64,000 nucleotides of DNA from Escherichia coli (GTDB lineage: Bacteria > Pseudomonadota > Gammaproteobacteria > Enterobacterales > Enterobacteriaceae), in assembly GCF_002854065.1 (NCBI RefSeq), contig NZ_CP024147.1; one strand, written 5' to 3'. The notes under the pieces were generated by a model that ran no database searches, had not been told where the DNA came from, and saw only the letters and a program-made list of their open reading frames with translations. How positions within the stretch are numbered: position 1 is the first letter of the stretch; the number at the start of each line of letters is the position of its first letter. The position numbers and the translations under genes are program-made. This document shows, piece after piece, positions 1 through 64,000 of the stretch.

Positions 1-81
1 GTATCCGTTGCTGAATCTGGCATATGTGGGAGTATAAGACGCGCAGCGTCGCATCAGGCATTTTTTTCTGCGCCAACGCAA

Positions 82-108
82 AAAGACCATCCGTCAGGAT
101 GGCCTTTC
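82..108 (-). terminator. rrn operon terminator hairpin downstream of 5S rRNA
   Basis: GC-rich dyad (ccatcc/ggatgg arms) flanked by A-run and T-run just past the 5S 3-prime end on the minus strand. Confidence 0.5.
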
Positions 109-118
109 GCTTTATTTG

Positions 119-238
119 ATGCCTGGCAGTTCCCTACTCTCGCATGGGGAGACCCCACACTACCATCGGCGCTACGGCGTTTCACTTCTGAGTTCGGCAT
201 GGGGTCAGGTGGGACCACCGCGCTACGGCCGCCAGGCA
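119..238 (-). rRNA. rrfG: 5S ribosomal RNA
   Basis: Reverse complement matches the E. coli 5S sequence as I recall it (tgcctggcggc...ctgccaggcat), 120 nt. Confidence 0.95.
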
Positions 239-330
239 AATTCTGTTTTATCAGACCGCTTCTGCGTTCTGATTTAATCTGTATCAGGCTGAAAATCTTC
301 TCTCATCCGCCAAAACAGCTTCGGCGTTGT

Positions 331-3233
<2,903 letters not shown>

Positions 3234-3426
3234 TCACAACCCGAAGATGTTTCTTGCGACTCATCATCGTGTTGCGAAAATTTGAGAGACTCACGAACAA
3301 CTTTCGTTGTTCAGTGTTTCAATTTTCAGCTTGATCCAGATTTTTAAAGAGCAAATATCTCAAACATCACCCGAAGATGAGTTTTGAGATATTAAGGTCG
3401 GCGACTTTCACTCACAAACCAGCAAG

Positions 3427-3502
3427 TGGCGTCCCCTAGGGGATTCGAACCCCTGTTACCGCCGTGAAAGGGCGGTGTCCTGGGCCTCTAGACGAAGGGG
3501 AC
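3427..3502 (-). tRNA. gltW: tRNA-Glu in the 16S-23S spacer
   Basis: Reverse complement gtccccttcgtctagaggcccaggacaccgccctttcacggcggtaacaggggttcgaatcccctaggggacgcca; position in spacer of the clpB-proximal rrn operon. Confidence 0.95.
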
Positions 3503-3587
3503 GTATCAGTCTGCTTCGCAAGACGCCTTGCTTTTCACTTTCTATCAGACAATCTGTGTGAGCACTGCAAAGAACGCTTCTTTAAGG

Positions 3588-5129
<1,542 letters not shown>

Positions 5130-5253
5130 AAAAGTTTGATGCTCAAAGAATTAAACTTCGTAATGAATTACGTGTTCACTCTTGAGACTTGGTATTCATT
5201 TTTCGTCTTGCGACGTTAAGAATCCGTATCTTCGAGTGCCCACACAGATTGTC

Positions 5254-5273
5254 TGATAAATTGTTAAAGAGCA
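5254..5273 (-). promoter_or_regulatory. rrn leader boxA antitermination element
   Basis: Reverse complement tgctctttaacaatttatca in the leader between P2 and the 16S 5-prime end. Confidence 0.7.
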
Positions 5274-5310
5274 GTGCCGCTTCGCTTTTTCTCAGCGGCG
5301 CGGGGTATGC

Positions 5311-5338
5311 ATAATACGCTTTCCCGCCACAGAGTCAA
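5311..5338 (-). promoter_or_regulatory. rrn P2 promoter
   Basis: Reverse complement gives -35 TTGACT and -10 TATTAT with 16-bp spacer. Confidence 0.7.
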
Positions 5339-5429
5339 GCATTTATTTTTGCTTTCTCTACCGGAATTCTCAGGAGAACCCCGCTGACCCGGCGGCGTGT
5401 TTGCCGTTGTTCCGTGTCAGTGGTGGCGC

Positions 5430-5480
5430 ATTATAGGGAGTTATTCCGGCCTGACAAGCGAAAAATATAAAAACTTTATC
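5430..5480 (-). promoter_or_regulatory. rrn P1 promoter with GC-rich discriminator and AT-rich UP element
   Basis: Reverse complement TTGTCAggccggaataactcccTATAATgcgccaccactg; A/T-rich block immediately upstream. Confidence 0.8.
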
Positions 5481-5541
5481 GTTCGCTCACTTTTCAGGCA
5501 AAACATCTTAAATATAGTCTTTTCCGTCTAACTTATAGACA

Positions 5542-5567
5542 AAAACGAGCCCCGAAGGGCTCGTTTT
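5542..5567 (-). terminator. clpB intrinsic terminator
   Basis: Hairpin aacgagccc-gaa-gggctcgtt followed by T-run on the minus-strand transcript, directly after clpB stop. Confidence 0.6.
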
Positions 5568-5572
5568 ATCAT

Positions 5573-8146
5573 TTACTGGACGGCGACAATCCGGTCTTCA
5601 TTAACTTCCAGGCGAATCACTTTACCCGGAACCAATTCACCAGACAGTATTTGCTGTGCCAACGGGTTTTCGATCTGCTGCTGGATAGCACGTTTCAAAG
5701 GACGTGCACCATAGACTGGATCGTAACCGTTCTCGCTCAGCAGTTTCAGCGCCTCGTCAGAAATGTGGATTTCATAACCACGTTCTTCCAGACGTTTGTA
5801 CAGACGTTTCAACTGAATCTGCGCAATCGAGGCAATGTGCTGTTCGCCCAGCGGATGGAAGACCACCACTTCATCGATACGGTTAATGAACTCCGGACGG
5901 AAGTTATGGCTTACCACACCGAGCACCAGTTCTTTCATATGCGCATAATCCAGTTCACCGAAGCGTTCCTGAATCAAATCGGAACCGAGGTTAGAGGTCA
6001 TAATGACAACCGTATTACGGAAGTCGACCGTTCTCCCCTGCCCGTCAGTCAGACGCCCATCATCCAGTACCTGCAACAGAATGTTGAAGACATCCGGATG
6101 CGCTTTTTCCACTTCATCCAGCAGGATAACGGAATACGGACGACGACGCACAGCTTCGGTCAGGTAGCCACCTTCTTCATAACCAACATATCCCGGAGGC
6201 GCACCAACCAGACGAGACACCGAGTGTTTCTCCATAAACTCGGACATATCGATACGGACCATCGCCTCGTCGCTATCAAACATAAAGTTCGCCAGCGCCT
6301 TACAAAGCTCAGTTTTCCCCACACCAGTTGGGCCGAGGAACAGGAATGAACCAATCGGGCGATTTGGATCCGCCAGCCCCGCACGGCTACGACGAATAGC
6401 GTTAGATACCGCATCAACCGCTTCGTTCTGACCAATAACGCGATGGTGCAGTTCTTGCTCCATACGCAGCAGTTTTTCGCGCTCGCTTTCCATCATGCGA
6501 GAAACCGGAATCCCCGTCCAACGCGCCAGCACTTCAGCAATTTCGGCGTCGGTCACTTTATTACGCAACAGACGCATAGTTTTGCCTTCGAGCTGCGTTG
6601 CGGCTTCCAGTTGCTTTTCCAGCTCCGGGATTTTGCCGTATTGCAGTTCAGACATCCGCGCCAGGTCACCCACACGGCGAGCCTGTTCAATAGCGATTTT
6701 CGCCTGTTCCAGTTCCGCTTTAATGGTCTGCGTACCAGAAAGCGATGCTTTCTCTGCTTTCCACTCTTCTTCTAACTCGGAGTACTGACGTTCTTTGTCG
6801 CTCAGTTCTTCGTTGAGCATATCCAGACGTTTTTTACTGGCTTCATCAGACTCTTTCATTAACGCCTGTTGTTCCAGTTTGAGCTGGATGATACGGCGAT
6901 CGAGTCGGTCGAGTTCTTCTGGTTTTGAGTCAATCTGCATACGAATGCTGGATGCTGCTTCATCGATCAGGTCGATGGCTTTATCCGGCAGCTGACGGTC
7001 AGCAATGTAGCGATGAGACAACGTCGCCGCTGCAACAATTGCCGGGTCAGTAATTTGCACATGGTGGTGCAATTCGTAACGTTCTTTCAGGCCACGTAGA
7101 ATCGCAATGGTATCTTCAACAGAAGGCTCGGCAACAAACACTTTCTGGAAACGACGTTCCAGCGCAGCATCTTTTTCGATGTACTGGCGATATTCGTCAA
7201 GCGTCGTGGCACCTACGCAGTGCAATTCACCACGCGCCAGCGCCGGTTTCAGCATGTTTCCGGCGTCCATTGCGCCATCGGCTTTACCCGCGCCGACCAT
7301 GGTATGTAATTCGTCGATAAACAGGATGACGTTGCCTTCCTGTTTGGCAAGATCGTTAAGCACGCCTTTTAAACGTTCTTCAAACTCACCGCGATATTTC
7401 GCCCCAGCCACCAGCGCGCCCATATCCAGCGCCAGTACGCGGCGGCCTTTCAACCCTTCCGGCACTTCGCCGTTGATAATACGCTGCGCCAGACCTTCAA
7501 CGATGGCAGTTTTACCGACGCCGGGTTCACCAATCAGTACCGGATTATTTTTAGTACGACGTTGCAGCACCTGAATGGTACGGCGAATTTCTTCATCACG
7601 ACCAATCACCGGATCGAGTTTGCCCTGTTCGGCTCGTTCGGTAAGGTCGATGGTATATTTTTTCAAAGCCTGACGTTGGTCTTCAGCACCTTGATCGTTC
7701 ACGCTTTCACCTCCACGCATTTGTTCAATCGCTTGAGTAATGTTGGCGGTGGTCGCCCCTGCTGCTTTCAGGATGTCGGCCAGCGTGCCGCGAGACTCAA
7801 GTGCCGCCAGAACGAACAGTTCTGACGAGATAAAGTTATCACCACGTTTTTGCGCCAGCTTGTCGCAAAGATTAAGAACGCGCACCAGATCCTGTGATGG
7901 CTGGACATCACCACCAGTACCTTCAACCTGCGGTAAACGATTTAATGCCTGATTGATATCTGTGCGCAACTGGCCAGCATTTATGCCAGCTGATGTTAAC
8001 AAAGGACTAACCGAACCCCCTTCCTGATTCAGCAGGGCGCTCATTAAATGAAGTGGTTCGATGAATTGGTTGTCGTGCCCGAGTGCAAGTGATTGGGCAT
8101 CGGCAAGAGCAAGCTGGAATTTATTAGTAAGACGATCCAGACGCAT
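5573..8146 (-). CDS. clpB: ClpB disaggregase (AAA+ chaperone, Hsp100)
   Basis: ORF track 861 aa; N-terminus from [18 protein letters not shown] onward, two Walker A motifs ([16 protein letters not shown]); start moved to the fifth in-frame Met (857 aa). Confidence 0.95.
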
Positions 8147-8184
8147 AACTCCTCCCATAACGGATCAAAGTTGCTACTGGAGAT

Positions 8185-8214
8185 TAAATGAGGTCATCCC
8201 TCAATTATTCAAGG
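8185..8214 (-). promoter_or_regulatory. sigma32 heat-shock promoter of clpB
   Basis: Reverse complement contains CCTTGAA ... CCTCATTTA, resembling the sigma32 consensus CTTGAAA / CCCCATnT. Confidence 0.55.
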
Positions 8215-8275
8215 TTATTGACCAGATTAATGTGAAAAGAAAATCACACGTACCGGATCGTCTTGATTCTTTAGG

Positions 8276-9007
8276 TTATATCAGCCAAATGAAACTTGCC
8301 ATACGCCCGGTGGTCTTGTCGCGACGATAAGAGAAGAAAGTCTCATTTTCCGTATATGTACAACGGTCGCCGCCGAAAATTTGTTCAACACCAACGCTCC
8401 CCAGACGCTGCCGGGCAAGCAGATAAATATCCGCCAGATACTTATCACCATGCTGAATGAAAGCTGTACTCGCTTTGGCGTCTGCTGCCATAAACGCCTC
8501 GCGAACCTCCGCCCCCACTTCGAACGCGCGTGGACCAATTGCCGGCCCTAACCAGGCGAGAATATTTTCCGGATTATCAGCAAAACAGGAAACTGTCTCT
8601 TCCAGCACGCCTGCGCGCAGTCCACGCCAGCCAGCATGAGCGGCGGCGACTTCCGTTCCCGCTCGATTGCAAAACAGCACAGGGAGGCAGTCGGCAGTCA
8701 TCACTGCGCAAACCGTGCCAGGCGTATTGCTATAAGAGGCATCTGCTCGTTTTGAGGCATAAGGTTCGCCAGTAAGCTTAAGCACATCTTTGCCGTGTAC
8801 CTGCTCAAGCCAGACCGGTTTAGAAGGCAAATTGCCCGCAGCAAAAAGTCGCTTGCGATTCTCCTCAACGTGATCCGGGTTATCGCCACAATGGGCACCG
8901 AGGTTGAGCGAGTCATACGGGGGCAAGCTCACGCCGCCGATACGAGTAGAGCTACAAGCCGCAACACCTTTTGGCAGCGGCCACTGCGGGACAATCAGCT
9001 TACTCAT
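8276..9007 (-). CDS. yfiH: YfiH/PgeF family purine nucleoside phosphorylase / peptidoglycan editing factor
   Basis: 243-aa ORF with K-12-like sequence; 4-nt overlap with rluD. Confidence 0.9.
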   Translation of the reverse strand: MSKLIVPQWPLPKGVAACSSTRIGGVSLPPYDSLNLGAHCGDNPDHVEENRKRLFAAGNLPSKPVWLEQVHGKDVLKLTGEPYASKRADASYSNTPGTVCAVMTADCLPVLFCNRAGTEVAAAHAGWRGLRAGVLEETVSCFADNPENILAWLGPAIGPRAFEVGAEVREAFMAADAKASTAFIQHGDKYLADIYLLARQRLGSVGVEQIFGGDRCTYTENETFFSYRRDKTTGRMASFIWLI

Positions 9008-9984
9008 AACCAGTCCACTTCATCCTTATGTTCTTCGAAATCGGCACGCATCGCCTCAATCAGCTCCACCATATCTTGTGGAATAGGCGCATGCCATTCC
9101 ATTTCGATGCCGGAGATCGGGTGATAAAGACGCAGCATGGTTGCATGAAGCGCCTGGCGGTCAAACTTACGCAGCGTGGAGATAAACGCTTCCGAAGCAC
9201 CTTTTGGCGGACGCGGACGGCCACCATAAACCGGATCGCCCACCAGCGGATGAGTGATATGGGCCATATGCACGCGGATCTGGTGCGTACGTCCAGTTTC
9301 CAGACGCAACCGCAGACGCGTGTGCACACGGAAGTGTTCCATGATGCGATAGTGAGTCACCGCTGGTTTGCCCATCGGATGCACCGCCATGTGAGTACGT
9401 TTGGTCGGGTGGCGACTGATTGGCTCATCCACCGTACCGCCAGCGGTCATATGACCAATCGCCACCGCTTCGTACTCACGAGTAATTTCACGCCTTTGCA
9501 AAGATTCGACTAAACGCGTCTGAGCCGGAACGGTTTTTGCCACAACCATCAGGCCAGTGGTGTCTTTATCCAGACGATGGACGATGCCCGCACGCGGTAC
9601 ATCGGCAATAGGCGGATAATAATGAAGCAACGCATTCAGTACCGTGCCATCCGGGTTACCCGCGCCAGGATGAACCACCAGGTCGCGCGGTTTATTAATG
9701 ACGATGATGTCTTCATCTTCATAGACGATATCCAGCGGGATATCCTGCGGTTCAAAACGCGCTTCTTCTTCAATCTCTGCGTTGATGGCAACCTGCTCGC
9801 CACCCAATACTTTTTCTTTCGGCTTATCACAAAGTTTGCCGTTAACCAGCACGCGCTGGTCGAGGATCCATTCTTTTATTCGCGAACGTGAATAATCCGG
9901 GAACATTTCGGCCAAAGCCTGATCTAAGCGTTGACCGAGTTGGTTTTCGGACACCGTTGCAGTGAGCTGTACTCGTTGTGCCAT
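9004..9984 (-). CDS. rluD: 23S rRNA pseudouridine synthase RluD
   Basis: 326-aa ORF, S4 domain N-terminus and pseudouridine synthase motif HRLDKDTTGLMVVAK. Confidence 0.95.
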   Translation of the reverse strand: MAQRVQLTATVSENQLGQRLDQALAEMFPDYSRSRIKEWILDQRVLVNGKLCDKPKEKVLGGEQVAINAEIEEEARFEPQDIPLDIVYEDEDIIVINKPRDLVVHPGAGNPDGTVLNALLHYYPPIADVPRAGIVHRLDKDTTGLMVVAKTVPAQTRLVESLQRREITREYEAVAIGHMTAGGTVDEPISRHPTKRTHMAVHPMGKPAVTHYRIMEHFRVHTRLRLRLETGRTHQIRVHMAHITHPLVGDPVYGGRPRPPKGASEAFISTLRKFDRQALHATMLRLYHPISGIEMEWHAPIPQDMVELIEAMRADFEEHKDEVDWL

Positions 9985-10118
9985 ATATACTGCTTCTTCG
10001 TTTATCGTTGGGGTTTTACGGCTTTGCCGTTTAATATAGTGTGCTATTGTAGCTGGTCTTAACCGGGAGCAGGAACAGAGAATCTCCCGTATTACATTTT
10101 GAGGAAAGTCAAAACGTC

Positions 10119-10856
10119 ATGACGCGCATGAAATATCTGGTGGCAGCCGCCACACTAAGCCTGTTTTTGGCGGGTTGCTCGGGGTCAAAGGAAGAAGTAC
10201 CTGATAATCCGCCAAATGAAATTTACGCGACTGCACAACAAAAGCTGCAGGACGGTAACTGGAGACAGGCAATAACGCAACTGGAAGCGTTAGATAATCG
10301 CTATCCGTTTGGTCCGTATTCGCAGCAGGTGCAGCTGGATCTCATCTATGCCTACTATAAAAACGCCGATTTGCCGTTAGCGCAGGCTGCCATCGATCGT
10401 TTTATTCGCCTTAACCCGACCCATCCGAATATCGATTATGTCATGTACATGCGTGGCCTGACCAATATGGCGCTGGATGACAGTGCGCTGCAAGGGTTCT
10501 TTGGCGTTGACCGTAGCGATCGCGATCCTCAACATGCACGAGCTGCGTTTAGTGACTTTTCCAAACTGGTGCGCGGCTATCCAAACAGTCAGTACACCAC
10601 CGATGCCACCAAACGTCTGGTATTCCTGAAAGATCGTCTGGCGAAATATGAATACTCCGTGGCCGAGTACTATACAGAACGTGGCGCATGGGTTGCCGTC
10701 GTTAACCGCGTAGAAGGCATGTTGCGCGACTACCCGGATACCCAGGCTACGCGTGATGCGCTGCCGCTGATGGAAAATGCATACCGTCAGATGCAGATGA
10801 ATGCGCAAGCTGAAAAAGTAGCGAAAATCATCGCCGCAAACAGCAGCAATACATAA
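10119..10856 (+). CDS. bamD: Outer membrane protein assembly factor BamD (lipoprotein, TPR)
   Basis: 245-aa ORF with lipobox LAGC; matches BamD/YfiO. Confidence 0.95.
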
Positions 10857-10873
10857 CAGAAACCTGAAACACA

Positions 10874-10903
10874 AAACGGCAGCCCTTGAGCTGCCGTTTT
10901 TTT
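10874..10903 (+). terminator. bamD intrinsic terminator
   Basis: cggcagc-ccttga-gctgccg hairpin followed by T7 run. Confidence 0.65.
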
Positions 10904-11072
10904 ATTCTGTTAGTTGTGAAACTGAAGCGATTTAGTCACTATCGATCTCATCAAATATGGCTCGCTTTGAGATATTCCTCAAGTAAAAAAACACCTCTTC
11001 CTGCGATTTCTCACAAAAAAGATTCGTTGACAAAAAGTGACAAAATTATGAGATTTCCATCACACATTTTGA

Positions 11073-11468
<396 letters not shown>

Positions 11469-11491
11469 TCCTTTATATTGAGTGTATCGCC

Positions 11492-11515
11492 AACGCGCCT
11501 TCGGGCGCGTTTTTT
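11492..11515 (+). terminator. raiA intrinsic terminator
   Basis: cgcgcc-ttcg-ggcgcg hairpin followed by T-run. Confidence 0.65.
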
Positions 11516-11571
11516 GTTGACAGCGTGAAAACAGTACGGGTACTGTACTAAAGTCACTTAAGGAAACAAAC

Positions 11572-11619
11572 ATGAAACACACACCGTTTTTCTTCGCATT
11601 CTTTTTTACCTTCCCCTGA
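11572..11619 (+). CDS. pheL: pheA leader peptide (Phe-rich attenuation peptide)
   Basis: atgaaacacacaccgtttttcttcgcattcttttttaccttcccctga encodes MKHTPFFFAFFFTFP; too short for the ORF track. Confidence 0.85.
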   Translation: MKHTPFFFAFFFTFP

Positions 11620-11665
11620 ATGGGAGGCGTTTCGTCGTGTGAAACAGAATGCGAAGACGAACAAT

Positions 11666-11697
11666 AAGGCCTCCCAAATCGGGGGGCCTTTTTTATT
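11666..11697 (+). terminator. pheA attenuator terminator
   Basis: aaggcctccc-aaatc-ggggggcctt hairpin followed by T6, between pheL and pheA. Confidence 0.8.
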
Positions 11698-11717
11698 GAT
11701 AACAAAAAGGCAACACT

Positions 11718-12878
11718 ATGACATCGGAAAACCCGTTACTGGCGCTGCGAGAGAAAATCAGCGCGCTGGATGAAAAATTATTAGCATTACTCGCAGAGCG
11801 GCGCGAACTGGCCGTCGAGGTGGGAAAAGCCAAACTGCTCTCGCATCGCCCGGTACGTGATATTGATCGTGAACGCGATTTACTGGAAAGATTAATTACG
11901 CTCGGTAAAGCGCACCATCTGGACGCCCATTACATTACTCGCCTGTTCCAGCTCATCATTGAAGATTCCGTATTAACTCAGCAGGCTTTGCTCCAGCAAC
12001 ATCTCAATAAAATTAATCCGCACTCAGCACGCATCGCTTTTCTCGGCCCCAAAGGTTCTTATTCCCATCTTGCGGCGCGCCAGTATGCTGCCCGTCACTT
12101 TGAGCAATTCATTGAAAGTGGCTGCGCCAAATTTGCCGATATTTTTAATCAGGTGGAAACCGGCCAGGCCGACTATGCCGTCGTACCGATTGAAAATACC
12201 AGCTCCGGTGCCATAAACGACGTTTACGATCTGCTGCAACATACCAGCTTGTCGATTGTTGGCGAGATGACGTTAACTATCGACCATTGTTTGTTAGTCT
12301 CCGGCACGACTGATTTATCCACCATCAATACGGTCTACAGCCATCCGCAGCCATTCCAGCAATGCAGCAAATTCCTTAATCGTTATCCGCACTGGAAGAT
12401 TGAATATACCGAAAGTACGTCTGCGGCAATGGAAAAGGTTGCACAGGCAAAATCACCGCATGTTGCTGCGTTGGGAAGCGAAGCTGGCGGCACTTTGTAC
12501 GGTTTGCAGGTACTGGAGCGGATTGAAGCGAATCAGCGACAAAACTTCACCCGATTTGTGGTGTTGGCGCGTAAAGCCATTAACGTGTCTGATCAGGTTC
12601 CGGCGAAAACGACGTTGTTAATGGCGACCGGGCAACAAGCCGGTGCGCTGGTTGAAGCGTTGCTGGTACTGCGCAACCACAATCTGATTATGACCCGTCT
12701 GGAATCACGCCCGATTCACGGTAATCCATGGGAAGAGATGTTTTATCTGGATATTCAGGCCAATCTTGAATCAGCGGAAATGCAAAAAGCATTGAAAGAG
12801 TTAGGGGAAATCACCCGTTCAATGAAGGTATTGGGCTGTTACCCAAGTGAGAACGTAGTGCCTGTTGATCCAACCTGA
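11718..12878 (+). CDS. pheA: Bifunctional chorismate mutase / prephenate dehydratase
   Basis: 386-aa [42 protein letters not shown]... Confidence 0.95.
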
Positions 12879-12885
12879 TGAAAAG

Positions 12886-12913
12886 GTGCCGGATGATGTG
12901 AATCATCCGGCAC
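12886..12913. terminator. Hairpin between convergent pheA and tyrA
   Basis: gtgccggatgat-gtgaa-tcatccggcac dyad in the 42-bp gap between the two stop codons. Confidence 0.55.
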
Positions 12914-12920
12914 TGGATTA

Positions 12921-14042
12921 TTACTGGCGATTGTCATTCGCCTGACGCAATAACACGCGGCTTTCACTCTGAAAACGCTGTGCGTAATCGCCGAACCAGT
13001 GCTCCACCTTGCGGAAACTGTCAATAAACGCCTGCTTATCGCCCTGCTCCAGCAACTCAATCGCCTCGCCGAAACGCTTATAGTAACGTTTGATTAACGC
13101 CAGATTACGCTCTGACGACATAATGATGTCGGCATAAAGCTGCGGATCCTGAGCAAACAGTCGCCCGACCATCGCCAGCTCAAGGCGGTAAATCGGCGAA
13201 GAGAGCGCCAGAAGTTGCTCAAGCTGAACATTTTCTTCTGCCAGGTGCAGCCCGTAAGCAAAAGTAGCAAAGTGGCGCAGAGCCTGAATAAACGCCATAT
13301 TCTGATCGTGCTCGACAGCGCTAATACGATGCAACCGAGCGCCCCAGACCTGAATTTGCTCCAGAAACCATTGGTATGCTTCCGGCTTACGTCCATCACA
13401 CCAGACCACAACTTGCTTTGCCAGGCTACCGCTGTCCGGGCCGAACATCGGGTGCAACCCCAGTACCGGGCCATCGTGCGCCGCCAGCATGGCCTGTAAC
13501 GGTCCATTTTTCACTGATGCCAGATCAACCAGAATACAATCTTTCGGTAAAGGCGGTAATTTGCCGATAACTTGCTCAGTAACGTGGATTGGCACACTAA
13601 CAATCACCATTCCGGCATCGGCAACAATATCAGCCGCTCGATCCCAGTCATGTTGCTCCAGAATCCGCACCTGATAACCCGAGAGTGTCAGCATCTTCTC
13701 GAACAGACGTCCCATCTGACCGCCGCCGCCAACGATAACTACCGGGCGTAACGCAGGACAAAGCGTTTTAAATCCTTTGTCGTTTTCACTGGAGTAAGAT
13801 TCACGCATCACCCGACGCAAAACATCCTCAATCAGATCTGGCGGTACACCCAGAGCTTCCGCCTCTGCACGACGCGAGGCCAACATAGATGCCTCTCGCT
13901 CCGGAACATAAATAGGCAGTCCAAAGCGGCTTTTCACCTCTCCCACTTCAGCAACCAGTTCCAGACGCTTCGCTAATAAATTCAGCAGCGCTTTATCGAC
14001 TTCATCAATTTGATCGCGTAATGCGGTCAATTCAGCAACCAT
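12921..14042 (-). CDS. tyrA: Bifunctional chorismate mutase / prephenate dehydrogenase
   Basis: 373-aa [40 protein letters not shown]... Confidence 0.95.
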
Positions 14043-14052
14043 AATAAACCTC

Positions 14053-15123
14053 TTAAGCCACGCGAGCCGTCAGCTGCCCGTTCAGATCCTGATGAATTTC
14101 ACGCAGCAAGGCATCGGTCATTTCCCAGCTAATGCAGGCATCGGTTACGGATACACCGTATTTCATTTCACTGCGCGGTTGCTCGGAAGACTGATTGCCC
14201 TCGTGGATATTACTTTCGATCATCAGACCAATAATTGAGCGATTGCCATCTTTGATTTGAGCAACCACGGATTCTGCCACCGCAGGCTGACGGCGATAAT
14301 CTTTATTGGAATTACCGTGGCTGCAATCTACCATCAGAGACGGGCGCAGTCCCGCCTGTTCCATCTCTTTTTCACATTGCGCAACATCCGCAGGGCTATA
14401 GTTCGGCGCTTTACCACCGCGCAGGATGACATGCCCGTCCGGATTCCCCTGAGTTTGTAGCAACGCAACCTGCCCTGCCTGGTTAATGCCAACAAAACGG
14501 TGCGGCTGGGCGGCGGCGCGCATAGCGTTAATTGCTGTTGCCAGACTGCCGTCGGTGCCGTTTTTAAAACCAACCGGCATGGAAAGCCCGGAGGCCATTT
14601 CACGGTGAGTTTGCGATTCCGTTGTACGAGCACCAATTGCTGACCAGCTAAACAGATCGCCCAGGTATTGCGGGCTATTCGGATCTAACGCTTCCGTCGC
14701 CAGTGGCAGTCCCATATTCACCAGCTCAAGCAGCAATTTACGCGCGATCTGCAGACCGGCTTCTACATCAAAAGAGCCATCCATATGGGGATCGTTAATT
14801 AACCCTTTCCAGCCGACAGTGGTACGGGGTTTTTCAAAATAGACGCGCATTACCAGATAGAGGCTATCGCTGACCTCTGCGGCAAGGGCTTTAAATCGAC
14901 GAGCATATTCCAGAGCAGTTTCCGGATCATGAATGGAACAAGGACCACATACTACCAGCAGACGAGGATCGCGCCCGGCGATAATATCTGAAATGGTTTT
15001 ACGCGAGTCAGCAATCTGGGCTTCTTGTTGCAGGCTTAATGGAAAAGCGGCCTTCAGTTGTGCCGGAGTCATTAAAACCTGTTCGTCGGTAATATGTACG
15101 TTATTCAGCGCGTCTTTTTGCAT
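14053..15123 (-). CDS. aroF: Tyr-sensitive DAHP synthase
   Basis: ORF track 379 aa; start moved to [30 protein letters not shown] (356 aa). Confidence 0.93.
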
Positions 15124-15217
15124 GATGGCGATCCTGTTTATGCTCGTTTGCGATAGTTGATCCTCAGTGAGGATGACGTAACGATAACACATAAAGTAAA
15201 GTTTTCAATCCATATTT

Positions 15218-15235
15218 CGTACATTTTTCTTTACA
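15218..15235 (-). promoter_or_regulatory. TyrR box upstream of aroF
   Basis: cgtacatttttctttaca fits the TGTAAA-N6-TTTACA TyrR consensus pattern. Confidence 0.55.
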
Positions 15236-15269
15236 TAATCAATTTATTCGCGCTTTCAACCCTTGATTC

Positions 15270-15287
15270 TGTATAGATAAATTTACA
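15270..15287 (-). promoter_or_regulatory. TyrR box upstream of aroF
   Basis: tgtatagataaatttaca fits the TGTAAA-N6-TTTACA pattern. Confidence 0.55.
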
Positions 15288-15332
15288 CCACCTTTGAAAA
15301 CAATCCGCTATGCTTTGAAAAAGGAGAAAGAA

Positions 15333-15698
15333 ATGATGAAAAAGTTTATCGCCCCCTTGTTGGCTTTACTGGTTAGCGGATGCCAGATTGATCCTTATAC
15401 TCACGCGCCAACCTTGACCAGCACCGACTGGTATGATGTTGGTATGGAAGATGCGATATCGGGCAGCGCCATAAAAGATGACGATGCATTTAGCGATTCA
15501 CAGGCGGATCGCGGTCTATACCTTAAAGGATATGCCGAAGGACAAAAGAAAACTTGCCAGACCGATTTTACTTATGCCCGAGGACTTTCCGGTAAAAGCT
15601 TTCCTGCCAGCTGCAACAATGTTGAAAATGCCAGCCAACTGCATGAAGTATGGCAAAAAGGGGCTGATGAAAATGCCAGCACAATACGATTAAATTAA
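15333..15698 (+). CDS. yfiL: Small lipoprotein YfiL
   Basis: Start moved to MMKKFIAPLLALLVSGC (lipobox) preceded by AAGGAG; ORF track start is an upstream TTG. Confidence 0.8.
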   Translation: MMKKFIAPLLALLVSGCQIDPYTHAPTLTSTDWYDVGMEDAISGSAIKDDDAFSDSQADRGLYLKGYAEGQKKTCQTDFTYARGLSGKSFPASCNNVENASQLHEVWQKGADENASTIRLN

Positions 15699-15847
15699 TT
15701 AAAATCCCACAAATAAATTAAACATAAGATTTTACTCATTATGTTTTATTTCTCACAATGATGACGACCGCATGAAATAATGATATTTTAATGAGCATTC
15801 TGAAAAAATATCGATGCATTTCGAGCGAAGATGGTGGGGATCCCTGA

Positions 15848-16366
15848 ATGCGTTTTTCTCACCGACTGTTCTTACTTCTGATTCTCCTGCTGACGGGAGC
15901 ACCAATACTCGCTCAGGAGCCTTCTGACGTTGCGAAAAACGTGCGTATGATGGTTTCCGGTATTGTCAGTTACACCCGCTGGCCTGCGCTATCAGGGCCA
16001 CCAAAGTTATGTATCTTTTCATCTTCACGTTTTAGTACCGCCCTACAAGAGAATGCCGCGACATCTTTGCCTTATCTGCCTGTCATCATTCACACTCAAC
16101 AAGAGGCGATGATTTCAGGCTGCAATGGTTTTTATTTTGGCAACGAGTCACCGACATTCCAGATGGAATTAACCGAACAATATCCGTCAAAGGCGTTATT
16201 ATTAATTGCCGAACAAAATACCGAGTGCATTATTGGTAGCGCCTTTTGTCTGATCATCCACAATAATGACGTCAGATTTGCCGTAAACCTGGATGCCTTA
16301 TCGCGTAGCGGTGTAAAGGTCAACCCGGATGTCTTGATGCTCGCACGGAAGAAAAATGATGGATAA
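15848..16366 (+). CDS. yfiR: Periplasmic repressor of the DgcN diguanylate cyclase
   Basis: 172-aa ORF with signal peptide; first gene of the yfiR-dgcN-yfiB cluster. Confidence 0.9.
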
Positions 16367-17582
16367 CGATAATTCTCTTAATAAGCGCCCCACGTTTAAA
16401 AGAGCATTACGCAACATCAGTATGACCAGCATATTTATCACTATGATGCTGATCTGGTTGCTGCTTTCCGTGACCTCGGTGCTGACCCTGAAACAGTACG
16501 CGCAAAAAAACCTGGCACTGACAGCAGCAACAATGACTTACAGTCTGGAAGCAGCTGTCGTTTTTGCCGATGGCCCTGCAGCAACTGAAACACTGGCAGC
16601 GCTGGGCCAGCAAGGGCAATTTTCAACTGCAGAAGTACGTGATAAGCAGCAAAATATTCTGGCATCCTGGCATTACACCCGTAAGGATCCAGGCGATACT
16701 TTCAGCAATTTCATAAGCCACTGGCTCTTCCCTGCCCCCATCATTCAGCCGATTCGTCACAATGGCGAAACCATTGGCGAAGTACGCTTAACCGCTCGCG
16801 ACAGTTCAATCAGCCATTTTATCTGGTTTTCGCTCGCCGTACTGACCGGTTGTATTCTGCTGGCATCAGGAATCGCAATTACCCTCACCCGCCATTTGCA
16901 CAATGGCCTGGTGGAAGCACTGAAAAATATCACCGATGTCGTACATGATGTGCGTTCCAACCGCAATTTTTCCCGACGAGTTTCGGAAGAACGTATCGCT
17001 GAGTTTCACCGCTTCGCTCTCGACTTCAACAGTCTGCTGGATGAAATGGAAGAGTGGCAGCTTCGTTTACAGGCCAAAAATGCGCAGCTTCTGCGTACCG
17101 CGCTACATGACCCATTAACCGGGCTGGCTAACCGCGCAGCGTTTCGTAGCGGCATCAATACGTTGATGAACAATTCCGATGCCCGAAAAACGTCGGCGTT
17201 ACTATTTCTTGATGGCGATAATTTCAAATATATCAATGATACCTGGGGTCATGCGACGGGCGATAGAGTCTTGATTGAAATCGCAAAACGGTTAGCTGAA
17301 TTTGGCGGGCTGCGACATAAAGCATACCGCCTGGGCGGCGATGAATTCGCTATGGTGCTCTATGATGTACAGTCGGAATCTGAAGTGCAGCAGATATGCT
17401 CAGCACTGACACAAATCTTTAATCTCCCGTTTGATCTTCATAATGGCCATCAGACCACCATGACATTAAGCATTGGTTACGCGATGACCATTGAGCACGC
17501 CTCTGCGGAAAAATTACAAGAGCTTGCCGATCACAATATGTATCAGGCCAAACACCAGCGTGCCGAAAAGCTGGTGAGATAA
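16356..17582 (+). CDS. dgcN: Membrane diguanylate cyclase (GGDEF domain)
   Basis: 408-aa ORF with TM segments, HAMP-like region and RLGGDEF motif; 11-nt overlap with yfiR. Confidence 0.9.
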
Positions 17583-17597
17583 CAAGGATATATCGAT

Positions 17598-18080
17598 ATG
17601 ATAAAGCACCTGGTAGCACCCCTGATTTTCACCTCACTAATACTGACTGGCTGCCAGTCCCCTCAGGGAAAGTTTACTCCTGAGCAAGTCGCCGCTATGC
17701 AATCTTATGGATTTACTGAATCCGCCGGCGACTGGTCGCTGGGCTTATCAGATGCCATTCTGTTCGCAAAAAATGACTACAAATTGCTCCCGGAAAGCCA
17801 GCAACAGATCCAAACCATGGCAGCCAAATTGGCCTCGACAGGGCTAACACATGCCCGTATGGATGGACACACCGATAACTATGGTGAAGACAGTTACAAC
17901 GAAGGCTTATCATTGAAACGGGCGAATGTCGTGGCCGATGCATGGGCTATGGGTGGACAAATTCCACGCGGCAATCTCACCACACAGGGTTTAGGAAAAA
18001 AATATCCCATAGCCAGTAACAAGACCGCCCAGGGCCGCGCCGAGAACCGCCGCGTCGCAGTGGTGATTACTACCCCTTAA
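17598..18080 (+). CDS. yfiB: OmpA-family outer-membrane lipoprotein YfiB
   Basis: 160-aa ORF, lipobox LTGC, OmpA-like C-terminal domain. Confidence 0.9.
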   Translation: MIKHLVAPLIFTSLILTGCQSPQGKFTPEQVAAMQSYGFTESAGDWSLGLSDAILFAKNDYKLLPESQQQIQTMAAKLASTGLTHARMDGHTDNYGEDSYNEGLSLKRANVVADAWAMGGQIPRGNLTTQGLGKKYPIASNKTAQGRAENRRVAVVITTP

Positions 18081-18095
18081 AACACGAGCAAACAG

Positions 18096-18131
18096 ATAAA
18101 AAAAGGGCCAGCCAATTGGCCAGCCCTTCTT
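18096..18131. terminator. GC-rich dyad between convergent yfiB and rplS
   Basis: aaaaaaagggccagccaattggccagcccttctt; imperfect palindrome flanked by A-run and T-rich run. Confidence 0.45.
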
Positions 18132-18156
18132 AACAGGATGTCGCTTAAGCGAAATC

Positions 18157-18507
<351 letters not shown>

Positions 18508-18545
18508 TTAATCTCTTATCCTGGGTAAACTGATATCTCGGGGGC

Positions 18546-19313
18546 TTACGCCATCCCATCATGTTTATGTTGCTGTTGTGCGTGTTCCGTTTTGAACTCC
18601 GCCAGCAACCTTGCTTGCTCTTCAGTCAGAGCCAGGTTTTCCAGAAGTTCAGGTCTTCTAAGCCAGGTACGGCCCAGCGACTGTTTCAAACGCCAGCGAC
18701 GTATCTCGGCATGGTTGCCCGACAGTAACACTGGCGGAACTTCCATCCCTTCTAACACCTCAGGCCGCGTATAGTGCGGGCAATCCAGCAATCCTTCAGC
18801 AAAGGAATCTTCCGTTGCCGAGGCTTCATGTCCCAGTACTCCCGGAATAAACCGGGAAACGGAGTCAATCAGCGTCATTGCTGGTAACTCACCACCACTG
18901 AGAACGTAATCGCCGATTGACCATTCTTCGTCAATTTCGGTTTGGATCACGCGCTCATCTATACCTTCGTAGCGACCGCACACCAGAATCAATTTTTGAT
19001 TCGTTGCCAGTTCGCTGACGCCCGCTTGATCAAGCTTGCGTCCCTGTGGTGACAGATAAATCACCTTTGCGCCTTCACCCGCCGCGGCTTTTGCTGCATG
19101 AATGGCGTCCCGTAAGGGTTGCACCATCATTAACATCCCCGGTCCGCCGCCGTAAGGACGATCGTCCACGGTACGGTGCCGGTCATGCGTGAAGTCGCGA
19201 GGACTCCAGCTCTGGATGCTCAGCAGGCCATTTTTAACTGCCCGGCCAGTTACCCCGTAATCGGTAATTGCGCGGAACATTTCAGGAAACAGGCTAATTA
19301 TGCCAATCCACAT
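18546..19313 (-). CDS. trmD: tRNA (guanine37-N1)-methyltransferase
   Basis: 255-aa [32 protein letters not shown]... Confidence 0.95.
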
Positions 19314-19343
19314 AGCGCCGTCTTTTACCGTTTATCCGGTGGT

Positions 19344-19892
19344 TTAAAAACCAGGATCCCAATCTACTTCGATTGAACGAGTAGTGAGATCGACTTTCTT
19401 GATAACCTGCCCATCGAGGAACGGTACGAGACGTTCCTTGATACCAAACGCATCTTTCAGGTTTGCCTTAATGACGAGAACGTCATTAGATCCGGTTTCC
19501 ATCATATCGACGACTTTACCGAGATCGTAGCCTTCAGTGGTTACTACCTGGCAGCCCATCAGGTCTTTCCAGTAGTAGTCACCCTCTTCAAGCTGAGGCA
19601 GCTGCGATGAATCCACGACAATTTCACAATTCGTCAGCAGGTTCGCCGCATCACGATCGTCAACGCCTTTCAGCTTGATGATCATGTCCTGATTGTGGTG
19701 CTTCCAGCTTTCCAGCTGGACTTGCTGCCACTGACCCGCCTTCTGGATAAACCAGGGCTGATAGTCAAAAATGCTTTCGGCGTCTTCGGTGGAAGAAAAC
19801 ACTCTGAGCCACCCACGAATACCGTAAGACGAACCCATTTTTCCCAAAACGATGGGATCAACAGGTGCTTGCGCGGTGAGTTGTTTGCTCAT
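19344..19892 (-). CDS. rimM: Ribosome maturation factor RimM
   Basis: Start moved to [21 protein letters not shown]... (182 aa). Confidence 0.9.
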
Positions 19893-19910
19893 CATGACCA
19901 CCGTGACAGA

Positions 19911-20237
<327 letters not shown>

Positions 20238-20295
20238 TTACTGATTTCTGGAGAAAATGCAATCAGCAGTTAATAACTCTGTCGCATAAGGTCAT

Positions 20296-21657
20296 TTAGC
20301 GACCAGGAAATCCCGGCGGCATCATCCCCTTCATGCTTCTCATCATCTTCGCCATTCCGCCCTTCTTCATTTTCTTCATCATGCGCTGCATGTCGTCGAA
20401 CTGTTTCAGAAGACGGTTAACGTCCTGCACCTGCATACCGCAACCGGCAGCAATACGGCGTTTACGCGAACCTTTGATGATTTCTGGCTTAGCGCGCTCT
20501 TTCATCGTCATCGAGTTGATGATGGCTTCCATACGCACCAGCACTTTATCGTCCATCTGTGACTTGACGTTATCCGGGATCTGCCCCATGCCCGGCAGTT
20601 TGCCCATCAGGCTGGCCATGCCGCCCATATTTTTCATCTGGCGCAGTTGCTCAAGGAAGTCGTTGAGATCGAAGCCGTCACCTTTTTTCAGCTTGCTGGC
20701 TAATTTCTCTGCCTGCGCGCGGTCAACTTTGCTTTCGATATCTTCGATCAGCGACAGTACGTCGCCCATGCCGAGAATACGCGACGCGATGCGGTCCGGA
20801 TGGAACGGCTCCAGCGCCTCAGTTTTCTCGCCAACACCGAGGAACTTGATCGGTTTGCCAGTGATGTGACGAATAGAGAGCGCCGCACCGCCGCGGGCAT
20901 CGCCGTCCACTTTGGTCAACACTACGCCGGTAAGCGGTAACGCTTCATTGAATGCTTTTGCCGTATTGGCCGCATCCTGACCGGTCATGGCGTCAACCAC
21001 AAACAGGGTTTCAACCGGGTTAATCGACGCATGGACTTGTTTGATCTCGTCCATCATCGCTTCGTCAACGTGCAGACGACCAGCGGTATCCACCAGCAGC
21101 ACGTCGTAGAATTTCAGTTTGGCTTCTTTCAGCGCCGCGTTAACGATATCTACCGGCTTCTGACCAACATCAGAAGGGAAGAAATCAACGCCCACCTGCT
21201 CAGCCAGCGTCTCAAGCTGTTTGATTGCCGCCGGGCGATAGACGTCGGCAGAAACCACCAGCACTTTCTTCTTGTGCTTCTCGCGCAGGAACTTACCGAG
21301 TTTACCAACGCTGGTTGTTTTACCGGCACCTTGCAGGCCCGCCATCAGTACGACCGCAGGCGGTTGCGCAGCCAGGTTCAGGGTCTGGTTCTCTTCGCCC
21401 ATCGCCGCAACCAGTTCGTTACGGACGATTTTGACGAACTCCTGCCCCGGCGTCAGGCTCTTATTAACTTCATGACCAACCGCTTTCTCTTTTACGCGAT
21501 TGATAAACTCACGCACTACCGGCAGAGCGACGTCCGCCTCCAGCAGCGCCATGCGCACTTCGCGCAGCGTATCTTTTACGTTGTCTTCAGTGAGGCGTCC
21601 ACGGCCACTGATATTGCGCAGCGTGCGCGACAAACGATCGGTTAAATTATCAAACAT
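20296..21657 (-). CDS. ffh: Signal recognition particle protein Ffh
   Basis: 453-aa ORF, GTPase motifs (GLQGAGKTT, DTAGR) and Met-rich C-terminal M domain. Confidence 0.95.
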   Translation of the reverse strand: MFDNLTDRLSRTLRNISGRGRLTEDNVKDTLREVRMALLEADVALPVVREFINRVKEKAVGHEVNKSLTPGQEFVKIVRNELVAAMGEENQTLNLAAQPPAVVLMAGLQGAGKTTSVGKLGKFLREKHKKKVLVVSADVYRPAAIKQLETLAEQVGVDFFPSDVGQKPVDIVNAALKEAKLKFYDVLLVDTAGRLHVDEAMMDEIKQVHASINPVETLFVVDAMTGQDAANTAKAFNEALPLTGVVLTKVDGDARGGAALSIRHITGKPIKFLGVGEKTEALEPFHPDRIASRILGMGDVLSLIEDIESKVDRAQAEKLASKLKKGDGFDLNDFLEQLRQMKNMGGMASLMGKLPGMGQIPDNVKSQMDDKVLVRMEAIINSMTMKERAKPEIIKGSRKRRIAAGCGMQVQDVNRLLKQFDDMQRMMKKMKKGGMAKMMRSMKGMMPPGFPGR

Positions 21658-21823
21658 TGTCTCTCGCCTGGGGTGGAAACGGTTGGCCGCAATCGCGACA
21701 CATCATCAGTATTTTGCCGCAGTATAACATGAAGGCGTCTTTGTTGTTATGCAACGGTTGGAGCAGCGTTCACCTGACGCTATACTGCTTCTCTTTCTTA
21801 TTGCTCAAACTGTCGACATTACT

Positions 21824-22615
21824 ATGCCCGTTTTTGCTCTGCTCGCGCTTGTCGCCTACTCCGTCAGTCTTGCGCTGATTGTTCCCGGTCTGCTGCAAAA
21901 AAACGGCGGCTGGCGGCGCATGGCTATTATTTCTGCGGTCATTGCGCTGGTCTGCCACGCAATCGCTCTGGAAGCCCGCATCCTGCCCGACGGTGATAGC
22001 GGACAAAACCTCAGCCTGCTGAACGTTGGTTCATTGGTCAGTTTGATGATCTGTACGGTAATGACCATTGTGGCTTCTCGCAATCGTGGCTGGTTGCTGC
22101 TACCCATTGTCTATGCCTTTGCGCTTATCAACCTGGCGCTGGCGACCTTCATGCCCAATGAATACATCACCCATCTGGAAGCTACGCCTGGGATGCTGGT
22201 GCACATTGGCTTATCGCTCTTTTCCTATGCCACGCTAATTATCGCCGCCCTGTACGCGCTGCAACTGGCGTGGATTGATTACCAACTGAAGAACAAGAAG
22301 CTGGCGTTTAACCAGGAAATGCCGCCATTGATGAGTATCGAGCGTAAAATGTTCCACATCACGCAGATTGGCGTGGTGCTGCTAACGCTCACGCTTTGCA
22401 CTGGCCTGTTCTACATGCACAACTTATTTAGCATGGAAAATATCGACAAGGCTGTGCTCTCTATCGTGGCGTGGTTTGTCTATATTGTGCTGCTGTGGGG
22501 ACATTATCATGAAGGATGGCGTGGACGCCGCGTCGTCTGGTTTAACGTTGCGGGTGCAGTCATTCTGACACTGGCCTACTTCGGCAGCCGAATTGTCCAG
22601 CAGTTAATCAGCTAA
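21824..22615 (+). CDS. ypjD: Inner membrane protein YpjD (cytochrome c assembly-like family)
   Basis: Start moved to MPVFALLALVAYSVSLALIVPGLL...; polytopic membrane protein. Confidence 0.85.
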   Translation: MPVFALLALVAYSVSLALIVPGLLQKNGGWRRMAIISAVIALVCHAIALEARILPDGDSGQNLSLLNVGSLVSLMICTVMTIVASRNRGWLLLPIVYAFALINLALATFMPNEYITHLEATPGMLVHIGLSLFSYATLIIAALYALQLAWIDYQLKNKKLAFNQEMPPLMSIERKMFHITQIGVVLLTLTLCTGLFYMHNLFSMENIDKAVLSIVAWFVYIVLLWGHYHEGWRGRRVVWFNVAGAVILTLAYFGSRIVQQLIS

Positions 22616-22635
22616 ACCCAGAAAAGGAGTTTCCC

Positions 22636-23922
22636 CTGGAACACATTTCTACTACTACGTTGATCATTATTCTGATCATCATGGTGGTCATTTCAGCCTA
22701 TTTTTCCGGGTCCGAAACCGGAATGATGACCCTGAACCGCTATCGTCTGCGACATATGGCGAAACAGGGTAATCGCTCGGCCAAACGCGTCGAAAAATTG
22801 CTGCGTAAGCCAGACCGCCTGATAAGCCTGGTGTTAATCGGCAATAACCTGGTCAATATTCTTGCCTCCGCGCTCGGCACTATTGTTGGGATGCGTTTGT
22901 ACGGCGATGCGGGCGTGGCAATTGCGACTGGTGTGCTGACCTTTGTGGTGCTGGTTTTTGCCGAGGTGTTGCCGAAAACTATCGCTGCGCTATACCCGGA
23001 AAAAGTCGCTTATCCGAGTAGTATTCTGTTAGCACCGCTGCAAATTTTGATGATGCCGCTGGTCTGGTTGCTGAACGCTATCACCCGCATGTTAATGCGC
23101 ATGATGGGCATCAAAACCGATATCGTGGTCAGCGGCTCTTTGAGCAAAGAAGAGTTGCGCACTATCGTGCATGAATCGCGCTCACAAATTTCCCGTCGCA
23201 ATCAGGATATGCTGCTGTCGGTGCTCGATCTGGAAAAAATGACCGTTGATGACATCATGGTGCCGCGCAGTGAAATTATCGGTATTGATATCAACGATGA
23301 CTGGAAATCGATTCTGCGCCAACTCTCCCACTCACCTCACGGGCGCATCGTGCTCTACCGTGATTCGCTGGACGACGCCATCAGTATGCTGCGAGTACGT
23401 GAAGCCTGGCGGTTGATGTCGGAGAAAAAAGAGTTCACCAAAGAAACCATGCTGCGCGCCGCGGACGAGATCTATTTTGTGCCGGAAGGTACGCCGCTCA
23501 GCACGCAGTTGGTAAAGTTTCAGCGCAACAAAAAGAAAGTCGGCCTGGTCGTCAACGAGTATGGAGACATTCAGGGGCTGGTGACGGTTGAAGATATTCT
23601 GGAAGAGATTGTCGGCGATTTCACTACATCGATGTCGCCAACACTTGCCGAAGAGGTCACGCCGCAAAACGACGGTTCGGTGATTATCGATGGCACCGCC
23701 AACGTGCGGGAAATCAACAAAGCCTTTAACTGGCATCTACCGGAAGATGATGCCCGCACGGTTAATGGCGTCATTCTTGAGGCACTGGAAGAGATCCCTG
23801 TCGCAGGCACCCGCGTGCGTATTGGCGAGTACGATATAGATATTCTCGACGTACAGGACAATATGATTAAGCAGGTAAAAGTTTTTCCTGTGAAACCGCT
23901 GCGCGAGAGTGTGGCGGAGTAA
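22636..23922 (+). CDS. yfjD: CorC/TlyC-family membrane protein with CBS domains
   Basis: Open frame reads (CTG)EHISTTTLIIILIIMVVISAYFSGSETG...; AAAAGGAG lies 6 nt before the CTG; first in-frame ATG is 45 nt further on (22681), and the ORF-track start at 22660 is itself a TTG. Confidence 0.75.
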   Translation: MEHISTTTLIIILIIMVVISAYFSGSETGMMTLNRYRLRHMAKQGNRSAKRVEKLLRKPDRLISLVLIGNNLVNILASALGTIVGMRLYGDAGVAIATGVLTFVVLVFAEVLPKTIAALYPEKVAYPSSILLAPLQILMMPLVWLLNAITRMLMRMMGIKTDIVVSGSLSKEELRTIVHESRSQISRRNQDMLLSVLDLEKMTVDDIMVPRSEIIGIDINDDWKSILRQLSHSPHGRIVLYRDSLDDAISMLRVREAWRLMSEKKEFTKETMLRAADEIYFVPEGTPLSTQLVKFQRNKKKVGLVVNEYGDIQGLVTVEDILEEIVGDFTTSMSPTLAEEVTPQNDGSVIIDGTANVREINKAFNWHLPEDDARTVNGVILEALEEIPVAGTRVRIGEYDIDILDVQDNMIKQVKVFPVKPLRESVAE

Positions 23923-23928
23923 CGAAAA

Positions 23929-23954
23929 CGGCCCTGCATTCGCATGCAGGGCCG
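23929..23954 (-). terminator. grpE intrinsic terminator
   Basis: ggccctgcat-tcg-catgcagggcc hairpin; T-run follows on the minus-strand transcript. Confidence 0.6.
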
Positions 23955-23976
23955 TGAATTATTACGAAAACAGAAA

Positions 23977-24603
<627 letters not shown>

Positions 24604-24615
24604 CTAACTTCGCTT

Positions 24616-24646
24616 ATTATGGGGATCAGTTTCAGGGTTTCAAGGG
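24616..24646 (-). promoter_or_regulatory. sigma32 heat-shock promoter of grpE
   Basis: Reverse complement reads CCCTTGAAA-N13-CCCCATAAT, a close match to the sigma32 consensus. Confidence 0.65.
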
Positions 24647-24692
24647 AAGCACTCACATTGTCATCAATCTTCGCAACAAGGACCTCGGAAAA

Positions 24693-25571
24693 ATGAATAA
24701 TCATTTCAAGTGTATTGGCATTGTGGGACACCCACGGCACCCTACTGCACTGACAACACATGAAATGCTCTACCGCTGGCTGTGCACAAAAGGTTACGAG
24801 GTCATCGTTGAGCAACAAATCGCTCACGAACTGCAACTGAAGAATGTGAAAACTGGCACGCTCGCGGAGATTGGGCAACTGGCTGATCTCGCGGTAGTCG
24901 TTGGTGGCGACGGTAATATGCTGGGCGCGGCGCGCACGCTCGCCCGTTACGATATTAAAGTTATTGGAATCAACCGTGGCAACCTGGGTTTCCTGACTGA
25001 CCTTGACCCCGATAACGCCCAGCAACAATTAGCCGATGTGCTGGAAGGTCACTACATCAGCGAGAAACGTTTTTTGCTGGAAGCGCAAGTCTGTCAGCAA
25101 GATTGCCAAAAGCGCATCAGCACCGCGATAAATGAAGTGGTACTTCATCCAGGCAAAGTGGCGCATATGATAGAGTTCGAAGTGTATATCGACGAGATCT
25201 TTGCGTTTTCTCAGCGATCTGATGGGCTAATTATTTCGACGCCAACAGGCTCCACCGCCTATTCCCTCTCTGCGGGCGGTCCTATTCTGACCCCCTCTCT
25301 GGATGCGATTACCCTGGTGCCCATGTTCCCGCATACGTTGTCAGCACGACCACTGGTCATAAACAACAGCAGCACGATCCGTCTGCGTTTTTCGCATCGC
25401 CGTAACGACCTGGAAATCAGTTGCGACAGCCAGATAGCACTGCCGATTCAGGAAGGTGAAGATGTCCTGATTCGTCGCTGTGATTACCATCTGAATCTGA
25501 TTCATCCGAAAGATTACAGTTATTTCAATACATTAAGCACCAAGCTCGGCTGGTCAAAAAAATTATTCTAA
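24693..25571 (+). CDS. nadK: NAD kinase
   Basis: 292-aa [33 protein letters not shown]..., GGDG motif ([14 protein letters not shown]). Confidence 0.95.
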
Positions 25572-25588
25572 TTTTACGCCAGCCTCTT

Positions 25589-25608
25589 TACTGTATATAA
25601 AACCAGTT
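25589..25608 (+). promoter_or_regulatory. LexA (SOS) box upstream of recN
   Basis: tactgtatataaaaccagtt; CTGT-N8-ACAG core. Confidence 0.75.
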
Positions 25609-25610
25609 TA

Positions 25611-25630
25611 TACTGTACACAATAACAGTA
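25611..25630 (+). promoter_or_regulatory. LexA (SOS) box upstream of recN
   Basis: tactgtacacaataacagta; CTGT-N8-ACAG core, tandem to the first box. Confidence 0.75.
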
Positions 25631-25656
25631 ATGGTTTTTCATACAGGAAAACGACT

Positions 25657-27318
25657 ATGTTGGCACAACTGACCATCAGCAACTTTGCTATCGTTCGTGA
25701 GCTTGAGATTGATTTTCATAGCGGCATGACCGTAATAACTGGCGAAACCGGTGCGGGTAAATCTATTGCAATAGATGCCCTCGGTCTTTGTCTCGGTGGT
25801 CGCGCTGAAGCCGACATGGTGCGTACCGGCGCTGCTCGCGCTGACCTGTGCGCCCGTTTTTCTCTGAAAGATACGCCAGCGGCCCTGCGCTGGCTGGAAG
25901 AAAACCAGCTTGAAGACGGGCATGAATGTTTGCTTCGTCGCGTAATCAGCAGCGATGGTCGCTCTCGTGGTTTCATCAACGGTACAGCTGTTCCTCTGTC
26001 ACAACTGCGCGAACTGGGTCAGTTGCTCATTCAGATCCATGGTCAGCACGCTCATCAGTTACTCACCAAACCCGAGCACCAAAAATTCCTGCTTGATGGC
26101 TACGCTAATGAAACCTCTCTGCTCCAGGAAATGACCGCACGTTATCAGTTGTGGCACCAAAGCTGCCGTGACCTCGCGCATCATCAACAGTTAAGTCAGG
26201 AACGCGCTGCCCGTGCGGAACTGCTGCAATACCAATTAAAAGAACTTAACGAATTTAATCCGCAGCCCGGAGAGTTTGAGCAAATCGACGAAGAGTACAA
26301 ACGTCTGGCGAACAGCGGTCAATTGCTGACCACCAGCCAGAATGCATTGGCATTAATGGCCGACGGTGAAGACGCAAACCTGCAAAGTCAGCTTTACACG
26401 GCTAAACAACTGGTGAGCGAATTGATTGGCATGGACAGCAAACTGTCCGGCGTACTTGATATGCTGGAAGAAGCTACCATCCAGATTGTTGAAGCCAGCG
26501 ACGAACTGCGCCACTACTGCGATCGTCTGGATCTCGATCCCAACCGACTGTTTGAACTTGAACAGCGCATCTCAAAACAGATTTCGCTGGCACGTAAACA
26601 TCACGTCAGCCCTGAGACATTGCCACAGTATTACCAGTCGCTACTGGAAGAACAGCAGCAACTGGACGATCAGGCCGACTCACAAGAAACGCTCGCGCTG
26701 GCGGTAACGAAACATCATCAGCAGGCACTGGAAACGGCGCGCGCATTACACCAGCAACGCCAGCATTATGCAGAAGAACTTGAACAGCTGATCACCGACA
26801 GCATGCATGCGCTCTCAATGCCGCATGGGCAGTTTACGATTGATGTCAAATTTGACGAGCATCACCTGGGCGCTGACGGCGCCGATCGTATTGAGTTTCG
26901 GGTAACCACCAACCCAGGTCAGCCAATGCAGCCTATTGCCAAAGTCGCATCCGGTGGTGAATTGTCCCGCATCGCATTGGCAATTCAGGTCATCACGGCG
27001 CGTAAAATGGAAACCCCGGCACTGATTTTTGATGAAGTGGATGTAGGGATTAGCGGTCCAACAGCGGCAGTTGTCGGCAAACTGCTGCGTCAACTCGGCG
27101 AATCAACTCAGGTGATGTGTGTTACCCACCTGCCACAAGTCGCGGGATGTGGTCATCAACACTATTTTGTCAGCAAAGAAACCGATGGTGCGATGACAGA
27201 AACGCATATGCAATCTCTGGATAAAAAAGCGCGGTTACAAGAGCTGGCGCGCCTGCTTGGTGGCAGTGAAGTCACACGTAACACACTGGCGAATGCGAAA
27301 GAACTGCTTGCGGCGTAA
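25657..27318 (+). CDS. recN: DNA repair protein RecN (SMC-like ATPase)
   Basis: 553-aa ORF, Walker A GETGAGKS, coiled-coil middle. Confidence 0.95.
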
Positions 27319-27466
27319 ACTTTTTTCCTGCTTCACGGTCAGAGTAAACAGCAAAACGCCGTAAGACCGGAAAGCAAAAGGTTTTAAAGTGATGAAAGGT
27401 CTATTATCATCGGCATATTACAGATGAGCCACGTACTGCTCGGGCCCGAAAAGGAATCAAATCACT

Positions 27467-27808
27467 ATGCGCTGTAAAACGCTGACTGCTGCAGCAGCAG
27501 TACTATTGATGTTGACCGCAGGCTGTTCCACTCTGGAGCGAGTGGTTTACCGTCCTGACATCAACCAGGGGAACTATCTGACCGCTAACGACGTATCCAA
27601 AATACGTGTTGGCATGACGCAACAACAAGTTGCGTACGCATTGGGTACACCGCTGATGTCCGATCCATTTGGTACGAATACCTGGTTCTATGTCTTCCGC
27701 CAGCAACCAGGTCATGAAGGTGTAACGCAGCAAACGCTGACGCTAACCTTTAACAGTAGCGGTGTGTTGACCAATATTGATAACAAACCTGCGCTGAGTG
27801 GTAACTAA
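27467..27808 (+). CDS. bamE: Outer membrane protein assembly factor BamE (lipoprotein)
   Basis: 113-aa ORF, lipobox LTAGC. Confidence 0.93.
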
Positions 27809-27834
27809 TAATAAAGTTGCTCTCAAAGACGTTA

Positions 27835-27862
27835 AAAAAGGTGCTCAATGAGCACCTTTTTT
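27835..27862. terminator. Bidirectional terminator between bamE and ratB
   Basis: aaaaaaggtgctc-aatg-agcacctttttt: perfect hairpin with A-run and T-run on either side. Confidence 0.7.
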
Positions 27863-27869
27863 CTGTCCG

Positions 27870-28160
27870 TTATTTATTCGCTGATTTTTCTGCTCGTTGC
27901 CTGCGAAGCTCTTTCGGATCGGCAATGAGAGGGCGATAAATCTCCACCCGATCACCATCATGCACACTATCGCTTAGTTTTGCCGGACGGCTGTAAATGC
28001 CGACTTTGTTTTTAGTTAAATCGATATCGGTCCGCAATTCCAGCAAGCCACTGGCGCGAATAGCTTCTTCAACCGTCGCGCCCTCCTGCAGCGTCACGCG
28101 CTGCAGGTACTGCTTCTCAGGTAGCGCATAAGCCACCTCAACGGCAATTTTACCTGGCAC
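27870..28160 (-). CDS. ratB: RatB (YfjF; RnfH/ubiquitin-like fold)
   Basis: Conserved region begins at a GTG codon ([19 protein letters not shown]...), giving 96 aa; the ORF-track N-terminal extension overlaps ratA. Confidence 0.75.
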
Positions 28161-28626
28161 TGTAAACCTCTTTCGCACGAACCGTAAAAGCCTGGACCAT
28201 ATTAGACGCCAGCTCTTTAAACACGCGACCAAAGGCGAGCTCAATCAACTTATTGGTAAACTCAAAGTCGAGATGAAACTCGATACGACACGCCTCCTGG
28301 CTCAGCGGCGTAAACTTCCATCCACCAATCAATTTCTTGAACGGCCCATCCACCAGATTCATAAGAATACTTTGGTTACTGGTCAACTGGTTGCGGGTAG
28401 TAAACGTTTTGCTGATCCCAGCCTTAGAGACATCTACCGCCGCAGTCATCTGCCCAGGAGTGGACTCCAGAATCCGACTTCCGGTACAACCCGGCAAAAA
28501 CTGAGGATAAGACTGAACGTCATTCACTAACTGATACATTTGCTCCGCGCTGTAGGGTACCAGTGCGGTCCGGCTAATCTGAGGCATAACAATTTCCATC
28601 AACAAAAATCCAACAAATAATATCAT
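28150..28626 (-). CDS. ratA: Ribosome-association toxin RatA (SRPBCC / polyketide-cyclase-like fold)
   Basis: 158-aa ORF; true start may be the internal [16 protein letters not shown]. Confidence 0.85.
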
Positions 28627-28757
28627 TTATCCTGCTGTAAAAAAAACGCTATCCCGGCGCTGGGTAACATCGGGTTCATGCTAAGATAGAGCCTTGTCCC
28701 CCGCAGGATTGATATGGGGTGTTTTCGATTTCAGATTACCGATGATTCACGACGCTT

Positions 28758-29240
28758 ATGACGAAGAAAAAAGCACATAAACCTGGTTCAGCGACCATCG
28801 CGCTTAACAAGCGCGCCCGTCACGAATACTTTATCGAAGAAGAGTTCGAAGCGGGACTTGCCCTGCAAGGCTGGGAAGTTAAATCCCTGCGCGCAGGAAA
28901 AGCCAATATCAGCGACAGCTACGTCCTTCTGCGTGACGGAGAGGCATTTCTGTTTGGCGCTAACATCACGCCAATGGCCGTGGCCTCCACGCATGTGGTG
29001 TGCGATCCTACCCGTACCCGCAAGTTACTTCTCAACCAGCGCGAACTGGACTCATTGTACGGTCGCGTCAATCGAGAAGGCTATACCGTAGTGGCGCTCT
29101 CCCTGTACTGGAAAAATGCCTGGTGCAAAGTGAAAATCGGCGTCGCCAAAGGTAAGAAACAGCACGATAAACGTTCAGATATCAAAGAGCGCGAATGGCA
29201 GGTGGATAAAGCGCGTATCATGAAAAATGCCCACCGTTAA
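28758..29240 (+). CDS. smpB: SsrA-binding protein SmpB
   Basis: 160-aa [54 protein letters not shown]... Confidence 0.95.
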
Positions 29241-29454
29241 ACCTGCACTCCAATTATTGACCAGTTCCTCACCGCGCCTCCCTCTCCGGCGGCGCGAATG
29301 AACATCTTATTGGTTATCACATCCGACACAAATGTTGCCATTCCATTGCTTAATCGAATAAAAATCAGGCTACATGGGTGCTAAATCTTTAACGATAACG
29401 CCATTGAGGCTGGTCATGGCGCTCATAAATCTGGTATACTTACCTTTACACATT

Positions 29455-29817
29455 GGGGCTGATTCTGGATTCGACGGGATTTGCGAAACCCAAGGTGCAT
29501 GCCGAGGGGCGGTTGGCCTCGTAAAAAGCCGCAAAAAATAGTCGCAAACGACGAAAACTACGCTTTAGCAGCTTAATAACCTGCTTAGAGCCCTCTCTCC
29601 CTAGCCTCCGCTCTTAGGACGGGGATCAAGAGAGGTCAAACCCAAAAGAGATCGCGTGGAAGCCCTGCCTGGGGTTGAAGCGTTAAAACTTAATCAGGCT
29701 AGTTTGTTAGTGGCGTGTCCGTCCGCAGCTGGCAAGCGAATGTAAAGACTGACTAAGCATGTAGTACCGAGGATGTAGGAATTTCGGACGCGGGTTCAAC
29801 TCCCGCCAGCTCCACCA
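29455..29817 (+). ncRNA. ssrA: tmRNA (transfer-messenger RNA)
   Basis: ggggctgattctggattcgacggg ... gcgggttcaactcccgccagctccacca; internal tag reading frame gcaaacgacgaaaactacgctttagcagcttaa (ANDENYALAA-stop). Confidence 0.95.
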
Positions 29818-30020
29818 AAATTCTCCATCGGTGATTACCAGAGTCATCCGATGAAGTCCTAAGAGCCCGCACGGCGCAAGCCCTGCGGGCTTTTTTGTGC
29901 CCTGAATTTGTCCCGCGAAGTCCGAAGAGAACTAATTAAATCCGAACCTTTTAGGCCCATTGATAGGCCCAACGAAAAGCTCTATTGTTTTCGTTGGGCC
30001 TAAACGCATGGAGACTCCCC

Positions 30021-31262
30021 ATGGCAAGAAAAACCAAGCCGTTAACCGATACGGAAATCAAAGCCGCCAAACCTAAAGATGCCGATTACCAGCTGTATGA
30101 TGGTGACGGGCTTACTCTGCTAATCAAGTCCAGCGGTAGTAAGCTCTGGCAGTTCCGTTACTATCGACCTCTGACCAAGCAGCGAACCAAGCAGAGCTTC
30201 GGAGCCTATCCAGCCGTCTCCCTTTCTGATGCGCGTAAACTCAGAGCTGAATCTCGAGCTTTGTTGGCGAAAGACATTGATCCTCAGGAACATCAGAAAG
30301 AACAGGTGAGAAATTCTCAAGAGGCCAAAACCAACACTTTCCGGTTAGTTGCCGAGCGTTGGTGGAATGTGAAGAAAGCCAGCGTAACAGAGGACTATGC
30401 CGACGATATCTGGCGCTCGCTTGAGAGGGATGTTCTCCCGGCAATCGGTGATATCAGTGTCACTGAGATTAAGGCTCATACTTTGGTTAAAGCAGTTCAT
30501 CCGGTTCAGGCCAGAGGTGCATTAGAGACAGTCCGCCGCCTTTGTCAGCGTATTAACGAAGTCATGATTTATGCGCAGAACACAGGCCTGATTGATGCGG
30601 TTCCCAGCGTAAACATCGGGAAAGCATTCGAGAAACCGCAAAAGAAAAACATGCCAAGCATCCACCCAGGTCAACTTCCACAGCTAATGCAGACTATGCG
30701 TACGGCAAGTATCAGCCTGTCCACACGATGCCTGTTCATGTGGCAGCTTCTCACCATCACCCGCCCTGCCGAAGCTGCTGAGGCTCGATGGGATGAGATC
30801 GATTTCGATGCTAGCGAATGGAAAATTCCAGCTGCTCGAATGAAGATGAATCGGGAGCATACGGTTCCATTATCTGATGGAGCTCTCGCTATTCTGGAAA
30901 TAATGAAGTCTCTCAGCGGTGGTCGAGAATTTATCTTTCCCAGTCGCATTAAGCCTACCCAGCCGATGAACAGCCAGACAGTAAATGCAGCCCTTAAGCG
31001 TGCTGGTTTAGGAGGCGTACTCGTTTCACACGGCTTACGTTCTATTGCCAGTACGGCACTCAATGAGGAAGGATTTCCGCCTGATGTTATTGAGGCTGCA
31101 CTTGCTCATGTAGATAAGAATGAGGTACGTCGCGCTTACAATCGAAGTGACTATCTTGAGCAACGACGACCGATGATGCAGTGGTGGGCTGATTTTGTTA
31201 AAGCAGCAGATAGCGGCAGTATCGTGAATAGTGGGGTTAGGGGAATACGTCTTGTAGGATGA
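30021..31262 (+). CDS. intA: P4-type tyrosine integrase (prophage remnant at the ssrA attachment site)
   Basis: Start moved to MARKTKPLTDTEIKAAKPKDADYQLYDGDGLTL... (413 aa); C-terminal catalytic region includes HGLRS and a tyrosine near the end. Confidence 0.9.
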   Translation: MARKTKPLTDTEIKAAKPKDADYQLYDGDGLTLLIKSSGSKLWQFRYYRPLTKQRTKQSFGAYPAVSLSDARKLRAESRALLAKDIDPQEHQKEQVRNSQEAKTNTFRLVAERWWNVKKASVTEDYADDIWRSLERDVLPAIGDISVTEIKAHTLVKAVHPVQARGALETVRRLCQRINEVMIYAQNTGLIDAVPSVNIGKAFEKPQKKNMPSIHPGQLPQLMQTMRTASISLSTRCLFMWQLLTITRPAEAAEARWDEIDFDASEWKIPAARMKMNREHTVPLSDGALAILEIMKSLSGGREFIFPSRIKPTQPMNSQTVNAALKRAGLGGVLVSHGLRSIASTALNEEGFPPDVIEAALAHVDKNEVRRAYNRSDYLEQRRPMMQWWADFVKAADSGSIVNSGVRGIRLVG

Positions 31263-31536
31263 ATCCTTTATCAGCACCCATTATGGGTGCTGATAACTCA
31301 CCTATAGGTAATACGGAATTTTACCCTTTGGTTTTCTTTTTTCTAGTAACCGTATTATCGAAAGCCAATTTGATACTCTCAATATTTCTTGACCAGTTTT
31401 TTATAATGGTATCTGCCAATGCATCAGGGCTCATTGTTGATATCCGATATTTTTTACTTTGATTATTAATTTCAAAATTTGGGTGATGCTGCCAACTTAC
31501 TGATTTAGTGTATGATGGTGTTTTTGAGGTGCTCCA

Positions 31537-31812
31537 GTGGCTTCTGTTTCTATCAGCTGTCCCTCCTGTTCAGCTACTGACGGGGTGGTGCGTAACGGCA
31601 AAAGCACTGCCGGACATCAGCGCTATCTCTGCTCTCACTGCCGTAAAACATGGCAACTGCAGTTCACTTACACCGCTTCTCAACCCGGTACGCACCAGAA
31701 AATCATTGATATGGCCATGAATGGCGTTGGATGCCGGGCAACCGCCCGCATTATGGGCGTTGGCCTCAACACGATTTTCCGCCATTTAAAAAACTCAGGC
31801 CGCAGTCGGTAA
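31537..31812 (+). CDS. insA: IS1 InsA (transposition inhibitor; N-terminal part of the InsAB' transposase)
   Basis: 91-aa [68 protein letters not shown]...; the -1 frameshift site A6C (ttaaaaaactc) lies near 31788-31794. Confidence 0.9.
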
Positions 31813-32234
31813 CCTCGCGCATACAGCCGGGCAGTGACGTCATCGTCTGCGCGGAAATGGACGAACAGTGGGGATACGTCGGGGCTAAATCGCGCCAGCG
31901 CTGGCTGTTTTACGCGTATGACAGGCTCCGGAAGACGGTTGTTGCGCACGTATTCGGTGAACGCACTATGGCGACGCTGGGGCGTCTTATGAGCCTGCTG
32001 TCACCCTTTGACGTGGTGATATGGATGACGGATGGCTGGCCGCTGTATGAATCCCGCCTGAAGGGAAAGCTGCACGTAATCAGCAAGCGATATACGCAGC
32101 GAATTGAGCGGCATAACCTGAATCTGAGGCAGCACCTGGCACGGCTGGGACGGAAGTCGCTGTCGTTCTCAAAATCGGTGGAGCTGCATGACAAAGTCAT
32201 CGGGCATTATCTGAACATAAAACACTATCAATAA
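31731..32234 (+). CDS. insB: IS1 InsB reading frame (expressed as InsAB' by -1 frameshift)
   Basis: 167-aa ORF overlapping the insA 3-prime end in the -1 frame. Confidence 0.9.
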
Positions 32235-32249
32235 GTTGGAGTCATTACC

Positions 32250-33713
32250 GAAAAAGGTTACTGGTTTCACGCTTATCAACCCGAAGATCTTTGTACCATC
32301 CACAATCCAATGGGAGATTTGCAGGATTTTATCGCATTGGTTAAAGATGCTAAAAAATTTGGTATCGATATCATTCCTGATTATACCTTTAACTTTATGG
32401 GAATCGGGGGTAGTAGTAAAAATGACCTGGATTATCCCTCTGCTGATATACGAGCGAAGATCAGTAAAGATATAGAAGGTGGTATCCCTGGCTATTGGCA
32501 AGGTCAGGTTTTGATTCCATTTATTATCGATCCAGTAACAAAAGAACGTAAACAAATCCATCCAGAAGATATACATCTCACTGCAAAAGACTTCGAAGCT
32601 AGTAAAGATAATATTTCTAAGGATGAATGGGAAAACCTCCATGCATTAAAAGAAAAGCGTTTAAACGGAATGCCTAAAACAACCCCAAAAAGTGACCAGG
32701 TTATTATGCTGCAAAATCAATACGTTCGTGAAATGCGAAAATATGGCGTACGAGGTTTACGTTATGATGCGGCAAAACACTCAAAACATGAACAAATAGA
32801 AAGATCAATAACCCCACCGCTTAAAAATTATAATGAGCGATTACACAATACTAACTTATTTAACCCAAAATATCATGAAAAAGTCGTTATGAATTACATG
32901 GAATATCTGGTAACTTGCCAGTTGGATGAACAACAAATGTCATCGCTACTTTATGAAAGAGATGATTTAAGCGCCATTGATTTTTCATTGCTCATGAAGA
33001 CGATAAAAGCCTTTTCATTTGGTGGCGATCTCCAAACCCTTGCATCAAAACCGGGTTCCACAATCTCAAGCATCCCATCAGAAAGACGGATATTGATTAA
33101 CATTAACCACGATTTTCCTAACAATGGCAATCTTTTCAATGACTTTCTATTTAACCATCAACAAGATGAACAATTAGCAATGGCATATATGGCCGCTCTC
33201 CCGTTCAGCAGGCCTTTAGTTTACTGGGATGGCCAAGTATTAAAATCAACGACTGAAATTAAAAATGATGATGGGTCGACGCGTGTCGGCGGTGAGGCGT
33301 GGCTTAATAAAGGTTGCTCTACCTATCAGCAGCTCTACAATGAATTCCACGCATTATATATAGATAAAGCAGGAATATGGAGCGCATTTGAGGGTGTATT
33401 TGCAACTAAAAACGTTCTGGCCTTTAGTCGTGGGGATTCTGTGAATATTAATCACTCTCCTCATGACGGACTAGTTATAATAAATAAAGGAAACGAAGAA
33501 GTTGAAGGTACCTGGCCTAACAAATTGCAACCTGGAAAATATAAAAACATGGGGAGTAATAGCGTTAACATTATTATTAATAATACCCGAAAATTTATCC
33601 CCCCTGGTAAAGTATTTACGCTTAGAGGCGGAACTCTAAATATCAATATTCCTGGGCGTAGCGCTCTTCTTTTAGGGAAAACAGGAGAACTGCCGAACTA
33701 TCTCTATTTGTAA
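32250..33713 (+). pseudogene. 5-prime-truncated glycoside hydrolase family 13 (alpha-amylase-like) gene, cut by IS1
   Basis: Frame is open from the IS1 boundary; GH13-like conserved blocks GDLQDFIALVKDAKKFGIDIIPD, GLRYDAAKH and ININHD are present but the N-terminal part of the barrel is missing; no Shine-Dalgarno before the first ATG (32310). Confidence 0.6.
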
Positions 33714-33725
33714 TTTAATGTTATA

Positions 33726-33749
33726 TCTGCCCCGCTAAAACGGGGCAGA
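33726..33749 (+). terminator. Perfect dyad after the GH13 fragment
   Basis: atctgccccg-ctaaaa-cggggcagat, 10-bp perfect arms; no strong T-run follows. Confidence 0.4.
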
Positions 33750-34006
33750 TAATATGTTTAGTTTACTGACGGTCATTTTGCAGTGAAGCCATTTACTGTT
33801 TTTTATCGACCAGATAATCTGTTCTCTGATGGTAATTCCCCCCTAACCTGTTGCTTTAGTTATTCATTTCCTGTCTCACTTTGCCTTAATACCCTACGTT
33901 AAATGTTACTAATTTGTTGTTTTTGATCACAATAAGTAAACAATATGTCGCTTTTGTGCGCATTTTTCAGAAATGTAGATATTTTTAGATTATGGCTACG
34001 AAATGA

Positions 34007-35026
<1,020 letters not shown>

Positions 35027-35045
35027 GCGCAAAGGAATTGAGCGG

Positions 35046-36314
35046 ATGTATGATTTTGTGATTATTGGCGGCGGCATCATCGGCATGTCGACCGCCATGC
35101 AACTGATTGATGTCTACCCGGACGCCCGCATTGCGTTGCTGGAAAAAGAGTCCGGCCCGGCCTGTCACCAGACGGGCCACAACAGCGGCGTGATCCATGC
35201 CGGGGTTTATTACACGCCCGGCAGTCTGAAGGCGCAGTTTTGCCTGGCGGGAAACCGCGCCACCAAAGCCTTTTGCGATCAAAACGGCATTCGCTACGAC
35301 AACTGCGGCAAGATGCTGGTCGCCACGTCTGAACTCGAAATGGAACGGATGCGCGCCTTATGGGAACGCACGGCGGCGAACGGCATCGAGCGCGAGTGGT
35401 TAAACGCCGATGAACTGCGCGAGCGCGAACCGAATATCACCGGGCTTGGCGGTATTTTTGTGCCGTCCAGCGGCATTGTCAGCTACCGCGAAGTCACGGC
35501 GGCGATGGCAAAAATCTTCCAGGCCAGAGGCGGCGAGATTATCTATAACGCCGAAGTCAGCGCCCTCAGTGAGCATAAAAACGGCGTGGTGATACGTACC
35601 CGTCAGGGCGGTGAATATGAAGCATCGACGCTGATTAGCTGCTCCGGGCTGATGGCTGACCGGCTGGTGAAAATGCTCGGCCTCGAACCGGGCTTTATTA
35701 TCTGCCCGTTCCGTGGCGAGTATTTCCGCCTGGCGCCGGAGCATAACCAGATTGTTAACCATCTGATTTACCCCATTCCCGATCCGGCAATGCCGTTTTT
35801 GGGCGTTCATCTCACCCGCATGATCGACGGTAGCGTCACCGTTGGGCCAAACGCAGTGCTGGCGTTCAAACGCGAAGGCTATCGCAAGCGCGACTTCTCA
35901 TTTAGCGACACGCTGGAGATTTTAGGCTCGTCGGGGATTCGCCGGGTGCTGCAAAACCATCTACGCTCAGGACTGGGCGAGATGAAAAACTCGCTGTGCA
36001 AAAGCGGCTATCTGCGGCTGGTGCAAAAGTATTGTCCCCGGCTTTCGTTAAGCGATCTCCAGCCCTGGCCCGCCGGTGTGCGGGCGCAGGCGGTATCGCC
36101 GGACGGCAAGCTGATTGACGATTTTCTGTTTGTCACCACCCCGCGCACGATCCACACCTGCAATGCGCCCTCCCCGGCAGCGACATCAGCAATTCCTATT
36201 GGTGCGCATATTGTCAGCAAGGTACAAACGCTGTTGGCAAGCCAGAGTAACCCCGGACGCACGCTGCGAGCGGCACGTAGTGTGGATGCCTTACACGCCG
36301 CATTTAATCAATAA
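35046..36314 (+). CDS. lhgO: L-2-hydroxyglutarate oxidase/dehydrogenase (FAD)
   Basis: Start moved to MYDFVIIGGGIIGMSTAMQL (FAD-binding GxGxxG), 422 aa. Confidence 0.9.
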   Translation: MYDFVIIGGGIIGMSTAMQLIDVYPDARIALLEKESGPACHQTGHNSGVIHAGVYYTPGSLKAQFCLAGNRATKAFCDQNGIRYDNCGKMLVATSELEMERMRALWERTAANGIEREWLNADELREREPNITGLGGIFVPSSGIVSYREVTAAMAKIFQARGGEIIYNAEVSALSEHKNGVVIRTRQGGEYEASTLISCSGLMADRLVKMLGLEPGFIICPFRGEYFRLAPEHNQIVNHLIYPIPDPAMPFLGVHLTRMIDGSVTVGPNAVLAFKREGYRKRDFSFSDTLEILGSSGIRRVLQNHLRSGLGEMKNSLCKSGYLRLVQKYCPRLSLSDLQPWPAGVRAQAVSPDGKLIDDFLFVTTPRTIHTCNAPSPAATSAIPIGAHIVSKVQTLLASQSNPGRTLRAARSVDALHAAFNQ

Positions 36315-36336
36315 CCTTTGAAAACAGGATGTAGCG

Positions 36337-37785
36337 ATGAAACTGAACGACAGTAACTTATTCCGCCAGCAGGCGTTGATTAACGGGGAATGGCTGGACG
36401 CCAACAATGGTGAAGTCATCGACGTCACCAATCCGACGAACGGCGACAAGCTGGGTAGCGTGCCGAAAATGGGCGCTGATGAAACCCGCGCCGCTATCGA
36501 CGCCGCCAACCGCGCCCTGCCCGCCTGGCATGCGCTCACCGCCAAAGAACGCGCCAACATTCTGCGCAACTGGTTCAATTTGATGATGGAGCATCAGGAC
36601 GATTTAGCGCGCCTGATGACCCTCGAACAGGGCAAACCACTGGCTGAAGCGAAAGGTGAAATCAGCTACGCCGCCTCCTTTATTGAGTGGTTTGCCGAAG
36701 AAGGCAAACGCATTTATGGCGACACCATTCCCGGTCATCAGGCCGATAAACGCCTGATTGTTATCAAGCAGCCGATTGGCGTCACCGCGGCTATCACGCC
36801 GTGGAACTTCCCGGCGGCGATGATTACCCGTAAAGCCGGCCCGGCGCTGGCGGCTGGCTGCACGATGGTGCTGAAGCCCGCCAGTCAGACGCCGTTCTCT
36901 GCGTTGGCGCTGGCAGAGCTGGCGATCCGCGCGGGCATTCCGGCTGGCGTGTTTAACGTGGTCACCGGTTCGGCGGGCGCGGTGGGTAATGAACTGACCA
37001 GCAACCCGCTGGTACGCAAACTGTCGTTTACCGGCTCGACCGAAATTGGCCGCCAGTTAATGGAACAGTGCGCGAAAGACATCAAAAAAGTGTCGCTGGA
37101 GCTGGGCGGCAACGCGCCGTTTATCGTCTTTGACGATGCCGATCTCGATAAAGCCGTGGAAGGCGCACTGGCCTCGAAATTCCGCAACGCCGGGCAAACC
37201 TGCGTCTGCGCCAACCGTTTATACGTGCAGGACGGCGTGTATGACCGCTTTGCCGAAAAATTGCAGCAGGCGGTGAGCAAACTGCACATCGGTGACGGGC
37301 TGGAGAAAGGCGTCACTATCGGGCCGCTGATTGATGAAAAAGCAGTAGCAAAAGTAGAAGAGCATATTGCCGATGCGCTGGAGAAAGGCGCACGCGTGGT
37401 TTGCGGTGGTAAAGCACACGAACGCGGCGGTAACTTCTTCCAGCCGACCATTCTGGTGGACGTTCCAGCCAACGCCAAAGTGTCGAAAGAAGAGACGTTC
37501 GGCCCCCTCGCCCCGCTGTTCCGTTTTAAAGATGAAGCCGATGTGATCGCGCAAGCCAATGACACCGAGTTTGGTCTTGCCGCCTATTTCTACGCCCGTG
37601 ATTTAAGCCGCGTCTTCCGCGTGGGCGAAGCGCTGGAGTACGGCATCGTCGGCATCAATACCGGGATTATTTCCAATGAAGTGGCCCCGTTCGGCGGCAT
37701 TAAAGCCTCGGGGCTGGGTCGTGAAGGTTCGAAGTATGGCATCGAAGATTACTTAGAAATCAAATATATGTGCATCGGTCTTTAA
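36337..37785 (+). CDS. gabD: Succinate-semialdehyde dehydrogenase (NADP+)
   Basis: 482-aa aldehyde dehydrogenase family ORF; operon context. Confidence 0.95.
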   Translation: MKLNDSNLFRQQALINGEWLDANNGEVIDVTNPTNGDKLGSVPKMGADETRAAIDAANRALPAWHALTAKERANILRNWFNLMMEHQDDLARLMTLEQGKPLAEAKGEISYAASFIEWFAEEGKRIYGDTIPGHQADKRLIVIKQPIGVTAAITPWNFPAAMITRKAGPALAAGCTMVLKPASQTPFSALALAELAIRAGIPAGVFNVVTGSAGAVGNELTSNPLVRKLSFTGSTEIGRQLMEQCAKDIKKVSLELGGNAPFIVFDDADLDKAVEGALASKFRNAGQTCVCANRLYVQDGVYDRFAEKLQQAVSKLHIGDGLEKGVTIGPLIDEKAVAKVEEHIADALEKGARVVCGGKAHERGGNFFQPTILVDVPANAKVSKEETFGPLAPLFRFKDEADVIAQANDTEFGLAAYFYARDLSRVFRVGEALEYGIVGINTGIISNEVAPFGGIKASGLGREGSKYGIEDYLEIKYMCIGL

Positions 37786-37798
37786 CTGGAGAATGCGA

Positions 37799-39079
37799 AT
37801 GAGCAGCAATAAAGAGTTAATGCAGCGCCGCAGTCAGGCGATTCCCCGTGGCGTTGGGCAAATTCACCCCATTTTCGCTGATCGCGCGGAAAACTGCCGG
37901 GTGTGGGACGTTGAAGGCCGTGAGTATCTTGATTTCGCGGGCGGCATTGCGGTGCTCAATACCGGGCACCTGCATCCGAAAGTGGTTGCGGCAGTGGAAG
38001 CGCAGTTGAAAAAACTGTCGCACACCTGCTTCCAGGTGCTGGCCTACGAGCCGTATCTGGAGCTGTGCGAGATTATGAATCAGAAGGTGCCAGGCGATTT
38101 CGCCAAGAAAACGCTGCTGGTTACGACCGGTTCCGAAGCGGTGGAAAACGCGGTGAAAATCGCCCGCGCCGCCACCAAACGTAGCGGCACCATCGCTTTT
38201 AGCGGCGCGTATCACGGGCGCACGCATTACACGCTGGCGCTGACCGGCAAGGTGAATCCGTACTCTGCGGGCATGGGCCTGATGCCAGGGCACGTTTATC
38301 GCGCGCTTTATCCTTGCCCACTGCACGGCATCAGTGAAGATGATGCTATCGCCAGTATCCACCGAATTTTTAAAAATGATGCGGCGCCGGAAGATATTGC
38401 CGCCATCGTGATTGAGCCGGTTCAGGGCGAAGGCGGTTTCTACGCCGCTACGCCAGCTTTTATGCAGCGTTTACGCGCGCTGTGTGACGAGCACGGGATC
38501 ATGCTGATTGCCGATGAAGTGCAGAGCGGCGCGGGGCGTACCGGCACGCTGTTTGCGATGGAGCAAATGGGCGTGGCACCAGATCTCACCACCTTTGCGA
38601 AATCGATCGCAGGCGGTTTCCCGCTGGCGGGCGTCACCGGGCGCGCCGAAGTGATGGATGCCGTCGCACCGGGCGGGCTGGGCGGCACCTATGCCGGTAA
38701 CCCGATTGCCTGCGTGGCGGCGCTGGAAGTGTTGAAGGTGTTCGAGCAGGAAAATCTGCTGCAAAAAGCTAACGTTCTGGGGCAGAAGTTGAAAGACGGA
38801 TTGTTGGCGATCGCCGAAAAACACACTGAGATCGGCGACGTACGCGGCCTGGGGGCGATGATCGCCATCGAGCTGTTTGAAGATGGCGATCACAACAAGC
38901 CGGACGCCAAACTCACCGCCGAGATCGTGGCGCGCGCCCGCGATAAAGGTCTGATTCTTCTCTCGTGCGGCCCGTATTACAACGTGCTGCGCATCCTTGT
39001 ACCGCTCACCATTGAAGATGCTCAGATTCGTCAGGGTCTGGAGATCATCAGCCAGTGTTTTGCTGAGGCGAAGCAGTAG
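37799..39079 (+). CDS. gabT: 4-aminobutyrate aminotransferase (PLP)
   Basis: Start moved to MSSNKELMQRRSQAIPRGVGQ (426 aa); GGAG lies 8 nt upstream. Confidence 0.93.
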   Translation: MSSNKELMQRRSQAIPRGVGQIHPIFADRAENCRVWDVEGREYLDFAGGIAVLNTGHLHPKVVAAVEAQLKKLSHTCFQVLAYEPYLELCEIMNQKVPGDFAKKTLLVTTGSEAVENAVKIARAATKRSGTIAFSGAYHGRTHYTLALTGKVNPYSAGMGLMPGHVYRALYPCPLHGISEDDAIASIHRIFKNDAAPEDIAAIVIEPVQGEGGFYAATPAFMQRLRALCDEHGIMLIADEVQSGAGRTGTLFAMEQMGVAPDLTTFAKSIAGGFPLAGVTGRAEVMDAVAPGGLGGTYAGNPIACVAALEVLKVFEQENLLQKANVLGQKLKDGLLAIAEKHTEIGDVRGLGAMIAIELFEDGDHNKPDAKLTAEIVARARDKGLILLSCGPYYNVLRILVPLTIEDAQIRQGLEIISQCFAEAKQ

Positions 39080-39084
39080 CACCG

Positions 39085-39352
39085 CCCCCATGCCGGAGGC
39101 GACGCTGCGCGTCTTGTCCGGCCTACGAGAGTGTAGGTCGGATAAGGCGTTTACGCCGCATCCGACAATCGGCGCACCCTGCCGGAGGCGATGCTTACGC
39201 GTCTTGTCCGGCCTACGGAAATGTAGATCGGATAAGGCGTTTACGCCGCATCCGACATTCGGCGCATCCATGCCGGAGGCGACGCTGCGCGTCTTGTCCG
39301 GCCTACGAGAGTGTAGGTCGGATAAGGCGTTTACGCCGCATCCTACAATCTG
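39085..39352. repeat. Three tandem REP/BIME units (about 90-bp period)
   Basis: gccggaggcgacgctgcgcgtcttgtccggcctac...taggtcggataaggcgtttacgccgcatccgaca occurs three times with small differences. Confidence 0.85.
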
Positions 39353-39496
39353 TACGTGAACAGGAAGAAATCTATGTTGGCCGGGTAAGGCGGAGCCGCT
39401 CTCCGGCAAAAAGAATCAATAACAATTATACGCGTGACCCGACGCGGGAAATGTCGGGGCGCTCTCCCAAGTGACACACTTTCGAGAGGATTCAGG

Positions 39497-40897
39497 ATGG
39501 GGCAATCATCGCAACCACATGAGTTAGGCGGCGGGCTGAAGTCACGCCATGTCACCATGTTGTCTATTGCCGGTGTTATCGGCGCAAGTCTGTTTGTCGG
39601 TTCCAGCGTCGCCATCGCCGAAGCGGGCCCGGCGGTATTACTGGCCTATCTGTTCGCCGGGCTACTGGTGGTTATGATTATGCGGATGTTGGCGGAAATG
39701 GCGGTTGCCACGCCCGATACCGGTTCGTTTTCCACCTATGCCGATAAAGCTATTGGTCGTTGGGCGGGTTATACCATCGGCTGGTTGTACTGGTGGTTTT
39801 GGGTACTGGTTATCCCGCTGGAAGCCAACATCGCCGCCATGATCCTGCACTCGTGGGTTCCAGGCATTCCCATCTGGTTATTTTCCCTCGTCATTACCCT
39901 CGCCTTAACTGGCAGTAATTTATTAAGCGTTAAAAACTACGGCGAATTTGAGTTCTGGCTGGCGCTGTGCAAAGTCATCGCTATCCTGGCCTTTATTTTC
40001 CTTGGTGCAGTCGCAATTAGCGGTTTTTACCCGTATGCCGACGTGAGCGGTATTTCAAGATTGTGGGATAGCGGCGGCTTTATGCCCAACGGCTTCGGCG
40101 CGGTATTAAGCGCGATGTTGATCACCATGTTCTCGTTTATGGGCGCAGAAATTGTCACCATTGCCGCCGCGGAATCCGACACGCCGGAAAAACATATTGT
40201 CCGCGCCACCAACTCGGTTATCTGGCGTATTTCTATCTTCTATTTATGCTCTATTTTTGTCGTCGTGGCGTTAATACCGTGGAATATGCCGGGGCTGAAA
40301 GCCGTTGGTTCTTATCGCTCGGTTCTGGAATTGCTCAATATTCCCCATGCGAAATTAATCATGGACTGCGTGATATTACTTTCCGTAACCAGTTGCCTGA
40401 ACTCGGCGCTGTATACCGCTTCCAGGATGCTCTACTCCTTAAGCCGTCGCGGTGATGCGCCCGCGGTAATGGGTAAAATCAACCGCAGTAAAACCCCGTA
40501 CGTGGCGGTGTTACTCTCCACCGGCGCGGCATTTTTAACGGTGGTGGTGAACTATTACGCACCTGCGAAAGTGTTTAAATTCCTGATAGACAGCTCCGGC
40601 GCTATCGCCCTGCTGGTTTATCTGGTAATTGCCGTTTCACAGTTGCGGATGCGTAAAATCTTGCTCGCGGAAGGAAGCGAAATCCGCCTGCGGATGTGGC
40701 TTTATCCCTGGCTCACCTGGCTGGTGATTGGCTTTATTACCTTTGTGTTGGTGGTCATGCTATTCCGCCCGGCGCAACAGTTAGAAGTGATTTCCACCGG
40801 CTTATTAGCAATAGGGATAATCTGTACCGTGCCGATTATGGCGCGCTGGAAAAAACTGGTATTGTGGCAAAAAACACCCGTTCATAATACGCGCTGA
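39497..40897 (+). CDS. gabP: GABA permease (APC family)
   Basis: Start moved to MGQSSQPHELGGGLKSRHVTMLSIAGVIGASLFVGSS (466 aa). Confidence 0.9.
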   Translation: MGQSSQPHELGGGLKSRHVTMLSIAGVIGASLFVGSSVAIAEAGPAVLLAYLFAGLLVVMIMRMLAEMAVATPDTGSFSTYADKAIGRWAGYTIGWLYWWFWVLVIPLEANIAAMILHSWVPGIPIWLFSLVITLALTGSNLLSVKNYGEFEFWLALCKVIAILAFIFLGAVAISGFYPYADVSGISRLWDSGGFMPNGFGAVLSAMLITMFSFMGAEIVTIAAAESDTPEKHIVRATNSVIWRISIFYLCSIFVVVALIPWNMPGLKAVGSYRSVLELLNIPHAKLIMDCVILLSVTSCLNSALYTASRMLYSLSRRGDAPAVMGKINRSKTPYVAVLLSTGAAFLTVVVNYYAPAKVFKFLIDSSGAIALLVYLVIAVSQLRMRKILLAEGSEIRLRMWLYPWLTWLVIGFITFVLVVMLFRPAQQLEVISTGLLAIGIICTVPIMARWKKLVLWQKTPVHNTR

Positions 40898-40917
40898 TAA
40901 TGATCAGGAGTCACACC

Positions 40918-41580
40918 ATGACCATTACGTCTCTGGATGGCTATCGCTGGCTGAAGAACGATATTATTCGCGGTAATTTTCAACCGGATGAAAAATTACG
41001 AATGAGTTTGCTGACATCGCGTTATGCACTTGGCGTTGGGCCGTTACGGGAAGCTCTTTCGCAACTGGTGGCGGAACGGCTGGTCACGGTGGTGAATCAA
41101 AAAGGGTATCGGGTGGCGTCTATGTCAGAGCAGGAGCTGCTCGATATTTTCGATGCCCGCGCCAATATGGAAGCGATGTTAGTGAGTCTGGCGATTGCCC
41201 GCGGTGGCGATGAGTGGGAGGCAGACGTTCTCGCAAAAGCGCATCTGTTGAGTAAGCTTGAGGCCCGTGACGCCAGCGAGAAAATGCTTGATGAGTGGGA
41301 TCTGCGTCATCAGGCGTTTCATACGGCAATTGTGGCGGGCTGTGGTTCTCACTATTTGCTGCAAATGCGTGAACGGTTGTTTGATCTGGCGGCGCGCTAT
41401 CGATTTATCTGGCTGCGACAAACAGTGCTTTCGGTGGAAATGCTGGAGGATAAACACGATCAGCACCAGACCCTGACTGCGGCGGTACTGGCGCGAGATA
41501 CCGCGCGCGCCAGTGAGTTAATGCGCCAGCATTTACTGACGCCAATTCCCATTATCCAGCAGGCGATGGCTGGCAATTAA
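40918..41580 (+). CDS. csiR: GntR/FadR-family transcriptional repressor CsiR
   Basis: Start moved to MTITSLDGYRWLKNDIIRGNF (220 aa); wHTH N-terminus. Confidence 0.85.
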   Translation: MTITSLDGYRWLKNDIIRGNFQPDEKLRMSLLTSRYALGVGPLREALSQLVAERLVTVVNQKGYRVASMSEQELLDIFDARANMEAMLVSLAIARGGDEWEADVLAKAHLLSKLEARDASEKMLDEWDLRHQAFHTAIVAGCGSHYLLQMRERLFDLAARYRFIWLRQTVLSVEMLEDKHDQHQTLTAAVLARDTARASELMRQHLLTPIPIIQQAMAGN

Positions 41581-42030
41581 CTACTCTTCAGGAATACGCA
41601 ACACTTGCCCCGGGTAAATTTTATCCGGGCTTTTTAGCATCGGTTTATTCGCTTCGAAGATTTTATTGTACAGATTGGCGTTACCGTAGACCTGTTTGGA
41701 AATGGCACTCAGAGTGTCGCCAGACTTAACGGTATAAAACTGGCTGGCAGTGGCTGGTGTCGCCGTTTTCACCTGATCATCAACACTGGCAATGCCGGAA
41801 ATATTCCCCACCGCAACAAGGATTTTCTCTTTCGCCTCCTGACTCAGGCCGTCACCAGTGACCGTCGCTTTGCCATCGGCAATTTGAATGTTCACTTTAT
41901 CGGCATCCGGTATACCGGTTTTGTTCAGATGCTCCTGCACCTTCTTCGCCTGATCGTCTTTATCGTGCTGACCTGTAACCGCGTCCCAGAGTTTTTCTCC
42001 GGCATCTTTCACAAAATTGAACAGACCCAT
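41581..42030 (-). CDS. ygaU: K+-binding protein Kbp/YgaU (BON + LysM domains)
   Basis: Start moved to [20 protein letters not shown] (149 aa); C-terminal LysM ([34 protein letters not shown]). Confidence 0.85.
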
Positions 42031-42113
42031 AGCTACCTCATTCGTTAACGGAAACACTCAGAAAGTGTAGCAGAGGAACGCGGCGCGTTAACGCCGCGGG
42101 GATGAGCACAGGT

Positions 42114-42272
42114 TTAATCGCGGGTTTGCACCCAGAACGCGTGAATCAAACCGGGGATATACCCAAGCAGTGTCAGCAGAATATTAATAATGAACGCCCA
42201 ACCGAACCCTTTACCGAGCAGCACGCTGAGCGGCGGCAGAATGATGGTGATGACGATTCTCCAGAAACCCAT
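42114..42272 (-). CDS. yqaE: Small membrane protein YqaE (Pmp3/UPF0057 family), 52 aa
   Basis: Reverse complement encodes MGFWRIVITIILPPLSVLLGKGFGWAFIINILLTLLGYIPGLIHAFWVQTRD-stop; below the ORF-track length cutoff. Confidence 0.8.
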   Translation of the reverse strand: MGFWRIVITIILPPLSVLLGKGFGWAFIINILLTLLGYIPGLIHAFWVQTRD

Positions 42273-42454
42273 ATGTACTCCCTATAAGAAAATTACTCAT
42301 TGTTTAAAAAGAGATTTTATCTCTTAAGCGTAGTAATTTTAGCGGAGCCTGCCAGTTTCAGCTTACGCTTTTACTCTCATTTACGCTGCTGAGGCTGGTA
42401 TATGTTGCATTTTTAGTTTAGAGTTTACTTAATTTAGAAAATACTTAAATAAAT

Positions 42455-42754
42455 ATGACTGAACTCGCGCAATTACAGGCCAGTGCCGAACAGGCAGCGG
42501 CCTTATTGAAAGCAATGAGCCACCCTAAACGGTTGCTGATTCTGTGCATGCTTAGCGGTTCCCCCGGCACCAGCGCGGGAGAGCTGACGCGCATTACCGG
42601 ACTGAGCGCCTCTGCGACATCACAGCATCTCGCTCGTATGCGGGACGAAGGACTTATCAACAGCCAACGGGATGCCCAACGCATTCTATATTCCATTAAA
42701 AATGAGGCGGTAAATGCCATTATCGCCACCCTGAAAAATGTCTATTGTCCGTAA
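42455..42754 (+). CDS. ygaV: ArsR/SmtB-family transcriptional regulator
   Basis: 99-aa ORF with HTH; forms a pair with ygaP. Confidence 0.9.
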   Translation: MTELAQLQASAEQAAALLKAMSHPKRLLILCMLSGSPGTSAGELTRITGLSASATSQHLARMRDEGLINSQRDAQRILYSIKNEAVNAIIATLKNVYCP

Positions 42755-42763
42755 GGAGTCACT

Positions 42764-43282
42764 ATGGCTTTGACAACCATTTCGCCGCATGATGCACAAG
42801 AATTAATCGCACGCGGCGCAAAGTTAATCGATATTCGTGACGCTGATGAATATCTTCGTGAACATATTCCTGAAGCAGATCTGGCTCCATTATCCGTGCT
42901 GGAACAGTCAGGTCTCCCGGCTAAATTACATCGCGAGCAAATTATATTCCACTGCCAGGCAGGTAAACGCACCAGTAATAACGCCGATAAATTAGCAGCG
43001 ATTGCCGCCCCCGCAGAAATCTTTTTACTCGAAGATGGGATTGATGGCTGGAAAAAAGCAGGATTGCCAGTAGCGGTAAATAAATCTCAACCCTTGCCGT
43101 TAATGCGCCAGGTGCAGATCGCTGCGGGTGGTTTAATATTAATCGGCGTTATACTGGGTTATACCGTAAATAGCGGTTTCTTCTTATTAAGCGGCTTTGT
43201 TGGTGCCGGGTTACTGTTTGCAGGAATTAGCGGTTTTTGTGGGATGGCAAGGTTGTTAGATAAGATGCCGTGGAACCAATGA
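42764..43282 (+). CDS. ygaP: Membrane-anchored rhodanese (thiosulfate sulfurtransferase)
   Basis: 172-aa ORF, rhodanese active-site Cys (FHCQAGKR) and C-terminal TM segments. Confidence 0.9.
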
Positions 43283-43334
43283 GCTTGAGAAGCGACGCCG
43301 GACGCGCCATAGCAGTGACATCCGGCCTCAGTAA

Positions 43335-43739
43335 TTAGATCAGGAAATCGTCGAGAGATTTACCTTCTGCCAGCGCCTGAGCGATTGGCTTCGGTGTACG
43401 GCCCTGACCGGTCCAGGTTTTAGTTTCACCGTTAACATCGGTGAATTTATATTTCGCCGGACGCGGCTGGCGTTTTTTACCAGCGCGTGGTGCAGCAGCA
43501 GAGCTATTACCCAATAACTCTTCCGGGTTAATTCCGTCAGCCTTCATCAGCTCCAGCCAGGTGCTAATTTTTTCCTGACGCTCAGCCAGTTCACGCTGCT
43601 GCTGTTCTTCTTCTTCACGTCTTTCTTTAGTGACAACCCTGAATTTTTCGAGCATTTCTTCAAGAACGTCAATGGAGAATTCGCGAGCCATCGCACGGAG
43701 GGTGCGAATGTTATTTAAACTTTGTAACATTACGGACAT
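43335..43739 (-). CDS. stpA: H-NS paralogue StpA (nucleoid protein / RNA chaperone)
   Basis: 134-aa [39 protein letters not shown]... Confidence 0.95.
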
Positions 43740-44406
43740 AATAAAGAAAACCTTTTAACGCCAAAACAAAAAAGTATTTCGTCGCGTAGTGTAAGCGATC
43801 ACTTATTATATTTCCACAAAATTTAATCTATTTACAGTCCTGCGCGAGATTATTTCAGCTGTTATTTTCTGAAACTCTCAGAATAATTTCAAGATTATAT
43901 ATTAGCCATTTTGATGAGTAATTTAGGTTATTGGTGAACAGAGTGGCGCTCTCTGCTCGCTAATTCCGCAAGCCTGACAAAACCGAAGTGAATAAAAATG
44001 CAATATAAAAGAATAAAAGAAAACACCCCTCACTGGTGCTTTCTGCTGTTAATGTACATTTTCTGGCATAAAAAATGCTGTAAATGACCCGGTCACGACA
44101 TACACCGAATTCTCTACGCTTATAGCGTTACCTCACCCCCAAACTTTCATTAGTGAAATTAAAGACAAGGCCATATCTAATTGATTTAATTGAAAATAAA
44201 TCATATCGGCATGTAAAAATCCACAATGTACAAAAAACGAGCCGTTACGGAATATTTTATCTACAAAAACTGACTAAATAAAAATTTTTCACTAATTGAT
44301 TAGTCATAGCCAGCGATATACGCTATGCGAAAATGCAGATGGCAATGAGATCCACTGCTTTCATCTCCATTAACATCCCATTACGCCTTTATTAAGGAGC
44401 ATTAGC

Positions 44407-44856
44407 ATGTTCTCACCGCAGTCACGCTTGCGTCATGCAGTTGCAGATACGTTCGCGATGGTTGTTTACTGTTCTGTCGTGAACATGTGTATTGAAGTTT
44501 TCCTCTCCGGAATGAGCTTCGAACAGTCTTTTTATTCCAGATTGGTAGCGATTCCGGTGAACATCTTAATTGCATGGCCATACGGTATGTACCGCGATCT
44601 GTTTATGCGCGCGGCACGCAAAGTTAGCCCGTCGGGCTGGATAAAAAATCTGGCGGATATCCTGGCTTATGTGACGTTCCAGTCACCGGTGTATGTGGCG
44701 ATCTTGTTAGTGGTGGGCGCAGACTGGCATCAGATTATGGCGGCGGTCAGTTCAAACATCGTTGTTTCGATGTTGATGGGGGCGGTTTATGGCTACTTCC
44801 TCGATTATTGCCGCCGACTGTTTAAAGTCAGCCGTTACCAGCAGGTAAAAGCCTGA
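44407..44856 (+). CDS. alaE: L-alanine exporter AlaE
   Basis: 149-aa membrane [34 protein letters not shown]... Confidence 0.9.
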
Positions 44857-44865
44857 CTCTTCTTT

Positions 44866-44888
44866 TCGCGACTGGCATCGCCAGTCGC
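44866..44888 (+). terminator. Hairpin after alaE
   Basis: gcgactggc-atc-gccagtcgc dyad followed by a weak T-rich stretch. Confidence 0.45.
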
Positions 44889-44892
44889 GTCT

Positions 44893-45237
44893 TTAACTGG
44901 CTTCGCCAAATAAACCATTCAAATAACGTTCAAGCGCAACACGCGAACTAAAGCCATGCGGGATACCGTAATGCTCGTGTCGCTCGCCTGCTAAATAGAG
45001 CGGAAATTGCTGGTAATGATCGCAAGTTTTAATATCGGAAGCGGGTTCAGCCAGTGTCGAACTGCGTTCTTTTAATGTTGGATGAATTACCAGAGCGGTA
45101 CGTCCCATTCGCGCTTCGCGATTAACATAGACATAATTTTCCCCACGGCGGTAACCATACGCTTTCTGGGTTACCACATCGACAGTAAAACCGACTTTTT
45201 CAAGTACGCGCGCCACCTCGTCTGGTCGTAAATACAT
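44893..45237 (-). CDS. ygaC: Uncharacterised protein YgaC
   Basis: 114-aa [50 protein letters not shown]... Confidence 0.85.
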
Positions 45238-45388
45238 ATTTGATCCTCGTTATTATCAACCGCGGGCCTACCTTACCTGATTGCGCATTCACAACGCTTT
45301 CAGAAAAGTCCATAAAGCCGCGATGAACCTCAGTTAAGAAAATTATGGTCTACACTGAAAATTACATCGAATTCTAATGGGGGATCAT

Positions 45389-45718
45389 ATGTTTAACCGA
45401 CCGAACCGCAACGACGTTGATGATGGCGTGCAGGATATCCAGAATGATGTCAATCAATTAGCTGACAGCCTCGAATCTGTATTGAAGTCCTGGGGCAGCA
45501 ACGCCAAAGGGGAAGCTGAAGCCGCACGCAGTAAAGCTCAGGCTTTGCTGAAAGAAACCAGGGCGCGAATGCATGGTCGTACTCGCGTTCAGCAAGCCGC
45601 ACGCGATGCCGTTGGCTGCGCGGATTCTTTTGTTCGTGAAAGACCCTGGTGTAGCGTGGGAACTGCTGCTGCGGTAGGTATTTTTATCGGTGCGTTGTTG
45701 AGCATGCGTAAATCGTAG
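45389..45718 (+). CDS. ygaM: ElaB/YqjD-family ribosome-associated membrane-anchored protein YgaM
   Basis: Start set to MFNRPNRNDVDDGVQDIQNDV; an in-frame ATG 12 nt upstream (45377) is an alternative; C-terminal TM anchor. Confidence 0.8.
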   Translation: MFNRPNRNDVDDGVQDIQNDVNQLADSLESVLKSWGSNAKGEAEAARSKAQALLKETRARMHGRTRVQQAARDAVGCADSFVRERPWCSVGTAAAVGIFIGALLSMRKS

Positions 45719-45867
45719 TGAGACGATGACAAGCAGTAGTCTGACTTCTGAAAAGTACTCAGTGCGTCAACGCCTTGTCCGCCTACAGGCCTGAAAAACA
45801 TAGCGCATCAGGGGATTTTGCCCTGGTCACCAGTCTTATAGGACCCCGAAGCCTGGCTTCGGAGTTA

Positions 45868-47202
45868 TTAATTTAAAGCACTGCGCAATTGCTGTGCTAC
45901 CTGTCGCGCCATACTTTCGCTAACGATATTCGTAAACGAGAGCAATAATCCTCCGTCCTCGCTTGAGCGGATACGCCAGTCGCTAAGTGCCTGTACGGCA
46001 AGACCAGCAGCATTGGCTTTATGCACGAATGTCACGTCATTACCTGCTAGTTTGATCACCATCTGGATACCGCCTTTTTGCGGCACAACCTGAAATCCCT
46101 GCTGCGTAAGTGCCTGCTCAATCCACTGCCGTCGCTGGGCATAATGCTGGCGCATTTTCTTCAGATGCCGCCAGAAATGCCCCTCACGGATGAAATCTGC
46201 CAGTGTGTTCTGCCACAGTACGGGTACAGCACATGGTTCCAGTGACGCCTGCTGCCGGAATTGCGAAATCTGCTCCACCGGCACCACCAGCCACGCACAG
46301 CGCAATGCAGGAAATAGCGCTTTGCTGAATGTTCCGGCATAAATCACCCGCTGCGGCGCGTCGAGACTTTTTAGTGCCGGTAACGGCTTACCGTGATAGC
46401 GAAACTCACTGTCGTAATCATCTTCAATAATCCATGCCTGACTACGCTCTGCCCATTCCAGTATCTGATACCTACGCGCTAAAGAGAGTGCCACACCCAG
46501 CGGGCTTTGGTGTGCCGGAGTAATCAGGGCAAAACGCGCATCAGGATAATTTTGTATTCCGCTTGTGACATCCAGTCCGTTGTCATCAACCGGCACAGGT
46601 AAAATTTCCAGACCGTGGCGAGTGACAATCGGGCGAATCAGCGGAAAGCCGGGATCTTCCATCCACATCCCGTCTCCCGGTTGCGCCAGAGCGTGCAGAA
46701 TTAAAGCCATTGAGGCCGCATAACCGTGAGTGATAAAGACCTGCTCTGGCTGACAATCAATCCCACGTGAAACGCGTAAATAATCAACAATAGCCTCGCG
46801 CAAGGCCGCCTCGCCGCAGACATCACCTAATGCCAAATCAAAACGCGTCTGGGTACGCAGACGGCGGCCCATCACCCGCGCCCACAATTCACGCGGAAAA
46901 AGATCAAGTGCAGGTAGCCCCATCTGAAAAGGCAGCGGCTGCTGACTTTCACCAGCAAAAGCCACGACATCCACAGCAGACTGTTGCGGATGTATCTGCT
47001 CACTGACAAAGGTACCCGCCTGTCCCCGCCTGACCAGCCATCCCTGCGCCACCAGCTCAGCATAAGCATTTTCGACAGTGGATCGAGAGACACCCAGCTC
47101 CTGCGACCAGGTACGGCTCGAGGGTAGCCTTGCGCCAGGTTTCAGTTCTCCTTGCTCGATAGCCGTTTTTAACTGACGGGCGATATCCTGATAACGTGGC
47201 AT
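45868..47202 (-). CDS. MocR/GabR-type regulator (GntR wHTH fused to a fold-type I aminotransferase-like PLP domain)
   Basis: 444-aa ORF; N-terminal MPRYQDIARQLKTAIEQGELKPGARLPSSRTWSQELGVSRSTVENAYAELVAQGWL (GntR HTH) and a putative PLP lysine in YAGTFSKALFPALR. Confidence 0.85.
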   Translation of the reverse strand: MPRYQDIARQLKTAIEQGELKPGARLPSSRTWSQELGVSRSTVENAYAELVAQGWLVRRGQAGTFVSEQIHPQQSAVDVVAFAGESQQPLPFQMGLPALDLFPRELWARVMGRRLRTQTRFDLALGDVCGEAALREAIVDYLRVSRGIDCQPEQVFITHGYAASMALILHALAQPGDGMWMEDPGFPLIRPIVTRHGLEILPVPVDDNGLDVTSGIQNYPDARFALITPAHQSPLGVALSLARRYQILEWAERSQAWIIEDDYDSEFRYHGKPLPALKSLDAPQRVIYAGTFSKALFPALRCAWLVVPVEQISQFRQQASLEPCAVPVLWQNTLADFIREGHFWRHLKKMRQHYAQRRQWIEQALTQQGFQVVPQKGGIQMVIKLAGNDVTFVHKANAAGLAVQALSDWRIRSSEDGGLLLSFTNIVSESMARQVAQQLRSALN

Positions 47203-47289
47203 ATGGTCTGCTTTTTTAGGTAATTTATGGCTCTCTTTAGCAGTCCATTATAGTGCTACATTGCGGGCGTTAATAAGAGGAGAAACTGT

Positions 47290-47721
47290 ATGACTACATT
47301 ACGTCAGCCTTACTACGAACTTAGCCCGGCAGTGTATAACGCACTGGTGCAGGCCAAAACGGCACTGGAAAATAGCACGCTGGATACCACGTTGATGGAG
47401 TTAATTTATTTGCGCGTCTCGCAAATCAACGGCTGCGCATTTTGTCTGGAGATGCACAGCAAAGCATTGCGCAAATCCGGTGTGCCACAACACAAACTGG
47501 ACGCCCTGGCAGGCTGGCGCGTAAGCCATCATTTTGATGAACGCGAGCGAGCGGCGCTGGCATGGGCGGAATCAGTGACCGATATTGCCAGAACCCATGC
47601 GGAAGACGAGGTTTATCAGCCTTTGCTTGAGCATTTCAGCGCAGCAGAAATCAGCGATTTAACGTTTGCCATCGGGCTGATGAATTGTTTTAACCGTCTG
47701 GCCGTTTCCATGCGGATGTAA
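47290..47721 (+). CDS. Carboxymuconolactone decarboxylase / AhpD-like family protein
   Basis: 143-aa ORF with NGCAFCLEMH (CxxC...H) signature; strong AAGAGGAG Shine-Dalgarno; divergent from the MocR gene. Confidence 0.8.
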   Translation: MTTLRQPYYELSPAVYNALVQAKTALENSTLDTTLMELIYLRVSQINGCAFCLEMHSKALRKSGVPQHKLDALAGWRVSHHFDERERAALAWAESVTDIARTHAEDEVYQPLLEHFSAAEISDLTFAIGLMNCFNRLAVSMRM

Positions 47722-47728
47722 TTTGCTG

Positions 47729-47757
47729 TTGCCGGGTATGCGCCCGGCAAAAAAACA
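47729..47757. terminator. GC-rich hairpin after the AhpD-like gene (atypical terminator)
   Basis: ttgccggg-tatgcg-cccggcaa followed by an A-run rather than a T-run on the plus strand. Confidence 0.35.
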
Positions 47758-47929
47758 CAAAATCCCCTACCCCGTTGAGCCATTCACCGGTGGCGTAATC
47801 AATCTAAAATTCCCATATCTTGTGTGGTTGAATCTTTTTTCAACTACATCTAGTATCTCTGTATCAACAGAGAGACAACCCGACGCGTATCATCGCGCCG
47901 TATCTTCATTTTAAACGGAAATACGAATC

Positions 47930-48175
47930 ATGCGCATTACTATTTACACTCGTAACGATTGCGTTCAGTGCCACGCCACCAAACGGGCGATGGAAAACCA
48001 GGGCTTTGATTTTGAAATGATTAATGTCGATCGCGTTCCTGAAGCGGCAGAAGCGTTGCGTGCTCAGGGCTTTCGTCAGTTGCCGGTAGTGATTGCTGGC
48101 GATCTTAGCTGGTCTGGTTTCCGTCCGGACATGATTAACCGTCTGCATCCAGCGCCACACGCGGCCAGTGCATGA
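47930..48175 (+). CDS. nrdH: Glutaredoxin-like protein NrdH
   Basis: 81-aa [25 protein letters not shown]... (CVQC redox motif). Confidence 0.92.
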
Positions 48176-48582
48176 GCCAGCTCGTCTACTTCTCCAGCAG
48201 CTCCGAAAACACGCAGCGTTTTATCGAACGTTTAGGTCTGCCCGCGGTGCGCATCCCGCTCAATGAGCGGGAACGGATTCAGGTAGACGAGCCTTACATC
48301 CTGATCGTGCCCTCTTACGGCGGCGGCGGTACGGCTGGCGCGGTGCCACGACAGGTAATTCGCTTTTTAAACGACGAGCACAACCGGGCGTTGCTTCGCG
48401 GCGTTATTGCTTCGGGTAATCGCAACTTTGGTGAGGCGTATGGCCGCGCTGGAGATGTGATTGCCCGGAAATGCGGCGTGCCGTGGCTGTACCGCTTTGA
48501 ACTCATGGGTACGCAAAGCGATATCGAAAACGTTCGTAAAGGAGTAACCGAATTTTGGCAACGACAACCGCAGAATGCCTGA
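48172..48582 (+). CDS. nrdI: Flavodoxin-like protein NrdI
   Basis: 136-aa ORF; 4-nt overlap with nrdH. Confidence 0.92.
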
Positions 48583-50699
48583 CGCAGGAAACGATGGATT
48601 ACCACGCGCTGAATGCGATGCTTAACCTCTACGATAGCGCAGGTCGCATTCAGTTCGATAAAGACCGCCAGGCCGTTGACGCCTTTATTGCGACGCATGT
48701 GCGTCCGAACAGTGTGACCTTCAGTAGCCAGCAGCAGCGCCTGAACTGGCTGGTCAACGAAGGTTACTATGATGAAAGCGTTCTTAATCGCTACCCTCGC
48801 GACTTTGTCATTACGCTGTTTGCCCACGCACACACCAGCGGTTTTCGTTTCCAGACATTCCTCGGGGCATGGAAGTTTTACACCAGCTATACGTTGAAGA
48901 CATTCGACGGTAAACGTTATCTGGAAGATTTTGCCGATCGAGTCACGATGGTGGCGCTGACGCTGGCACAAGGCGATGAAACACTGGCGACGCAGCTCAC
49001 TGATGAGATGCTGTCAGGACGCTTTCAGCCAGCCACGCCGACATTCCTCAACTGCGGTAAGCAGCAGCGCGGCGAACTGGTTTCCTGTTTTCTGCTGCGT
49101 ATTGAAGACAATATGGAGTCGATTGGCCGGGCGGTAAATTCCGCACTACAACTGTCGAAACGCGGCGGCGGCGTGGCATTTTTGCTGTCGAATCTGCGAG
49201 AAGCGGGCGCGCCAATTAAACGTATTGAAAATCAATCTTCTGGCGTAATTCTGGTGATGAAAATGCTGGAAGACGCATTTTCCTATGCCAACCAACTCGG
49301 CGCTCGTCAGGGGGCTGGTGCAGTCTATTTACATGCTCATCATCCCGATATTCTGCGTTTTCTCGACACGAAACGGGAAAATGCCGACGAAAAAATCCGC
49401 ATTAAAACACTGTCGCTGGGCGTGGTGATCCCGGATATCACTTTCCATCTGGCAAAAGAGAATGCGCAGATGGCGCTGTTTTCGCCTTATGACGTAGAGC
49501 GAGTTTATGGCAAGCCGTTTGCCGATGTGGCCATCAGCCAACACTATGACGAACTGGTTGCCGATGAACGCATTCGCAAAAAATACCTCAACGCCCGTGA
49601 TTTCTTCCAGCGACTGGCAGAAATCCAGTTTGAGTCTGGCTATCCGTACATCATGTATGAAGACACGGTAAACCGTGCTAACCCTATCGCCGGGCGCATA
49701 AATATGAGTAATCTCTGCTCAGAAATTTTGCAGGTTAACAGCGCCTCAGAGTATGACGAGAATCTCGACTATACCCGCACAGGCCATGATATTTCCTGCA
49801 ATTTAGGTTCGTTGAATATTGCGCACACCATGGATTCCCCCGATTTTGCCCGCACGGTAGAGACTGCCGTGCGCGGTTTAACGGCAGTATCAGATATGAG
49901 TCATATCCGCAGCGTGCCGTCCATCGAAGCCGGAAATGCCGCCTCGCACGCCATCGGACTGGGGCAGATGAATTTACACGGCTATCTGGCGCGAGAAGGC
50001 ATCGCTTATGGTTCGCCGGAAGCACTGGATTTCACCAATCTCTATTTCTATGCCATCACCTGGCACGCACTGCGTACCTCGATGTTGCTGGCGCGCGAAC
50101 GCGGTCAAACCTTCGCCGGGTTCAAACAGTCACGCTATGCCAGTGGTGAATATTTTAGCCAATATCTGCAAGGGAACTGGCAGCCGAAAACGGCGAAAGT
50201 TGGCGAACTGTTTACCCGTAGCGGTATTACGTTACCTACCCGTGAGATGTGGGCGCAGCTGCGCGATGACGTGATGCGCTACGGCATTTACAACCAGAAT
50301 CTTCAGGCGGTGCCGCCAACCGGTTCTATCTCTTATATCAACCATGCTACGTCGAGTATTCATCCGATTGTGGCGAAAGTAGAGATACGCAAAGAGGGCA
50401 AAACAGGACGCGTTTACTACCCTGCCCCGTTTATGACTAACGAGAATCTGGCGCTGTATCAGGACGCTTACGAAATTGGCGCAGAAAAGATCATCGACAC
50501 CTACGCGGAAGCGACTCGCCATGTCGATCAGGGGCTGTCGCTGACGCTGTTTTTCCCCGATACCGCCACCACTCGCGATATCAACAAAGCGCAGATTTAC
50601 GCCTGGCGCAAAGGTATCAAAACGCTCTATTACATCCGGCTGCGTCAGATGGCGCTGGAAGGCACTGAAATTGAAGGCTGCGTCTCCTGTGCACTTTAA
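48555..50699 (+). CDS. nrdE: Class Ib ribonucleotide reductase alpha subunit
   Basis: 714-aa ORF; conserved RNR catalytic region including the NLCSEI segment. Confidence 0.95.
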
Positions 50700-51668
<969 letters not shown>

Positions 51669-51927
51669 GGGTGTTATTTTCAAAAATATCACTACCCGCG
51701 ACAGGGAAATAATTCCCGCCAAATAGCTTTTTATCACGCAAATATTTTGTGGTGATCTACACTGATACTCTGTTGCATTATTCGCCTGAAACCACAATAT
51801 TCAGGCGTTTTTTCGCTATCTTTGACAAAAAATATCAACTTTTCTCGATTTGCTCTCAGCCCTTATATCACGGGAAATTCCGGCGATTTGCTCGCATCAA
51901 TATTCATGCCACATTTGCCATCAGGGG

Positions 51928-51955
51928 TTGCCTCAGATTCTCAGTATGTTAGGGT
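51928..51955 (+). promoter_or_regulatory. proU osmoregulated promoter
   Basis: TTGCCT-N16-TAGGGT upstream of proV, as recalled for the K-12 proU promoter; the AT-rich start of proV corresponds to the known H-NS-bound downstream regulatory element. Confidence 0.6.
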
Positions 51956-52023
51956 AGAAAAAAGTGACTATTTCCATTGGGTAATATATCAACATAAACA
52001 AATAACAGGAATCTTTCTATTGC

Positions 52024-53226
52024 ATGGCAATTAAATTAGAAATTAAAAATCTTTATAAAATATTTGGTGAGCATCCACAGCGAGCGTTCAAATATATCGA
52101 ACAAGGACTTTCAAAAGAACAAATTCTGGAAAAAACTGGGCTATCGCTTGGCGTAAAAGACGCCAGTCTGGCCATTGAAGAAGGCGAGATATTTGTCATC
52201 ATGGGATTATCCGGCTCGGGTAAATCCACAATGGTACGCCTTCTCAATCGCCTGATTGAACCCACCCGCGGGCAAGTACTGATTGATGGTGTGGATATTG
52301 CCAAAATATCCGACGCCGAACTCCGTGAGGTGCGCAGAAAAAAGATTGCGATGGTCTTCCAGTCCTTTGCCTTAATGCCGCATATGACCGTGCTGGACAA
52401 TACTGCGTTTGGTATGGAATTGGCCGGAATTAATGCCGAAGAACGCCGGGAAAAAGCCATTGATGCACTGCGTCAGGTCGGGCTGGAAAATTATGCCCAC
52501 AGCTACCCGGATGAACTCTCTGGCGGGATGCGTCAACGTGTGGGATTAGCCCGCGCGTTAGCGATTAATCCGGATATTTTATTAATGGATGAAGCCTTCT
52601 CGGCGCTCGATCCATTAATTCGCACCGAGATGCAGGATGAGCTGGTAAAATTACAGGCGAAACATCAGCGCACCATTGTCTTTATTTCCCACGATCTCGA
52701 TGAAGCCATGCGTATTGGCGACCGAATTGCCATTATGCAAAATGGTGAAGTGGTACAGGTCGGCACACCGGATGAAATTCTCAATAATCCGGCGAATGAT
52801 TATGTCCGTACCTTCTTCCGTGGCGTTGATATTAGTCAGGTATTCAGTGCGAAAGATATTGCCCGCCGGACACCGAATGGCTTAATTCGTAAAACCCCTG
52901 GCTTCGGCCCACGTTCGGCACTGAAATTATTGCAGGATGAAGATCGCGAATATGGCTACGTTATCGAACGCGGTAATAAGTTTGTCGGCGCAGTCTCCAT
53001 CGATTCGCTTAAAACCGCGTTAACGCAGCAGCAAGGTCTTGATGCGGCGCTGATTGATGCGCCGTTAGCAGTCGATGCACAAACGCCTCTTAGCGAGTTG
53101 CTCTCTCATGTCGGACAGGCACCCTGTGCGGTGCCCGTGGTCGACGAGGACCAACAGTATGTCGGCATCATTTCGAAAGGAATGCTGCTGCGCGCTTTAG
53201 ATCGTGAGGGGGTAAATAATGGCTGA
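52024..53226 (+). CDS. proV: Glycine betaine/proline ABC transporter, ATPase subunit (with CBS domains)
   Basis: 400-aa ORF; Walker [13 protein letters not shown] signature LSGGMRQR. Confidence 0.95.
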
Positions 53227-54283
53227 TCAAAATAATCCGTGGGATGCCACGCCAGCGGCGGACAGTGCCGCGCAATCCGCAGACGCCTGGGGTACACCGA
53301 CGACTGCACCGACTGACGGCGGTGGCGCTGACTGGCTGACCAGTACGCCTGCGCCAAACGTCGAGCATTTTAATATTCTCGATCCGTTCCATAAAACGCT
53401 GATCCCGCTCGACAGTTGGGTCACTGAAGGGATCGACTGGGTCGTTACCCATTTCCGTCCCGTCTTCCAGGGCGTGCGCGTTCCGGTTGATTATATCCTC
53501 AACGGTTTCCAGCAATTGCTGCTGGGTATGCCCGCGCCGGTGGCGATTATCGTTTTCGCTCTCATCGCCTGGCAGATTTCCGGGGTCGGAATGGGCGTGG
53601 CGACGCTGGTTTCGCTGATTGCCATCGGCGCAATCGGTGCCTGGTCGCAGGCAATGGTTACTCTGGCGCTGGTGTTAACCGCCCTGCTGTTCTGTATCGT
53701 CATCGGTTTGCCGTTGGGGATCTGGCTGGCGAGAAGTCCGCGAGCGGCGAAAATTATTCGTCCACTGCTTGATGCCATGCAGACCACGCCAGCGTTTGTT
53801 TATCTGGTGCCAATCGTCATGCTATTTGGTATCGGTAACGTGCCGGGCGTGGTGGTGACGATCATCTTTGCTCTGCCGCCGATTATCCGTCTGACCATTC
53901 TGGGGATTAACCAGGTTCCGGCGGATCTGATTGAAGCCTCGCGCTCATTCGGTGCCAGCCCGCGCCAGATGCTGTTCAAAGTTCAGTTACCGCTGGCGAT
54001 GCCGACCATTATGGCGGGCGTTAACCAGACGCTGATGCTGGCCCTTTCTATGGTGGTCATCGCCTCGATGATTGCCGTCGGCGGGCTGGGTCAGATGGTA
54101 CTTCGCGGTATCGGTCGTCTGGATATGGGGCTTGCCACCGTTGGCGGCGTCGGGATTGTGATCCTCGCCATTATCCTCGATCGTCTGACGCAGGCCGTTG
54201 GGCGCGACTCACGCAGTCGCGGCAACCGTCGCTGGTACACCACTGGCCCTGTCGGTCTGCTGACCCGCCCATTCATTAAGTAA
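53219..54283 (+). CDS. proW: Glycine betaine/proline ABC transporter, permease
   Basis: 354-aa membrane ORF; 8-nt overlap with proV. Confidence 0.95.
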
Positions 54284-54339
54284 CTCTGCACTTGCCCGGT
54301 GACGCCGGGCATATCACCCTGCCAAAAAAAGGAATAACA

Positions 54340-55332
54340 ATGCGACATAGCGTACTTTTTGCGACAGCGTTTGCCACGCTTATCTCTACACAAACTTTTG
54401 CTGCCGATCTGCCGGGCAAAGGCATTACTGTTAATCCAGTTCAAAGCACCATCACCGAAGAAACCTTCCAGACACTGCTGGTCAGTCGTGCGCTGGAGAA
54501 ATTAGGTTATACCGTCAATAAACCCAGCGAAGTGGATTACAACGTTGGCTACACCTCGCTTGCTTCCGGCGATGCAACCTTCACCGCCGTGAACTGGACG
54601 CCACTGCATGACAACATGTACGAAGCTGCCGGTGGCGATAAGAAATTTTATCGTGAAGGGGTATTTGTTAACGGCGCGGCACAGGGTTACCTGATCGATA
54701 AGAAAACCGCCGACCAGTACAAAATCACCAACATCGCACAACTAAAAGATCCGAAGATCGCCAAACTGTTCGATACCAACGGCGACGGTAAAGCGGATTT
54801 GACTGGCTGTAACCCTGGCTGGGGCTGCGAAGGTGCGATCAACCACCAGCTTGCCGCGTATGAACTGACCAATACCGTGACGCATAATCAGGGGAACTAC
54901 GCGGCGATGATGGCTGACACCATCAGTCGTTACAAAGAGGGCAAACCGGTGTTTTACTACACCTGGACGCCGTACTGGGTGAGTAATGAGCTGAAGCCAG
55001 GGAAAGATGTGGTCTGGTTGCAGGTGCCGTTCTCTGCACTGCCGGGCGATAAAAATGCCGATACCAAACTGCCGAATGGCGCGAATTACGGCTTCCCGGT
55101 CAGCACCATGCATATCGTTGCCAATAAAGCCTGGGCCGAGAAAAACCCGGCAGCAGCGAAACTGTTTGCCATTATGCAGTTGCCAGTGGCAGATATTAAC
55201 GCCCAGAACGCCATTATGCATGACGGCAAAGCCTCAGAAGGCGATATTCAGGGCCACGTTGATGGCTGGATCAAAGCCCACCAGCAACAGTTCGATGGCT
55301 GGGTGAATGAGGCGTTGGCAGCGCAGAAGTAA
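54340..55332 (+). CDS. proX: Glycine betaine/proline ABC transporter, periplasmic binding protein
   Basis: Start moved to [21 protein letters not shown] (signal peptide), 330 aa. Confidence 0.93.
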
Positions 55333-55340
55333 TTTTTATT

Positions 55341-55425
<85 letters not shown>

Positions 55426-55523
55426 CCACACCGCACATTTCAACAATCTATCTTTCATCCCATATTCATCAACATCCGCTATTATTGATTTCCAGCTTAA
55501 TCATCACCTGATGAACAAAAATA

Positions 55524-56708
55524 ATGACTAAACCTAATCATGAGCTTAGCCCGGCGCTGATCGTGCTGATGTCTATCGCCACCGGTCTGGCGGTAGCCAG
55601 TAACTATTACGCCCAGCCATTGCTCGACACCATCGCGCGTAACTTTTCCCTTTCCGCCAGTTCGGCAGGCTTTATTGTTACCGCCGCGCAGTTGGGCTAT
55701 GCCGCAGGTCTACTGTTTCTTGTTCCCCTCGGTGATATGTTTGAACGCCGCCGCCTGATTGTCTCGATGACCTTACTGGCAGCGGGCGGTATGTTAATCA
55801 CTGCCAGCAGTCAGTCACTGGCGATGATGATCCTCGGTACGGCATTAACCGGTTTATTCTCAGTCGTGGCACAAATTCTGGTTCCGCTGGCAGCGACGCT
55901 GGCTTCACCGGATAAACGCGGCAAAGTGGTTGGCACCATTATGAGCGGTCTGCTGTTGGGGATATTGCTGGCACGAACCGTTGCCGGGTTACTGGCAAAC
56001 CTCGGCGGCTGGCGCACCGTCTTTTGGGTTGCCTCGGTGTTAATGGCTCTGATGGCGCTGGCATTATGGCGTGGTCTGCCACAAATGAAATCAGAAACCC
56101 ACCTCAACTACCCACAGTTGTTGGGTTCCGTTTTCAGCATGTTTATCAACGATAAGATCCTGCGCACCCGCGCGTTGCTGGGCTGCCTGACCTTTGCCAA
56201 CTTCAGCATTCTCTGGACCTCAATGGCCTTTTTGCTTGCCGCCCCACCTTTTAACTACAGCGATGGTGTCATTGGTCTGTTTGGGCTTGCGGGAGCTGCC
56301 GGAGCGTTGGGCGCTCGTCCGGCGGGCGGTTTTGCCGACAAGGGCAAATCGCACCACACAACAACTTTCGGTCTGCTTCTGCTGTTACTTTCATGGCTGG
56401 CAATCTGGTTTGGTCACACTTCCGTACTGGCGCTGATTATCGGCATCCTGGTGCTGGACCTCACCGTGCAGGGCGTGCATATCACTAACCAGACGGTAAT
56501 TTATCGAATACATCCTGATGCGCGTAATCGCCTGACCGCAGGTTACATGACCAGCTACTTTATTGGCGGTGCCGCCGGATCGCTAATTTCAGCCTCAGCC
56601 TGGCAACATGGCGGTTGGGCTGGCGTTTGTCTGGCTGGCGCGACGATTGCCCTGGTTAACTTACTGGTCTGGTGGCGAGGTTTTCATCGTCAGGAAGCCG
56701 CAAATTAA
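55524..56708 (+). CDS. ygaY: MFS transporter YgaY (intact reading frame)
   Basis: 394-aa uninterrupted ORF with about 12 hydrophobic segments. Confidence 0.85.
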   Translation: MTKPNHELSPALIVLMSIATGLAVASNYYAQPLLDTIARNFSLSASSAGFIVTAAQLGYAAGLLFLVPLGDMFERRRLIVSMTLLAAGGMLITASSQSLAMMILGTALTGLFSVVAQILVPLAATLASPDKRGKVVGTIMSGLLLGILLARTVAGLLANLGGWRTVFWVASVLMALMALALWRGLPQMKSETHLNYPQLLGSVFSMFINDKILRTRALLGCLTFANFSILWTSMAFLLAAPPFNYSDGVIGLFGLAGAAGALGARPAGGFADKGKSHHTTTFGLLLLLLSWLAIWFGHTSVLALIIGILVLDLTVQGVHITNQTVIYRIHPDARNRLTAGYMTSYFIGGAAGSLISASAWQHGGWAGVCLAGATIALVNLLVWWRGFHRQEAAN

Positions 56709-56831
56709 GCAATCAGCAACCGTTTTCGTGGCTTTACACTTATAAGGGTGTTAAGAAGCCCATCAGTCTGATAAGGTTAAGATATTCATTCAGTCTATTT
56801 ATAATATTAACAATCGTTAAGCGTACACTCT

Positions 56832-57569
56832 ATGGAAAGCCCTACTCCACAGCCTGCTCCTGGTTCGGCGACCTTCATGGAAGGATGCAAAGACAGTTTA
56901 CCGATTGTTATTAGTTATATTCCGGTGGCCTTTGCGTTCGGTCTGAATGCGACCCGTCTGGGATTCTCTCCTCTCGAAAGCGTTTTTTTCTCCTGCATCA
57001 TTTATGCAGGCGCGAGCCAGTTCGTCATTACCGCGATGCTGGCAGCAGGGAGTAGTTTGTGGGTTGCTGCACTGACCGTCATGGCAATGGATGTTCGCCA
57101 TGTTTTGTATGGCCCGTCACTGCGTAGCCGTATTATTCAGCGTCTGCAAAAATCGAAAACCGCCCTATGGGCGTTTGGCCTGACGGATGAGGTTTTTGCC
57201 GCCGCCACCGCAAAACTGGTACGCAATAATCGCCGCTGGAGCGAGAACTGGATGATCGGCATTGCCTTCAGTTCATGGTCATCGTGGGTCTTTGGTACGG
57301 TAATAGGGGCATTCTCCGGCAGCGGCTTGCTGCAAGGTTATCCCGCCGTTGAAGCAGCATTAGGTTTTATGCTTCCGGCACTCTTTATGAGTTTCCTGCT
57401 CGCCTCTTTCCAGCGCAAACAATCTCTTTGCGTTACCGCAGCGTTAGTTGGTGCCCTTGCAGGCGTAACGCTATTTTCTATTCCCGTCGCCATTCTGGCA
57501 GGCATTGTCTGTGGCTGCCTCACTGCGTTAATCCAGGCATTCTGGCAAGGAGCGCCCGATGAGCTATGA
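56832..57569 (+). CDS. ygaZ: AzlC-family branched-chain amino acid (L-valine) exporter, large subunit
   Basis: 245-aa membrane ORF. Confidence 0.9.
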
Positions 57570-57894
57570 GGTTCTGCTGCTTGGGTTACTGGTTGGCGCG
57601 GCGAATTATTGCTTCCGCTATTTGCCGCTGCGCCTGCGTGTGGGTAATGCCCGCCCAACCAAACGTGGCGCGGTAGGTATTTTGCTCGACACCATTGGCA
57701 TCGCCTCGATATGCGCTCTGCTGGTTGTCTCTACCGCACCAGAAGTGATGCACGATACACGCCGTTTCGTGCCCACGCTGGTCGGCTTCGCGGTACTGGG
57801 TGCCAGTTTCTATAAAACACGCAGCATTATCATCCCAACACTGCTTAGTGCGCTGGCCTATGGGCTCGCCTGGAAAGTGATGGCGATTATATAA
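57559..57894 (+). CDS. ygaH: AzlD-family exporter small subunit
   Basis: 111-aa membrane ORF; 11-nt overlap with ygaZ. Confidence 0.9.
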
Positions 57895-57984
57895 CCCACA
57901 AGAATCATTTTTCTAAAACAATACATTTACTTTATTTGTCACTGTCGTTACTATATCGGCTGAAATTAATGAGGTCATACCCAA

Positions 57985-58515
57985 ATGGATAGTTCGTTTA
58001 CGCCCATTGAACAAATGCTAAAATTTCGCGCCAGCCGCCACGAAGATTTTCCTTATCAGGAGATCCTTCTGACTCGTCTTTGCATGCACATGCAAAGCAA
58101 GCTGCTGGAGAACCGCAATAAAATGCTGAAGGCTCAGGGGATTAACGAGACGTTGTTTATGGCGTTGATTACGCTGGAGTCTCAGGAAAACCACAGTATT
58201 CAGCCTTCTGAATTAAGTTGTGCTCTTGGATCATCCCGTACCAACGCGACGCGTATTGCCGATGAACTGGAAAAACGCGGTTGGATCGAACGTCGTGAAA
58301 GCGATAACGATCGCCGCTGCCTGCATCTGCAATTAACGGAAAAAGGTCACGAGTTTTTGCGCGAGGTTTTACCACCGCAGCATAACTGCCTGCATCAACT
58401 CTGGTCCGCGCTCAGCACAACAGAAAAAGATCAGCTCGAGCAAATCACCCGCAAATTGCTCTCCCGTCTCGACCAGATGGAACAAGACGGTGTGGTTCTC
58501 GAAGCGATGAGCTAA
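57985..58515 (+). CDS. mprA: MarR-family repressor MprA (EmrR)
   Basis: 176-aa [52 protein letters not shown]... Confidence 0.93.
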
Positions 58516-58572
58516 CGCGTCATCTCGCTCAAAAATCCAGATTTATAAAAGAAAAAATGACTGGCCAGCATC

Positions 58573-58603
58573 GCAACATGCTGGCCTTTTTGGCAAGCAG
58601 GTC
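58573..58603 (+). terminator. Intercistronic hairpin between mprA and emrA (possible attenuator)
   Basis: ggccagcat-cgcaac-atgctggcc followed by tttttgg. Confidence 0.6.
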
Positions 58604-58641
58604 GGCTCAGCCGATGAGTTAAGAAGATCGTGGAGAACAAT

Positions 58642-59814
58642 ATGAGCGCAAATGCGGAGACTCAAACCCCGCAGCAACCGGTAAAGAAGAGCGGCAAACG
58701 TAAGCGTCTGCTCCTCCTTCTCACCTTGCTCTTTATAATTATTGCCGTAGCGATAGGGATTTATTGGTTTTTGGTACTGCGTCATTTCGAAGAAACCGAT
58801 GACGCATACGTGGCAGGGAATCAGATTCAAATTATGTCTCAGGTGTCTGGCAGCGTGACGAAAGTCTGGGCCGATAACACCGATTTTGTAAAAGAAGGCG
58901 ACGTGCTGGTCACTCTCGACCCGACAGATGCTCGCCAGGCGTTTGAAAAAGCCAAAACTGCACTGGCTTCCAGCGTTCGCCAAACCCACCAGCTGATGAT
59001 TAACAGCAAACAGTTGCAGGCGAATATTGAGGTGCAAAAAATCGCCCTCGCGAAAGCACAAAGCGACTACAACCGCCGTGTGCCGCTGGGCAATGCCAAC
59101 CTGATTGGTCGCGAAGAGCTGCAACACGCCCGCGACGCCGTTACCAGTGCCCAGGCGCAACTGGACGTCGCGATTCAACAATACAATGCCAATCAGGCGA
59201 TGATTCTGGGGACTAAACTGGAAGATCAGCCTGCCGTGCAACAGGCTGCCACCGAAGTACGTAACGCCTGGCTGGCGCTGGAGCGTACTCGTATTGTCAG
59301 TCCGATGACCGGTTATGTCTCCCGCCGCGCGGTACAGCCTGGGGCGCAAATTAGCCCAACGACGCCGCTCATGGCGGTCGTTCCAGCCACCAATATGTGG
59401 GTGGATGCCAACTTTAAAGAGACGCAGATTGCCAATATGCGTATCGGTCAGCCGGTCACTATCACCACCGATATTTACGGCGATGATGTGAAATACACCG
59501 GTAAAGTGGTTGGTCTGGATATGGGCACAGGTAGCGCGTTCTCACTGCTTCCGGCGCAAAATGCGACCGGTAACTGGATCAAAGTTGTTCAGCGTCTGCC
59601 TGTGCGTATCGAACTGGACCAGAAACAGCTGGAGCAATACCCGCTGCGTATCGGTTTATCCACGCTGGTGAGCGTCAATACCACTAACCGTGACGGTCAG
59701 GTACTGGCAAATAAAGTACGTTCCACTCCGGTAGCGGTAAGCACCGCGCGTGAAATCAGCCTGGCACCTGTCAATAAACTGATCGACGATATCGTAAAAG
59801 CTAACGCTGGCTAA
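58642..59814 (+). CDS. emrA: Multidrug efflux membrane fusion protein EmrA
   Basis: Start moved to MSANAETQTPQQPVKKSGKRKRLLLLLTLLFIIIAVAIG (390 aa). Confidence 0.93.
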   Translation: MSANAETQTPQQPVKKSGKRKRLLLLLTLLFIIIAVAIGIYWFLVLRHFEETDDAYVAGNQIQIMSQVSGSVTKVWADNTDFVKEGDVLVTLDPTDARQAFEKAKTALASSVRQTHQLMINSKQLQANIEVQKIALAKAQSDYNRRVPLGNANLIGREELQHARDAVTSAQAQLDVAIQQYNANQAMILGTKLEDQPAVQQAATEVRNAWLALERTRIVSPMTGYVSRRAVQPGAQISPTTPLMAVVPATNMWVDANFKETQIANMRIGQPVTITTDIYGDDVKYTGKVVGLDMGTGSAFSLLPAQNATGNWIKVVQRLPVRIELDQKQLEQYPLRIGLSTLVSVNTTNRDGQVLANKVRSTPVAVSTAREISLAPVNKLIDDIVKANAG

Positions 59815-59830
59815 TCCAGAGGTGCGTGTG

Positions 59831-61369
59831 ATGCAACAGCAAAAACCGCTGGAAGGCGCGCAACTGGTCATTATGACGATTGCGCTGTCACTAGCGACAT
59901 TCATGCAGGTGCTGGACTCCACCATTGCTAACGTGGCGATCCCCACTATCGCCGGGAATCTGGGCTCATCGCTCAGCCAGGGAACGTGGGTAATCACTTC
60001 TTTCGGGGTGGCGAATGCCATCTCGATCCCGCTTACCGGCTGGCTGGCAAAGCGCGTCGGGGAAGTGAAACTGTTCCTCTGGTCCACCATCGCCTTTGCT
60101 ATTGCGTCGTGGGCGTGTGGTGTCTCCAGCAGCCTAAATATGCTGATCTTCTTCCGCGTGATTCAGGGGATTGTCGCCGGGCCGTTGATCCCGCTTTCGC
60201 AAAGTCTATTGCTGAATAACTACCCGCCAGCCAAACGCTCAATCGCGCTGGCGTTGTGGTCGATGACGGTGATTGTCGCGCCAATTTGCGGCCCGATCCT
60301 CGGCGGCTATATCAGTGATAATTATCACTGGGGCTGGATATTCTTCATCAACGTGCCGATTGGCGTGGCGGTGGTGTTGATGACATTGCAGACGCTGCGC
60401 GGACGCGAAACCCGCACCGAACGGCGGCGGATTGATGCCGTGGGGCTGGCACTGCTGGTTATTGGTATCGGCAGCCTGCAGATTATGCTCGACCGCGGTA
60501 AAGAGCTGGACTGGTTTTCATCACAGGAAATTATCATCCTTACCGTGGTGGCGGTGGTGGCTATCTGCTTCCTGATTGTCTGGGAGCTGACCGACGATAA
60601 CCCGATAGTCGATCTGTCGTTGTTTAAGTCGCGCAACTTCACCATCGGCTGCTTGTGTATCAGCCTCGCGTATATGCTCTACTTCGGCGCTATTGTTCTG
60701 CTGCCGCAGTTGTTGCAGGAGGTCTACGGTTACACGGCAACGTGGGCAGGTCTGGCCTCTGCGCCGGTAGGGATTATTCCGGTGATCCTGTCGCCGATTA
60801 TCGGCCGCTTCGCGCATAAACTGGATATGCGGCGGCTGGTAACCTTCAGCTTTATTATGTATGCCGTCTGCTTCTACTGGCGTGCCTATACCTTTGAACC
60901 GGGCATGGATTTTGGCGCGTCGGCCTGGCCGCAGTTTATCCAGGGCTTCGCTGTGGCCTGCTTCTTTATGCCGCTGACCACCATTACGCTGTCTGGTTTG
61001 CCACCGGAACGACTGGCGGCGGCATCGAGTCTCTCCAACTTTACGCGTACGCTGGCGGGGTCTATCGGCACGTCGATAACCACAACCATGTGGACCAACC
61101 GCGAGTCGATGCACCATGCGCAGTTAACCGAGTCGGTAAACCCGTTCAACCCGAATGCCCAGGCGATGTACAGTCAACTGGAAGGGCTTGGGATGACGCA
61201 ACAGCAGGCCTCCGGCTGGATTGCCCAGCAGATCACTAACCAGGGGCTGATTATTTCCGCCAATGAGATCTTCTGGATGTCAGCCGGGATATTCCTCGTC
61301 CTGCTGGGGCTGGTGTGGTTTGCTAAACCGCCATTTGGCGCAGGTGGCGGCGGAGGCGGTGCGCACTAA
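59831..61369 (+). CDS. emrB: Multidrug efflux MFS transporter EmrB
   Basis: Start moved to MQQQKPLEGAQLVIMTIALSLATFMQV (512 aa); 14-TM MFS. Confidence 0.93.
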   Translation: MQQQKPLEGAQLVIMTIALSLATFMQVLDSTIANVAIPTIAGNLGSSLSQGTWVITSFGVANAISIPLTGWLAKRVGEVKLFLWSTIAFAIASWACGVSSSLNMLIFFRVIQGIVAGPLIPLSQSLLLNNYPPAKRSIALALWSMTVIVAPICGPILGGYISDNYHWGWIFFINVPIGVAVVLMTLQTLRGRETRTERRRIDAVGLALLVIGIGSLQIMLDRGKELDWFSSQEIIILTVVAVVAICFLIVWELTDDNPIVDLSLFKSRNFTIGCLCISLAYMLYFGAIVLLPQLLQEVYGYTATWAGLASAPVGIIPVILSPIIGRFAHKLDMRRLVTFSFIMYAVCFYWRAYTFEPGMDFGASAWPQFIQGFAVACFFMPLTTITLSGLPPERLAAASSLSNFTRTLAGSIGTSITTTMWTNRESMHHAQLTESVNPFNPNAQAMYSQLEGLGMTQQQASGWIAQQITNQGLIISANEIFWMSAGIFLVLLGLVWFAKPPFGAGGGGGGAH

Positions 61370-61377
61370 GGTTGTCA

Positions 61378-61404
61378 AAGGGAGCTTCGGCTCCCTTTTT
61401 ATTT
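61378..61404 (+). terminator. emrB intrinsic terminator
   Basis: gggagc-ttcg-gctccc followed by tttttattt. Confidence 0.75.
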
Positions 61405-61626
61405 GCTCATTGTGCAAACGGTTGTTTTATCCACTCATTCGGTGTATCTTTTCGCCGCCCCAAACTCTTCCATTCACTATTAACCGGTTCTGAGCATTCG
61501 CTCAGGTTGTTAATTCTCTTTTTCCTTCGCCCTCGCTTTCGCGGGTGATACTCACATTTTCCGTTTAACCCCATAACTCGCACCCTCGCGGGCGTACGTT
61601 TATTACACACAAAATAATGGATTATT

Positions 61627-62334
61627 ATGAATACCCAACTTAAATACGGGAGAACCTGGCATTATCCTTTCTCCCCCGGCACCACCAGCGATGACCGCAT
61701 TAACGCCGATTACTGGCAGGATTTACAGGCCATCGCGCAACTGGTGCATACAGAAAAACTCGACGGCGAAAATAACTGCCTTAACCGCTACGGTGTGTTT
61801 GCCCGTTCCCATGCCGCGCCTACGCAGTCGGCATGGACCTATAAAATTCGCCAGCGTTGGCAACTGCTGAAAAACGATCTCGGCGACCTGGAGTTGTTTG
61901 GCGAAAATCTCTACGCCGTTCATTCCATTGAATACCGCGCGCTGGAACAGGACTTTTACCTGTTTGCCGTTCGCTGCCAGGATATGTGGCTGAGCTGGGA
62001 AGAGGTGCAGTTTTACGCCGCCCTGTTTGATTTCCCCTGCGTTCCCGAAATCTCCGGCCCGCAGCCGGGGAATGATGAAAAAAGCTGGCAACGTGATTTT
62101 CTGGCACTGACCAATGCGCGCGGCGCGTTCGATCCCTGGGATACACAAACCGGGCAACCCTGTACTCTGGAAGGCATTGTCAGCCGGAATCGTGATGCGT
62201 TTTCCGTCGCTGACTTTTCGCATAACGTCTTCAAGTATGTGCGCAAAAATCATGTCAAAACCACTGTGCACTGGAAACGACACTGGCAACGGGCGCGGAT
62301 GGCCCATGAGTTCGCTTATGGAGAACAGTCATGA
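61627..62334 (+). CDS. Putative ATP-dependent polynucleotide ligase (minimal covalent nucleotidyltransferase)
   Basis: 235-aa ORF with candidate nucleotidyltransferase motifs: [35 protein letters not shown]; ATG start; 4-nt ATGA overlap with the next gene. Confidence 0.7.
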
Positions 62335-63443
62335 TTTGGCAGCTTACCGACGATAAACGCTGGTCGACACTACGCCAGCGTTTCAGTTGGGTTGAGGAGA
62401 TGCATCACACGCCACAAGACCCGGAGCATCATGGTGAAGGTGACGTCGGCGTGCATACCGAAATGGTGCTTAACGCCCTTGTTACTCAGCCAGAATTCCA
62501 GCAACTCCCCGCTCAACAGCAGGAAGTTTTATGGGCGGCGGCGTTATTACATGATGTTGAAAAGCGCAGCACTACCGTGCAGGAAAACGGACGTATTCAG
62601 TCGCCGGGCCATGCTCGTCGGGGCGAACTGACGGCCCGGCTGATTTTGTGGCGCGATATCCCAACGCCGTTCGTGCTGCGCGAGCAAATCGTTGCGCTGG
62701 TGCGTCTGCATGGGTTACCGCTATGGTTACTGGAACGTCCGGAACCGGAGCGTTTGTTGCTCACGGCTGCAATGCGCATCGACACGCGTCTGCTCACTTT
62801 GCTTGCTCGTGCCGATCTGCTTGGTCGCCAAAGCCCGGATCAGCAATCAATGCTGGAACGCATCGATCTGTTCGAGCTGTTTTGCCAGGAGCAACAGTGT
62901 TGGGGAAAAGTGCGCTCGTTCGTGTCTGATTCCGCACGCTGGCATTACCTGACCCATGAGCAAAGTTCTCCTGATTTTGTTCCCTGGGAGGCTGAACCTT
63001 TTGAGGGCATTTTGCTGTGTGGCTTACCGGGTATGGGCAAAGATCGCTATATCAATGAACAGTGCCAGGGAATGGACGTTATCAGCCTTGATGATATGCG
63101 GCGGCGAATCAATGCCAATCCGGACGACAAAACCGCCACCGGGCGTATTGTGCAACAGGCAAAAGAAGAGGCACGCGTTTTTTTACGCCAGAAAAAGCCG
63201 TTCATCTGGAATGCAACGAACTTTACCCGCCAGCTTCGTAGCCAGCTCATCAGCCTGTTTACGGCTTACGGCGCACGAGTAAAAATAGTTTATCTTGAAG
63301 TGCCATGGGCGCAATGGAAGCAGCAAAATGCCAGACGCGAGTATGCAGTTCCTGAAGCGGTCGTGATGCGGATGGCCTCAAGGCTGGAAGTTCCTCAACC
63401 TGATGAAGCACATAGCGTGGAGTATCGGGTGATTGAAAGGTAA
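62331..63443 (+). CDS. Putative HD-domain phosphoesterase fused to a 5-prime-OH polynucleotide-kinase-like P-loop domain
   Basis: 370-aa ORF: N-terminal HD signature ([10 protein letters not shown] ... LLHDVEK ... D), C-terminal P-loop GLPGMGKD followed by ISLDDMRRR and TRQLR, resembling polynucleotide kinase catalytic motifs. Confidence 0.7.
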
Positions 63444-63448
63444 AAAAA

Positions 63449-63473
63449 CCGGGCGGTGGTGTCACCTGCCCGG
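63449..63473. terminator. Bidirectional terminator between the HD-kinase gene and luxS
   Basis: ccgggcggtg-gtgt-cacctgcccgg with A7 upstream and T-rich downstream. Confidence 0.65.
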
Positions 63474-63491
63474 CTTCTTTTGTTCCACTGA

Positions 63492-64000
63492 CTAAATGTG
63501 CAGTTCCTGCAACTTCTCTTTCGGCAGCGCCAGTTCTTCGTTGCTGTTGATGCGCACGTCACGTTCCAGAATGCTACGCGCAATATCCTGCGCTTCCTGC
63601 AACGAGTGCATCTGGTAAGTGCCACACTGGTAGACGTTCAGTTCCGGGATCTGATTCTGATCCTGCACTTTCAGCACGTCTTCCATTGCCGCTTTCCAGG
63701 CATCAGCAACACGCTGCTCATCTGGCGTACCAATCAGACTCATATAAAAACCGGTGCGGCAGCCCATTGGCGAGATATCGATAATCTCTACACCATTACC
63801 GTTAAGATGGTTACGCATAAAACCAGCAAACAGGTGCTCCAGGGTATGGATCCCTCTTTCTGGCATCACTTCTTTGTTCGGCACGCAGAAGCGCAGATCG
63901 AACACGGTGATTGCGTCGCCATGCGGGGTGTTCATTGTTTTCGCCACCCGAACTGCAGGCGCTTCCATCCGGGTATGATCGACTGTGAAGCTATCTAACA
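63492..64000 (-). CDS. luxS: S-ribosylhomocysteine lyase LuxS (partial; N-terminus beyond the window end)
   Basis: Translation ...[59 protein letters not shown]... to ...EKLQELHI-stop; start codon would lie just past position 64000. Confidence 0.9.

Follow-up and report, generated by a model that had tools for sequence, protein, structure and literature searches.

The stpA-alaE intergenic region of Escherichia coli: a divergent control region with a neutrally drifting AT-rich centre and a very probably fortuitous 29-codon open reading frame

What is encoded in the long AT-rich gap between the divergent genes stpA and alaE, and does the 29-codon open reading frame (ORF) lying within it specify a protein? 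Both questions arose from a sequence-only reading of a 64,000-nucleotide stretch of the E. coli chromosome (hereafter the window), in which the gap was taken to fit a regulatory region for stpA and/or alaE and the ORF as a weak candidate gene. The gap extends over 667 bp (positions 43740 to 44406) between stpA on the minus strand and alaE on the plus strand, both genes being identified by their RefSeq annotation in K-12 MG1655 and in an E. coli record of 100% identity. Its GC content is 0.35 versus 0.51 for the whole window, and stays between 0.31 and 0.39 in 200-nt windows across the gap; the extent, flanking genes and AT-richness first described were thus confirmed. Nowhere else in the window is there so long a stretch from which ORFs of 50 aa or more are absent. 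The claim that it represents the longest non-coding gap holds when RNA genes are counted as genes, the other long ORF-poor stretches being an rrn operon (1-5572) and, near 29.2-30.0 kb, the smpB-ssrA region. The 667-nt sequence was matched once each in 5419 of 5426 complete E. coli genomes, with one record at 100% identity, and the coverage fell below 80% in only two of these 5419. No annotated feature was found between stpA and alaE in K-12 or among the 20 E. coli records listed.

We conclude that the gap is very probably a control region shared by stpA and alaE, and that the 29-codon ORF is a chance ORF within a neutrally evolving spacer. The pattern of conservation, the chance expectation for ORFs, the disruption of this ORF and its lack of a coding signature were all directly observed (see below; for coordinates, see Table 1). 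In the organization that we propose, approximately 160 bp next to stpA and approximately 196 bp next to alaE would carry the core promoters, the 5' UTRs and the proximal regulator sites. The central 310 bp or so would form an AT-rich spacer subject to neutral drift in sequence, while a gap that is both long and AT-rich persists throughout Enterobacteriaceae. As the published experiments show, the region and a second site in ygaP are bound by Lrp, which bridges the DNA, turns up stpA and switches alaE in response to leucine; the spacer is also marked by H-NS. The ORF would then be a by-product of the drifting AT-rich centre, giving rise to no maintained protein.

Table 1. Features of the stpA-alaE region, in window coordinates
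Feature	Position	Strand	Basis
stpA coding sequence (H-NS paralogue), left boundary of the gap	43335-43739	-	ORF list; RefSeq annotation of the identical stretch and of K-12
stpA-proximal conserved block (160 nt), putative stpA 5' UTR and core promoter	43740-43899	-	Conservation (function putative)
Perfect TATAAT hexamer, putative stpA -10	43805-43810	-	Sequence; lies within a block invariant in seven Escherichia sequences
AT-rich central spacer (311 nt) of neutral rate, holding the candidate ORF	43900-44210		Divergence comparison
29-codon ATG ORF MQYKRIKENTPHWCFLLLMYIFWHKKCCK, very probably a chance ORF	43998-44087	+	ORF list; shuffles; conservation tests
Terminator-like hairpin and U-run, antisense to the ORF	44018-44044	-	Pattern scan
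alaE-proximal conserved block (196 nt), putative Lrp-responsive promoter and alaE 5' UTR	44211-44406	+	Conservation
A/T block CGGAATATTTTATCT, Lrp-consensus-like, family-wide	44248-44262	+	19-genus alignment
Promoter-like TTGATT-17 nt-TACGCT, putative alaE core promoter	44296-44324	+	19-genus conservation
alaE coding sequence (L-alanine exporter), right boundary of the gap	44407-44856	+	ORF list; RefSeq annotation of the identical stretch and of K-12

The regulatory role of this region is already known from published ChIP, AFM and SELEX work. The stpA-alaE locus itself served as an example in the study of Lrp by Ziegler & Freddolino (mBio 2023; PMC10127797), in which ChIP-seq peaks of Lrp were detected within this region in K-12 and both genes were found to be Lrp-regulated as measured by reporter and qRT-PCR assays. 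Lrp activates stpA; on alaE, it exerts slight repression in minimal medium and strong activation in the presence of leucine, isoleucine and valine (PMC10127797). Deletion of the Lrp peak in ygaP reduced the Lrp-dependent activation of stpA more than five-fold (PMC10127797). By AFM, Lrp was observed to bridge a stpA-alaE DNA fragment, the bridging being abolished by leucine, and this bridging links the promoter region and the ygaP site (PMC10127797). The stpA/alaE spacer was also listed as H-NS-marked, together with RpoD-holoenzyme SELEX sites (Shimada et al. PLoS One 2014; PMC3946193). The regulatory interpretation offered from the letters alone is thereby supported, by Lrp binding, regulation and bridging on one hand (PMC10127797) and by the H-NS mark on the other (PMC3946193). 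The same locus, the same AT-richness and the same occupancy, control and bridging by Lrp are concerned, and nothing different in kind from the description in PMC10127797 was found. The region is an ordinary, already characterised divergent promoter region under the control of Lrp and H-NS. What is new here is limited to the neutral rate of the central 310 bp or so versus the conserved proximal blocks, and to the gap length and the low GC content across the family.

To follow the gap through the family, we scanned one genome per species for AlaE and obtained 80 loci. The divergent neighbour of alaE was stpA in 58 of the 80 species. Among these 58, the gap ranged from 475 to 789 bp in length (median 557) and from 0.31 to 0.43 in GC content, always at least 0.117 below the local GC content (local 0.51). 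Divergent flanking genes (58 of the 80 species) and conserved promoter-proximal sequence (a block shared by 19 genera) are both as expected for a divergent promoter region. In the window and in all 58 species, the gap is AT-rich relative to its surroundings, a composition that H-NS-type proteins prefer.

The sequence divergence within E. coli was then compared in six strain pairs among the window, K-12, O157:H7 and the B2 strain S88, using as a neutral yardstick 493-498 four-fold degenerate sites of eight neighbouring genes. This comparison divides the gap into three parts. For the centre (43900-44210), the pairwise divergence was 0.032-0.087 versus 0.030-0.093 at the four-fold sites, the two being equal in all six pairs. 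The stpA-proximal block showed only 0-1 differences per 160 nt (0-0.006 per site) among the representatives of E. coli phylogroups, versus 3-9% at four-fold sites; it is 88-95% identical across Escherichia species, and part of it is conserved into Salmonella and Citrobacter. The divergence of the alaE-proximal block was 0.005-0.026 per site within E. coli. Its segment 44215-44340 is 87-93% identical across Escherichia, and the core of the block is conserved in 19 genera. Altogether, conservation is higher in the proximal blocks than in the centre or at the four-fold sites, by a factor of approximately 3 to 15 or more. Between species, the identity of the centre to other Escherichia species dropped to only about 52-55%, versus 77-79% at the four-fold sites of alaE, and no similarity to the central spacer was detectable in other genera. 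Hypervariability or accelerated evolution of the centre, suggested by these between-species figures, was rejected after the within-species comparison with four-fold sites; as the within-species figures argue, the excess between species would be due to neutrality combined with decay of the alignment.

Within the drifting centre, a few short motifs are kept in all seven Escherichia sequences: ATAAA-ATGCA at the ATG of the ORF (43998-44003), CATAAAAAATGCTG (44065-44080) and AATTCTCTACGC (44108-44119). These may represent regulator-binding sites rather than coding features.

Upstream of alaE, the alignment revealed a block of approximately 44247-44325 that is conserved across 19 genera. It includes an invariant AAATAAAAAT run and the A/T block CGGAATATTTTATCT, which agrees with the Lrp consensus YAGHAWATTWTDCTR at 11 of 15 positions in E. 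coli and at 12 of 15 in Salmonella (counted manually, the consensus being too degenerate for statistics). Within the candidate alaE promoter, little or no variation was seen among the 19 genera at the TTG and TA..CT positions, and the element as a whole scores below the threshold of the consensus promoter scanner. As judged from sequence and conservation, the exact promoter hexamers of both stpA and alaE (Table 1) are putative assignments. Scanning with consensus patterns was of little discrimination: the counts of promoters and terminators were at the shuffle expectation, and the Lrp consensus, which is too degenerate, gave three weak sites in the gap (three mismatches each; about one expected by density) and 97 matches versus 77 expected in the window; these Lrp matches were left out of the evidence. 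The promoter strings proposed in PMC3946193, located here at 44153-44217, were not adopted, being picks near low-resolution SELEX peaks that fall partly in the neutral centre. The AT-rich centre itself would serve as a scaffold for nucleoid proteins.

The 29-codon ORF was found in the ORF list exactly as the sequence-only reading had written it. In 1000 dinucleotide-preserving shuffles of the 667 nt, however, an ATG ORF of at least 29 codons appeared in 94%, with a mean of 2.4 per shuffle, indicating that the observed ORF is not longer than expected by chance. The longest ATG ORF per shuffle averaged 48 codons, above the observed value, so that the real gap is if anything ORF-poor. Eight other ORFs of 20-42 codons are present in the gap on both strands. 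As to the start site, for which no convincing Shine-Dalgarno sequence had been noted, the best upstream pairing with the anti-Shine-Dalgarno sequence is weak (-3.6 kcal/mol), in the middle of the range among the ATGs of the gap. This weakness is uninformative because the pairing is no better for stpA (-3.8 kcal/mol) and ygaM (+0.1 kcal/mol).

The state of the ORF within the species was examined in 14 E. coli sequences, consisting of 12 genomes taken at even steps down the similarity ranking, K-12 and the window. Nine haplotypes of the 90-nt region were identified. The 29-aa product is specified in three of the 14 strains. A product of 27 aa is specified in eight, by a TGT to TGA change at codon 28, the 27-29-codon version thus being intact in 11. 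In two strains (O157:H7 Z1769 and CEC13004), a GAA to TAA change at codon 8 (position 44019) leaves only 7 aa. The remaining strain, E. coli 162.2, would yield a product of about 40 aa owing to a one-base homopolymer insertion after 44069; its stpA is also frameshifted, and both changes are probably homopolymer sequencing errors rather than biology. As one mismatch in 90 nt corresponds to 98.9% identity, the band of at least 99% in a megablast search represents exact copies. By this measure, the haplotype with the stop at codon 8 (O157:H7 type) is present in 310 of 5426 complete genomes, and the haplotype of the window in only four of the 5426.

No coding signature was detected in this variation. 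The 14 variable sites in the 90 nt are distributed 5/4/5 over the three codon positions, and by manual reading approximately 12 of the 14 substitution sites alter or end the protein, with only about two changes being synonymous. The pN/pS ratio, calculated by the Nei-Gojobori method between haplotype pairs, was 0.85, a value of wide uncertainty as it relies on 27 codons and about 14 variable sites. The two other plus-strand frames gave 0.79 and 0.48, and the candidate frame is therefore no lower. Within the low power of this small sample, the ratio of 0.85 and the lack of third-position excess give no sign of purifying selection.

Outside E. coli, the frame is not conserved. In Escherichia sp. 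MOD1-EC7003, the nearest sister species sampled, the region is 86% identical and its third codon is the stop TAA. Four others (Escherichia sp. E1V33, E. whittamii, a further GTDB Escherichia species and E. albertii) have the ATG as well, but the frame that follows it specifies unrelated peptides of 22-24 aa. All seven Escherichia sequences retain the ATG at 43998 with its ATAAA-ATGCA motif, and an ORF of 22-29 codons starts at this ATG in six of the seven. No similarity to the ORF was found in 50-odd other species, including Salmonella, Citrobacter, Enterobacter and Klebsiella. Taken over all sequences, the frame is neither constantly open nor constant in length (29, 27, 7 or about 40 aa in E. 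coli, with stops at codon 8 and, in the sister species, at codon 3).

The peptides have no match in Pfam, and NCBIfam gave a single match at noise level (11.4 bits, the cut-off being 110). A collection of 15 billion protein sequences contains none of the exact peptides, a negative to be read with the knowledge that gene callers seldom report such short products. The peptide string occurs in no paper text searched; it is also missing from the microproteome supplements, as is any true match to the stpA-alaE locus. The ORF thus belongs to no described family and carries no prior annotation.

Validated small proteins of E. coli with 50 aa or less, such as AzuC (bioRxiv 10.1101/511675, 10.1101/2021.07.02.450978), share with the candidate a similar size (27-29 aa for the latter), a position between genes, a short run of hydrophobic residues and a weak Shine-Dalgarno sequence. 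Unlike these proteins, the candidate has a frame that is unconserved beyond E. coli, nonsense alleles within the species, a pN/pS near 1 and no annotation or family model. In contrast, no difference was found between the candidate and the spurious ORFs of AT-rich intergenic DNA: its length is within the shuffle expectation, its composition of K, N, I, F, Y and L reflects AT-rich codons, and several comparable ORFs of 20-42 codons lie in the same gap, none of them conserved. The conservation check that had been proposed for the ORF was run and decided against a gene, with interruptions in close relatives (codons 8 and 3), a pN/pS of 0.85 and no homologue outside E. coli. As a whole, the initial interpretation stands for the regulatory region, in agreement with the Lrp and H-NS literature, and fails the conservation tests for the ORF as a gene.

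Other explanations were considered for the ORF and for the centre in which it lies. The ORF might encode a young small protein of 27-29 aa restricted to E. coli, with a charged N-terminus, a short hydrophobic core and a basic, Cys-rich C-terminus, which is expressed under special conditions, dispensable and lost in such strains as O157:H7. The unbroken 27-29-codon frame of 11 of the 14 E. coli and the ATG conserved across Escherichia agree with this idea, and many validated small proteins of E. coli, as well as stpA and ygaM, do without a strong Shine-Dalgarno sequence. Nevertheless, such an ORF is expected by chance in 94% of shuffles, shows a pN/pS of 0.85 without codon-position bias, is cut by nonsense alleles within the species (codons 8 and 28) and by a stop in the sister species (codon 3), lies in DNA that changes at the neutral rate, has no evident plus-strand promoter upstream, and finds neither a family match nor its peptide in any protein collection. 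We therefore regard a young protein as very unlikely. A more specific version, in which the frame is a newly born, E. coli-specific, membrane-associated small peptide, translated only when the H-NS/Lrp complex is relieved and lost again in O157:H7, is exceedingly improbable; if true, it would capture a gene in the course of its de novo birth, within an AT-rich spacer that is silenced.

The opposite strand was considered for a small RNA of approximately 170 nt, antisense to the ORF, which would be transcribed from a promoter-like site at 44217-44189 with a start near 44182, and end at the hairpin at 44044-44018. The site, TTTACA-17-TT(C/T)AAT directed towards stpA, is near a holoenzyme SELEX peak (PMC3946193), and the hairpin, with a predicted stability of -12.5 kcal/mol in the window (z = -3.2), is followed by the U-rich run UUUUAUUCUUU. 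The promoter, however, is a sequence pick near a low-resolution peak (PMC3946193), and the whole segment is neutral and unalignable outside E. coli. The hairpin is weaker in K-12 (-11.1 kcal/mol) and lost in S88, the polymorphisms at 44026, 44028 and 44029 in its 3' arm abolishing it in B2 strains. Terminator-like sites numbered two against 0.6 ± 0.7 expected, which is not compelling. A scan of 42000-46000 against Rfam at a permissive E-value yielded only a chance-level match to rli43 (16.9 bits against a gathering score of 100), the region thus showing no membership in a known RNA family. The hairpin is probably fortuitous, and we give the small RNA very little credence. As to the centre as a whole, diversifying selection or repeated allelic replacement, tuning stpA or alaE between lineages, would account for its low identity between species relative to the alaE four-fold sites, and also for the polymorphisms that form distinct haplotype groups. 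Within E. coli, where the alignment is unambiguous, the divergence nevertheless equals that of four-fold sites in every pair, and the between-species excess is explicable by indels, alignment saturation in AT-rich sequence and codon-usage constraint on four-fold sites. This scenario is extremely unlikely, and a neutrally drifting spacer between two constrained blocks is the reading that we retain.

For practical purposes the ORF matters little, and it should stay off lists of small-protein candidates. A useful by-product is the clean split of a long intergenic region into two constrained blocks and a centre that changes at the synonymous rate. Such a partition fits the view that scaffolds for nucleoid proteins need composition and spacing but not specific sequence. 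The analysis also shows how chance ORFs can be told from real ones in regions of this type.

Two other small ORFs of the gap were noted. A 20-codon ATG ORF at 44333-44395 on the plus strand ends with a TAA stop that overlaps the Shine-Dalgarno sequence of alaE (TAAGGAG). All 14 E. coli, Escherichia sp. MOD1-EC7003 and E. albertii carry this upstream ORF in full; three other Escherichia species have it shortened to five codons, and the 5' UTR is unconserved in other genera. A role as leader peptide is therefore unlikely, as far as can be judged from sequence comparison. On the minus strand, a 32-codon GTG/ATG ORF at 43928-44026, antisense to the candidate, has a hydrophobic N-terminus and a charged C-terminus. 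It was rejected as a candidate: open in all 14 E. coli, it nevertheless gave a pN/pS of 0.63 with variable sites distributed 6/6/5 over codon positions, and is unconserved beyond the closest sister species.

Variation was also observed in the neighbourhood of the gap. Between ygaM and nrdH, the window carries pdxR and a gene of the carboxymuconolactone-decarboxylase family (approximately 45868-47720), both of which are also present in S88 and O157:H7. K-12 MG1655 is without these two genes, ygaM being followed directly by nrdH. Collinearity with strain 100416, the record with the 100% gap match, is limited to 32250-64000 of the window. Upstream of tRNA-Ile, ypjCB and ypjA, strain 100416 has annotated genes of a P2-type prophage, and positions 1-32250 of the window hold instead the rrn operon, clpB, smpB-ssrA and an integrase/IS1 island; the neighbourhood there is thus strain-variable. 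In E. coli QL57EC, an IS1X2 insertion (2843-3610 of its stretch; approximately from window position 44081 onwards) has taken the place of the 5' end of alaE and of the half of the gap next to it. The alaE gene of this strain is annotated as a partial pseudogene and represents a natural knock-out, indicating that disruption of the region is tolerated in at least one strain.

Follow-up and report, generated by a model that had tools for sequence, protein, structure and literature searches.

A MocR-type regulator and divergent AhpD-like gene at an ancestral position between ygaM and nrdH, absent from Escherichia coli K-12

The 64,000-nucleotide stretch of Escherichia coli DNA analysed here (the window) carries, between ygaM and nrdH, a gene for a MocR-type transcription factor and, divergent from it, a gene for a small AhpD-like protein of the carboxymuconolactone decarboxylase (CMD) family. 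We consider it likely (probability about 0.7) that the two genes form a self-contained, vertically inherited Enterobacteriaceae module, in which a thiol enzyme is under the control of an operator, and that most E. coli, K-12 included, lost it through a deletion running from stop codon to stop codon. The pair consists of the following elements:

45868..47202, minus strand: open reading frame of 444 aa, MocR-type transcription factor with a GntR winged helix-turn-helix (HTH) at residues 4-66 and a C-terminal fold-type-I aminotransferase-like PLP domain
47277-47282, plus strand: Shine-Dalgarno sequence GAGGAG of the CMD gene, 7 nt 5' of its ATG
47290..47721, plus strand: open reading frame of 143 aa, AhpD-like CMD-family protein with the relay E37-x11-C49-x-x-C52-x3-H56

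The two genes diverge across a gap of 87 bp (47203-47289). An earlier reading of this locus, made from sequence only, had described both frames, their divergence, the 87-bp gap and the strong Shine-Dalgarno sequence, all of which match the sequence, and had correctly taken K-12 to be without both genes: in MG1655 ygaM (b2672) directly precedes nrdH (b2673) with a 247-bp gap, and the K-12 derivative ER1709 likewise has ygaM and nrdH without the pair. The two-gene segment is present in 1,276 of 5,426 complete E. coli genomes (23.5%), the remainder (~76%) having an empty site, and its carriers include O157:H7, O145:H28 and UPEC-type lineages. Salmonella and Klebsiella reportedly carry the pair as well (regulog members STM2803 and KPN_03002; PMC5320631).

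The pairing of a MocR regulator with a COG2128 gene is already known as a predicted regulog, “Spro_3719 - Enterobacteriales”, with target COG2128 and members that include Spro_3719 and the Salmonella, Citrobacter and Klebsiella orthologs STM2803, CKO_04020 and KPN_03002 (Suvorova & Rodionov 2016, Microb Genom, PMC5320631), so the pair is not an unrecognised unit. The 2016 survey, in which COG2128 is a MocR target 53 times, gives neither a function nor an effector for this regulog and omits E. coli from it (PMC5320631); we assume that its E. coli genome was K-12, which is without the pair. Spro_3719 shares the host family of the locus described here, and both it and the related “PA0268” group have a regulator of the same family and a divergent COG2128/AhpD-like target.

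The regulator and its predicted operator

Domain searches with Pfam models matched the regulator to GntR (PF00392, 1.3e-17, residues 4-66) and Aminotran_1_2 (PF00155, 5.4e-27) and the divergent protein to CMD (PF02627, 3.6e-21), which bears out the MocR and CMD-family assignments of the sequence-only reading. The Schiff-base lysine of the regulator is K294 in a TFSK motif, aligned to the FSK lysine of PdxR (Lys309; PMC10450172), and the EDDYD motif is conserved and aligned with the solved relatives PdxR and GabR. Bacillus clausii PdxR (7pq9; 4.6e-65, full length) and GabR (7e-59) were the top solved relatives. Both genes are under purifying selection (dN/dS 0.03-0.10; regulator 0.07-0.10, CMD protein 0.03-0.07), and their catalytic and PLP motifs are intact.

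[quoted passage not shown] Together they make up a predicted 46-bp operator (ATGGTCTG, T-tract, ATGGCTCT, inverted AGTCCAT) that overlaps both -10 elements:

47203..47210, plus strand: operator box 1, ATGGTCTG, adjoining the regulator start codon (CAT, 47200-47202)
47212..47217, plus strand: T6 tract between boxes 1 and 2, conserved in the footprint
47227..47234, plus strand: operator box 2, ATGGCTCT, a direct repeat 24 nt past box 1, at the -35 position of the CMD promoter
47242..47248, plus strand: operator box 3, AGTCCAT, an inverted copy (ATGGACT) with AG.CCAT invariant
47249..47254, plus strand: -10-like TATAGT of the CMD gene, called from its sequence and the conserved block CAT(T/C)ATAGTGCT
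47247..47252, minus strand: perfect TATAAT, the regulator's likely own -10, overlapping box 3 and the CMD -10

The phylogenetic footprint of 21 aligned intergenic regions consists of three invariant boxes and the -10 block amid an otherwise variable spacer; the box 1 core ATGG.CTG is near-invariant, and ATGGC of box 2 is invariant, with the same 24-nt register in distant taxa. Within the 64-kb window the composite pattern occurs only once, and 0 of 100 shuffles reproduced it. Of 79 loci examined, 35 show its 24-nt plus 22-nt register (0 expected), and the register follows gene arrangement: where the CMD gene is adjacent and divergent, 28 of 36 loci have it, and where the CMD gene lies downstream on the same strand, 0 of 11. 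The same architecture recurs in Pseudomonas, Burkholderiales and Sorangium. [quoted passage not shown] By its HTH, its PLP domain and this repeat operator, the regulator is assigned to the MocR subfamily of GntR factors. Local control of the divergent gene, which the sequence-only reading had expected from the habits of MocR regulators, is thus well supported by a deeply conserved predicted three-box operator on overlapping promoters.

A strict promoter scan of the gap passed no consensus sigma-70 promoter, and the promoter assignments consist of the -10 hexamers only. The CMD promoter has no good -35 element, which suggests that it is activator-dependent. Transcription is predicted to start near 47261 on the plus strand and near 47240 on the minus strand. 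If the minus-strand TATAAT is the -10 of the regulator gene, boxes 2 and 1 would lie within the transcribed leader of that gene. By analogy with the PdxR operator, in which an A/T tract sits at the point of maximum curvature and holo-PdxR clamps motifs 1 and 3 across the bend (PMC10450172), the T6 tract is likely an intrinsic-bend element. The predicted operator covers the regulator translation start, the CMD -35 position and both overlapping -10 hexamers. We infer that the regulator, when bound there, would repress its own gene, by analogy with GabR and PdxR, and that a ligand reacting or binding at the PLP site would make it switch box usage or DNA bending and so turn the divergent gene on.

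Two characterised MocR systems resemble this arrangement. B. subtilis GabR is a self-repressor that activates the divergent gabT when its ligand forms an external aldimine with PLP; the likeness lies in a MocR regulator of a divergent gene with repeats overlapping both promoters, and the differences in its two direct repeats, its aminotransferase pathway, its lower similarity (7e-59) and the lack of GABA genes at the present locus. B. clausii PdxR (7pq9; cryo-EM 7zla/7zn5/7zpa/7zth; PMC10450172) shares the conserved PLP lysine and EDDYD motif, a divergent pair with overlapping promoters, and an operator of ~48 bp in which two direct motifs are combined with an inverted one and an A/T tract (PMC10450172); the likeness is one of layout. 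PdxR acts on pdxST (PLP synthase) and responds to PLP itself, whereas the gene targeted by the present regulator encodes an AhpD-like thiol protein.

In more recent RefSeq records the regulator is called pdxR, and it scores 416.8 bits against the NCBIfam equivalog model NF052282 (“PdxR”), above the cut-off of 320. Read literally, the name would make it a genuine PdxR of B6 biosynthesis or salvage, with PLP as sole effector and the AhpD-like gene serving B6 homeostasis. Such a role would agree with PdxR being the closest solved relative and having the same operator architecture, with about one third of MocR groups regulating PLP metabolism and with the peroxiredoxin included in some “PdxW” regulons. 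We nevertheless think it unlikely. The MocR and GabR models follow closely (368.8 and 266.3 bits), as do the two solved structures (223 bits for PdxR vs 203 bits for GabR), which points to a generic MocR match, and the orthologous group (Spro_3719) falls outside the PdxR, PdxW and PdxQ classes of Suvorova & Rodionov (PMC5320631). The AhpD-like gene is the sole conserved, operator-linked neighbour, with no pdxST, pdxK or pdxH nearby, and no PLP synthesis or salvage gene (pdxST, pdxK, pdxU, pdxH/O) was seen as an adjacent target at any enterobacterial locus, a result for neighbouring genes in a 64-kb window. PLP synthesis in E. coli takes the PdxA/PdxJ route, and 76% of E. coli do without the regulator. 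For this ortholog group, the RefSeq name “PdxR, pyridoxine biosynthesis transcription factor” probably reaches too far.

Relation to nrdHIEF

The sequence-only reading had placed the pair in a redox-related regulon next to nrdHIEF. A functional tie of this kind, in which the AhpD-like protein would serve the NrdH/NrdI redox chain of the class Ib ribonucleotide reductase or transcripts of the pair would extend into nrdHIEF during oxidative or iron stress, now looks improbable. It would account for the adjacency to nrdH, conserved across Enterobacteriaceae and Rahnella, and for the thiol-redox proteins on both sides. Outside that clade, however, nrd genes are missing around the regulator/CMD module (none within 4 kb at all such loci), and the module often includes genes for a GNAT acetyltransferase and an FMN-dependent azoreductase-like protein. 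What ties the pair to nrdHIEF is synteny conserved in a single family. K-12 and most other E. coli run nrdHIEF without the pair, the promoter region of nrdH itself is conserved and identical in filled and empty sites from ~47816 onward, and the predicted operator is dedicated to the divergent pair.

Read-through from the CMD gene into nrdH may nonetheless occur, since the hairpin that follows the CMD gene lacks a U-run:

47729..47750, plus strand: stable hairpin 3' of the CMD gene, followed by A7 and no U-run, its left arm surviving in empty sites

The fold energy of this hairpin is -20 kcal/mol (z -3.2). We dropped the label of terminator for it, as an A-run follows and it was absent from the terminator scan. 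An Rfam scan of 45000-48600 returned no RNA family.

Ancestral position and the deletion junction

The pair occupies its ancestral position in the ygaM-nrdH spacer. The order alaE-ygaC-ygaM-regulator-CMD-nrdH-nrdI is kept in E. albertii, Citrobacter, Pseudocitrobacter, Pseudescherichia, Cedecea, Enterobacter, Shimwellia, Pluralibacter and Rahnella (by our count, at least nine other enterobacterial genera plus Rahnella), and the regulator gene is present in E. fergusonii too. In a distant Escherichia lineage, dS of the pair equals that of the flanking core genes. The GC content of the segment is 0.526 against 0.509 for the window, and the ORF listing shows no integrase, IS, tRNA or other mobility gene at the segment. 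Same-site synteny, flank-matched divergence, normal GC and the lack of mobility genes together indicate that the pair is ancestral and was lost in K-12-type E. coli, which carry a clean stop-to-stop deletion. The sequence-only reading, which had called the segment inserted and proposed comparing the ygaM-nrdH interval across genomes, therefore had the direction of the event reversed: the comparison shows a loss by K-12, not a gain by the strain analysed here. The junction is defined by three elements:

45846..45862, plus strand: intrinsic-terminator hairpin of ygaM, common to filled and empty sites, at the left edge of the indel
45869..45874, unstranded: left copy of TAATTT, a 6-bp microhomology overlapping the regulator stop codon
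47719..47724, unstranded: right copy of TAATTT, including the CMD stop codon

The two TAATTT copies lie 1,850 bp apart, which is the size of the indel. We rejected a target-site duplication: the repeat is TAATTT here and TAACTT in the distant Escherichia lineage, but imperfect in UPEC129 (TAGCTT vs TAACTT), as fits microhomology at a deletion. All empty sites share one junction haplotype, the expectation for one old deletion. UPEC129 stands here for the second E. coli allele in place of L020, which was rejected as “the 93% E. coli allele” because its equally diverged flanks assign it to a distant Escherichia lineage.

The data already contradict a horizontally acquired islet inserted into the spacer of some E. 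coli, which we regard as very unlikely. It could be drawn from the presence of the pair in just 23.5% of complete genomes, from the strong difference between the two alleles in the regulator (~90% nucleotide identity) and from the 6-bp direct repeat on both sides. Against it, position and orientation are identical in E. albertii and the eight further genera listed, Rahnella included, with the regulator also in E. fergusonii; divergence equals that of the flanks, GC is unexceptional and no integrase, IS or tRNA is present; and the repeat is imperfect in UPEC129, with one junction haplotype at every empty site. The usual marks of a genomic island are accordingly missing at this segment: it has no mobility genes, normal GC and an imperfect repeat, and the same site is filled in outgroup genera.

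The extra block 45719-45845 is single-copy and lineage-specific. It was rejected as a REP element, since an ungapped search for the REP core matched only 39133-39331 and 55339; at best it could be what is left of a REP-like sequence interrupted by an indel.

The AhpD-like protein and a possible role of the pair

The CMD protein scores 56.1 bits against the NCBIfam model TIGR00778 (“AhpD core domain”; cut-off 27.8), and the CxxC...H signature of the sequence-only reading is present as C49, C52 and H56. With E37, these residues form the AhpD-like relay Glu-x11-Cys-x-x-Cys-x3-His (defined in PMC3141380), and all four are invariant in 20 of 20 Enterobacteriaceae orthologs. Domain models and proton-relay signature thus assign the protein to the AhpD-like branch of the CMD family (PF02627/COG2128). 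It is distinct from canonical AhpD, the partner of AhpC (TIGR00777, only 30.7 bits against a cut-off of 191.95), and no ahpC is adjacent among the ORFs of the window. That it is a true gamma-carboxymuconolactone decarboxylase of aromatic catabolism, as Pfam names the family and RefSeq the product, is hardly credible, given that the CxxC/His/Glu relay marks the AhpD-like branch and is missing from gamma-CMD enzymes (PMC3141380), that the protein passes the AhpD-core cut-off, and that no pca or beta-ketoadipate genes lie nearby among the ORFs of the window.

The structures of Pseudomonas aeruginosa PA0269 (2ijc/2o4d/7xw1) align over the full length of the protein (~1e-30). The two proteins are of one length class (143 vs 145 aa) with an identical Glu/Cys/Cys/His relay, and PA0269 too is paired with a MocR regulator, PA0268, in the published regulog (PMC5320631). 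They differ in the middle relay residue, which is Phe51 (CAFC) here, Tyr50 (CAYC) in PA0269 and His in Mycobacterium tuberculosis AhpD, and the PA0268 regulog has a second target, a COG1917 cupin (PMC5320631), that E. coli is without. PA0269 forms a hexamer, carries the same relay and shows weak, NEM-sensitive and cysteine-dependent H2O2 reduction (PMC3141380); the activity is very weak and may not be physiological. By this likeness the CMD product would be a small, probably hexameric AhpD-like thiol oxidoreductase, in which Cys49/Cys52 and the Glu37/His56 proton relay would reduce a peroxide, disulfide or electrophilic substrate.

Since ~76% of E. coli are without the pair and STM2804, the apparent Salmonella ortholog of the CMD gene, was chosen to carry a neutral marker in mouse competitions (PMC3723669), any role of the pair is conditional. 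One tentative idea is that the regulator, rather than sensing an amino-acid nutrient, might chemically capture a PLP-reactive or redox-active stressor through its PLP aldimine, much as P. aeruginosa MpaR is proposed to sense cyanide via PLP (PMC10790758), and switch on a dedicated detoxifying thiol oxidoreductase; with similar reserve, the azoreductase-like flavoprotein and GNAT protein might join in detoxification in other taxa. If so, the locus would represent a widespread stress circuit with a conserved operator, from Enterobacteriaceae to Myxococcota, overlooked owing to the K-12 deletion.

The literature search found no experimental study of PA0268 or STM2803, none pairing MocR with carboxymuconolactone decarboxylase or with AhpD, and no usable induction data in stress literature mentioning PA0269. 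No experimental work on the pair exists, probably because it is missing from the model strain, and the analysis supplies for it a precise predicted 46-bp operator and promoter layout. Identification of the effector would assign a function to a MocR regulog that ranks among the larger ones still uncharacterised. Practical value is modest, as the pair is real but ordinary and already catalogued. Z3974, a candidate for the gene described here, was among the O157 lysate proteins pulled by a salicylidene acylhydrazide resin (PMC3191033).

Gene pair and protein families

Two divergent genes separated by 87 bp lie between the end of ygaM (45718) and the start of nrdH (47930). The ORF listing and raw sequence bore out the arrangement, including the Shine-Dalgarno sequence, described in the sequence-only reading.

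45868-47202, minus strand: MocR-type regulator, 444 aa
47290-47721, plus strand: AhpD-like protein (CMD gene), 143 aa
7 nt ahead of the CMD ATG, plus strand: Shine-Dalgarno sequence GAGGAG

Domain searches also backed the MocR and CMD-family assignments, by using Pfam (regulator: GntR, 1.3e-17, and Aminotran_1_2, 5.4e-27; CMD protein: CMD/PF02627, 3.6e-21) and NCBIfam (regulator: several MocR-type models, with PdxR scoring highest, 416.8 bits where the cut-off is 320; CMD protein: above the cut-off of the AhpD-core domain model). Two motifs are intact in the regulator, EDDYD and the TFSK that contains the Schiff-base lysine K294; both align to the PLP site of B. clausii PdxR, for which residue roles have been described (PMC10450172). 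The CMD protein keeps E37-x11-C49-x-x-C52-x3-H56, as do 20/20 Enterobacteriaceae orthologs; this E/C/C/H relay is the defining mark of the AhpD-like branch and is missing from true gamma-carboxymuconolactone decarboxylases (PMC3141380). Its closest solved relative (about 1e-30, full length) is P. aeruginosa PA0269, a hexamer with weak, NEM-sensitive H2O2-reducing activity (PMC3141380). Strong purifying selection acts on both genes: in comparisons with E. albertii, Citrobacter and a distant Escherichia lineage, the regulator has a dN/dS of 0.07-0.10 and the CMD gene one of 0.03-0.07.

The pair is real but ordinary and already catalogued: it is annotated in >1,200 complete E. coli genomes, the predicted regulog “Spro_3719 - Enterobacteriales” (target COG2128) and its sister group “PA0268” were published in 2016 (PMC5320631), and an enzyme homolog has a crystal structure. 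Our literature search found no work testing the regulator or naming its inducer. The additions made here are a corrected indel polarity, an explicit operator and promoter map, and caution on the PdxR name.

Site history and distribution

To assess distribution, the ygaM-to-nrdH interval was searched by megablast against 5,426 complete E. coli genomes. The locus was found in 5,421, of which 1,276 (23.5%) carry the pair (filled site) and the remainder a short empty site. In line with the K-12 gene order given in the sequence-only reading, K-12 lacks the pair: in MG1655, ygaM (b2672) and nrdH (b2673) are only 247 bp apart, and the K-12 derivative ER1709 likewise has nrdH directly after ygaM. RefSeq annotates both genes in every carrier genome, the regulator as “PLP-dependent aminotransferase family protein” or, more recently, “MocR-like pyridoxine biosynthesis transcription factor PdxR”, and the CMD gene as “carboxymuconolactone decarboxylase family protein”. 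Public contigs encoding exactly these proteins number in the hundreds to thousands, and the regulator's protein cluster extends to E. albertii and E. fergusonii.

The pair had been read as inserted, and this polarity is reversed by synteny. With the regulator as query, one genome per species and flanks scored by tblastn, the order alaE-ygaC-ygaM-regulator-CMD-nrdH-nrdI was kept in E. albertii, Pseudocitrobacter, “Escherichia sp. ESNIH1”, Pseudescherichia vulneris, Cedecea, several Enterobacter-labelled species, Shimwellia and Pluralibacter, in three Citrobacter species without ygaM, and in Rahnella (regulator identity 47%). For Salmonella, two papers locate the orthologs at this site, namely STM2803, a MocR regulator whose listed target is COG2128 (PMC5320631 supplement), and STM2804, a gene without known function ~5 kb from stpA (PMC3723669). 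Protein identities of the pair drop in parallel with those of flanking core genes, and in the distant Escherichia lineage (L020) synonymous divergence is ~0.3 for the pair and equally for alaE, ygaC, ygaM, nrdH and nrdE. Since the GC content is also unremarkable (0.526 against 0.509 for the window) and the ORF listing shows no mobility gene, we conclude that the pair is ancestral between ygaM and nrdH and was deleted in K-12.

The deleted stretch runs exactly from the regulator stop codon to the CMD stop codon.

45869-45874: TAATTT hexamer at one deletion edge
47719-47724: TAATTT hexamer at the other edge, 1,850 bp away
47729-47750: stable hairpin past the CMD stop codon, with a GC-rich stem of 9 bp and a fold energy of -20 kcal/mol

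A target-site duplication at TAATTT was rejected in favor of microhomology because the hexamers are imperfect in UPEC129, an E. coli with a filled site. What remains in the empty site is the ygaM terminator hairpin at its left edge and, at its right edge, only the left arm of the post-CMD hairpin. One junction haplotype is common to all empty sites examined, and the 60-90 bp to its right (47725-47815, upstream of the nrdH regulatory boxes) are only ~65-75% identical between empty and filled sites, although surrounding genes are 98-100% identical (window against L002, L082 and L084); an O78 empty-site strain has wider flanks 99.4% identical to the window, yet shows the same divergence beside the junction. 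These features point to a single old deletion haplotype spread by recombination.

The sequence-only reading had further tied the pair to nrdHIEF. This link was not supported, since the adjacency is confined to Enterobacteriaceae and Rahnella and K-12 runs nrdHIEF without the pair; beyond these taxa, no nrd gene accompanies a regulator/CMD module within 4 kb. From ~47816 on, filled and empty sites share an identical nrdH promoter region. After the post-CMD hairpin comes A7 where a canonical terminator would have a U-run; the hairpin is thus no canonical terminator for transcription from either side, and CMD transcription may read through into nrdH.

A single-copy 127-bp block (45719-45845) separates the ygaM stop codon from the ygaM terminator hairpin. 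The empty sites of K-12 and O78 lack it, as do the filled sites of UPEC129 and L020. Only 364/5,426 complete E. coli genomes carry it at >=99% identity, and most of these are O157:H7 or O145:H28. The block holds GCGTCAACGCCTTGTCCGCCTACAGG, which is REP-core-like but with one substitution and a 1-base deletion; an ungapped REP search gave no match in the block. Elsewhere, three REP-core copies (AACGCCTTATCCGACCTAC and a variant) spaced 90 bp apart at 39133-39331 (minus strand) look like a BIME-like cluster.

In UPEC129 (L083 3513-5233 against window 45389-47202), ygaM has a dS of 0.37 and the regulator ~90% nucleotide identity with compensating in-frame indels, far above the divergence of the CMD gene (97.4% identical) and the remaining flanks (dS 0.02-0.14). 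The UPEC129 operator matches that of the window at every base. This mosaic suggests that a recombination breakpoint lies in the intergenic region or close to it.

Predicted operator and promoters

Conserved direct or inverted repeats were sought in the 87-bp gap by aligning the divergent intergenic regions of 21 loci. [quoted passage not shown]

47203-47210: predicted operator box 1, ATGGTCTG, adjoining the regulator start codon
Between boxes 1 and 2: T6 tract
47227-47234: predicted operator box 2, ATGGCTCT, 24 nt past box 1
47242-47248: predicted operator box 3, inverted, AGTCCAT
47249-47254, plus strand: TATAGT, in the conserved block
47247-47252, minus strand: perfect TATAAT, in the conserved block

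The composite pattern has a single match in the 64-kb window and appeared in 0/100 shuffles. A slightly relaxed pattern recovered the 46-bp architecture, in 24-nt plus 22-nt register, at 35/79 fetched loci (0 expected), including Hafnia, Budvicia, Pseudomonas, Collimonas, Herminiimonas, Burkholderia, Terasakiispira and Sorangium. The operator pattern was present in 28/36 loci whose adjacent CMD gene is divergent and in 0/11 with the CMD gene downstream on the regulator's strand; L037, L040, L049, L056, L057 and L064 have the latter arrangement and lack the three-box pattern. This arrangement, a direct pair and an inverted third box sharing a TGG core, is the commonest MocR operator type (32% of regulons; PMC5320631). 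The layout is shared with the PdxR operator resolved by cryo-EM, on which holo-PdxR clamps motifs 1 and 3 over an A/T-tract bend (PMC10450172).

A strict promoter scan of the 87-bp gap reported no promoter. The putative CMD promoter has no good -35, and box 2 occupies the expected -35 position, a layout typical of activator-dependent promoters. Boxes 2 and 1 would fall within the regulator's own leader.

Proposed switch, regulator name and effector class

The best-supported reading is that the pair forms a GabR/PdxR-type MocR switch, local and autoregulated, in which the regulator would act on the divergent CMD gene and on its own gene, and the CMD product would be an AhpD-like thiol oxidoreductase. 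The anatomy and conservation of the pair and operator are observed; from homologs we infer DNA binding, the direction in which the regulator acts and the chemistry of the enzyme.

Control of pdx genes is the defining biological feature of PdxR, and none was seen at the regulator locus. The newer RefSeq/PGAP name “pdxR” comes from the regulator passing the cut-off of NF052282, which at 320 bits is low against 480-650 for sibling models, and generic MocR and GabR models score the regulator nearly as high. A 2016 survey sets its group apart from the PLP-metabolism classes (PMC5320631). On these grounds the PGAP name looks over-extended, and the context gives no support for a B6-biosynthesis role.

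In other taxa the target operon also carries a GNAT acetyltransferase and an FMN-dependent NADH-azoreductase-like protein, with divergent GNAT-azoreductase-like-CMD, GNAT-CMD or azoreductase-like-CMD operons among Pseudomonas (L021 and L024, about 2350-3875), Pectobacterium (L023), Azoarcus (L039), L071 and L074. Published regulogs also include cupins, Bcp and DsbD-like proteins (PMC5320631 supplement). Together these partners point loosely to redox or electrophile detoxification over nutrient catabolism, as a lead rather than a result. MpaR, a MocR protein proposed to sense cyanide-PLP (PMC10790758), shows that such regulators need not sense amino acids.

In one report, the z3974 product was among 16 proteins held by a salicylidene acylhydrazide resin from O157 lysate, with Tpx and WrbA, and its signal in Far-Western confirmation was absent or very weak (PMC3191033). 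If Z3974 is the CMD gene, resin retention would mean that the AhpD-like protein is expressed in O157.

Follow-up and report, generated by a model that had tools for sequence, protein, structure and literature searches.

We conclude with high confidence that ygaY in the window (the whole 64,000-nt stretch of Escherichia coli DNA analyzed here) is the intact wild-type allele of a gene encoding a 12-helix MFS inner-membrane transporter; this confidence is a joint one, attaching to our best explanation as a whole, with the loss of the gene in K-12 and the reading of its product as an exporter included. Both the listing of open reading frames and a reading of the sequence itself gave exactly one uninterrupted frame across the gene, with no internal stops (Table 1). 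The first-pass annotation had described an intact gene of 394 codons, and this description held. A hidden internal frameshift was looked for and is absent, the frame being collinear with the 394-aa orthologs and gapless against that of BL21. Compared with full-length orthologs, the window copy is neither frameshifted nor truncated, contains no premature stop, and thus does not qualify as a pseudogene. By its location at the b2681 position and its high identity, it belongs to the ygaY ortholog group. The DNA of strain 100416 is 100% identical to the window over 1601 nt, and RefSeq annotates the same 1185-nt CDS there (WP_032281479.1, "MFS transporter"). The gene also lies where it had been placed, between the proU system and ygaZH: proVWX is found upstream, and ygaZ and ygaH are found downstream, followed by emrR and emrA.

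Table 1. Features of the ygaY locus, in positions of the window
Feature	Position	Strand	Description
proV	52024-53226		Upstream of ygaY
proW	53219-54283		Upstream of ygaY
proX	ends 55332		Upstream of ygaY
REP/BIME-type palindromic element	55342-55419	+	Rfam naRNA4 (RF02564), 76.4 bits vs. gathering score 59.5
AT-rich leader 5' of ygaY	55420-55523	+	35% GC vs. 55% in the gene
ygaY CDS, intact	55524-56708	+	ATG start, 394 aa plus stop, 12-TM MFS transporter
7 nt absent from K-12 ygaY (GGCAGCG)	55778-55784	+	Gene nt 255-261, codons 85-87, predicted TM3
7-bp tandem duplication site	55778-55791	+	Imperfect in the window: GGCAGCG GGCGGTA
ygaZH promoter	56777-56805	+	TTAAGA-17-TATAAT, 10/12 consensus positions, in the ygaY-ygaZ spacer
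ygaZ	56832-57569		Downstream of ygaY
ygaH	57559-57894		Downstream of ygaY

The same annotation had taken ygaY to be a disrupted pseudogene in K-12, and this proved correct. In the MG1655 annotation, ygaY (b2681) is a 1178-bp pseudogene, and the BW25113 gene carries the annotation flag "frameshifted." We ran the pairwise alignment with K-12 that the annotation had proposed and located the lesion; the K-12 gene is neither intact nor identical to the window copy. The two alleles sit at the same locus with the same neighbors, and their DNA is 97% identical (97.1% against the K-12 strain BW25113 over 1601 nt, with proX and ygaZ on either side). Against MG1655, the gene differs by 35 substitutions and by one indel only, the 7 bp listed in Table 1, whose absence splits the K-12 reading frame, whereas the window copy is uninterrupted. 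Once the K-12 frame is restored, 34 of the substitutions are synonymous and one is nonsynonymous (N209S), so that apart from this residue the downstream frame encodes the same protein.

Translation of the first frame in K-12 runs for 88 aa to a TGA stop. This stop overlaps the ATG (ATGTTGA, gene nucleotides 261-267 in MG1655) of a 305-aa open reading frame that continues in the original frame. The older ygaX/ygaY naming, used in Shimada et al. (2014, PMC3946193), arose because the deletion leaves two open reading frames in K-12. The overlapping arrangement is typical of translational coupling, and judged from its sequence, YgaY could conceivably be produced in K-12 as two fragments. Because the break lies in mid-TM3, these are unlikely to reassemble into a functional protein.

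Comparison of haplotypes showed what had been lost. The deleted 7 bp correspond to one unit of a tandem repeat that is present in two copies in closely related haplotypes. At this site, BL21 carries a perfect 7-bp tandem duplication (ACT-GGCGGCA-GGCGGCA-TG), the record for EcN_Sk carries a version matching at six of seven positions, and K-12 retains exactly one unit. Most economically, the K-12 deletion would be the product of replication slippage, the slipped-strand loss of one repeat unit in the K-12 lineage.

To survey the lesion across the species, a 90-nt probe spanning the K-12 junction was compared with complete genomes, and it found matches in 5411 of 5426. Of the 5411 genomes, 354 carried the junction at ≥99% identity; none matched at 95-99%, and the remainder aligned over 97 nt. 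Since the probe alignment spans 97 nt in these remaining genomes, they keep the 7 bp. Sixty of the 354 deletion carriers were listed by name, and all 60 are K-12 laboratory derivatives (MG1655 variants, C600, J53, DH5alpha, DH1, NCM3722, HMS174, RR1, and others). On this evidence, only the laboratory lineage of K-12 appears to carry the 7-bp loss. The suggestion that the window strain may retain a transporter lost by the laboratory reference was right about the loss, which is real in K-12, but not in implying that retention is unusual: an intact ygaY is normal for the species, with the 7 bp kept in ∼5057 of the 5411 genomes (∼93%). We also considered whether the K-12 pseudogene might be a sequencing or annotation artefact of the reference, with the gene really the same in K-12. 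We found no support for this idea, and we put its probability close to nil, because the identical junction recurs in 353-354 independent assemblies, including those of MG1655, W3110-type strains, DH5alpha, DH1, C600, J53, NCM3722, and HMS174.

An intact 1185-nt ygaY is annotated in BL21 (the other common laboratory strain), CS5L, O157:H7 Xuzhou21, EcN_Sk, and ST131, and only ∼13 of the 5426 genomes have no near-full-length match to the gene. The gene order is the same in BL21, O157:H7, ST131, the EcN_Sk record, and Citrobacter, all with ygaY intact; Citrobacter keeps the whole series nrdF-proVWX-ygaY-ygaZH-emrR-emrAB. The length of 394 aa is shared by orthologs in E. fergusonii, E. albertii, E. 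marmotae, Shigella, and Citrobacter, with identity still at 93% in the last. Among the non-K-12 rows of a spread sample of 39, none showed a frameshifting change in length. Pairwise dN/dS among seven E. coli alleles was 0.00-0.05, with dS up to 0.18. These ratios indicate strong purifying selection on ygaY and a recent origin of the K-12 lesion. Each of the five non-K-12 lineages sampled has the gene complete and under such selection.

Two records depart from the common pattern in small ways. The ygaY of EcN_Sk (NZ_CP172017.1, 225-1409) has one synonymous change relative to the frame-restored K-12 allele and encodes the same protein as BL21 (WP_000165699.1). Nissle is presumably of a distant (B2) lineage, and the closeness of this allele to K-12 could reflect recombination at the ygaY locus or the identity of the record. 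In the crow isolate RM10410 (NZ_CP042350.1), ygaY (224-1405) encodes 393 aa because the poly-Leu run of TM9 is shorter by one Leu codon, a loss that keeps the frame; in the same record, proX (1-32) is frameshifted and annotated as a pseudogene.

Disruption of ygaY was also seen once outside K-12. The urinary isolate S115 (NZ_CP158441.1, 2292-3457) carries an independent 19-bp frameshifting deletion, corresponding to window positions 55775-55793, and its gene is annotated as frameshifted. This deletion, which has a 2-bp TT microhomology at its flanks, overlaps the site of the K-12 7-bp loss. The GC-rich repeat that codes for LAAGGM may act as a minor hotspot for deletions locally. We also considered whether a more general mutational hotspot causes ygaY to be lost often and rejected this, since loss is rare.

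We then examined the DNA on either side of the gene. The spacers measure 191 nt between proX and ygaY and 123 nt between ygaY and ygaZ. The former is also 191 nt in K-12 and is 291 nt in BL21 and S115, where it holds one REP unit more, making REP copy number variable among strains. The REP-type element of this spacer also matched naRNA4 (RF02564) on the - strand, at 46 bits, and an Rfam scan of positions 54000-58500 for structured RNAs gave nothing beyond this REP-derived match. BLAST found a median of nine places per genome because REP copies exist elsewhere in the genome. The proX-ygaY spacer is the source of an Hfq-binding aptamer, "ig-proX/ygaX," with a K1/2 of 11 nM (Lorenz et al. 2010, PMC2887942). 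Downstream of ygaY, the hexamers of the ygaZH promoter (Table 1) are those of a constitutive RpoD promoter listed between ygaY and ygaZ (Shimada et al. 2014, PMC3946193). With ygaZH served by its own promoter, ygaY is therefore a separate unit. For a ygaY terminator, the consensus scan returned only intragenic terminator-like matches at chance level.

The protein is a true MFS member. It matched Pfam MFS_1 (PF07690) with an E value of 1.1e-40 and a score of 140 bits, well above the cutoff of 33.4. The first-pass annotation had noted a full set of hydrophobic segments, and these were recovered both as ∼11-12 hydrophobic stretches in a Kyte-Doolittle scan and as 12 long helices in an AlphaFold2 model (mean pLDDT 95.4, pTM 0.93), which adds a short linker helix at residues 196-209. 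The model has the MFS architecture of 12 helices in two six-helix bundles, and Foldseek matched it to 460 MFS chains in the PDB at E ≤ 0.001. Ranks 1-11, 13, and 14 of these matches were SotB, MdfA, and NorA, making DHA1 transporters its closest structural relatives. Sequence matches in the PDB were weak and similar in kind: SotB and EmrD over the full length and the glucose transporter GlcP, the best of them, over the N-half only.

To define the family, we carried out an exhaustive HMMER search, which returned 1148 representatives (50% clustering) at E ≤ 1e-30, and built an 87-sequence alignment for modeling. In the MFS, motif A (G-x-x-x-D-x-x-G/E-R-R/K) occupies the TM2-TM3 loop and is echoed in the TM8-TM9 loop. 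YgaY has this motif as PLGDMFERRRL (residues 68-78), with P68 invariant and G70 and D71 conserved in ≥90% of the 87 sequences, and it has the second-half echo as GGFADKG (residues 268-274), with G268 and D272 likewise at ≥90%. Across the 87 members, the family forms of the motif and its echo are PLGDxxERRRL and GRLxDRG. DHA1 antiporters further carry motif B (R-x-x-q-G) in TM4 and motif C (G-x-x-x-G-P-x-x-G-G) in TM5. In the TM5 of YgaY (SGLLLGILLARTVAGLL) and in the family consensus (SGLLIGILLARTVSGLL), the 87-sequence alignment showed no Gly-Pro. The motif B arginine is absent as well: TM4 (residues 99-126; consensus LxGLxSVVAQVLVPLAA in the same alignment) is free of Arg, Lys, and His. The family instead conserves R151 in TM5 (86 of 87 sequences) and D312 in TM10 (78 of 87), the latter being the only well-conserved intramembrane acidic residue in the alignment. 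R336 is near-invariant alongside these two.

Curated models placed the family outside every named subfamily. No curated NCBIfam cutoff, those for SotB/PRK03545, Bcr/CflA, Cmx/CmrA, EmrD, and AAHS included, was reached by YgaY or by any of its 87 relatives. The best scores for YgaY were 73 bits against a cutoff of 418 and 65 bits against 401, and its full-length matches to the SotB-type PRK03545, Cmx/CmrA, Bcr/CflA, and EmrD models were all below threshold. In public sources, the relatives are named only "MFS transporter" or "predicted arabinose efflux permease." YgaY thus resembles DHA1 exporters and fits no named subfamily. Its family is a large and entirely uncharacterized MFS clade.

Among characterized transporters, the best structural match of YgaY is SotB (YdeA), the E. 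coli sugar efflux transporter of the DHA1 group (PDB 6kki, 6kkj, 6kkk, and 6kkl). The two proteins have the same size and the same 12-TM architecture, and the YgaY model superimposes on 6kkl with a TMq of 0.85, a TMt of 0.90, and an rmsd of 2.4 Å over 380 columns. YgaY aligns to SotB over residues 13-383 and to the PRK03545 model over residues 11-390. However, identity to SotB is just 17%, the 65-bit score falls far under the family cutoff, and we found no evidence linking YgaY to sugars. The DHA1 multidrug:H+ antiporters MdfA, NorA, EmrD, and Bcr/CflA share motif A with YgaY, and the fold match to multidrug antiporters lies at TM 0.80-0.84 (MdfA 0.84, NorA 0.81). In contrast to these antiporters, the YgaY family has R151 and D312 in place of the TM4 arginine and the TM5 Gly-Pro, and no drug phenotype has been reported for YgaY.

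Given this fold and these motifs, YgaY would almost certainly work by alternating access, driven by the proton-motive force. D312 and R151, singled out by their conservation, are the candidate site of proton/substrate coupling. As for the direction of transport, YgaY is most probably an exporter (H+ antiporter) of a small organic solute, a reading by analogy to which we give about an even chance. It is favored because the best full-length sequence and fold matches are DHA1 efflux pumps (SotB, MdfA, NorA, Bcr/CflA, and Cmx), and it rests on resemblance and not on membership, since motifs B and C are absent and no NCBIfam cutoff is reached. The main rival is an MFS uptake system (a solute:H+ symporter or a uniporter), which we regard as possible but doubtful. 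It can draw on the top single NCBIfam score, that of the aromatic acid/H+ symporter model TIGR00895 (73 bits, a partial N-terminal match over residues 20-187), on GlcP as the best sequence match in the PDB, and on the lack of antiporter motif C. However, the TIGR00895 and GlcP matches cover only the generic N-terminal half of the MFS fold, whereas the full-length sequence and fold matches (SotB, MdfA, NorA, Cmx, and EmrD) are all to efflux pumps, and ygaY has no linked catabolic or regulator gene in E. coli, in Citrobacter, or in four distant relatives. Nor did genomic context give a substrate clue in those relatives, the homologs in Corticimicrobacter, Gilliamella, Salinisphaera, and Paenibacillus having no shared neighbor. 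In the literature searched, no transport assay or phenotype was found for YgaY, and the names ygaX, STM2812, b2680, and b2681 led to nothing relevant except one Hfq-SELEX paper.

Published expression data on ygaY concern the K-12 pseudogene only. Its transcript is low and rises moderately after hyperosmotic shock, a rise that has been ascribed to proU read-through and that is larger when StpA is absent; the K-12 ygaY region also has a minor H-NS ChIP peak and makes an H-NS-dependent 3C contact with the downstream regulatory element (DRE) of proU (bioRxiv 10.1101/2023.07.10.548347; bioRxiv 10.64898/2026.02.10.705075). The low transcript, the ChIP peak, and the 3C contact in K-12 would suit a gene that is silent or cryptic in the window strain, intact but mattering mainly as DNA, as a site where H-NS bridging contributes to repression of proVWX. 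So would the AT-rich leader, in which the sequence offers no obvious Shine-Dalgarno and a consensus scan found no σ70-like promoter. That scan is insensitive, however, with 1.7 matches expected by chance, and the low dN/dS at a dS of up to 0.18 exceeds what a role at the DNA level alone explains. Conservation of the 394-aa frame into Citrobacter also speaks against silence. We consider such silence improbable. Equally slim, in our judgment, are the prospects of a further proposal, in which the YgaY clade is a distinct MFS subfamily with Arg151/Asp312 coupling in place of motifs B and C and YgaY is an osmotically induced exporter beside the ProU uptake system. Read-through from proVWX on osmotic shock could then induce intact ygaY, which would act within a conserved proVWX-ygaY-ygaZH-emrRAB transport cluster. 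If this proposal were true, the null state of K-12 would have kept the physiological role of YgaY in export by wild E. coli hidden so far.

That intact ygaY is the norm of the species and the K-12 pseudogene a peculiarity was already known, both states being present in reference annotations. Added here are the exact lesion and its tandem-repeat origin, with slippage as the probable route; the finding that the deletion, seen in 354 of 5411 genomes, appears limited to K-12 derivatives; a second, independent deletion at this site in the clinical isolate S115; and the description of a family in which a conserved R151/D312 pair stands in place of the motif B arginine and the motif C Gly-Pro of DHA1 proteins. 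In the E. coli literature, ygaY has figured as a pseudogene or neutral integration site, as a control deletion, and as a flanking marker in studies of proU chromatin. Integration sites in ygaY described as neutral are neutral in K-12 only. For a transporter that strong purifying selection maintains in the rest of the species, K-12 is naturally null, and knockout and fitness screens in K-12 are therefore uninformative on its role. Because the lesion is a single defined loss of 7 bp, ygaY could be restored in K-12 by one small edit.

Follow-up and report, generated by a model that had tools for sequence, protein, structure and literature searches.

A terminator hairpin between mprA and emrA in the mprA-emrAB operon of Escherichia coli

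Partial terminators within operons, which fix the stoichiometry of the genes, are represented by T1, which is located between rpsU and dnaG, and by the rplL-rpoB attenuator. Further examples reportedly include internal terminators in Clostridial ABC-transporter operons (PMC9045158), a hairpin between arsC and arsD in Bacillus (PMC4562236) and sites of internal termination in operons of Methanococcus (PMC10450193). The mprA-emrA intergenic region of Escherichia coli resembles such intra-operon partial terminators in the position of its hairpin between the first and the distal genes, in the probable combination of a short, abundant transcript with a rarer full-length one, and in the presumed excess of the upstream product. 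It differs from them in that the upstream gene encodes the operon's own autorepressor.

The hairpin was also compared with other classes of terminator. It shares with canonical intrinsic terminators of E. coli a GC-rich 9-bp stem, a 6-nt loop and a U-tract directly next to the stem; as in these, the RNA ends where the tract ends, and the hairpin lies well past the stop codon. Nothing essential differs, although the U-tract of mprA is shortish (U5 followed by GG) and co-directional genes follow 50 nt further on. Riboswitch, leader-peptide and protein attenuators likewise place a terminator hairpin upstream of the regulated genes. In contrast to these, no antiterminator, aptamer or conserved leader ORF was found for the mprA hairpin, which comes after a full-length gene instead of a short leader. 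Bidirectional terminators, reportedly described by Ju et al. 2019, resemble it in the A-rich tract upstream and the U-tract downstream of the hairpin. However, the U-run of the minus strand begins 5 nt past the stem (AGUCAUUUUUU), and no convergent gene is present. A bidirectional terminator was rejected, because in the minus-strand tail (AGTCATTTTTT) this 5-nt spacer keeps the U-run from being adjacent to the stem.

The intergenic hairpin and the mapped RNA 3′ end

The DNA analyzed here is a stretch of 64 kb (64,000 nucleotides; hereafter, the window), which at about 58.5 kb contains the E. coli ygaZH-mprA-emrAB-luxS region. According to the ORF list and the RefSeq annotation of identical DNA, mprA (emrR) occupies 57985-58515 on the plus strand and encodes a MarR-family repressor of 176 aa; its stop codon is at 58513-58515. 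On the same strand, emrA (58642-59814, with the ATG at 58642-58644) encodes the membrane fusion protein of the EmrAB pump and is followed by emrB. The intergenic region between the two genes (58516-58641) is 126 nt long and equals the whole span for which an earlier note on this DNA had reported a terminator-like hairpin. It matches E. coli K-12 MG1655 base for base; therefore, experiments performed with K-12 apply directly.

Upstream of mprA, a plus-strand block at 57920-57974 is nearly invariant in the aligned Enterobacteriaceae loci. The block is probably the MprA/EmrR operator, a role reportedly described by Xiong et al. 2000, and belongs to the classical autoregulated promoter of mprA, which would supply emrAB via read-through. 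Further downstream, two genes that are not in K-12 were observed between emrB and luxS (61627-63443). The product of the first, of 235 aa, belongs to the RNA-ligase family (PF09414, E = 3.7e-28). The second gene overlaps the first, and its 370-aa product contains a kinase-like domain, AAA_33 (PF13671, E = 1.2e-31). The genes of this island look like an RNA-repair-type pair, and the island is found in 999 of the 5426 complete E. coli genomes.

The hairpin occupies 58563-58586 on the plus strand. Its 5′ arm (GGCCAGCAT, 58563-58571) and 3′ arm (ATGCTGGCC, 58578-58586) form nine perfect Watson-Crick pairs, six of which are G-C, around a 6-nt loop (CGCAAC, 58572-58577). A plus-strand U-tract (T5, 58587-58591) abuts the stem and is followed by GG, and an A-rich tract (ATAAAAGAAAAAA, 58545-58557, plus strand) is located 5 nt upstream of the stem; an A-rich stretch is present in most genera. 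The hairpin and its tail (58563-58591) thus lie inside the intergenic region, with the stem beginning 47 nt past the mprA stop codon and the U-tract ending 50 nt before the emrA ATG.

In a consensus-based terminator scan, the hairpin at 58563 ranked top. Its predicted ΔG is about -16 kcal/mol (-16.7), and it dominates both the minimum-free-energy and the centroid structures. Perfect stems of at least 9 bp with a loop of 3-8 nt and an immediate T5 occur twice in the window when both strands are counted (at 10875 and 58563), and the same pattern was found in none of 30 dinucleotide-preserving shuffles. The 9-bp-stem hairpin and T5 run that the earlier note had read between mprA and emrA are therefore borne out by the sequence at 58563-58591, and exceed chance. 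The z-scores of the fold free energy are modest by themselves (-1.8 and -2.2). Therefore, the case for the hairpin rests on the stem-plus-tail pattern, on conservation and on the published mapping of the 3′ end. The hairpin segment is single-copy per genome and was found in 5417 of the 5426 complete E. coli genomes.

Two further hairpins were observed in the window. One, at 10875-10905, is strongly terminator-like (9-bp stem and T7). The other, at 27839-27863, a candidate for bidirectional termination, is symmetric and has T6 on either strand.

The earlier note had named Term-seq data as a check on the hairpin. Such an end has been published: Supplementary file 1 (sheet LB 0.4) of Adams et al. 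2021 (eLife; PMC7815308) contains a Term-seq 3′ end at 2811376 (+). Conversion of this K-12 coordinate via the K-12 annotation gave window position 58591, and the flanking sequence printed for the entry is window 58541-58601. Thus, in identical K-12 sequence, the 3′ end falls exactly on the last U of the tract. The end is supported by 861 reads, compared with 1e4-1e5 for neighbouring strong ends, is of the class 'orphan', and was curated in one of three growth conditions only (LB, OD 0.4) (PMC7815308). The four supplementary tables of that paper, including the Rho-termination table, hold no other entry near the intergenic region, which is a weak negative on Rho. No mprA entry was found in the SMRT-Cappable-seq supplementary tables.

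Transcript length leads to the same position. In the northern blot of Chen et al. 2025 (PNAS; PMC12704781), mprA is represented mainly by an RNA of about 900 nt (an 888-nt ygaH′-mprA RNA), as against the annotated 3.5-kb mprA-emrAB mRNA, which appears in that paper only as 'previously annotated'. By 5′ RACE and northern blot, the 5′ end of the main RNA was placed inside ygaH codon 49, and the authors name the hairpin a Rho-independent terminator (PMC12704781). Counting 888 nt back from 58591 (58591-888+1) gives 57704 on the plus strand, which is in ygaH codon 49 and is taken here as the approximate start site; the published transcript matches the hairpin to the nucleotide. The mprA 3′ UTR, from the stop codon to the mapped end, is accordingly 76 nt long (58516-58591, plus strand).

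The element thus combines a GC-rich, short-loop stem and an adjoining U-tract with an RNA 3′ end that was mapped in vivo to the last U, as an intrinsic terminator does. We conclude that the hairpin is an experimentally supported intrinsic terminator that is real and functional, and that it was described previously and is not new. As a piece of textbook biology already described by experiment, it gains little from this confirmation.

Conservation across Enterobacteriaceae and natural variants

The comparative evidence on the terminator across about 25 genera is new in this analysis. MprA orthologues from about 25 genera of Enterobacteriaceae provided 80 loci, of which 79 intergenic regions were aligned. 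The mprA-emrA spacing in the aligned loci was 115 to 133 nt. The hairpin was detected at the same place in all 79, with ΔG values from -8.7 to -20.5 kcal/mol and a predicted pairing probability of 1.0 in every sequence. Stem pairing was held in 95.7% of the cells of the alignment.

In the non-Escherichia loci, identity to the window was 0.87-0.89 for the stem arms, 0.27 for the loop and 0.50 for the four-fold degenerate sites of emrA. Compensatory changes in the stem were few: a G-C pair is replaced by A-U in two loci (L075 and L079) and an A-U pair by U-A in one (L074), and the top pair varies. Single changes in the stem yield G-U pairs, which are valid only in plus-strand RNA. The primary sequence of the stem is more conserved than the structure alone needs, and covariation is sparse; both points count against the terminator model.

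The U-rich tail is conserved as well, with a majority fraction of 0.91. Its uninterrupted form, TTTTTGGC (TTTTTGG), was confined to 8 of the 79 loci, namely those of Escherichia and a few Kosakonia-like ones. The tail is interrupted in nearly all other loci, and reads TTTCTGA[CT] in 62 of the 79 (alignment A1, columns 93-100). Judged from these sequences, a U-tract that is short or interrupted everywhere would fit a deliberately leaky terminator. For Escherichia, PMC12704781 reports the gain of ygaZH and of a new start site further upstream, and it may be speculated that the uninterrupted U-tract of this genus is linked to that gain.

Natural variants of the region were observed in four genomes. 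In E. coli STK78-E (NZ_CP162185.1; L081 436-615), the segment ATCCAGATTT...GAGTTAAGA is present as a perfect 90-bp tandem duplication; therefore, two copies of the terminator hairpin, together with the hairpin H2 described below, stand in series before emrA. In E. coli M45, a urinary tract infection isolate (NZ_CP080119.1; L083 1725-2500), IS1B is inserted immediately behind the U-tract of the terminator, and the target duplication is CCTTTTTGG. The transposase of this element is oriented towards emrA, and the insertion may therefore drive emrAB independently of MprA. In the blood isolate E. coli AF57 (NZ_OZ546943.1; L084 1075-2510), IS4 is inserted in the 3′ arm of the hairpin (target duplication CGCAACATGCTG), and the terminator is split. 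Enterobacteriaceae bacterium RIT714 (L019, approximately 3070-3135) carries an insertion of about 60 nt in the mprA 3′ UTR, just upstream of the terminator. This insertion has an inverted repeat of its own (GTTGCAGGC...GCCACTGCAAC) and may be a small mobile repeat.

Hairpin H2 and the leader of emrA

Ten nt beyond the RNA 3′ end, the plus strand carries a second hairpin, H2 (GUCGGC / UCA / GCCGAU, 58601-58615). H2 is paired in 98.3% of the cells of the alignment, and the identity of its arms to the window is 0.97-0.98 in the non-Escherichia loci. Two compensatory changes from U-A to C-G were found, together with several G-U variants that are valid only on plus-strand RNA. H2 is followed by an invariant block of 14 nt (AAGATCGTGGAGAA, 58624-58637, plus strand), which holds the Shine-Dalgarno sequence of emrA (GGAG, 58632-58635) and has an identity of 0.99 in 74 non-Escherichia loci. 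Together, H2 and this block (0.97-0.99) are more conserved than the stem of the terminator (0.87-0.89) or synonymous sites (0.50). Neither motif recurs elsewhere in the 64-kb window.

From their sequences, H2 and the block could serve in translation initiation, in protection of the mRNA 5′ end or in the binding of a trans factor, and it is only in this leader that something new could be hidden. The terminator, H2 and the AAGAUCGUGGAGAA block over the ribosome-binding site might together form a larger conserved emrA leader, in which a trans factor (a protein or an sRNA) controls read-through or the translation of emrA. We regard such a leader as doubtful. If it were true, EmrAB would have a second regulatory layer that is independent of MprA.

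Two other roles for this region were considered and rejected. H2 is not a DNA operator for MprA, as the conserved mprA operator block contains no H2-like palindrome. The hexamer TCGGCT, which H2 shares with the operator block, is variable there (G/A), and the variants of H2 are G-U pairs of plus-strand RNA; both observations also speak against an operator. The second candidate was a long-range anti-Shine-Dalgarno helix between 58536-58544 and 58625-58634, which appears in the minimum-free-energy fold. It is paired in 87.7% of the cells with no convincing compensatory change, and the lone change on both sides comes from one sequence (L079). Sequestration of the Shine-Dalgarno sequence was 0.73, against 0.62 when the upstream sequence was shuffled, and 465 of 1185 shuffles reached at least the observed value.

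Probable partial termination and the expression of emrAB

A canonical Rho-independent terminator very probably closes the mprA unit, and a minority of read-through would then make emrAB at a fixed, lower ratio. RNA polymerase would start at the ygaH-internal site or at the classical mprA promoter and transcribe mprA. The GC-rich 9-bp hairpin would form in the nascent RNA 47 nt beyond the stop codon; at this distance, a terminating ribosome cannot mask it. Helped by the weak hybrid (rU:dA) that the U5 tract forms, the hairpin would then release the RNA at 58591, and the majority of the transcripts would carry the repressor alone. A minority of the polymerases would pass the U-tract, because it is short (five U and then GG, or UUUCUGA in most other genera), and would reach emrA 50 nt further on, giving the mprA-emrAB mRNA. 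The pump would thus be made at a fixed, lower ratio to the repressor, with both under the same MprA-controlled promoter.

The evidence bears unequally on these steps. Direct support exists for the hairpin and its conservation, for the 3′ end mapped in vivo and for the 888-nt RNA as the main isoform. The earlier note had claimed that the hairpin partially terminates transcripts leaving mprA and so uncouples the repressor from the pump. Termination itself was upheld by the 3′ end at 58591 and by the main isoform, which contains mprA only, whereas we infer that it is partial from the earlier-annotated 3.5-kb mprA-emrAB transcript, from the lack of a promoter-like site before emrA and from the short U-tract. 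In a consensus scan of the plus strand from 58025 to 58999, no sigma-70-like promoter was found, although a weak or alternative-sigma promoter close to emrA may exist. It is the promoter ahead of mprA, itself controlled by MprA, on which induction of emrAB reportedly depends (Lomovskaya 1995; Xiong 2000). Taken together, these two points make read-through the likely source of emrAB mRNA. Read-through as the route to emrAB would presumably be constitutive, and its fraction presumably small. Our literature search found nothing specific on emrRAB read-through.

The same 3′ end could also arise from RNA stability instead of termination. Cleavage of the operon mRNA beyond the hairpin, perhaps by RNase E within the A/U-rich sequence that precedes emrA, would be followed by trimming back to the hairpin by 3′ exonucleases. 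Term-seq alone cannot tell termination from processing, the signal at 2811376 is modest in read count and 'orphan' in class, and an A/U-rich sequence (58616-58629) does lie downstream of the hairpin; these points favour processing, and the first two also count against the terminator model. However, an end that coincides with the final U of a tract abutting a GC-rich stem is the signature of intrinsic termination, whereas trimmed ends are usually a few nt 3′ of the stem whether a U-run is present or not. The conservation of the U-rich tail itself also argues against trimming, as does the reading of the hairpin as a terminator by the authors of PMC12704781. We therefore consider an end made by processing to be very unlikely.

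Still less probable is a conditional attenuator, in which the mprA 3′ UTR would respond to some ligand, leader peptide, protein or sRNA and so switch read-through into emrAB. Curation did retain the 3′ end in just one of the three growth conditions, but this difference may merely follow the expression level. The downstream leader, with H2 and the Shine-Dalgarno block, is unusually conserved. The mprA 3′ UTR also contains the sequence prerequisites of a stable short RNA bound by Hfq or ProQ (A-rich tract, hairpin and U-tail), as far as sequence features alone can tell, and its (ARN)-like A-rich tract and U-tail could bind Hfq; no literature linking the mprA 3′ UTR to Hfq was found.

In contrast, no parts of a switch were found. 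The best upstream duplex with the 5′ arm of the hairpin was -9.84 kcal/mol, compared with -9.72 kcal/mol for shuffled sequences (79 species), and the hairpin is paired with a probability of 1.0 in every one of these species. An antiterminator was rejected, as the upstream sequence matches the 5′ arm no better than shuffled sequence does. The sole ORF over the hairpin runs from the ATG at 58557 to the TAA at 58622 (MTGQHRNMLAFLASRSAQPMS). This ORF lacks a Shine-Dalgarno sequence, and outside E. coli its ATG is not kept: most of the other genera have CTG, CCG, CGG or TTG instead. A leader peptide was likewise rejected. No Rfam family reached threshold. In an Rfam scan of 57700-59000 with E up to 10, only isrD matched over the hairpin; at 17 bits (E = 2.4), this match falls short of the gathering score of 37 and is generic resemblance to terminators. 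Thus, the suggestion of the earlier note that the hairpin might be a site of conditional read-through was not sustained by the searches for an antiterminator beyond chance, for a conserved leader ORF or for an Rfam family.

A chance inverted repeat or a mobile REP-like repeat with no role in transcription, which the unremarkable fold z-scores alone would allow, is effectively refuted by the in vivo 3′ end that maps to the hairpin and by conservation over about 25 genera, besides the absence of the hairpin with its tail from all 30 shuffles and its single copy in the genome, for which a REP or other repeat element was rejected.

An intrinsic terminator with minority read-through would account for why MprA comes from an abundant short mRNA and why EmrAB, transcribed from the same promoter, is made in smaller amounts. 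This uncoupling of the repressor from the pump bears on how strongly the EmrAB pump can be induced. Natural mutations at the terminator, such as the duplications and IS insertions of a few isolates, might alter efflux.

Follow-up and report, generated by a model that had tools for sequence, protein, structure and literature searches.

In a 64,000-nucleotide stretch of Escherichia coli DNA (the window), a pair of genes, here called lig and hdpnk, lies between emrB and luxS, which raises the question of what the two products do and how the pair came to be there. In K-12 and most E. coli the emrB-luxS spacing is 63 bp, in keeping with the short distance given in the first-pass annotation, which had described a 2.1-kb insert bounded by terminators. 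The extra segment is real, but its boundaries are wider (Table 1): in local alignments, homology to the K-12-type junction ends right after the emrB stop codon (~61371) and restarts at ACTGACTA (63486), so that the emrB terminator and the shared hairpin downstream of the pair are themselves part of the variable segment. Cassette-free E. coli of the K-12 type have 57 unrelated bases in its place. The segment is indeed absent from K-12, but this does not make it an insertion, since the order emrB-lig-hdpnk(-luxS) recurs in Phytobacter, Kosakonia, an Enterobacter sp. and Superficieibacter, and loss of an anciently present segment is no less likely than insertion at emrB-luxS.

The two open reading frames were confirmed as same-strand genes with a 4-nt ATGA overlap, and an overlap or tight gap between lig and hdpnk is the rule across 78 loci. 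The RefSeq CDS labels in an identical strain are 'RNA ligase family protein' and 'ATP-binding protein'. We consider that the pair probably constitutes a translationally coupled 'heal-and-seal' module for broken strands, with tRNA or rRNA as the likeliest substrates.

Table 1. Features of the emrB-luxS region in the window.
Feature	Position	Strand	Basis or remark
Whole segment differing from K-12-type strains	61371..63485		~2.1 kb; local alignment against cassette-free junctions (L091, K-12 L001)
emrB intrinsic terminator	61377..61404	+	Hairpin 61377-61398 and T run; terminator scan
Conserved non-coding block upstream of lig	61415..61524	+	Alignment; nhmmer profile match 61415-61524
Possible sigma-70 promoter (TTGTTT, 17 nt, TATCTT)	~61426-61454	+	Within the conserved block
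Leader hairpin CTGAGC-loop-GCTCAG	61489-61506	+	Stem kept, loop varies
LIG, stand-alone ATP-dependent ligase, 235 aa	61627..62334	+	Nucleotidyltransferase domain only
ATGA stop/start overlap of lig and hdpnk	62331..62334	+	Read from the sequence
HD-Pnk, 370 aa	62331-63443	+	Open reading frame
HD-Pnk, N-terminal HD phosphoesterase domain (residues ~1-210)	62331..62960	+	Weak HD matches, invariant columns, helical model
HD-Pnk, C-terminal P-loop kinase domain	62994..63443	+	Pfam AAA_33, 2.2e-31
GC-rich hairpin with A-run and T-run flanks; plausible shared terminator of hdpnk (+) and luxS (-)	~63447..63478		Terminator scan, folding

The first gene had been taken to encode a covalent nucleotidyltransferase, and the expected match was obtained: LIG aligns with Pfam RNA_ligase (PF09414, 4.8e-28) over positions 2-171 of the 171-position model, has the nucleotidyltransferase fold of ATP-dependent RNA ligases, and has RNA ligases as its closest folds in a fold search. 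Its motif I is KLDGEN (K44, 61756-61773), and the other motifs are FGEN (III, with E93), FYLFAV (IIIa), EGIVSR (IV) and FKYVRK (V). The residues K44, D46, G47, E48, N49, E93, E182, G183 and K203 are invariant, as is an N-terminal signature (KY..H.P.SPG..DDR) among homologues. Outside the nucleotidyltransferase domain (residues 38-205) there are only 37 residues at the N terminus and a basic or aromatic tail of 30 residues; nick sealing by Rnl2 enzymes (T4 Rnl2, REL1) requires a C-terminal accessory domain and that by Rnl5 enzymes (Naegleria, Deinococcus DraRnl) an N-terminal one, and LIG has neither. NCBIfam gave no match to LIG, including its Rnl2 and DRB0094 families, and LIG, which resembles Rnl2 and Rnl5 ligases in fold, is not classed here as a member of either group. 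Having no domain besides the nucleotidyltransferase, LIG probably relies on another protein to bind its substrate, and HD-Pnk, whose synthesis the overlap would keep equal to that of LIG, is the natural candidate for a complex with it. A sequence search of the PDB with LIG returned only mollusc hemocyanins (E down to 2e-9); these matches are spurious, as no domain scores significantly on its own and the repeats of a 3,300-aa protein inflate the score.

The second product is a fusion of an HD domain with a P-loop domain of polynucleotide kinase type, as first proposed, though the HD match is weak. In the kinase half, besides AAA_33, the NCBIfam model bacter_Pnkp (TIGR04075) matched the kinase region only (8.5e-8, positions 11-137 of 851), with 30.8 bits against a cutoff of 750. 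Foldseek matched this half to 4gp6 and 4jst (TM 0.71-0.75), and also to PNKP and T4 Pnk, so that the kinase domains of T4 Pnk and C. thermocellum Pnkp are structural relatives of that of HD-Pnk. In the 4gp6 alignment, the P-loop lysine of C. thermocellum Pnkp corresponds to K237 of the P-loop GLPGMGKD (63021-63044), its general-base aspartate to D254 and its catalytic arginine to R257, and all three columns are invariant in HD-Pnk homologues. The P-loop is a GKD variant, with Asp instead of Ser or Thr after the Lys, which the first-pass annotation had overlooked.

The HD assignment relies on the PF01966 matches recorded for many homologues, on an invariant H/HD/H/H/D pattern and on weak NCBIfam matches (HDIG, 0.0034; HD region of the CCA-adding enzyme, 7.7e-5), the Pfam HD match on HD-Pnk itself having an E value of 0.075. 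The candidate metal ligands are H34, H74-D75 (62550-62555), H94, H127 and D162, none of which varies among 22 sequences of 53-92% identity. The domain is all-helical in a structural model of HD-Pnk with pLDDT 92.7. The expectation that the motif residues would be conserved was thus borne out, with K44 of LIG, H74-D75 and the P-loop Lys invariant in homologues down to 53% identity.

The E. coli pair belongs to a known kind, the LIG/HD-Pnk cassette, which Shuman's laboratory has described in Runella (Munir and Shuman 2017, J Bacteriol 199:e00739-16) and in Deinococcus. [quoted passage not shown] 2018, RNA 24:1144; PMC6097658), which agrees with the first-pass statement of a Runella HD-Pnk encoded beside a ligase gene. 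By the published description, the overlapping upstream ligase, the domain order and the sizes match those of E. coli, but the Runella cluster has an additional Tpt1 gene and a methyltransferase-HIT gene upstream (PMC6097658), whereas the E. coli cassette is a bare pair. Homologues from Cytophagales and other Bacteroidota, the phylum to which Runella belongs, share 48-57% identity with the E. coli HD-Pnk.

In D. radiodurans, the genes DR_B0100, DR_B0099 and DR_B0098 have the order and strand of the E. coli pair. DR_B0100 (LigB/DdrP) is homologous to LIG (35% identity, E 5e-27), the N-terminal signature included, and DR_B0098, a biochemically characterised HD-Pnk, is homologous over the full length of the E. 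coli protein (BLASTP, residues 5-369 with 14-408; 29% identity, E 8e-34). Its P-loop is canonical (GSGKS) where that of E. coli is GKD, and a macro-domain gene (TIGR02452), which the E. coli pair lacks, lies between ligase and HD-Pnk.

The combination of a 3'-end phosphoesterase, a 5'-OH kinase and an ATP-dependent ligase follows the logic of T4 Pnkp with Rnl1 and of Pnkp/Hen1. The phosphoesterase differs among these systems, as it is an HD domain in E. coli, a DxDxT acid phosphatase in T4 and a binuclear metallophosphoesterase in bacterial Pnkp. Pnkp/Hen1 pairs the Hen1 methyltransferase with a Pnkp that includes metallophosphoesterase and ligase domains; this combination is absent from the E. 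coli cassette, and no Hen1-like ORF was found in the segment. The multidomain 'Swiss Army Knife' RNA-repair proteins (2H-SAK, PF22547; PTP-SAK, PF22784) have a ligase domain that is homologous to LIG (30-59% identity, n=21) and carries its N-terminal signature. Each is a single chain of 570-1,400 aa or more, with a 2H or PTP phosphoesterase rather than HD. Of the 21 proteins, 12 have this domain joined to an AAA_33 kinase, seven to a 2H phosphoesterase and four to a PTP-SAK phosphatase. The fusion of a LIG-type domain to kinase and phosphoesterase in these proteins is a new observation.

Gene neighbourhoods were compared in 80 loci, one per species, from Enterobacterales and Bacteroidota. The gene lig is directly upstream of hdpnk on the same strand in 78 of them, so the pair is conserved in other genomes, as had been predicted. 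An rtcB gene lies on the same strand as the pair in 19 of the 80 loci: in nine species the pair directly follows rtcB-prfH on the same strand (for the RtcB2-PrfH ribosome rescue and repair operon, see Tian et al. 2022, PNAS; PMC9304027), and in 10 further species rtcB adjoins it. Other neighbours over the 80 loci were PrfH (in nine), Tpt1 (four) and RlaP (three), and the family identities were confirmed on example loci. The arrangements vary and span Serratia, Bacteroidales, Cytophagales and Chitinophagales, while 57 of the 80 loci have no RNA-repair neighbour within 6 kb. In the window, no RtcB, PrfH or Tpt1 gene is adjacent to the cassette, and the E. coli rtcB-prfH operon is located elsewhere on the chromosome. 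The linkage of the pair to same-strand RtcB, often with PrfH and sometimes with Tpt1 or RlaP, is likewise new; a keyword search of the rtcB2-prfH literature returned no mention of it.

These RtcB-type neighbourhoods, together with the 'Swiss Army Knife' fusions, favour RNA repair as the function of the pair. The three activities attributed to it from the outset (phosphate removal, 5'-OH phosphorylation and ligation) are predicted from domain and motif matches that were all obtained. A break would present a 5'-OH at one end and, at the opposite end, a 2',3'-cyclic phosphate, 3'-phosphate or 2'-phosphate. The HD domain could hydrolyse the phosphate on the 3' side to a 2',3'-OH in a metal-dependent reaction through H34, H74-D75, H94, H127 and D162, and the P-loop domain could move an NTP phosphate onto the 5'-OH, with K237 in the P-loop and D254 as general base. 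LIG, adenylylated on K44, would then activate the 5'-phosphate as AppN and seal it to the 3'-OH. This last step is weakened by the Runella ligase, which forms ligase-AMP yet failed to join any 3'-OH/5'-PO4 substrate tried, whether DNA or RNA (PMC6097658). The natural substrates would most likely be tRNA or rRNA cut by transesterifying ribonucleases, with colicin or CDI toxins, toxin-antitoxin RNases and anticodon nucleases as candidate cutters. RtcB2-PrfH and LIG/HD-Pnk would both be accessory RNA-break repair functions of different chemistry: RtcB joins a 3'-phosphate or cyclic phosphate directly to a 5'-OH with GTP, whereas LIG would use healed 3'-OH/5'-phosphate ends and ATP. The pair may therefore work alongside direct RtcB ligation and handle those ends that RtcB is unable to seal.

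In a narrower form of the heal-and-seal reading, LIG/HD-Pnk would be an arm of PrfH/RtcB rescue and repair, with the leader upstream of lig as a damage-responsive control element, which we regard as unlikely on the present evidence. Here a ribotoxin would cut 16S rRNA or tRNA, the cyclic phosphate would be opened or lost so that RtcB fails, and HD-Pnk would then restore joinable termini on either side of the cut for the minimal ligase, bound to HD-Pnk, to close the break in the rRNA. If so, carriers such as B2 E. coli would gain broader resistance to colicin E3, cloacin and CDI-type rRNases.

The same enzymology could instead act on DNA and assist LigA-dependent repair, at single-strand breaks or gaps with 3'-phosphate and 5'-OH ends that DNase toxins, bleomycin-like agents, radiation or oxidative damage produce. 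This alternative is possible, if doubtful. The Runella HD-Pnk was reported in 2017 to act also on DNA 3'-phosphate ends and 5'-OH DNA, and TatD exonuclease genes adjoin the pair in four loci. The alternative is kept alive mainly by Deinococcus, since the only genetics for the family concern resistance to DNA-damaging agents: according to a review (PMC6300522), the D. radiodurans operon is megaplasmid-borne and radiation-induced, and DR_B0098 mutants are sensitive to ionising radiation (citing Schmier and Shuman 2018). The literature summarised there, however, describes DR_B0100 as without autonomous DNA ligase activity, and the Deinococcus role need not transfer to E. coli, given identities of 29-35% and the extra macro-domain gene. 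The closest folds to LIG also speak against a DNA substrate, as do the RtcB, PrfH, Tpt1 and RlaP neighbours and the fusions to 2H cyclic phosphodiesterases, which are RNA-specific functions.

The distribution of the cassette bears on the remaining alternatives. Comparison of the emrB-luxS junction across E. coli, as had been suggested, showed that 999 of 5,426 complete genomes (18%) carry the segment, including B2 strains such as UTI89 and ST131, and that most E. coli lack it. The ORFs are intact and the CDS have no pseudogene label among the matches listed, which were sampled from 998 genomes. The dN/dS values within E. coli are 0.04 and 0.15 for the two genes, and those between genera are 0.03-0.08, showing that lig and hdpnk are under strong purifying selection. 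The chromosomal context of the cassette differs between orders, while within several Enterobacteriaceae genera it keeps a stable, syntenic position.

A patchy distribution of this kind and the differing contexts would be compatible with a conflict module, rather than a general repair system, which some lineages carry as an accessory island, either countering a specific toxin or a phage-triggered nuclease or performing programmed ligation or circularisation of a specific RNA; homologues of LIG (32-45% identity) were also found in jumbo phages and in PHROG families. Such a role seems quite improbable, as the syntenic locus argues against it, the PADLOC defence models include no family matching either protein at E <= 0.01, and no mobility genes, repeats or toxin gene adjoin the cassette in the window. 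None of the phage ligase homologues checked had an HD-Pnk beside it, their neighbours being HNH-like or HTH proteins. That the genes are decaying or inactive remnants without current function, with a kinase dead through GKD in place of GK[ST], would fit the weak Pfam HD score and the absence from most E. coli but is very improbable in view of the strong selection (dN/dS 0.03-0.15), the intact ORFs, the highly confident HD-Pnk model and the GKD Asp, which is invariant in the subfamily and across two phyla and is thus a family trait rather than a lesion.

E. coli is the best place to learn what LIG/HD-Pnk cassettes do, with an intact, selected copy at a fixed locus in about one fifth of complete genomes, uropathogenic and ST131 lineages among the carriers, and near-isogenic strains without it. 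The link to RtcB, PrfH, Tpt1 and RlaP provides a testable hypothesis, the repair of ribotoxin-cut RNAs of the translation machinery, and points to two RNA-sealing routes of different chemistry in some strains. Should the substrate be DNA, B2 strains would own an unrecognised pathway of end cleaning and ligation.

The terminators described in the first-pass annotation, one after emrB and a bidirectional one 3' of the pair, were both found by scanning and folding. The emrB hairpin folds at -14.8 kcal/mol (z -3.8), and a comparable hairpin is present 3' of emrB in Kosakonia and Phytobacter. The hairpin downstream of hdpnk folds on both strands (-19 kcal/mol, z -3.5, on the plus strand; -26 kcal/mol, z -6.9, on the minus strand) and is therefore plausibly a bidirectional terminator.

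The conserved block upstream of lig was aligned in seven loci from six Enterobacteriaceae genera, and it folds with a z of -3.6; it may hold a promoter and a 5' leader of the pair, with a transcription start predicted near 61457. Rfam searches of the segment gave no match to the leader, only a sub-threshold snoRNA match, and a profile search found nothing beyond the Enterobacteriaceae loci used to build the profile. A leader peptide was sought in the E. coli 5' region and not found. The upstream sequences in Serratia, Xenorhabdus, Providencia and Pragia differ from the Enterobacteriaceae leader, and in Serratia a 16-codon ORF with a strong ribosome-binding site lies upstream of rtcB.

The two genes between emrB and luxS carry the RefSeq labels 'RNA ligase family protein' (gene 1, here LIG) and 'ATP-binding protein' (gene 2, here HD-Pnk). 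They were found as same-strand ORFs with the 4-nt overlap described in the first-pass annotation, and luxS is the next gene, on the opposite strand. Against shuffled sequence, the hairpin on the emrB side and the one in the gene 2/luxS gap both fold far more favourably. The window, a piece of the E. coli chromosome, also holds proVWX, nrdEF, emrRAB, an rrn operon and tmRNA, and strain 100416 is identical to it over the region. The rrn operon, the tmRNA and three naRNA4 (REP-type) elements above the Rfam gathering score are ordinary E. coli features.

Coordinates of features in the window, in compared loci (L handles) and in phage genomes
Sequence	Feature	Position	Strand	Remark
Window	Gene 1 ORF (LIG)	61627-62334	+	235 aa
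Window	Gene 2 ORF (HD-Pnk)	62331-63443	+	370 aa
Window	ATGA, common to both ORFs	62331-62334	+	four bases, read from sequence
Window	emrB stop codon	61369	+	both ORFs downstream of emrB
Window	Hairpin and T run after emrB	61377-61404	+	terminator scan, fold against shuffled
Window	GC-rich hairpin between A run and T run, gene 2/luxS gap	~63447-63478		fold against shuffled
Window	Variable unit	61371-63485		both terminators included
Window	Conserved leader block	61415-61524
Window	Leader hairpin	61489-61506
Window	GC-rich near-palindrome	~61583-61596
Window	P-loop	63021-63044		HD-Pnk residues 231-238
Window	rrn operon	121-5129
Window	tmRNA	29455-29817
Window	naRNA4 elements	39136-39303, 55342-55419
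L013	rtcB-prfH-lig-hdpnk array	3486-7116
L014, L018, L027, L033, L047, L053, L064, L083	rtcB-prfH-lig-hdpnk arrays
L083	AAA+/FtsH-like gene	1451-3490
L072	AAA+/FtsH-like gene	1616-3673
L055	AAA+/FtsH-like gene
L006/L007 (Pragia fontium)	Tyrosine-phosphatase-like gene	7445-8581		378 aa
L013 (Serratia)	16-codon ORF	~3335-3385
L014 (Serratia)	16-codon ORF	~3390-3440
LR756502.1	Phage LIG homologue	485615-486241
PV764938.1	Phage LIG homologue	69871-70500
NC_048048.2	Phage LIG homologue	275559-276638
MF403008.1	Phage LIG homologue

Residues 38-205 of LIG matched the full Pfam RNA_ligase model (E 4.8e-28), and no curated NCBIfam family matched the protein. In an alignment of 22 homologues (60-84% identity) from Enterobacterales and Bacteroidota, K44-L-D-G-E-N (motif I), E93 (FGEN), E182-G183 (EGIVSR) and K203 (FKYVRK) were invariant, as were a 19-residue stretch preceding motif I and a basic/aromatic C-terminal tail. 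Unlike the Rnl2 and Rnl5 ligases, which bind nicks through an accessory domain, LIG has no such domain. It is therefore described here as an RNA-ligase-type nucleotidyltransferase that stands alone, and is not placed in these families. Mollusc hemocyanins, offered as relatives by a PDB sequence search, were rejected as repeat-inflated, spurious matches. They reflect a common W/F/Y-rich pattern at LIG residues ~79-166, a caution for automated annotation.

The C-terminal 150 residues of HD-Pnk matched AAA_33 (2.2e-31) and also the kinase module of bacterial Pnkp, with K237, D254 and R257 aligning with the P-loop lysine, catalytic aspartate and arginine of the C. thermocellum enzyme. In the confidently predicted model (pLDDT 92.7) this kinase half superposes on the C. 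thermocellum, mammalian, T4 and Mucorales polynucleotide kinases, and an all-helical HD domain makes up the N-terminal half. The putative metal-binding residues of the HD domain (H34, H74-D75, H94, H127 and D162) are invariant among homologues, many of which have a recorded PF01966 match; the HD score of the window protein itself is weak. The P-loop lysine is likewise invariant. The usual P-loop has Ser or Thr after the lysine, as in the GSGKS of D. radiodurans HD-Pnk, whereas the window protein has GLPGMGKD, and the Asp of GKD is invariant in the Enterobacterales/Bacteroidota subfamily.

When one genome was scanned for each species, 80 loci with HD-Pnk homologues of 48-96% identity emerged; relatives were encoded in at least 545 stretches. 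A ligase homologue was immediately upstream on the same strand in 78 of these, mostly overlapping hdpnk or within about 35 nt of it. One exception had ~800 nt of extra DNA separating the genes, and the other, a metagenome-assembled genome, had a ligase reduced to a fragment. Since the flanking genes vary between orders, lig and hdpnk travel as a unit. Pairing was less strict among distant relatives on plasmids and megaplasmids; in Variovorax one small gene lies between distant relatives of the two genes, in Bacillus cereus the kinase comes first and the ligase second, and in some genomes they are at separate places.

The Runella HD-Pnk named in the first-pass annotation is a bifunctional 2',3'-phosphoesterase and 5'-OH kinase, whose start is overlapped by a ligase ORF, with Tpt1 and a methyltransferase-HIT gene upstream; the ligase formed ligase-AMP and sealed none of the substrates tried (Munir et al. 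2018, PMC6097658). Direct comparison showed that D. radiodurans DR_B0100 and DR_B0098 are homologues of LIG and HD-Pnk, DR_B0100/DR_B0099/DR_B0098 being a distant version of the operon. Because these relatives have been described, the kind of system is already known, and the window pair is an uncharacterised E. coli member of this cassette. A literature search turned up no publication that deals with the E. coli pair. The first-pass annotation was essentially right, in observation and interpretation.

In the proposed mechanism, the HD domain would strip a 2',3'-cyclic, 3'- or 2'-phosphate, the Pnk domain would phosphorylate the 5'-OH, and LIG-(K44)-AMP would activate the 5'-phosphate and seal the break, with the ATGA overlap coupling translation of both proteins. 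Because LIG has no substrate-binding domain and the Runella ligase was inactive alone, we infer that LIG acts as part of a complex, for which HD-Pnk is the simplest partner. What the analysis demonstrates is the domain assignments, whereas the activities, the complex and the substrate are predictions.

Clustering of all ORFs within 6 kb at the 80 loci revealed RtcB as the sole recurrent neighbour family across phyla (19 loci, always same strand). In 9 of the 19, rtcB is separated from the ligase gene by one for the release factor PrfH, forming same-strand rtcB-prfH-lig-hdpnk arrays in Serratia, Bacteroides, Dysgonomonas and Prevotella, and 10 further loci have rtcB without prfH. The RtcB of Serratia and the PrfH proteins score above NCBI curated cut-offs. 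RtcB2 and PrfH rescue and repair colicin E3-cut ribosomes (PMC9304027), and the arrays physically link this operon to the LIG/HD-Pnk pair, a linkage not mentioned in those parts of the rtcB2-prfH literature covered by a keyword search. Other orders were rtcB-lig-hdpnk, lig-hdpnk-rtcB and rtcB parted from the pair by other genes, a variety suggesting that the linkage has been selected more than once. Less frequent neighbours were Tpt1 (4/80, one above the curated cut-off), RlaP (3/80; PF10127, 2e-89), TatD (4/80) and an AAA+/FtsH-like protein (3/80). The latter is a soluble protein of ~680 aa that combines an AAA+ module with a C-terminus resembling the FtsH peptidase. In three loci from Bacteroidota its gene separates rtcB(-prfH) from lig-hdpnk, and it may be a further component acting on stalled ribosome products or on the toxin. 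In Pragia fontium, the gene directly downstream of hd-pnk has a faint match to PTP-SAK, the phosphatase type also fused to ligases in multidomain proteins.

As an independent line, 1.8 billion cluster representatives were searched, which yielded 1,284 ligase relatives, many within long proteins. Among 21 long proteins, the ligase domain was fused to AAA_33 kinase (12), 2H 'Swiss Army Knife' phosphoesterase (7) or PTP-SAK phosphatase (4) domains; long proteins of this kind (P0382-P0452, alignment A6) have 570 to >2,300 aa and one or two ligase-domain copies. Kinase and cyclic-phosphodiesterase-type fusions are what a heal-and-seal RNA pathway predicts and, together with the RtcB, PrfH, Tpt1 and RlaP neighbours, favour RNA as substrate. 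Deinococcus genetics favours DNA instead, the operon being radiation-induced and DR_B0098 needed for radiation resistance in the account of PMC6300522. Neither line is decisive for the E. coli substrate. No RNA-repair gene adjoins the E. coli cassette, rtcB2-prfH being elsewhere.

LIG homologues of 32-45% identity, some with an N-terminal extension, were also found in jumbo and mega-phages, namely uncultured 460-735 kb phages, Sinorhizobium phage Phosso, Agrobacterium phage Atu_ph07 and Caulobacter CcrSC-like phages. No HD-Pnk gene was beside the ligase in three inspected regions.

The segment is present in 999 of 5,426 complete E. coli genomes, including UTI89, clone D i14 and O25:H4 ST131, always chromosomal, in single copy and at the same emrB-luxS site; the remainder have the K-12-type junction. 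The window allele is rare (at least 99% identity in 2 genomes only), most carriers being ~96% identical. In alignment with a cassette-free junction, homology breaks off immediately past the stop codon of emrB and restarts at 63486, and K-12 has 57 unrelated bases in this interval, so the variable unit is wider than first annotated. The segment had been called an insertion; it is indeed absent from K-12-type strains, but a long-resident locus that has been lost repeatedly is at least as likely as a recent insertion, given that the emrB-lig-hdpnk order is also present in Phytobacter, Kosakonia, an Enterobacter sp. and Superficieibacter (luxS just downstream in two of these), with amino acid identities to the window of 92-94% (EmrB), 90-94% (LuxS), 81-86% (LIG) and 70-76% (HD-Pnk). 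Both genes are under purifying selection, with dN/dS of 0.037 and 0.148 when two E. coli alleles are compared and of 0.03-0.08 in comparisons with other genera.

Comparison of the window with L003 and L008-L012 showed that ~110 nt of non-coding sequence upstream of lig are far better conserved than their surroundings across six Enterobacteriaceae genera. Within it are a hairpin with conserved stem and variable loop and, resembling a promoter, TTGTTT-17-TATCTT. The block matches no Rfam family, has no leader ORF, and may control the operon. A partly conserved near-palindrome lies ~30 nt before the lig start codon. The cassette offers a tractable system for asking what LIG/HD-Pnk does, a question that the RtcB/PrfH linkage and the leader sharpen. 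Upstream of rtcB, two Serratia species share a conserved 16-codon ORF, MNYQALFTLCRSYPQA, whose ribosome-binding site, AAGGAGG, is strong. It may act as a leader peptide that places the repair operon under translation-sensing control.

Follow-up and report, generated by a model that had tools for sequence, protein, structure and literature searches.

Conserved non-coding leader with a candidate promoter and three predicted hairpins upstream of the LIG/HD-Pnk RNA-repair genes of Escherichia coli

In Salmonella, the RNA-repair operon rsr-rtcBA carries the non-coding Y RNAs YrlA and YrlB. The region described here, which precedes the LIG/HD-Pnk cassette of Escherichia coli, resembles this arrangement in that a conserved structured RNA lies beside RNA-repair enzymes. 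On the contrary, its leader matches no Y RNA, tRNA-like or other Rfam family, the cassette is devoid of a Ro/TROVE protein, of RtcR and of a σ54 promoter, and the RNA would be situated upstream of the operon and be read together with it. A second point of reference is provided by the attenuators of pyrBI and of the trp leader, where, as in the present case, the first gene is preceded by a short hairpin that contains GC pairs and is followed by a U-rich tail. At the locus under study this element recurs across genera and lies about 35-65 nt past the predicted transcription start, but the leader features neither a leader peptide nor an anti-terminator helix, and termination is a prediction. Moreover, a 5' UTR of ~170 nt with several hairpins is typical in position and size of the cis-regulatory families in Rfam, though no model matches the leader or the related loci. 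A search of Rfam 15 (4227 models) yielded no match at E values up to 10 except three chance ones (E 0.8-8), all of which fall far below the gathering scores, and nothing was found in 18 related stretches either. Likewise, a search of the literature revealed no usable start-site or small-RNA data at the locus and no described leader. Hence, the region appears to be a new case, of narrow distribution, of an ordinary type of element, namely a promoter followed by a structured 5' leader.

A counterpart of the gene pair itself is the LIG/HD-Pnk cluster of Runella slithyformis, which was reportedly treated by Munir and Shuman in 2017. According to the accessible text of PMC6097658, the 3' end of a ligase-like ORF in this cluster overlaps an ORF encoding an HD-phosphoesterase/5'-OH kinase, and the ligase adenylates itself and sealed none of the tested substrates (PMC6097658). 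The E. coli cassette agrees with this cluster in both genes, in their order and in the overlap of the ORFs, and the Runella ligase ORF, too, is preceded by a non-coding spacer, which is given as 152 nt in length (PMC6097658). On the other hand, the Tpt1 and MTase-HIT genes of the Runella cluster are absent from the E. coli cassette, and the accessible text describes no promoter, leader RNA or regulation for the cluster (PMC6097658).

At the end of the window, i.e. of the whole 64-kb stretch of E. coli DNA that was analysed, the genes ygaZ-ygaH-emrR-emrA-emrB are followed by two extra genes and by luxS on the opposite strand (Table 1). Judged by their domain content, the two extra genes are the known LIG + HD-Pnk RNA-repair pair. 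The first, a ligase-like ORF whose product is labelled 'RNA ligase family protein' in RefSeq, overlaps with its stop codon the ATG of the second (ATGA, 62331-34). The latter combines an N-terminal HD domain, residues 13-88 resembling that of the CCA-adding enzyme, with a C-terminal P-loop kinase domain, residues 227-352 resembling Pnkp polynucleotide kinase. PDB sequence matches of the ligase to hemocyanins were taken as noise. Both genes reside in a strain-variable segment, which furthermore contains the 220-base leader at its upstream end and the 5' arm of a hairpin on the luxS side, the right junction of the segment being located inside the loop of this hairpin. In O157:H7-type E. coli the segment is absent and the gap between emrB and luxS amounts to 64 bp. 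Among 5426 complete E. coli genomes, 998 contain the leader as a single, unannotated copy, the carriers including CFT073, E2348/69, an O25b:H4 strain, JJ1886, ATCC 25922 and the O145 lineage. A mobile origin was tested and rejected, as neither plasmids nor phages were found to carry the leader. About one fifth of sequenced E. coli carry the cassette, and its conserved control region offers a concrete handle on it. The hairpin of the emrB terminator is also found in cassette-less E. coli, and its stem displays compensating changes across genera (AGC/GCT, ATC/GAT, GCC/GGC). Both this hairpin and the ligase ATG at 61627 stand where an earlier note on this DNA had put them, and the latter is forced, because an in-frame TAA at 61615-17 bars starts further upstream.

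Table 1. Features of the leader and its surroundings; positions refer to the window.
Feature	Position	Strand or location	Description
emrB intrinsic terminator	61377-61403	+	AAAGGGAGC-TTCG-GCTCCCTTT and T-run; hairpin 61377-61398; directly upstream of the leader
Strain-variable segment	61403-63460 (2058 bp)	between emrB and luxS	1-nt T ambiguity at the junction
Candidate -35 hexamer	61422-61427	+	TTGTTT; TTG invariant in 14 leaders (six genera and one Enterobacteriaceae MAG)
Candidate -10 hexamer	61445-61450	+	TATCTT; 17 bp after the -35 hexamer; T, A, T and last T invariant in 14 leaders
P1, 5' strand	61456-61460	+	CGCCC, predicted 5' terminus; possible long-range helix with GGGCG at 61590-94, predicted by RNAalifold; excludes H3
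Conserved block	61467-61477	+	CTTCCATTCAC; predicted single-stranded; invariant in the 17 leaders of alignment A3
Hairpin H1	61489-61506	+	UCUGAGC-AUUC-GCUCAGG
U-rich tract after H1	61507-61525	+	TTGTTAATTCTCTTTTTCC
Hairpin H2	61527-61548	+	outer stem UCGCCC/GGGUGA, inner stem CG/CG, loop CUUU; centroid fold
Hairpin H3	61577-61592 (61577-81 with 61588-92)	+	CUCGC-ACCCUC-GCGGG
A/U-rich start region	61595-61629	+	AATAATGGATTATTATG
RNA ligase family gene (LIG)	61627-62334	+	235 aa; Pfam PF09414, E = 3.7e-28
HD-Pnk gene	62331-63443	+	370 aa; AAA_33 domain
Two-way terminator hairpin	63449-63481	both strands	CCGGGC, 13-nt loop, GCCCGG; T-runs on both strands

The leader is conserved well beyond E. 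coli. A scan for the ligase with one genome per species returned 303 places. In alignments of ~250 nt that cover its whole length, the leader is 76% identical in Klebsiella spallanzanii and 72-74% identical in Phytobacter and Kosakonia. Full-length alignment extends to the UBA3516 MAG, Enterobacter sp. BIGb0383 and Superficieibacter align with the leader in blocks, and Salmonella enterica and further variants with a related leader were found through protein look-ups. Since the ligase and HD-Pnk genes of E. coli and these genera are only 36-60% identical at four-fold degenerate sites, which are thus saturated, an identity of 72-76% in non-coding DNA signifies purifying selection on the leader. 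In all seven named genera with this leader type the cassette is located directly downstream of emrB on the same strand. A covariance model of the leader (R1) matches solely this emrB-linked clade, and a metagenome scan with the start-region pattern gained only Phytobacter- and Kosakonia-like variants besides unrelated chance matches. The earlier note had seen no ORF between the emrB terminator and the ligase gene, which holds in the relevant sense: mechanical ORFs exist (58 aa from a TTG on the plus strand, 67 aa from a GTG on the minus strand), but none is conserved, neither their frame nor their length being kept in other genera. Owing to frame-breaking indels and the lack of a shared ORF, a small protein gene is ruled out; the out-of-frame upstream ATG at 61617 is moreover lost in strain CT01. 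On balance, we regard it as probable that the stretch as a whole constitutes a conserved non-coding control region of the LIG/HD-Pnk cassette, which travels with the cassette and provides it with a promoter of its own and a structured, probably attenuating, 5' leader.

A promoter of the cassette, which the earlier note had already suspected here, probably sits in this stretch and would be of a weak σ70 type. The key bases of both hexamers and their spacing of 17 bp are invariant, and Salmonella features the same hexamers at the same distance. Measured against the σ70 consensus of TTGACA and TATAAT with 16-18 bp between them, the hexamers of E. coli match at 7 of 12 positions, which is below the threshold of the consensus scan of the window, and the promoter was hence not flagged there. 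The corresponding site of Superficieibacter (TTGCAA-17-TATTAT) matches at 9 of 12 positions and was flagged by the scan; TTGCAA also serves as the putative -35 hexamer in Enterobacter BIGb0383. A check of the leader by eye gave no convincing match to σ32, σE or σ54 promoters. From the arrangement of the hexamers, transcription is predicted to start at about 61456-61458.

The mechanism that we propose for the cassette comprises five steps. The weak σ70-type promoter would initiate near 61457 independently of emrB, and the first ~30 nt of the resulting ~170-nt leader would be single-stranded and bear CUUCCAUUCAC. Hairpin H1 and its U-rich tail would subsequently act as a leaky intrinsic terminator, i.e. 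as an attenuator, such that read-through transcripts alone would reach the genes. Thereafter, the GC-rich hairpins H2 and H3, of which the former corresponds to the first and the latter holds the second copy of a CCCTCGC...GCGGG motif, would lock GC-rich segments locally. Finally, the last ~35 nt, being A/U-rich, would stay open and permit translation of the ligase to start despite a Shine-Dalgarno sequence that consists of GGA only. The conservation, the promoter hexamers and the three predicted hairpins are observed features, and among the steps themselves the weak Shine-Dalgarno sequence was computed directly; the others, including where transcription starts, that it ends at H1 and how translation is affected, are what we infer.

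In the 5' part of the leader, the block CUUCCAUUCAC is preceded by a GC-rich start, CCGCCCC, and is unpaired in most folds; it varies in Superficieibacter, Enterobacter BIGb0383 and leader L110. The complement of CUUCCAUUCAC, as a possible target in trans, occurs in the window at chance level and without enrichment. The following hairpin, H1, is predicted to form with a pairing probability of ~1.0 and in E. coli extends to 61479-61514 via AUUAAC/GUUAAU, the 5' domain with the extended hairpin folding at z = -2.9. All seven of its pairs recur throughout 18 distinct leaders, whose loops are of 8 kinds. The clade shows little divergence, and the sequence of H1 is almost invariant: both-sided changes are found at three positions, all of them in Superficieibacter (U.G to G.U, U-A to C-G and A-U to G-C), and a model-based count of covariation arrives at one both-sided change, which is equalled in 29 of 500 shuffles. 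Intrinsic terminators were defined by a GC-containing stem of at least 5 bp, a loop of 3-8 nt and a U-rich tract immediately following. H1 displays seven pairs (four of them G-C), a 4-nt loop and a U-rich tract directly after it, and was flagged as terminator-like in the window and in leaders L012 and L109 (E. coli, Superficieibacter and Salmonella). The tail, which is not a clean U-run, contains at least 5 T in 8 nt in 9 of 11 leader types, the sequence itself differing among them. None of the folds offers an alternative pairing with the arms of H1 that could serve as an anti-terminator, and the leader holds no conserved ORF as leader peptide. In the predicted folds H1 is terminator-like, and transcription may terminate there in part.

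The same elements can be read in another manner, which we consider unlikely: the promoter together with H1 would form an independent small-RNA gene, the transcript of which would measure ~55-65 nt, extend from ~61457 to the U-tract at 61515-23 and use CUUCCAUUCAC as its seed, whereas the ligase operon would be expressed solely via read-through or processing. The succession of a conserved unpaired 5' block, a hairpin with variable loop and a U-rich tail is indeed the typical layout of a small RNA. In E. coli the extended hairpin is followed by UCUCUUUUU, its 5' domain on its own has the low z-score given above, and the non-coding RNAs of the Salmonella rsr-rtcBA operon set a precedent. However, most genera have a short and broken U-tail, and the uninterrupted run of at least 6 U that characterises Hfq-type small RNAs is absent from the tails, which read UUGUUAAUU, UUGUUUAUC and CGUUUUUCC. 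Moreover, a stand-alone small RNA leaves the unbroken conservation through H2, H3 and the start region unexplained, no complementary target stands out in the window, and no Rfam family matches.

Downstream of H1, the pairing of H2 and H3 is retained with some exchange of bases. In H2, a CCC/GGG core is invariant in 13 leader types, while the flanking pair is G.U, A-U, G-C or U-A; in CFT073, a change of C61534 to T gives rise to a U.G pair. At the second position of H3, U.G prevails among the leaders, Escherichia MOD1 having U-A and S. electus A-U. Four pair types are hence found at one position of H2 and three at one position of H3, at a low divergence of the clade. Salmonella features a longer local hairpin at the site of H3 (probability 0.97) and folds all three hairpins at probabilities of 0.9-1.0. 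The fold of the leader as a whole is not unusually stable (z = -1.5).

Apart from these local hairpins, the folding programs predict longer-range pairings, from which a minority reading can be derived, namely that of a conformational switch which would act like a riboswitch or sense damage, a ligand, a protein or an RNA-damage event choosing among P1, by which the leader would be closed, H3 and a pairing of UCCAUU (61469-74) with AAUGGA (61616-21). We judge such a switch to be rather improbable. It draws on the prediction of P1 by RNAalifold, on the 100% pairing of this helix in 17 leaders, and on the minimum-energy folds, which often contain UCCAUU/AAUGGA and across genera alternate between P1 and this Shine-Dalgarno-hiding pairing. 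In addition, only ~4-5 differences in 257 nt separate Escherichia MOD1 from the E. coli haplotype closest to it, and among them are both partners of one P1 pair (C-G to U-A). U.G intermediates occur at P1 positions in leaders L004 and L115. Yet the G-to-A change of MOD1 also betters H3, where it converts U.G into U-A, and the change that strain AST85 carries in P1 is uncompensated. Salmonella, Superficieibacter and Enterobacter BIGb0383 retain the CCGCCCC at the 5' side but have no 3' strand of P1, and no Rfam aptamer matches. The UCCAUU/AAUGGA pairing was rejected, as it is at chance level (duplex z = +0.8) and broken in P. massiliensis, CT01 and L110. If the leader were a sensor, it would constitute a new class of regulatory RNA.

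The conserved leader ends in the A/U-rich start region, in which AATAATGGATTATYATG is nearly invariant across genera and which holds a GGA at 61619-21, the out-of-frame upstream ATG (61617-19) and the ligase ATG (61627-29). That no Shine-Dalgarno sequence is recognisable here, as had been noted before, comes close to the truth, except for this GGA, which is located 5 nt upstream of the ATG. Pairing of the GGA with the 16S rRNA tail is predicted at -3.1 kcal/mol, compared with -6.4 to -7.1 kcal/mol for emrA, emrB and HD-Pnk. In CT01, AAAGG in the start region removes the upstream ATG and strengthens the Shine-Dalgarno sequence. In the ensemble fold of the full leader, the unpaired probability of the GGA is just 0.10, which lends the proposed opening of the start region little support; likewise, the UCCAUU/AAUGGA pairing in minimum-energy folds would close rather than open it. 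A CsrA site at AUGGA was considered as well and dropped, since the leader holds one GGA only.

It appears very unlikely that the cassette lacks a dedicated promoter and is fed by read-through of the emrB terminator alone, in which case the conserved elements would serve to insulate or process the RNA. The weak match of the E. coli hexamers, which escaped the consensus scan, and the uniform position of the cassette behind emrB on the same strand would accord with this. It is opposed, however, by the emrB terminator, a strong 9-bp hairpin with a T-run, by the invariance of hexamers and spacing along with the better site of Superficieibacter, and by strain CT01. In this strain, a DKNYY gene, ISKpn26 and IS1, with annotations on the opposite strand, fill ~4 kb between emrB and the cassette, and both cassette and leader persist. 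Retention of the leader behind ~4 kb of foreign DNA implies that read-through from emrB is not the sole source of transcripts there. The earlier note had named exclusive transcription by emrB read-through as the outcome that would speak against its proposal, and in CT01 this outcome is contradicted by the separation.

What had drawn attention to the region was the CCCTCGC...GCGGG motif, the letters and positions of which were given correctly, with CCCTCGCTTTCGCGGG at 61530-61545 and CCCTCGCGGGCG at 61583-61594. The two copies share the words CCCTCGC (61530-36 and 61583-89) and TCGCGGG (61539-45 and 61586-92), copy 1 reading CCCTCGC-TT-TCGCGGG and copy 2 being the overlapped CCCTCGCGGG, and the full pattern occurs a single time in the 64-kb window. 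As a meaningful repeat the motif does not hold up: when the 222 nt were shuffled 2000 times with dinucleotides preserved, 90% of the shuffles held an exact repeat of at least 7 nt and 11% a comparable split motif, and the gapped self-alignment score of the 222 nt falls below the shuffle mean. Furthermore, the copies occupy non-equivalent places, the first representing the whole of H2 with stem and inner stem, and the second the loop (ACCCUC) and 3' arm (GCGGG) of H3. In Kosakonia, Phytobacter and Salmonella the hairpins are kept, and little beyond GGG is shared between them. The suggestion that the motifs belong to an RNA leader structure is supported, the copies mapping to the predicted hairpins H2 and H3, which other genera keep. 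Their resemblance is a by-product of two GC-rich stems of the CCC/GGG type, and no site is duplicated. Conservation in homologous loci, by which the idea was to be judged, is strong for the region and is not found for the repeated motif. The first reading is corrected in that the repeat is incidental and the functional units would be the candidate promoter and the three predicted hairpins. That the two copies serve a regulator as repeated operators on the DNA, as might be presumed from two GC-rich quasi-palindromes 53 bp apart between promoter and start codon, is scarcely credible in view of the chance level of the repeat, the loss of the shared words in Kosakonia, Phytobacter and Salmonella while the pairing potential stays, the substitutions that keep base pairs rather than sequence, and a cassette that encodes no regulator gene.

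In other lineages, different leaders were observed before the same LIG/HD-Pnk pair. That such cassettes generally carry a dedicated upstream regulatory RNA, of which the present leader would be the enterobacterial version, is a conjecture to which we attach little probability and for which the leaders of other lineages provide a hint. In that event, the conserved 5' block together with the hairpins could respond to damage of translation or of RNA, or else give rise to a short RNA acting jointly with the ligase. One leader common to all 80 ligase loci was rejected: complementarity between the 5' part and the start region is significant only in the Bacteroidetes type, Proteus and a few others, and covariance model R1 is confined to the emrB-linked clade. 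The closing helix AACUCUU/AAGAGUU of Xenorhabdus was likewise discarded owing to several uncompensated changes, and pairing of the ATGTAA element with the start region is unsupported in this genus. This element, usually ATGTAAT, was encountered in 42 of 76 loci, compared with ~3 expected, and lies at a steady distance of 88-115 nt upstream of the ligase ATG. Its hosts comprise Xenorhabdus, Providencia, Proteus, Chitinophaga, Mucilaginibacter, Prevotella, Dysgonomonas and Raineya, and the E. coli-type leader is devoid of it. In Bacteroidetes and Morganellaceae leaders AUGUAAU is almost universal, about 90-115 nt upstream. In the Bacteroidetes types and in Proteus, the element pairs with the start codon region and thereby closes a multi-hairpin leader, these leaders folding at z = -2.6 to -5.1 with duplex z down to -4.8. 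The AUGUAAU element could be a start-stop mini-ORF, a proteobacterial -10 box or an anti-start strand.

The empty emrB-luxS site of cassette-free E. coli suggests the deletion of an old resident cassette (the LIG and HD-Pnk RNA-repair gene pair) rather than a cassette insertion, since these strains retain nothing of the two-way terminator where the variable segment has its right junction except an orphan 3' arm (GTCACCTGCCCGG; comparison locus L002, 3034-3060), the emrB-linked position of the cassette is shared by seven named genera, and ligase identity amounts to approximately 81-86%. The cassette is apparently decaying in some carrier lineages with its leader still intact, because RefSeq annotation labels the ligase gene of CFT073 (L001, 4258-4955) as frameshifted and places an internal stop in the HD-Pnk gene of O145 RM12367-C1 (L003, 4962-6074).

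Features of the window and of comparison loci (L-numbers) considered here
Feature	Location	Remark
CCGGGC...GCCCGG two-way terminator	window 63449-63481	loop holds the right junction (63460) of the variable segment
Upstream ATG with short overlapping ORF	window 61617-61643	out of frame, 10 nt 5' of the ligase ATG
emrB-type terminator hairpins, Superficieibacter	L012:3644-3665 and 3776-3797	emrB-ligase spacer
ATGTAA(T), examples	L066:3878-3884; L033:3909-3915; L022:3875-3881	upstream of the ligase ATG

The ATG that precedes the ligase start in the E. coli leader is probably a remnant left when the start codon shifted. No Shine-Dalgarno sequence accompanies it, and the short ORF which it opens encodes MDYYEYPT* in the window and MDYHE(Y/F)... 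in other genera, with Asp, Tyr and His codons being abundant. The ATGGAT counterpart in Xenorhabdus and Enterobacter BIGb0383 is either in frame with the ligase start or constitutes the ligase start itself. In strain CT01 (L108, 4628-8831), where a DKNYY-domain gene, ISKpn26, a frameshifted IS1 and a hypothetical gene separate emrB from the cassette, the start region of the leader reads AATAAAGGATTATT; the upstream ATG is gone and the Shine-Dalgarno sequence is stronger.

A promoter-proximal terminator-like hairpin is found again in a leader type unrelated to that of E. coli, given that the aligned Xenorhabdus leaders (A5) feature a covarying one: AAAAGCG-loop-CGCUUUU followed by AUU, located approximately 70-40 nt ahead of the first ATG (in ATGGATATG, the more 5' one), with a stem that varies between species (GCG/CGC, GUG/CAC, GACGC/GCGUU). 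In Superficieibacter, the emrB-ligase spacer harbors the emrB-type terminator hairpin (AATGGGATC...GATCCCATT) twice, as inverted copies.

In other leader types, 42 of 76 loci, which represent two phyla, carry the element ATGTAA(T) ahead of the ligase gene, as compared to approximately 3 expected, at a near-constant spacing of about 88-115 nt from the ligase ATG (L020-L079). The predicted partner of this element, both in Proteus and in leaders of the Bacteroidetes type, is the ligase start-codon region, and their pairing closes a multi-hairpin leader of very high stability (z down to -5). Read as RNA, AUG-UAA could constitute a start-stop mini-ORF. No Rfam family matches leaders of this type, which may represent an undescribed regulatory leader of LIG/HD-Pnk cassettes.

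At the sequence level, the only PDB matches of the ligase protein were mollusc hemocyanin segments (E = 2e-9, no single stretch passing alone), a likeness that is probably compositional noise. In Serratia (L015-L017, L021), the ligase gene lies directly 3' of a gene ending in ...VFKGESFTPLA, with no long leader in between; by eye, this gene looks like the release factor H (PrfH) of an RtcB-PrfH repair module, which, if so, would tie LIG/HD-Pnk to a second RNA-repair system.
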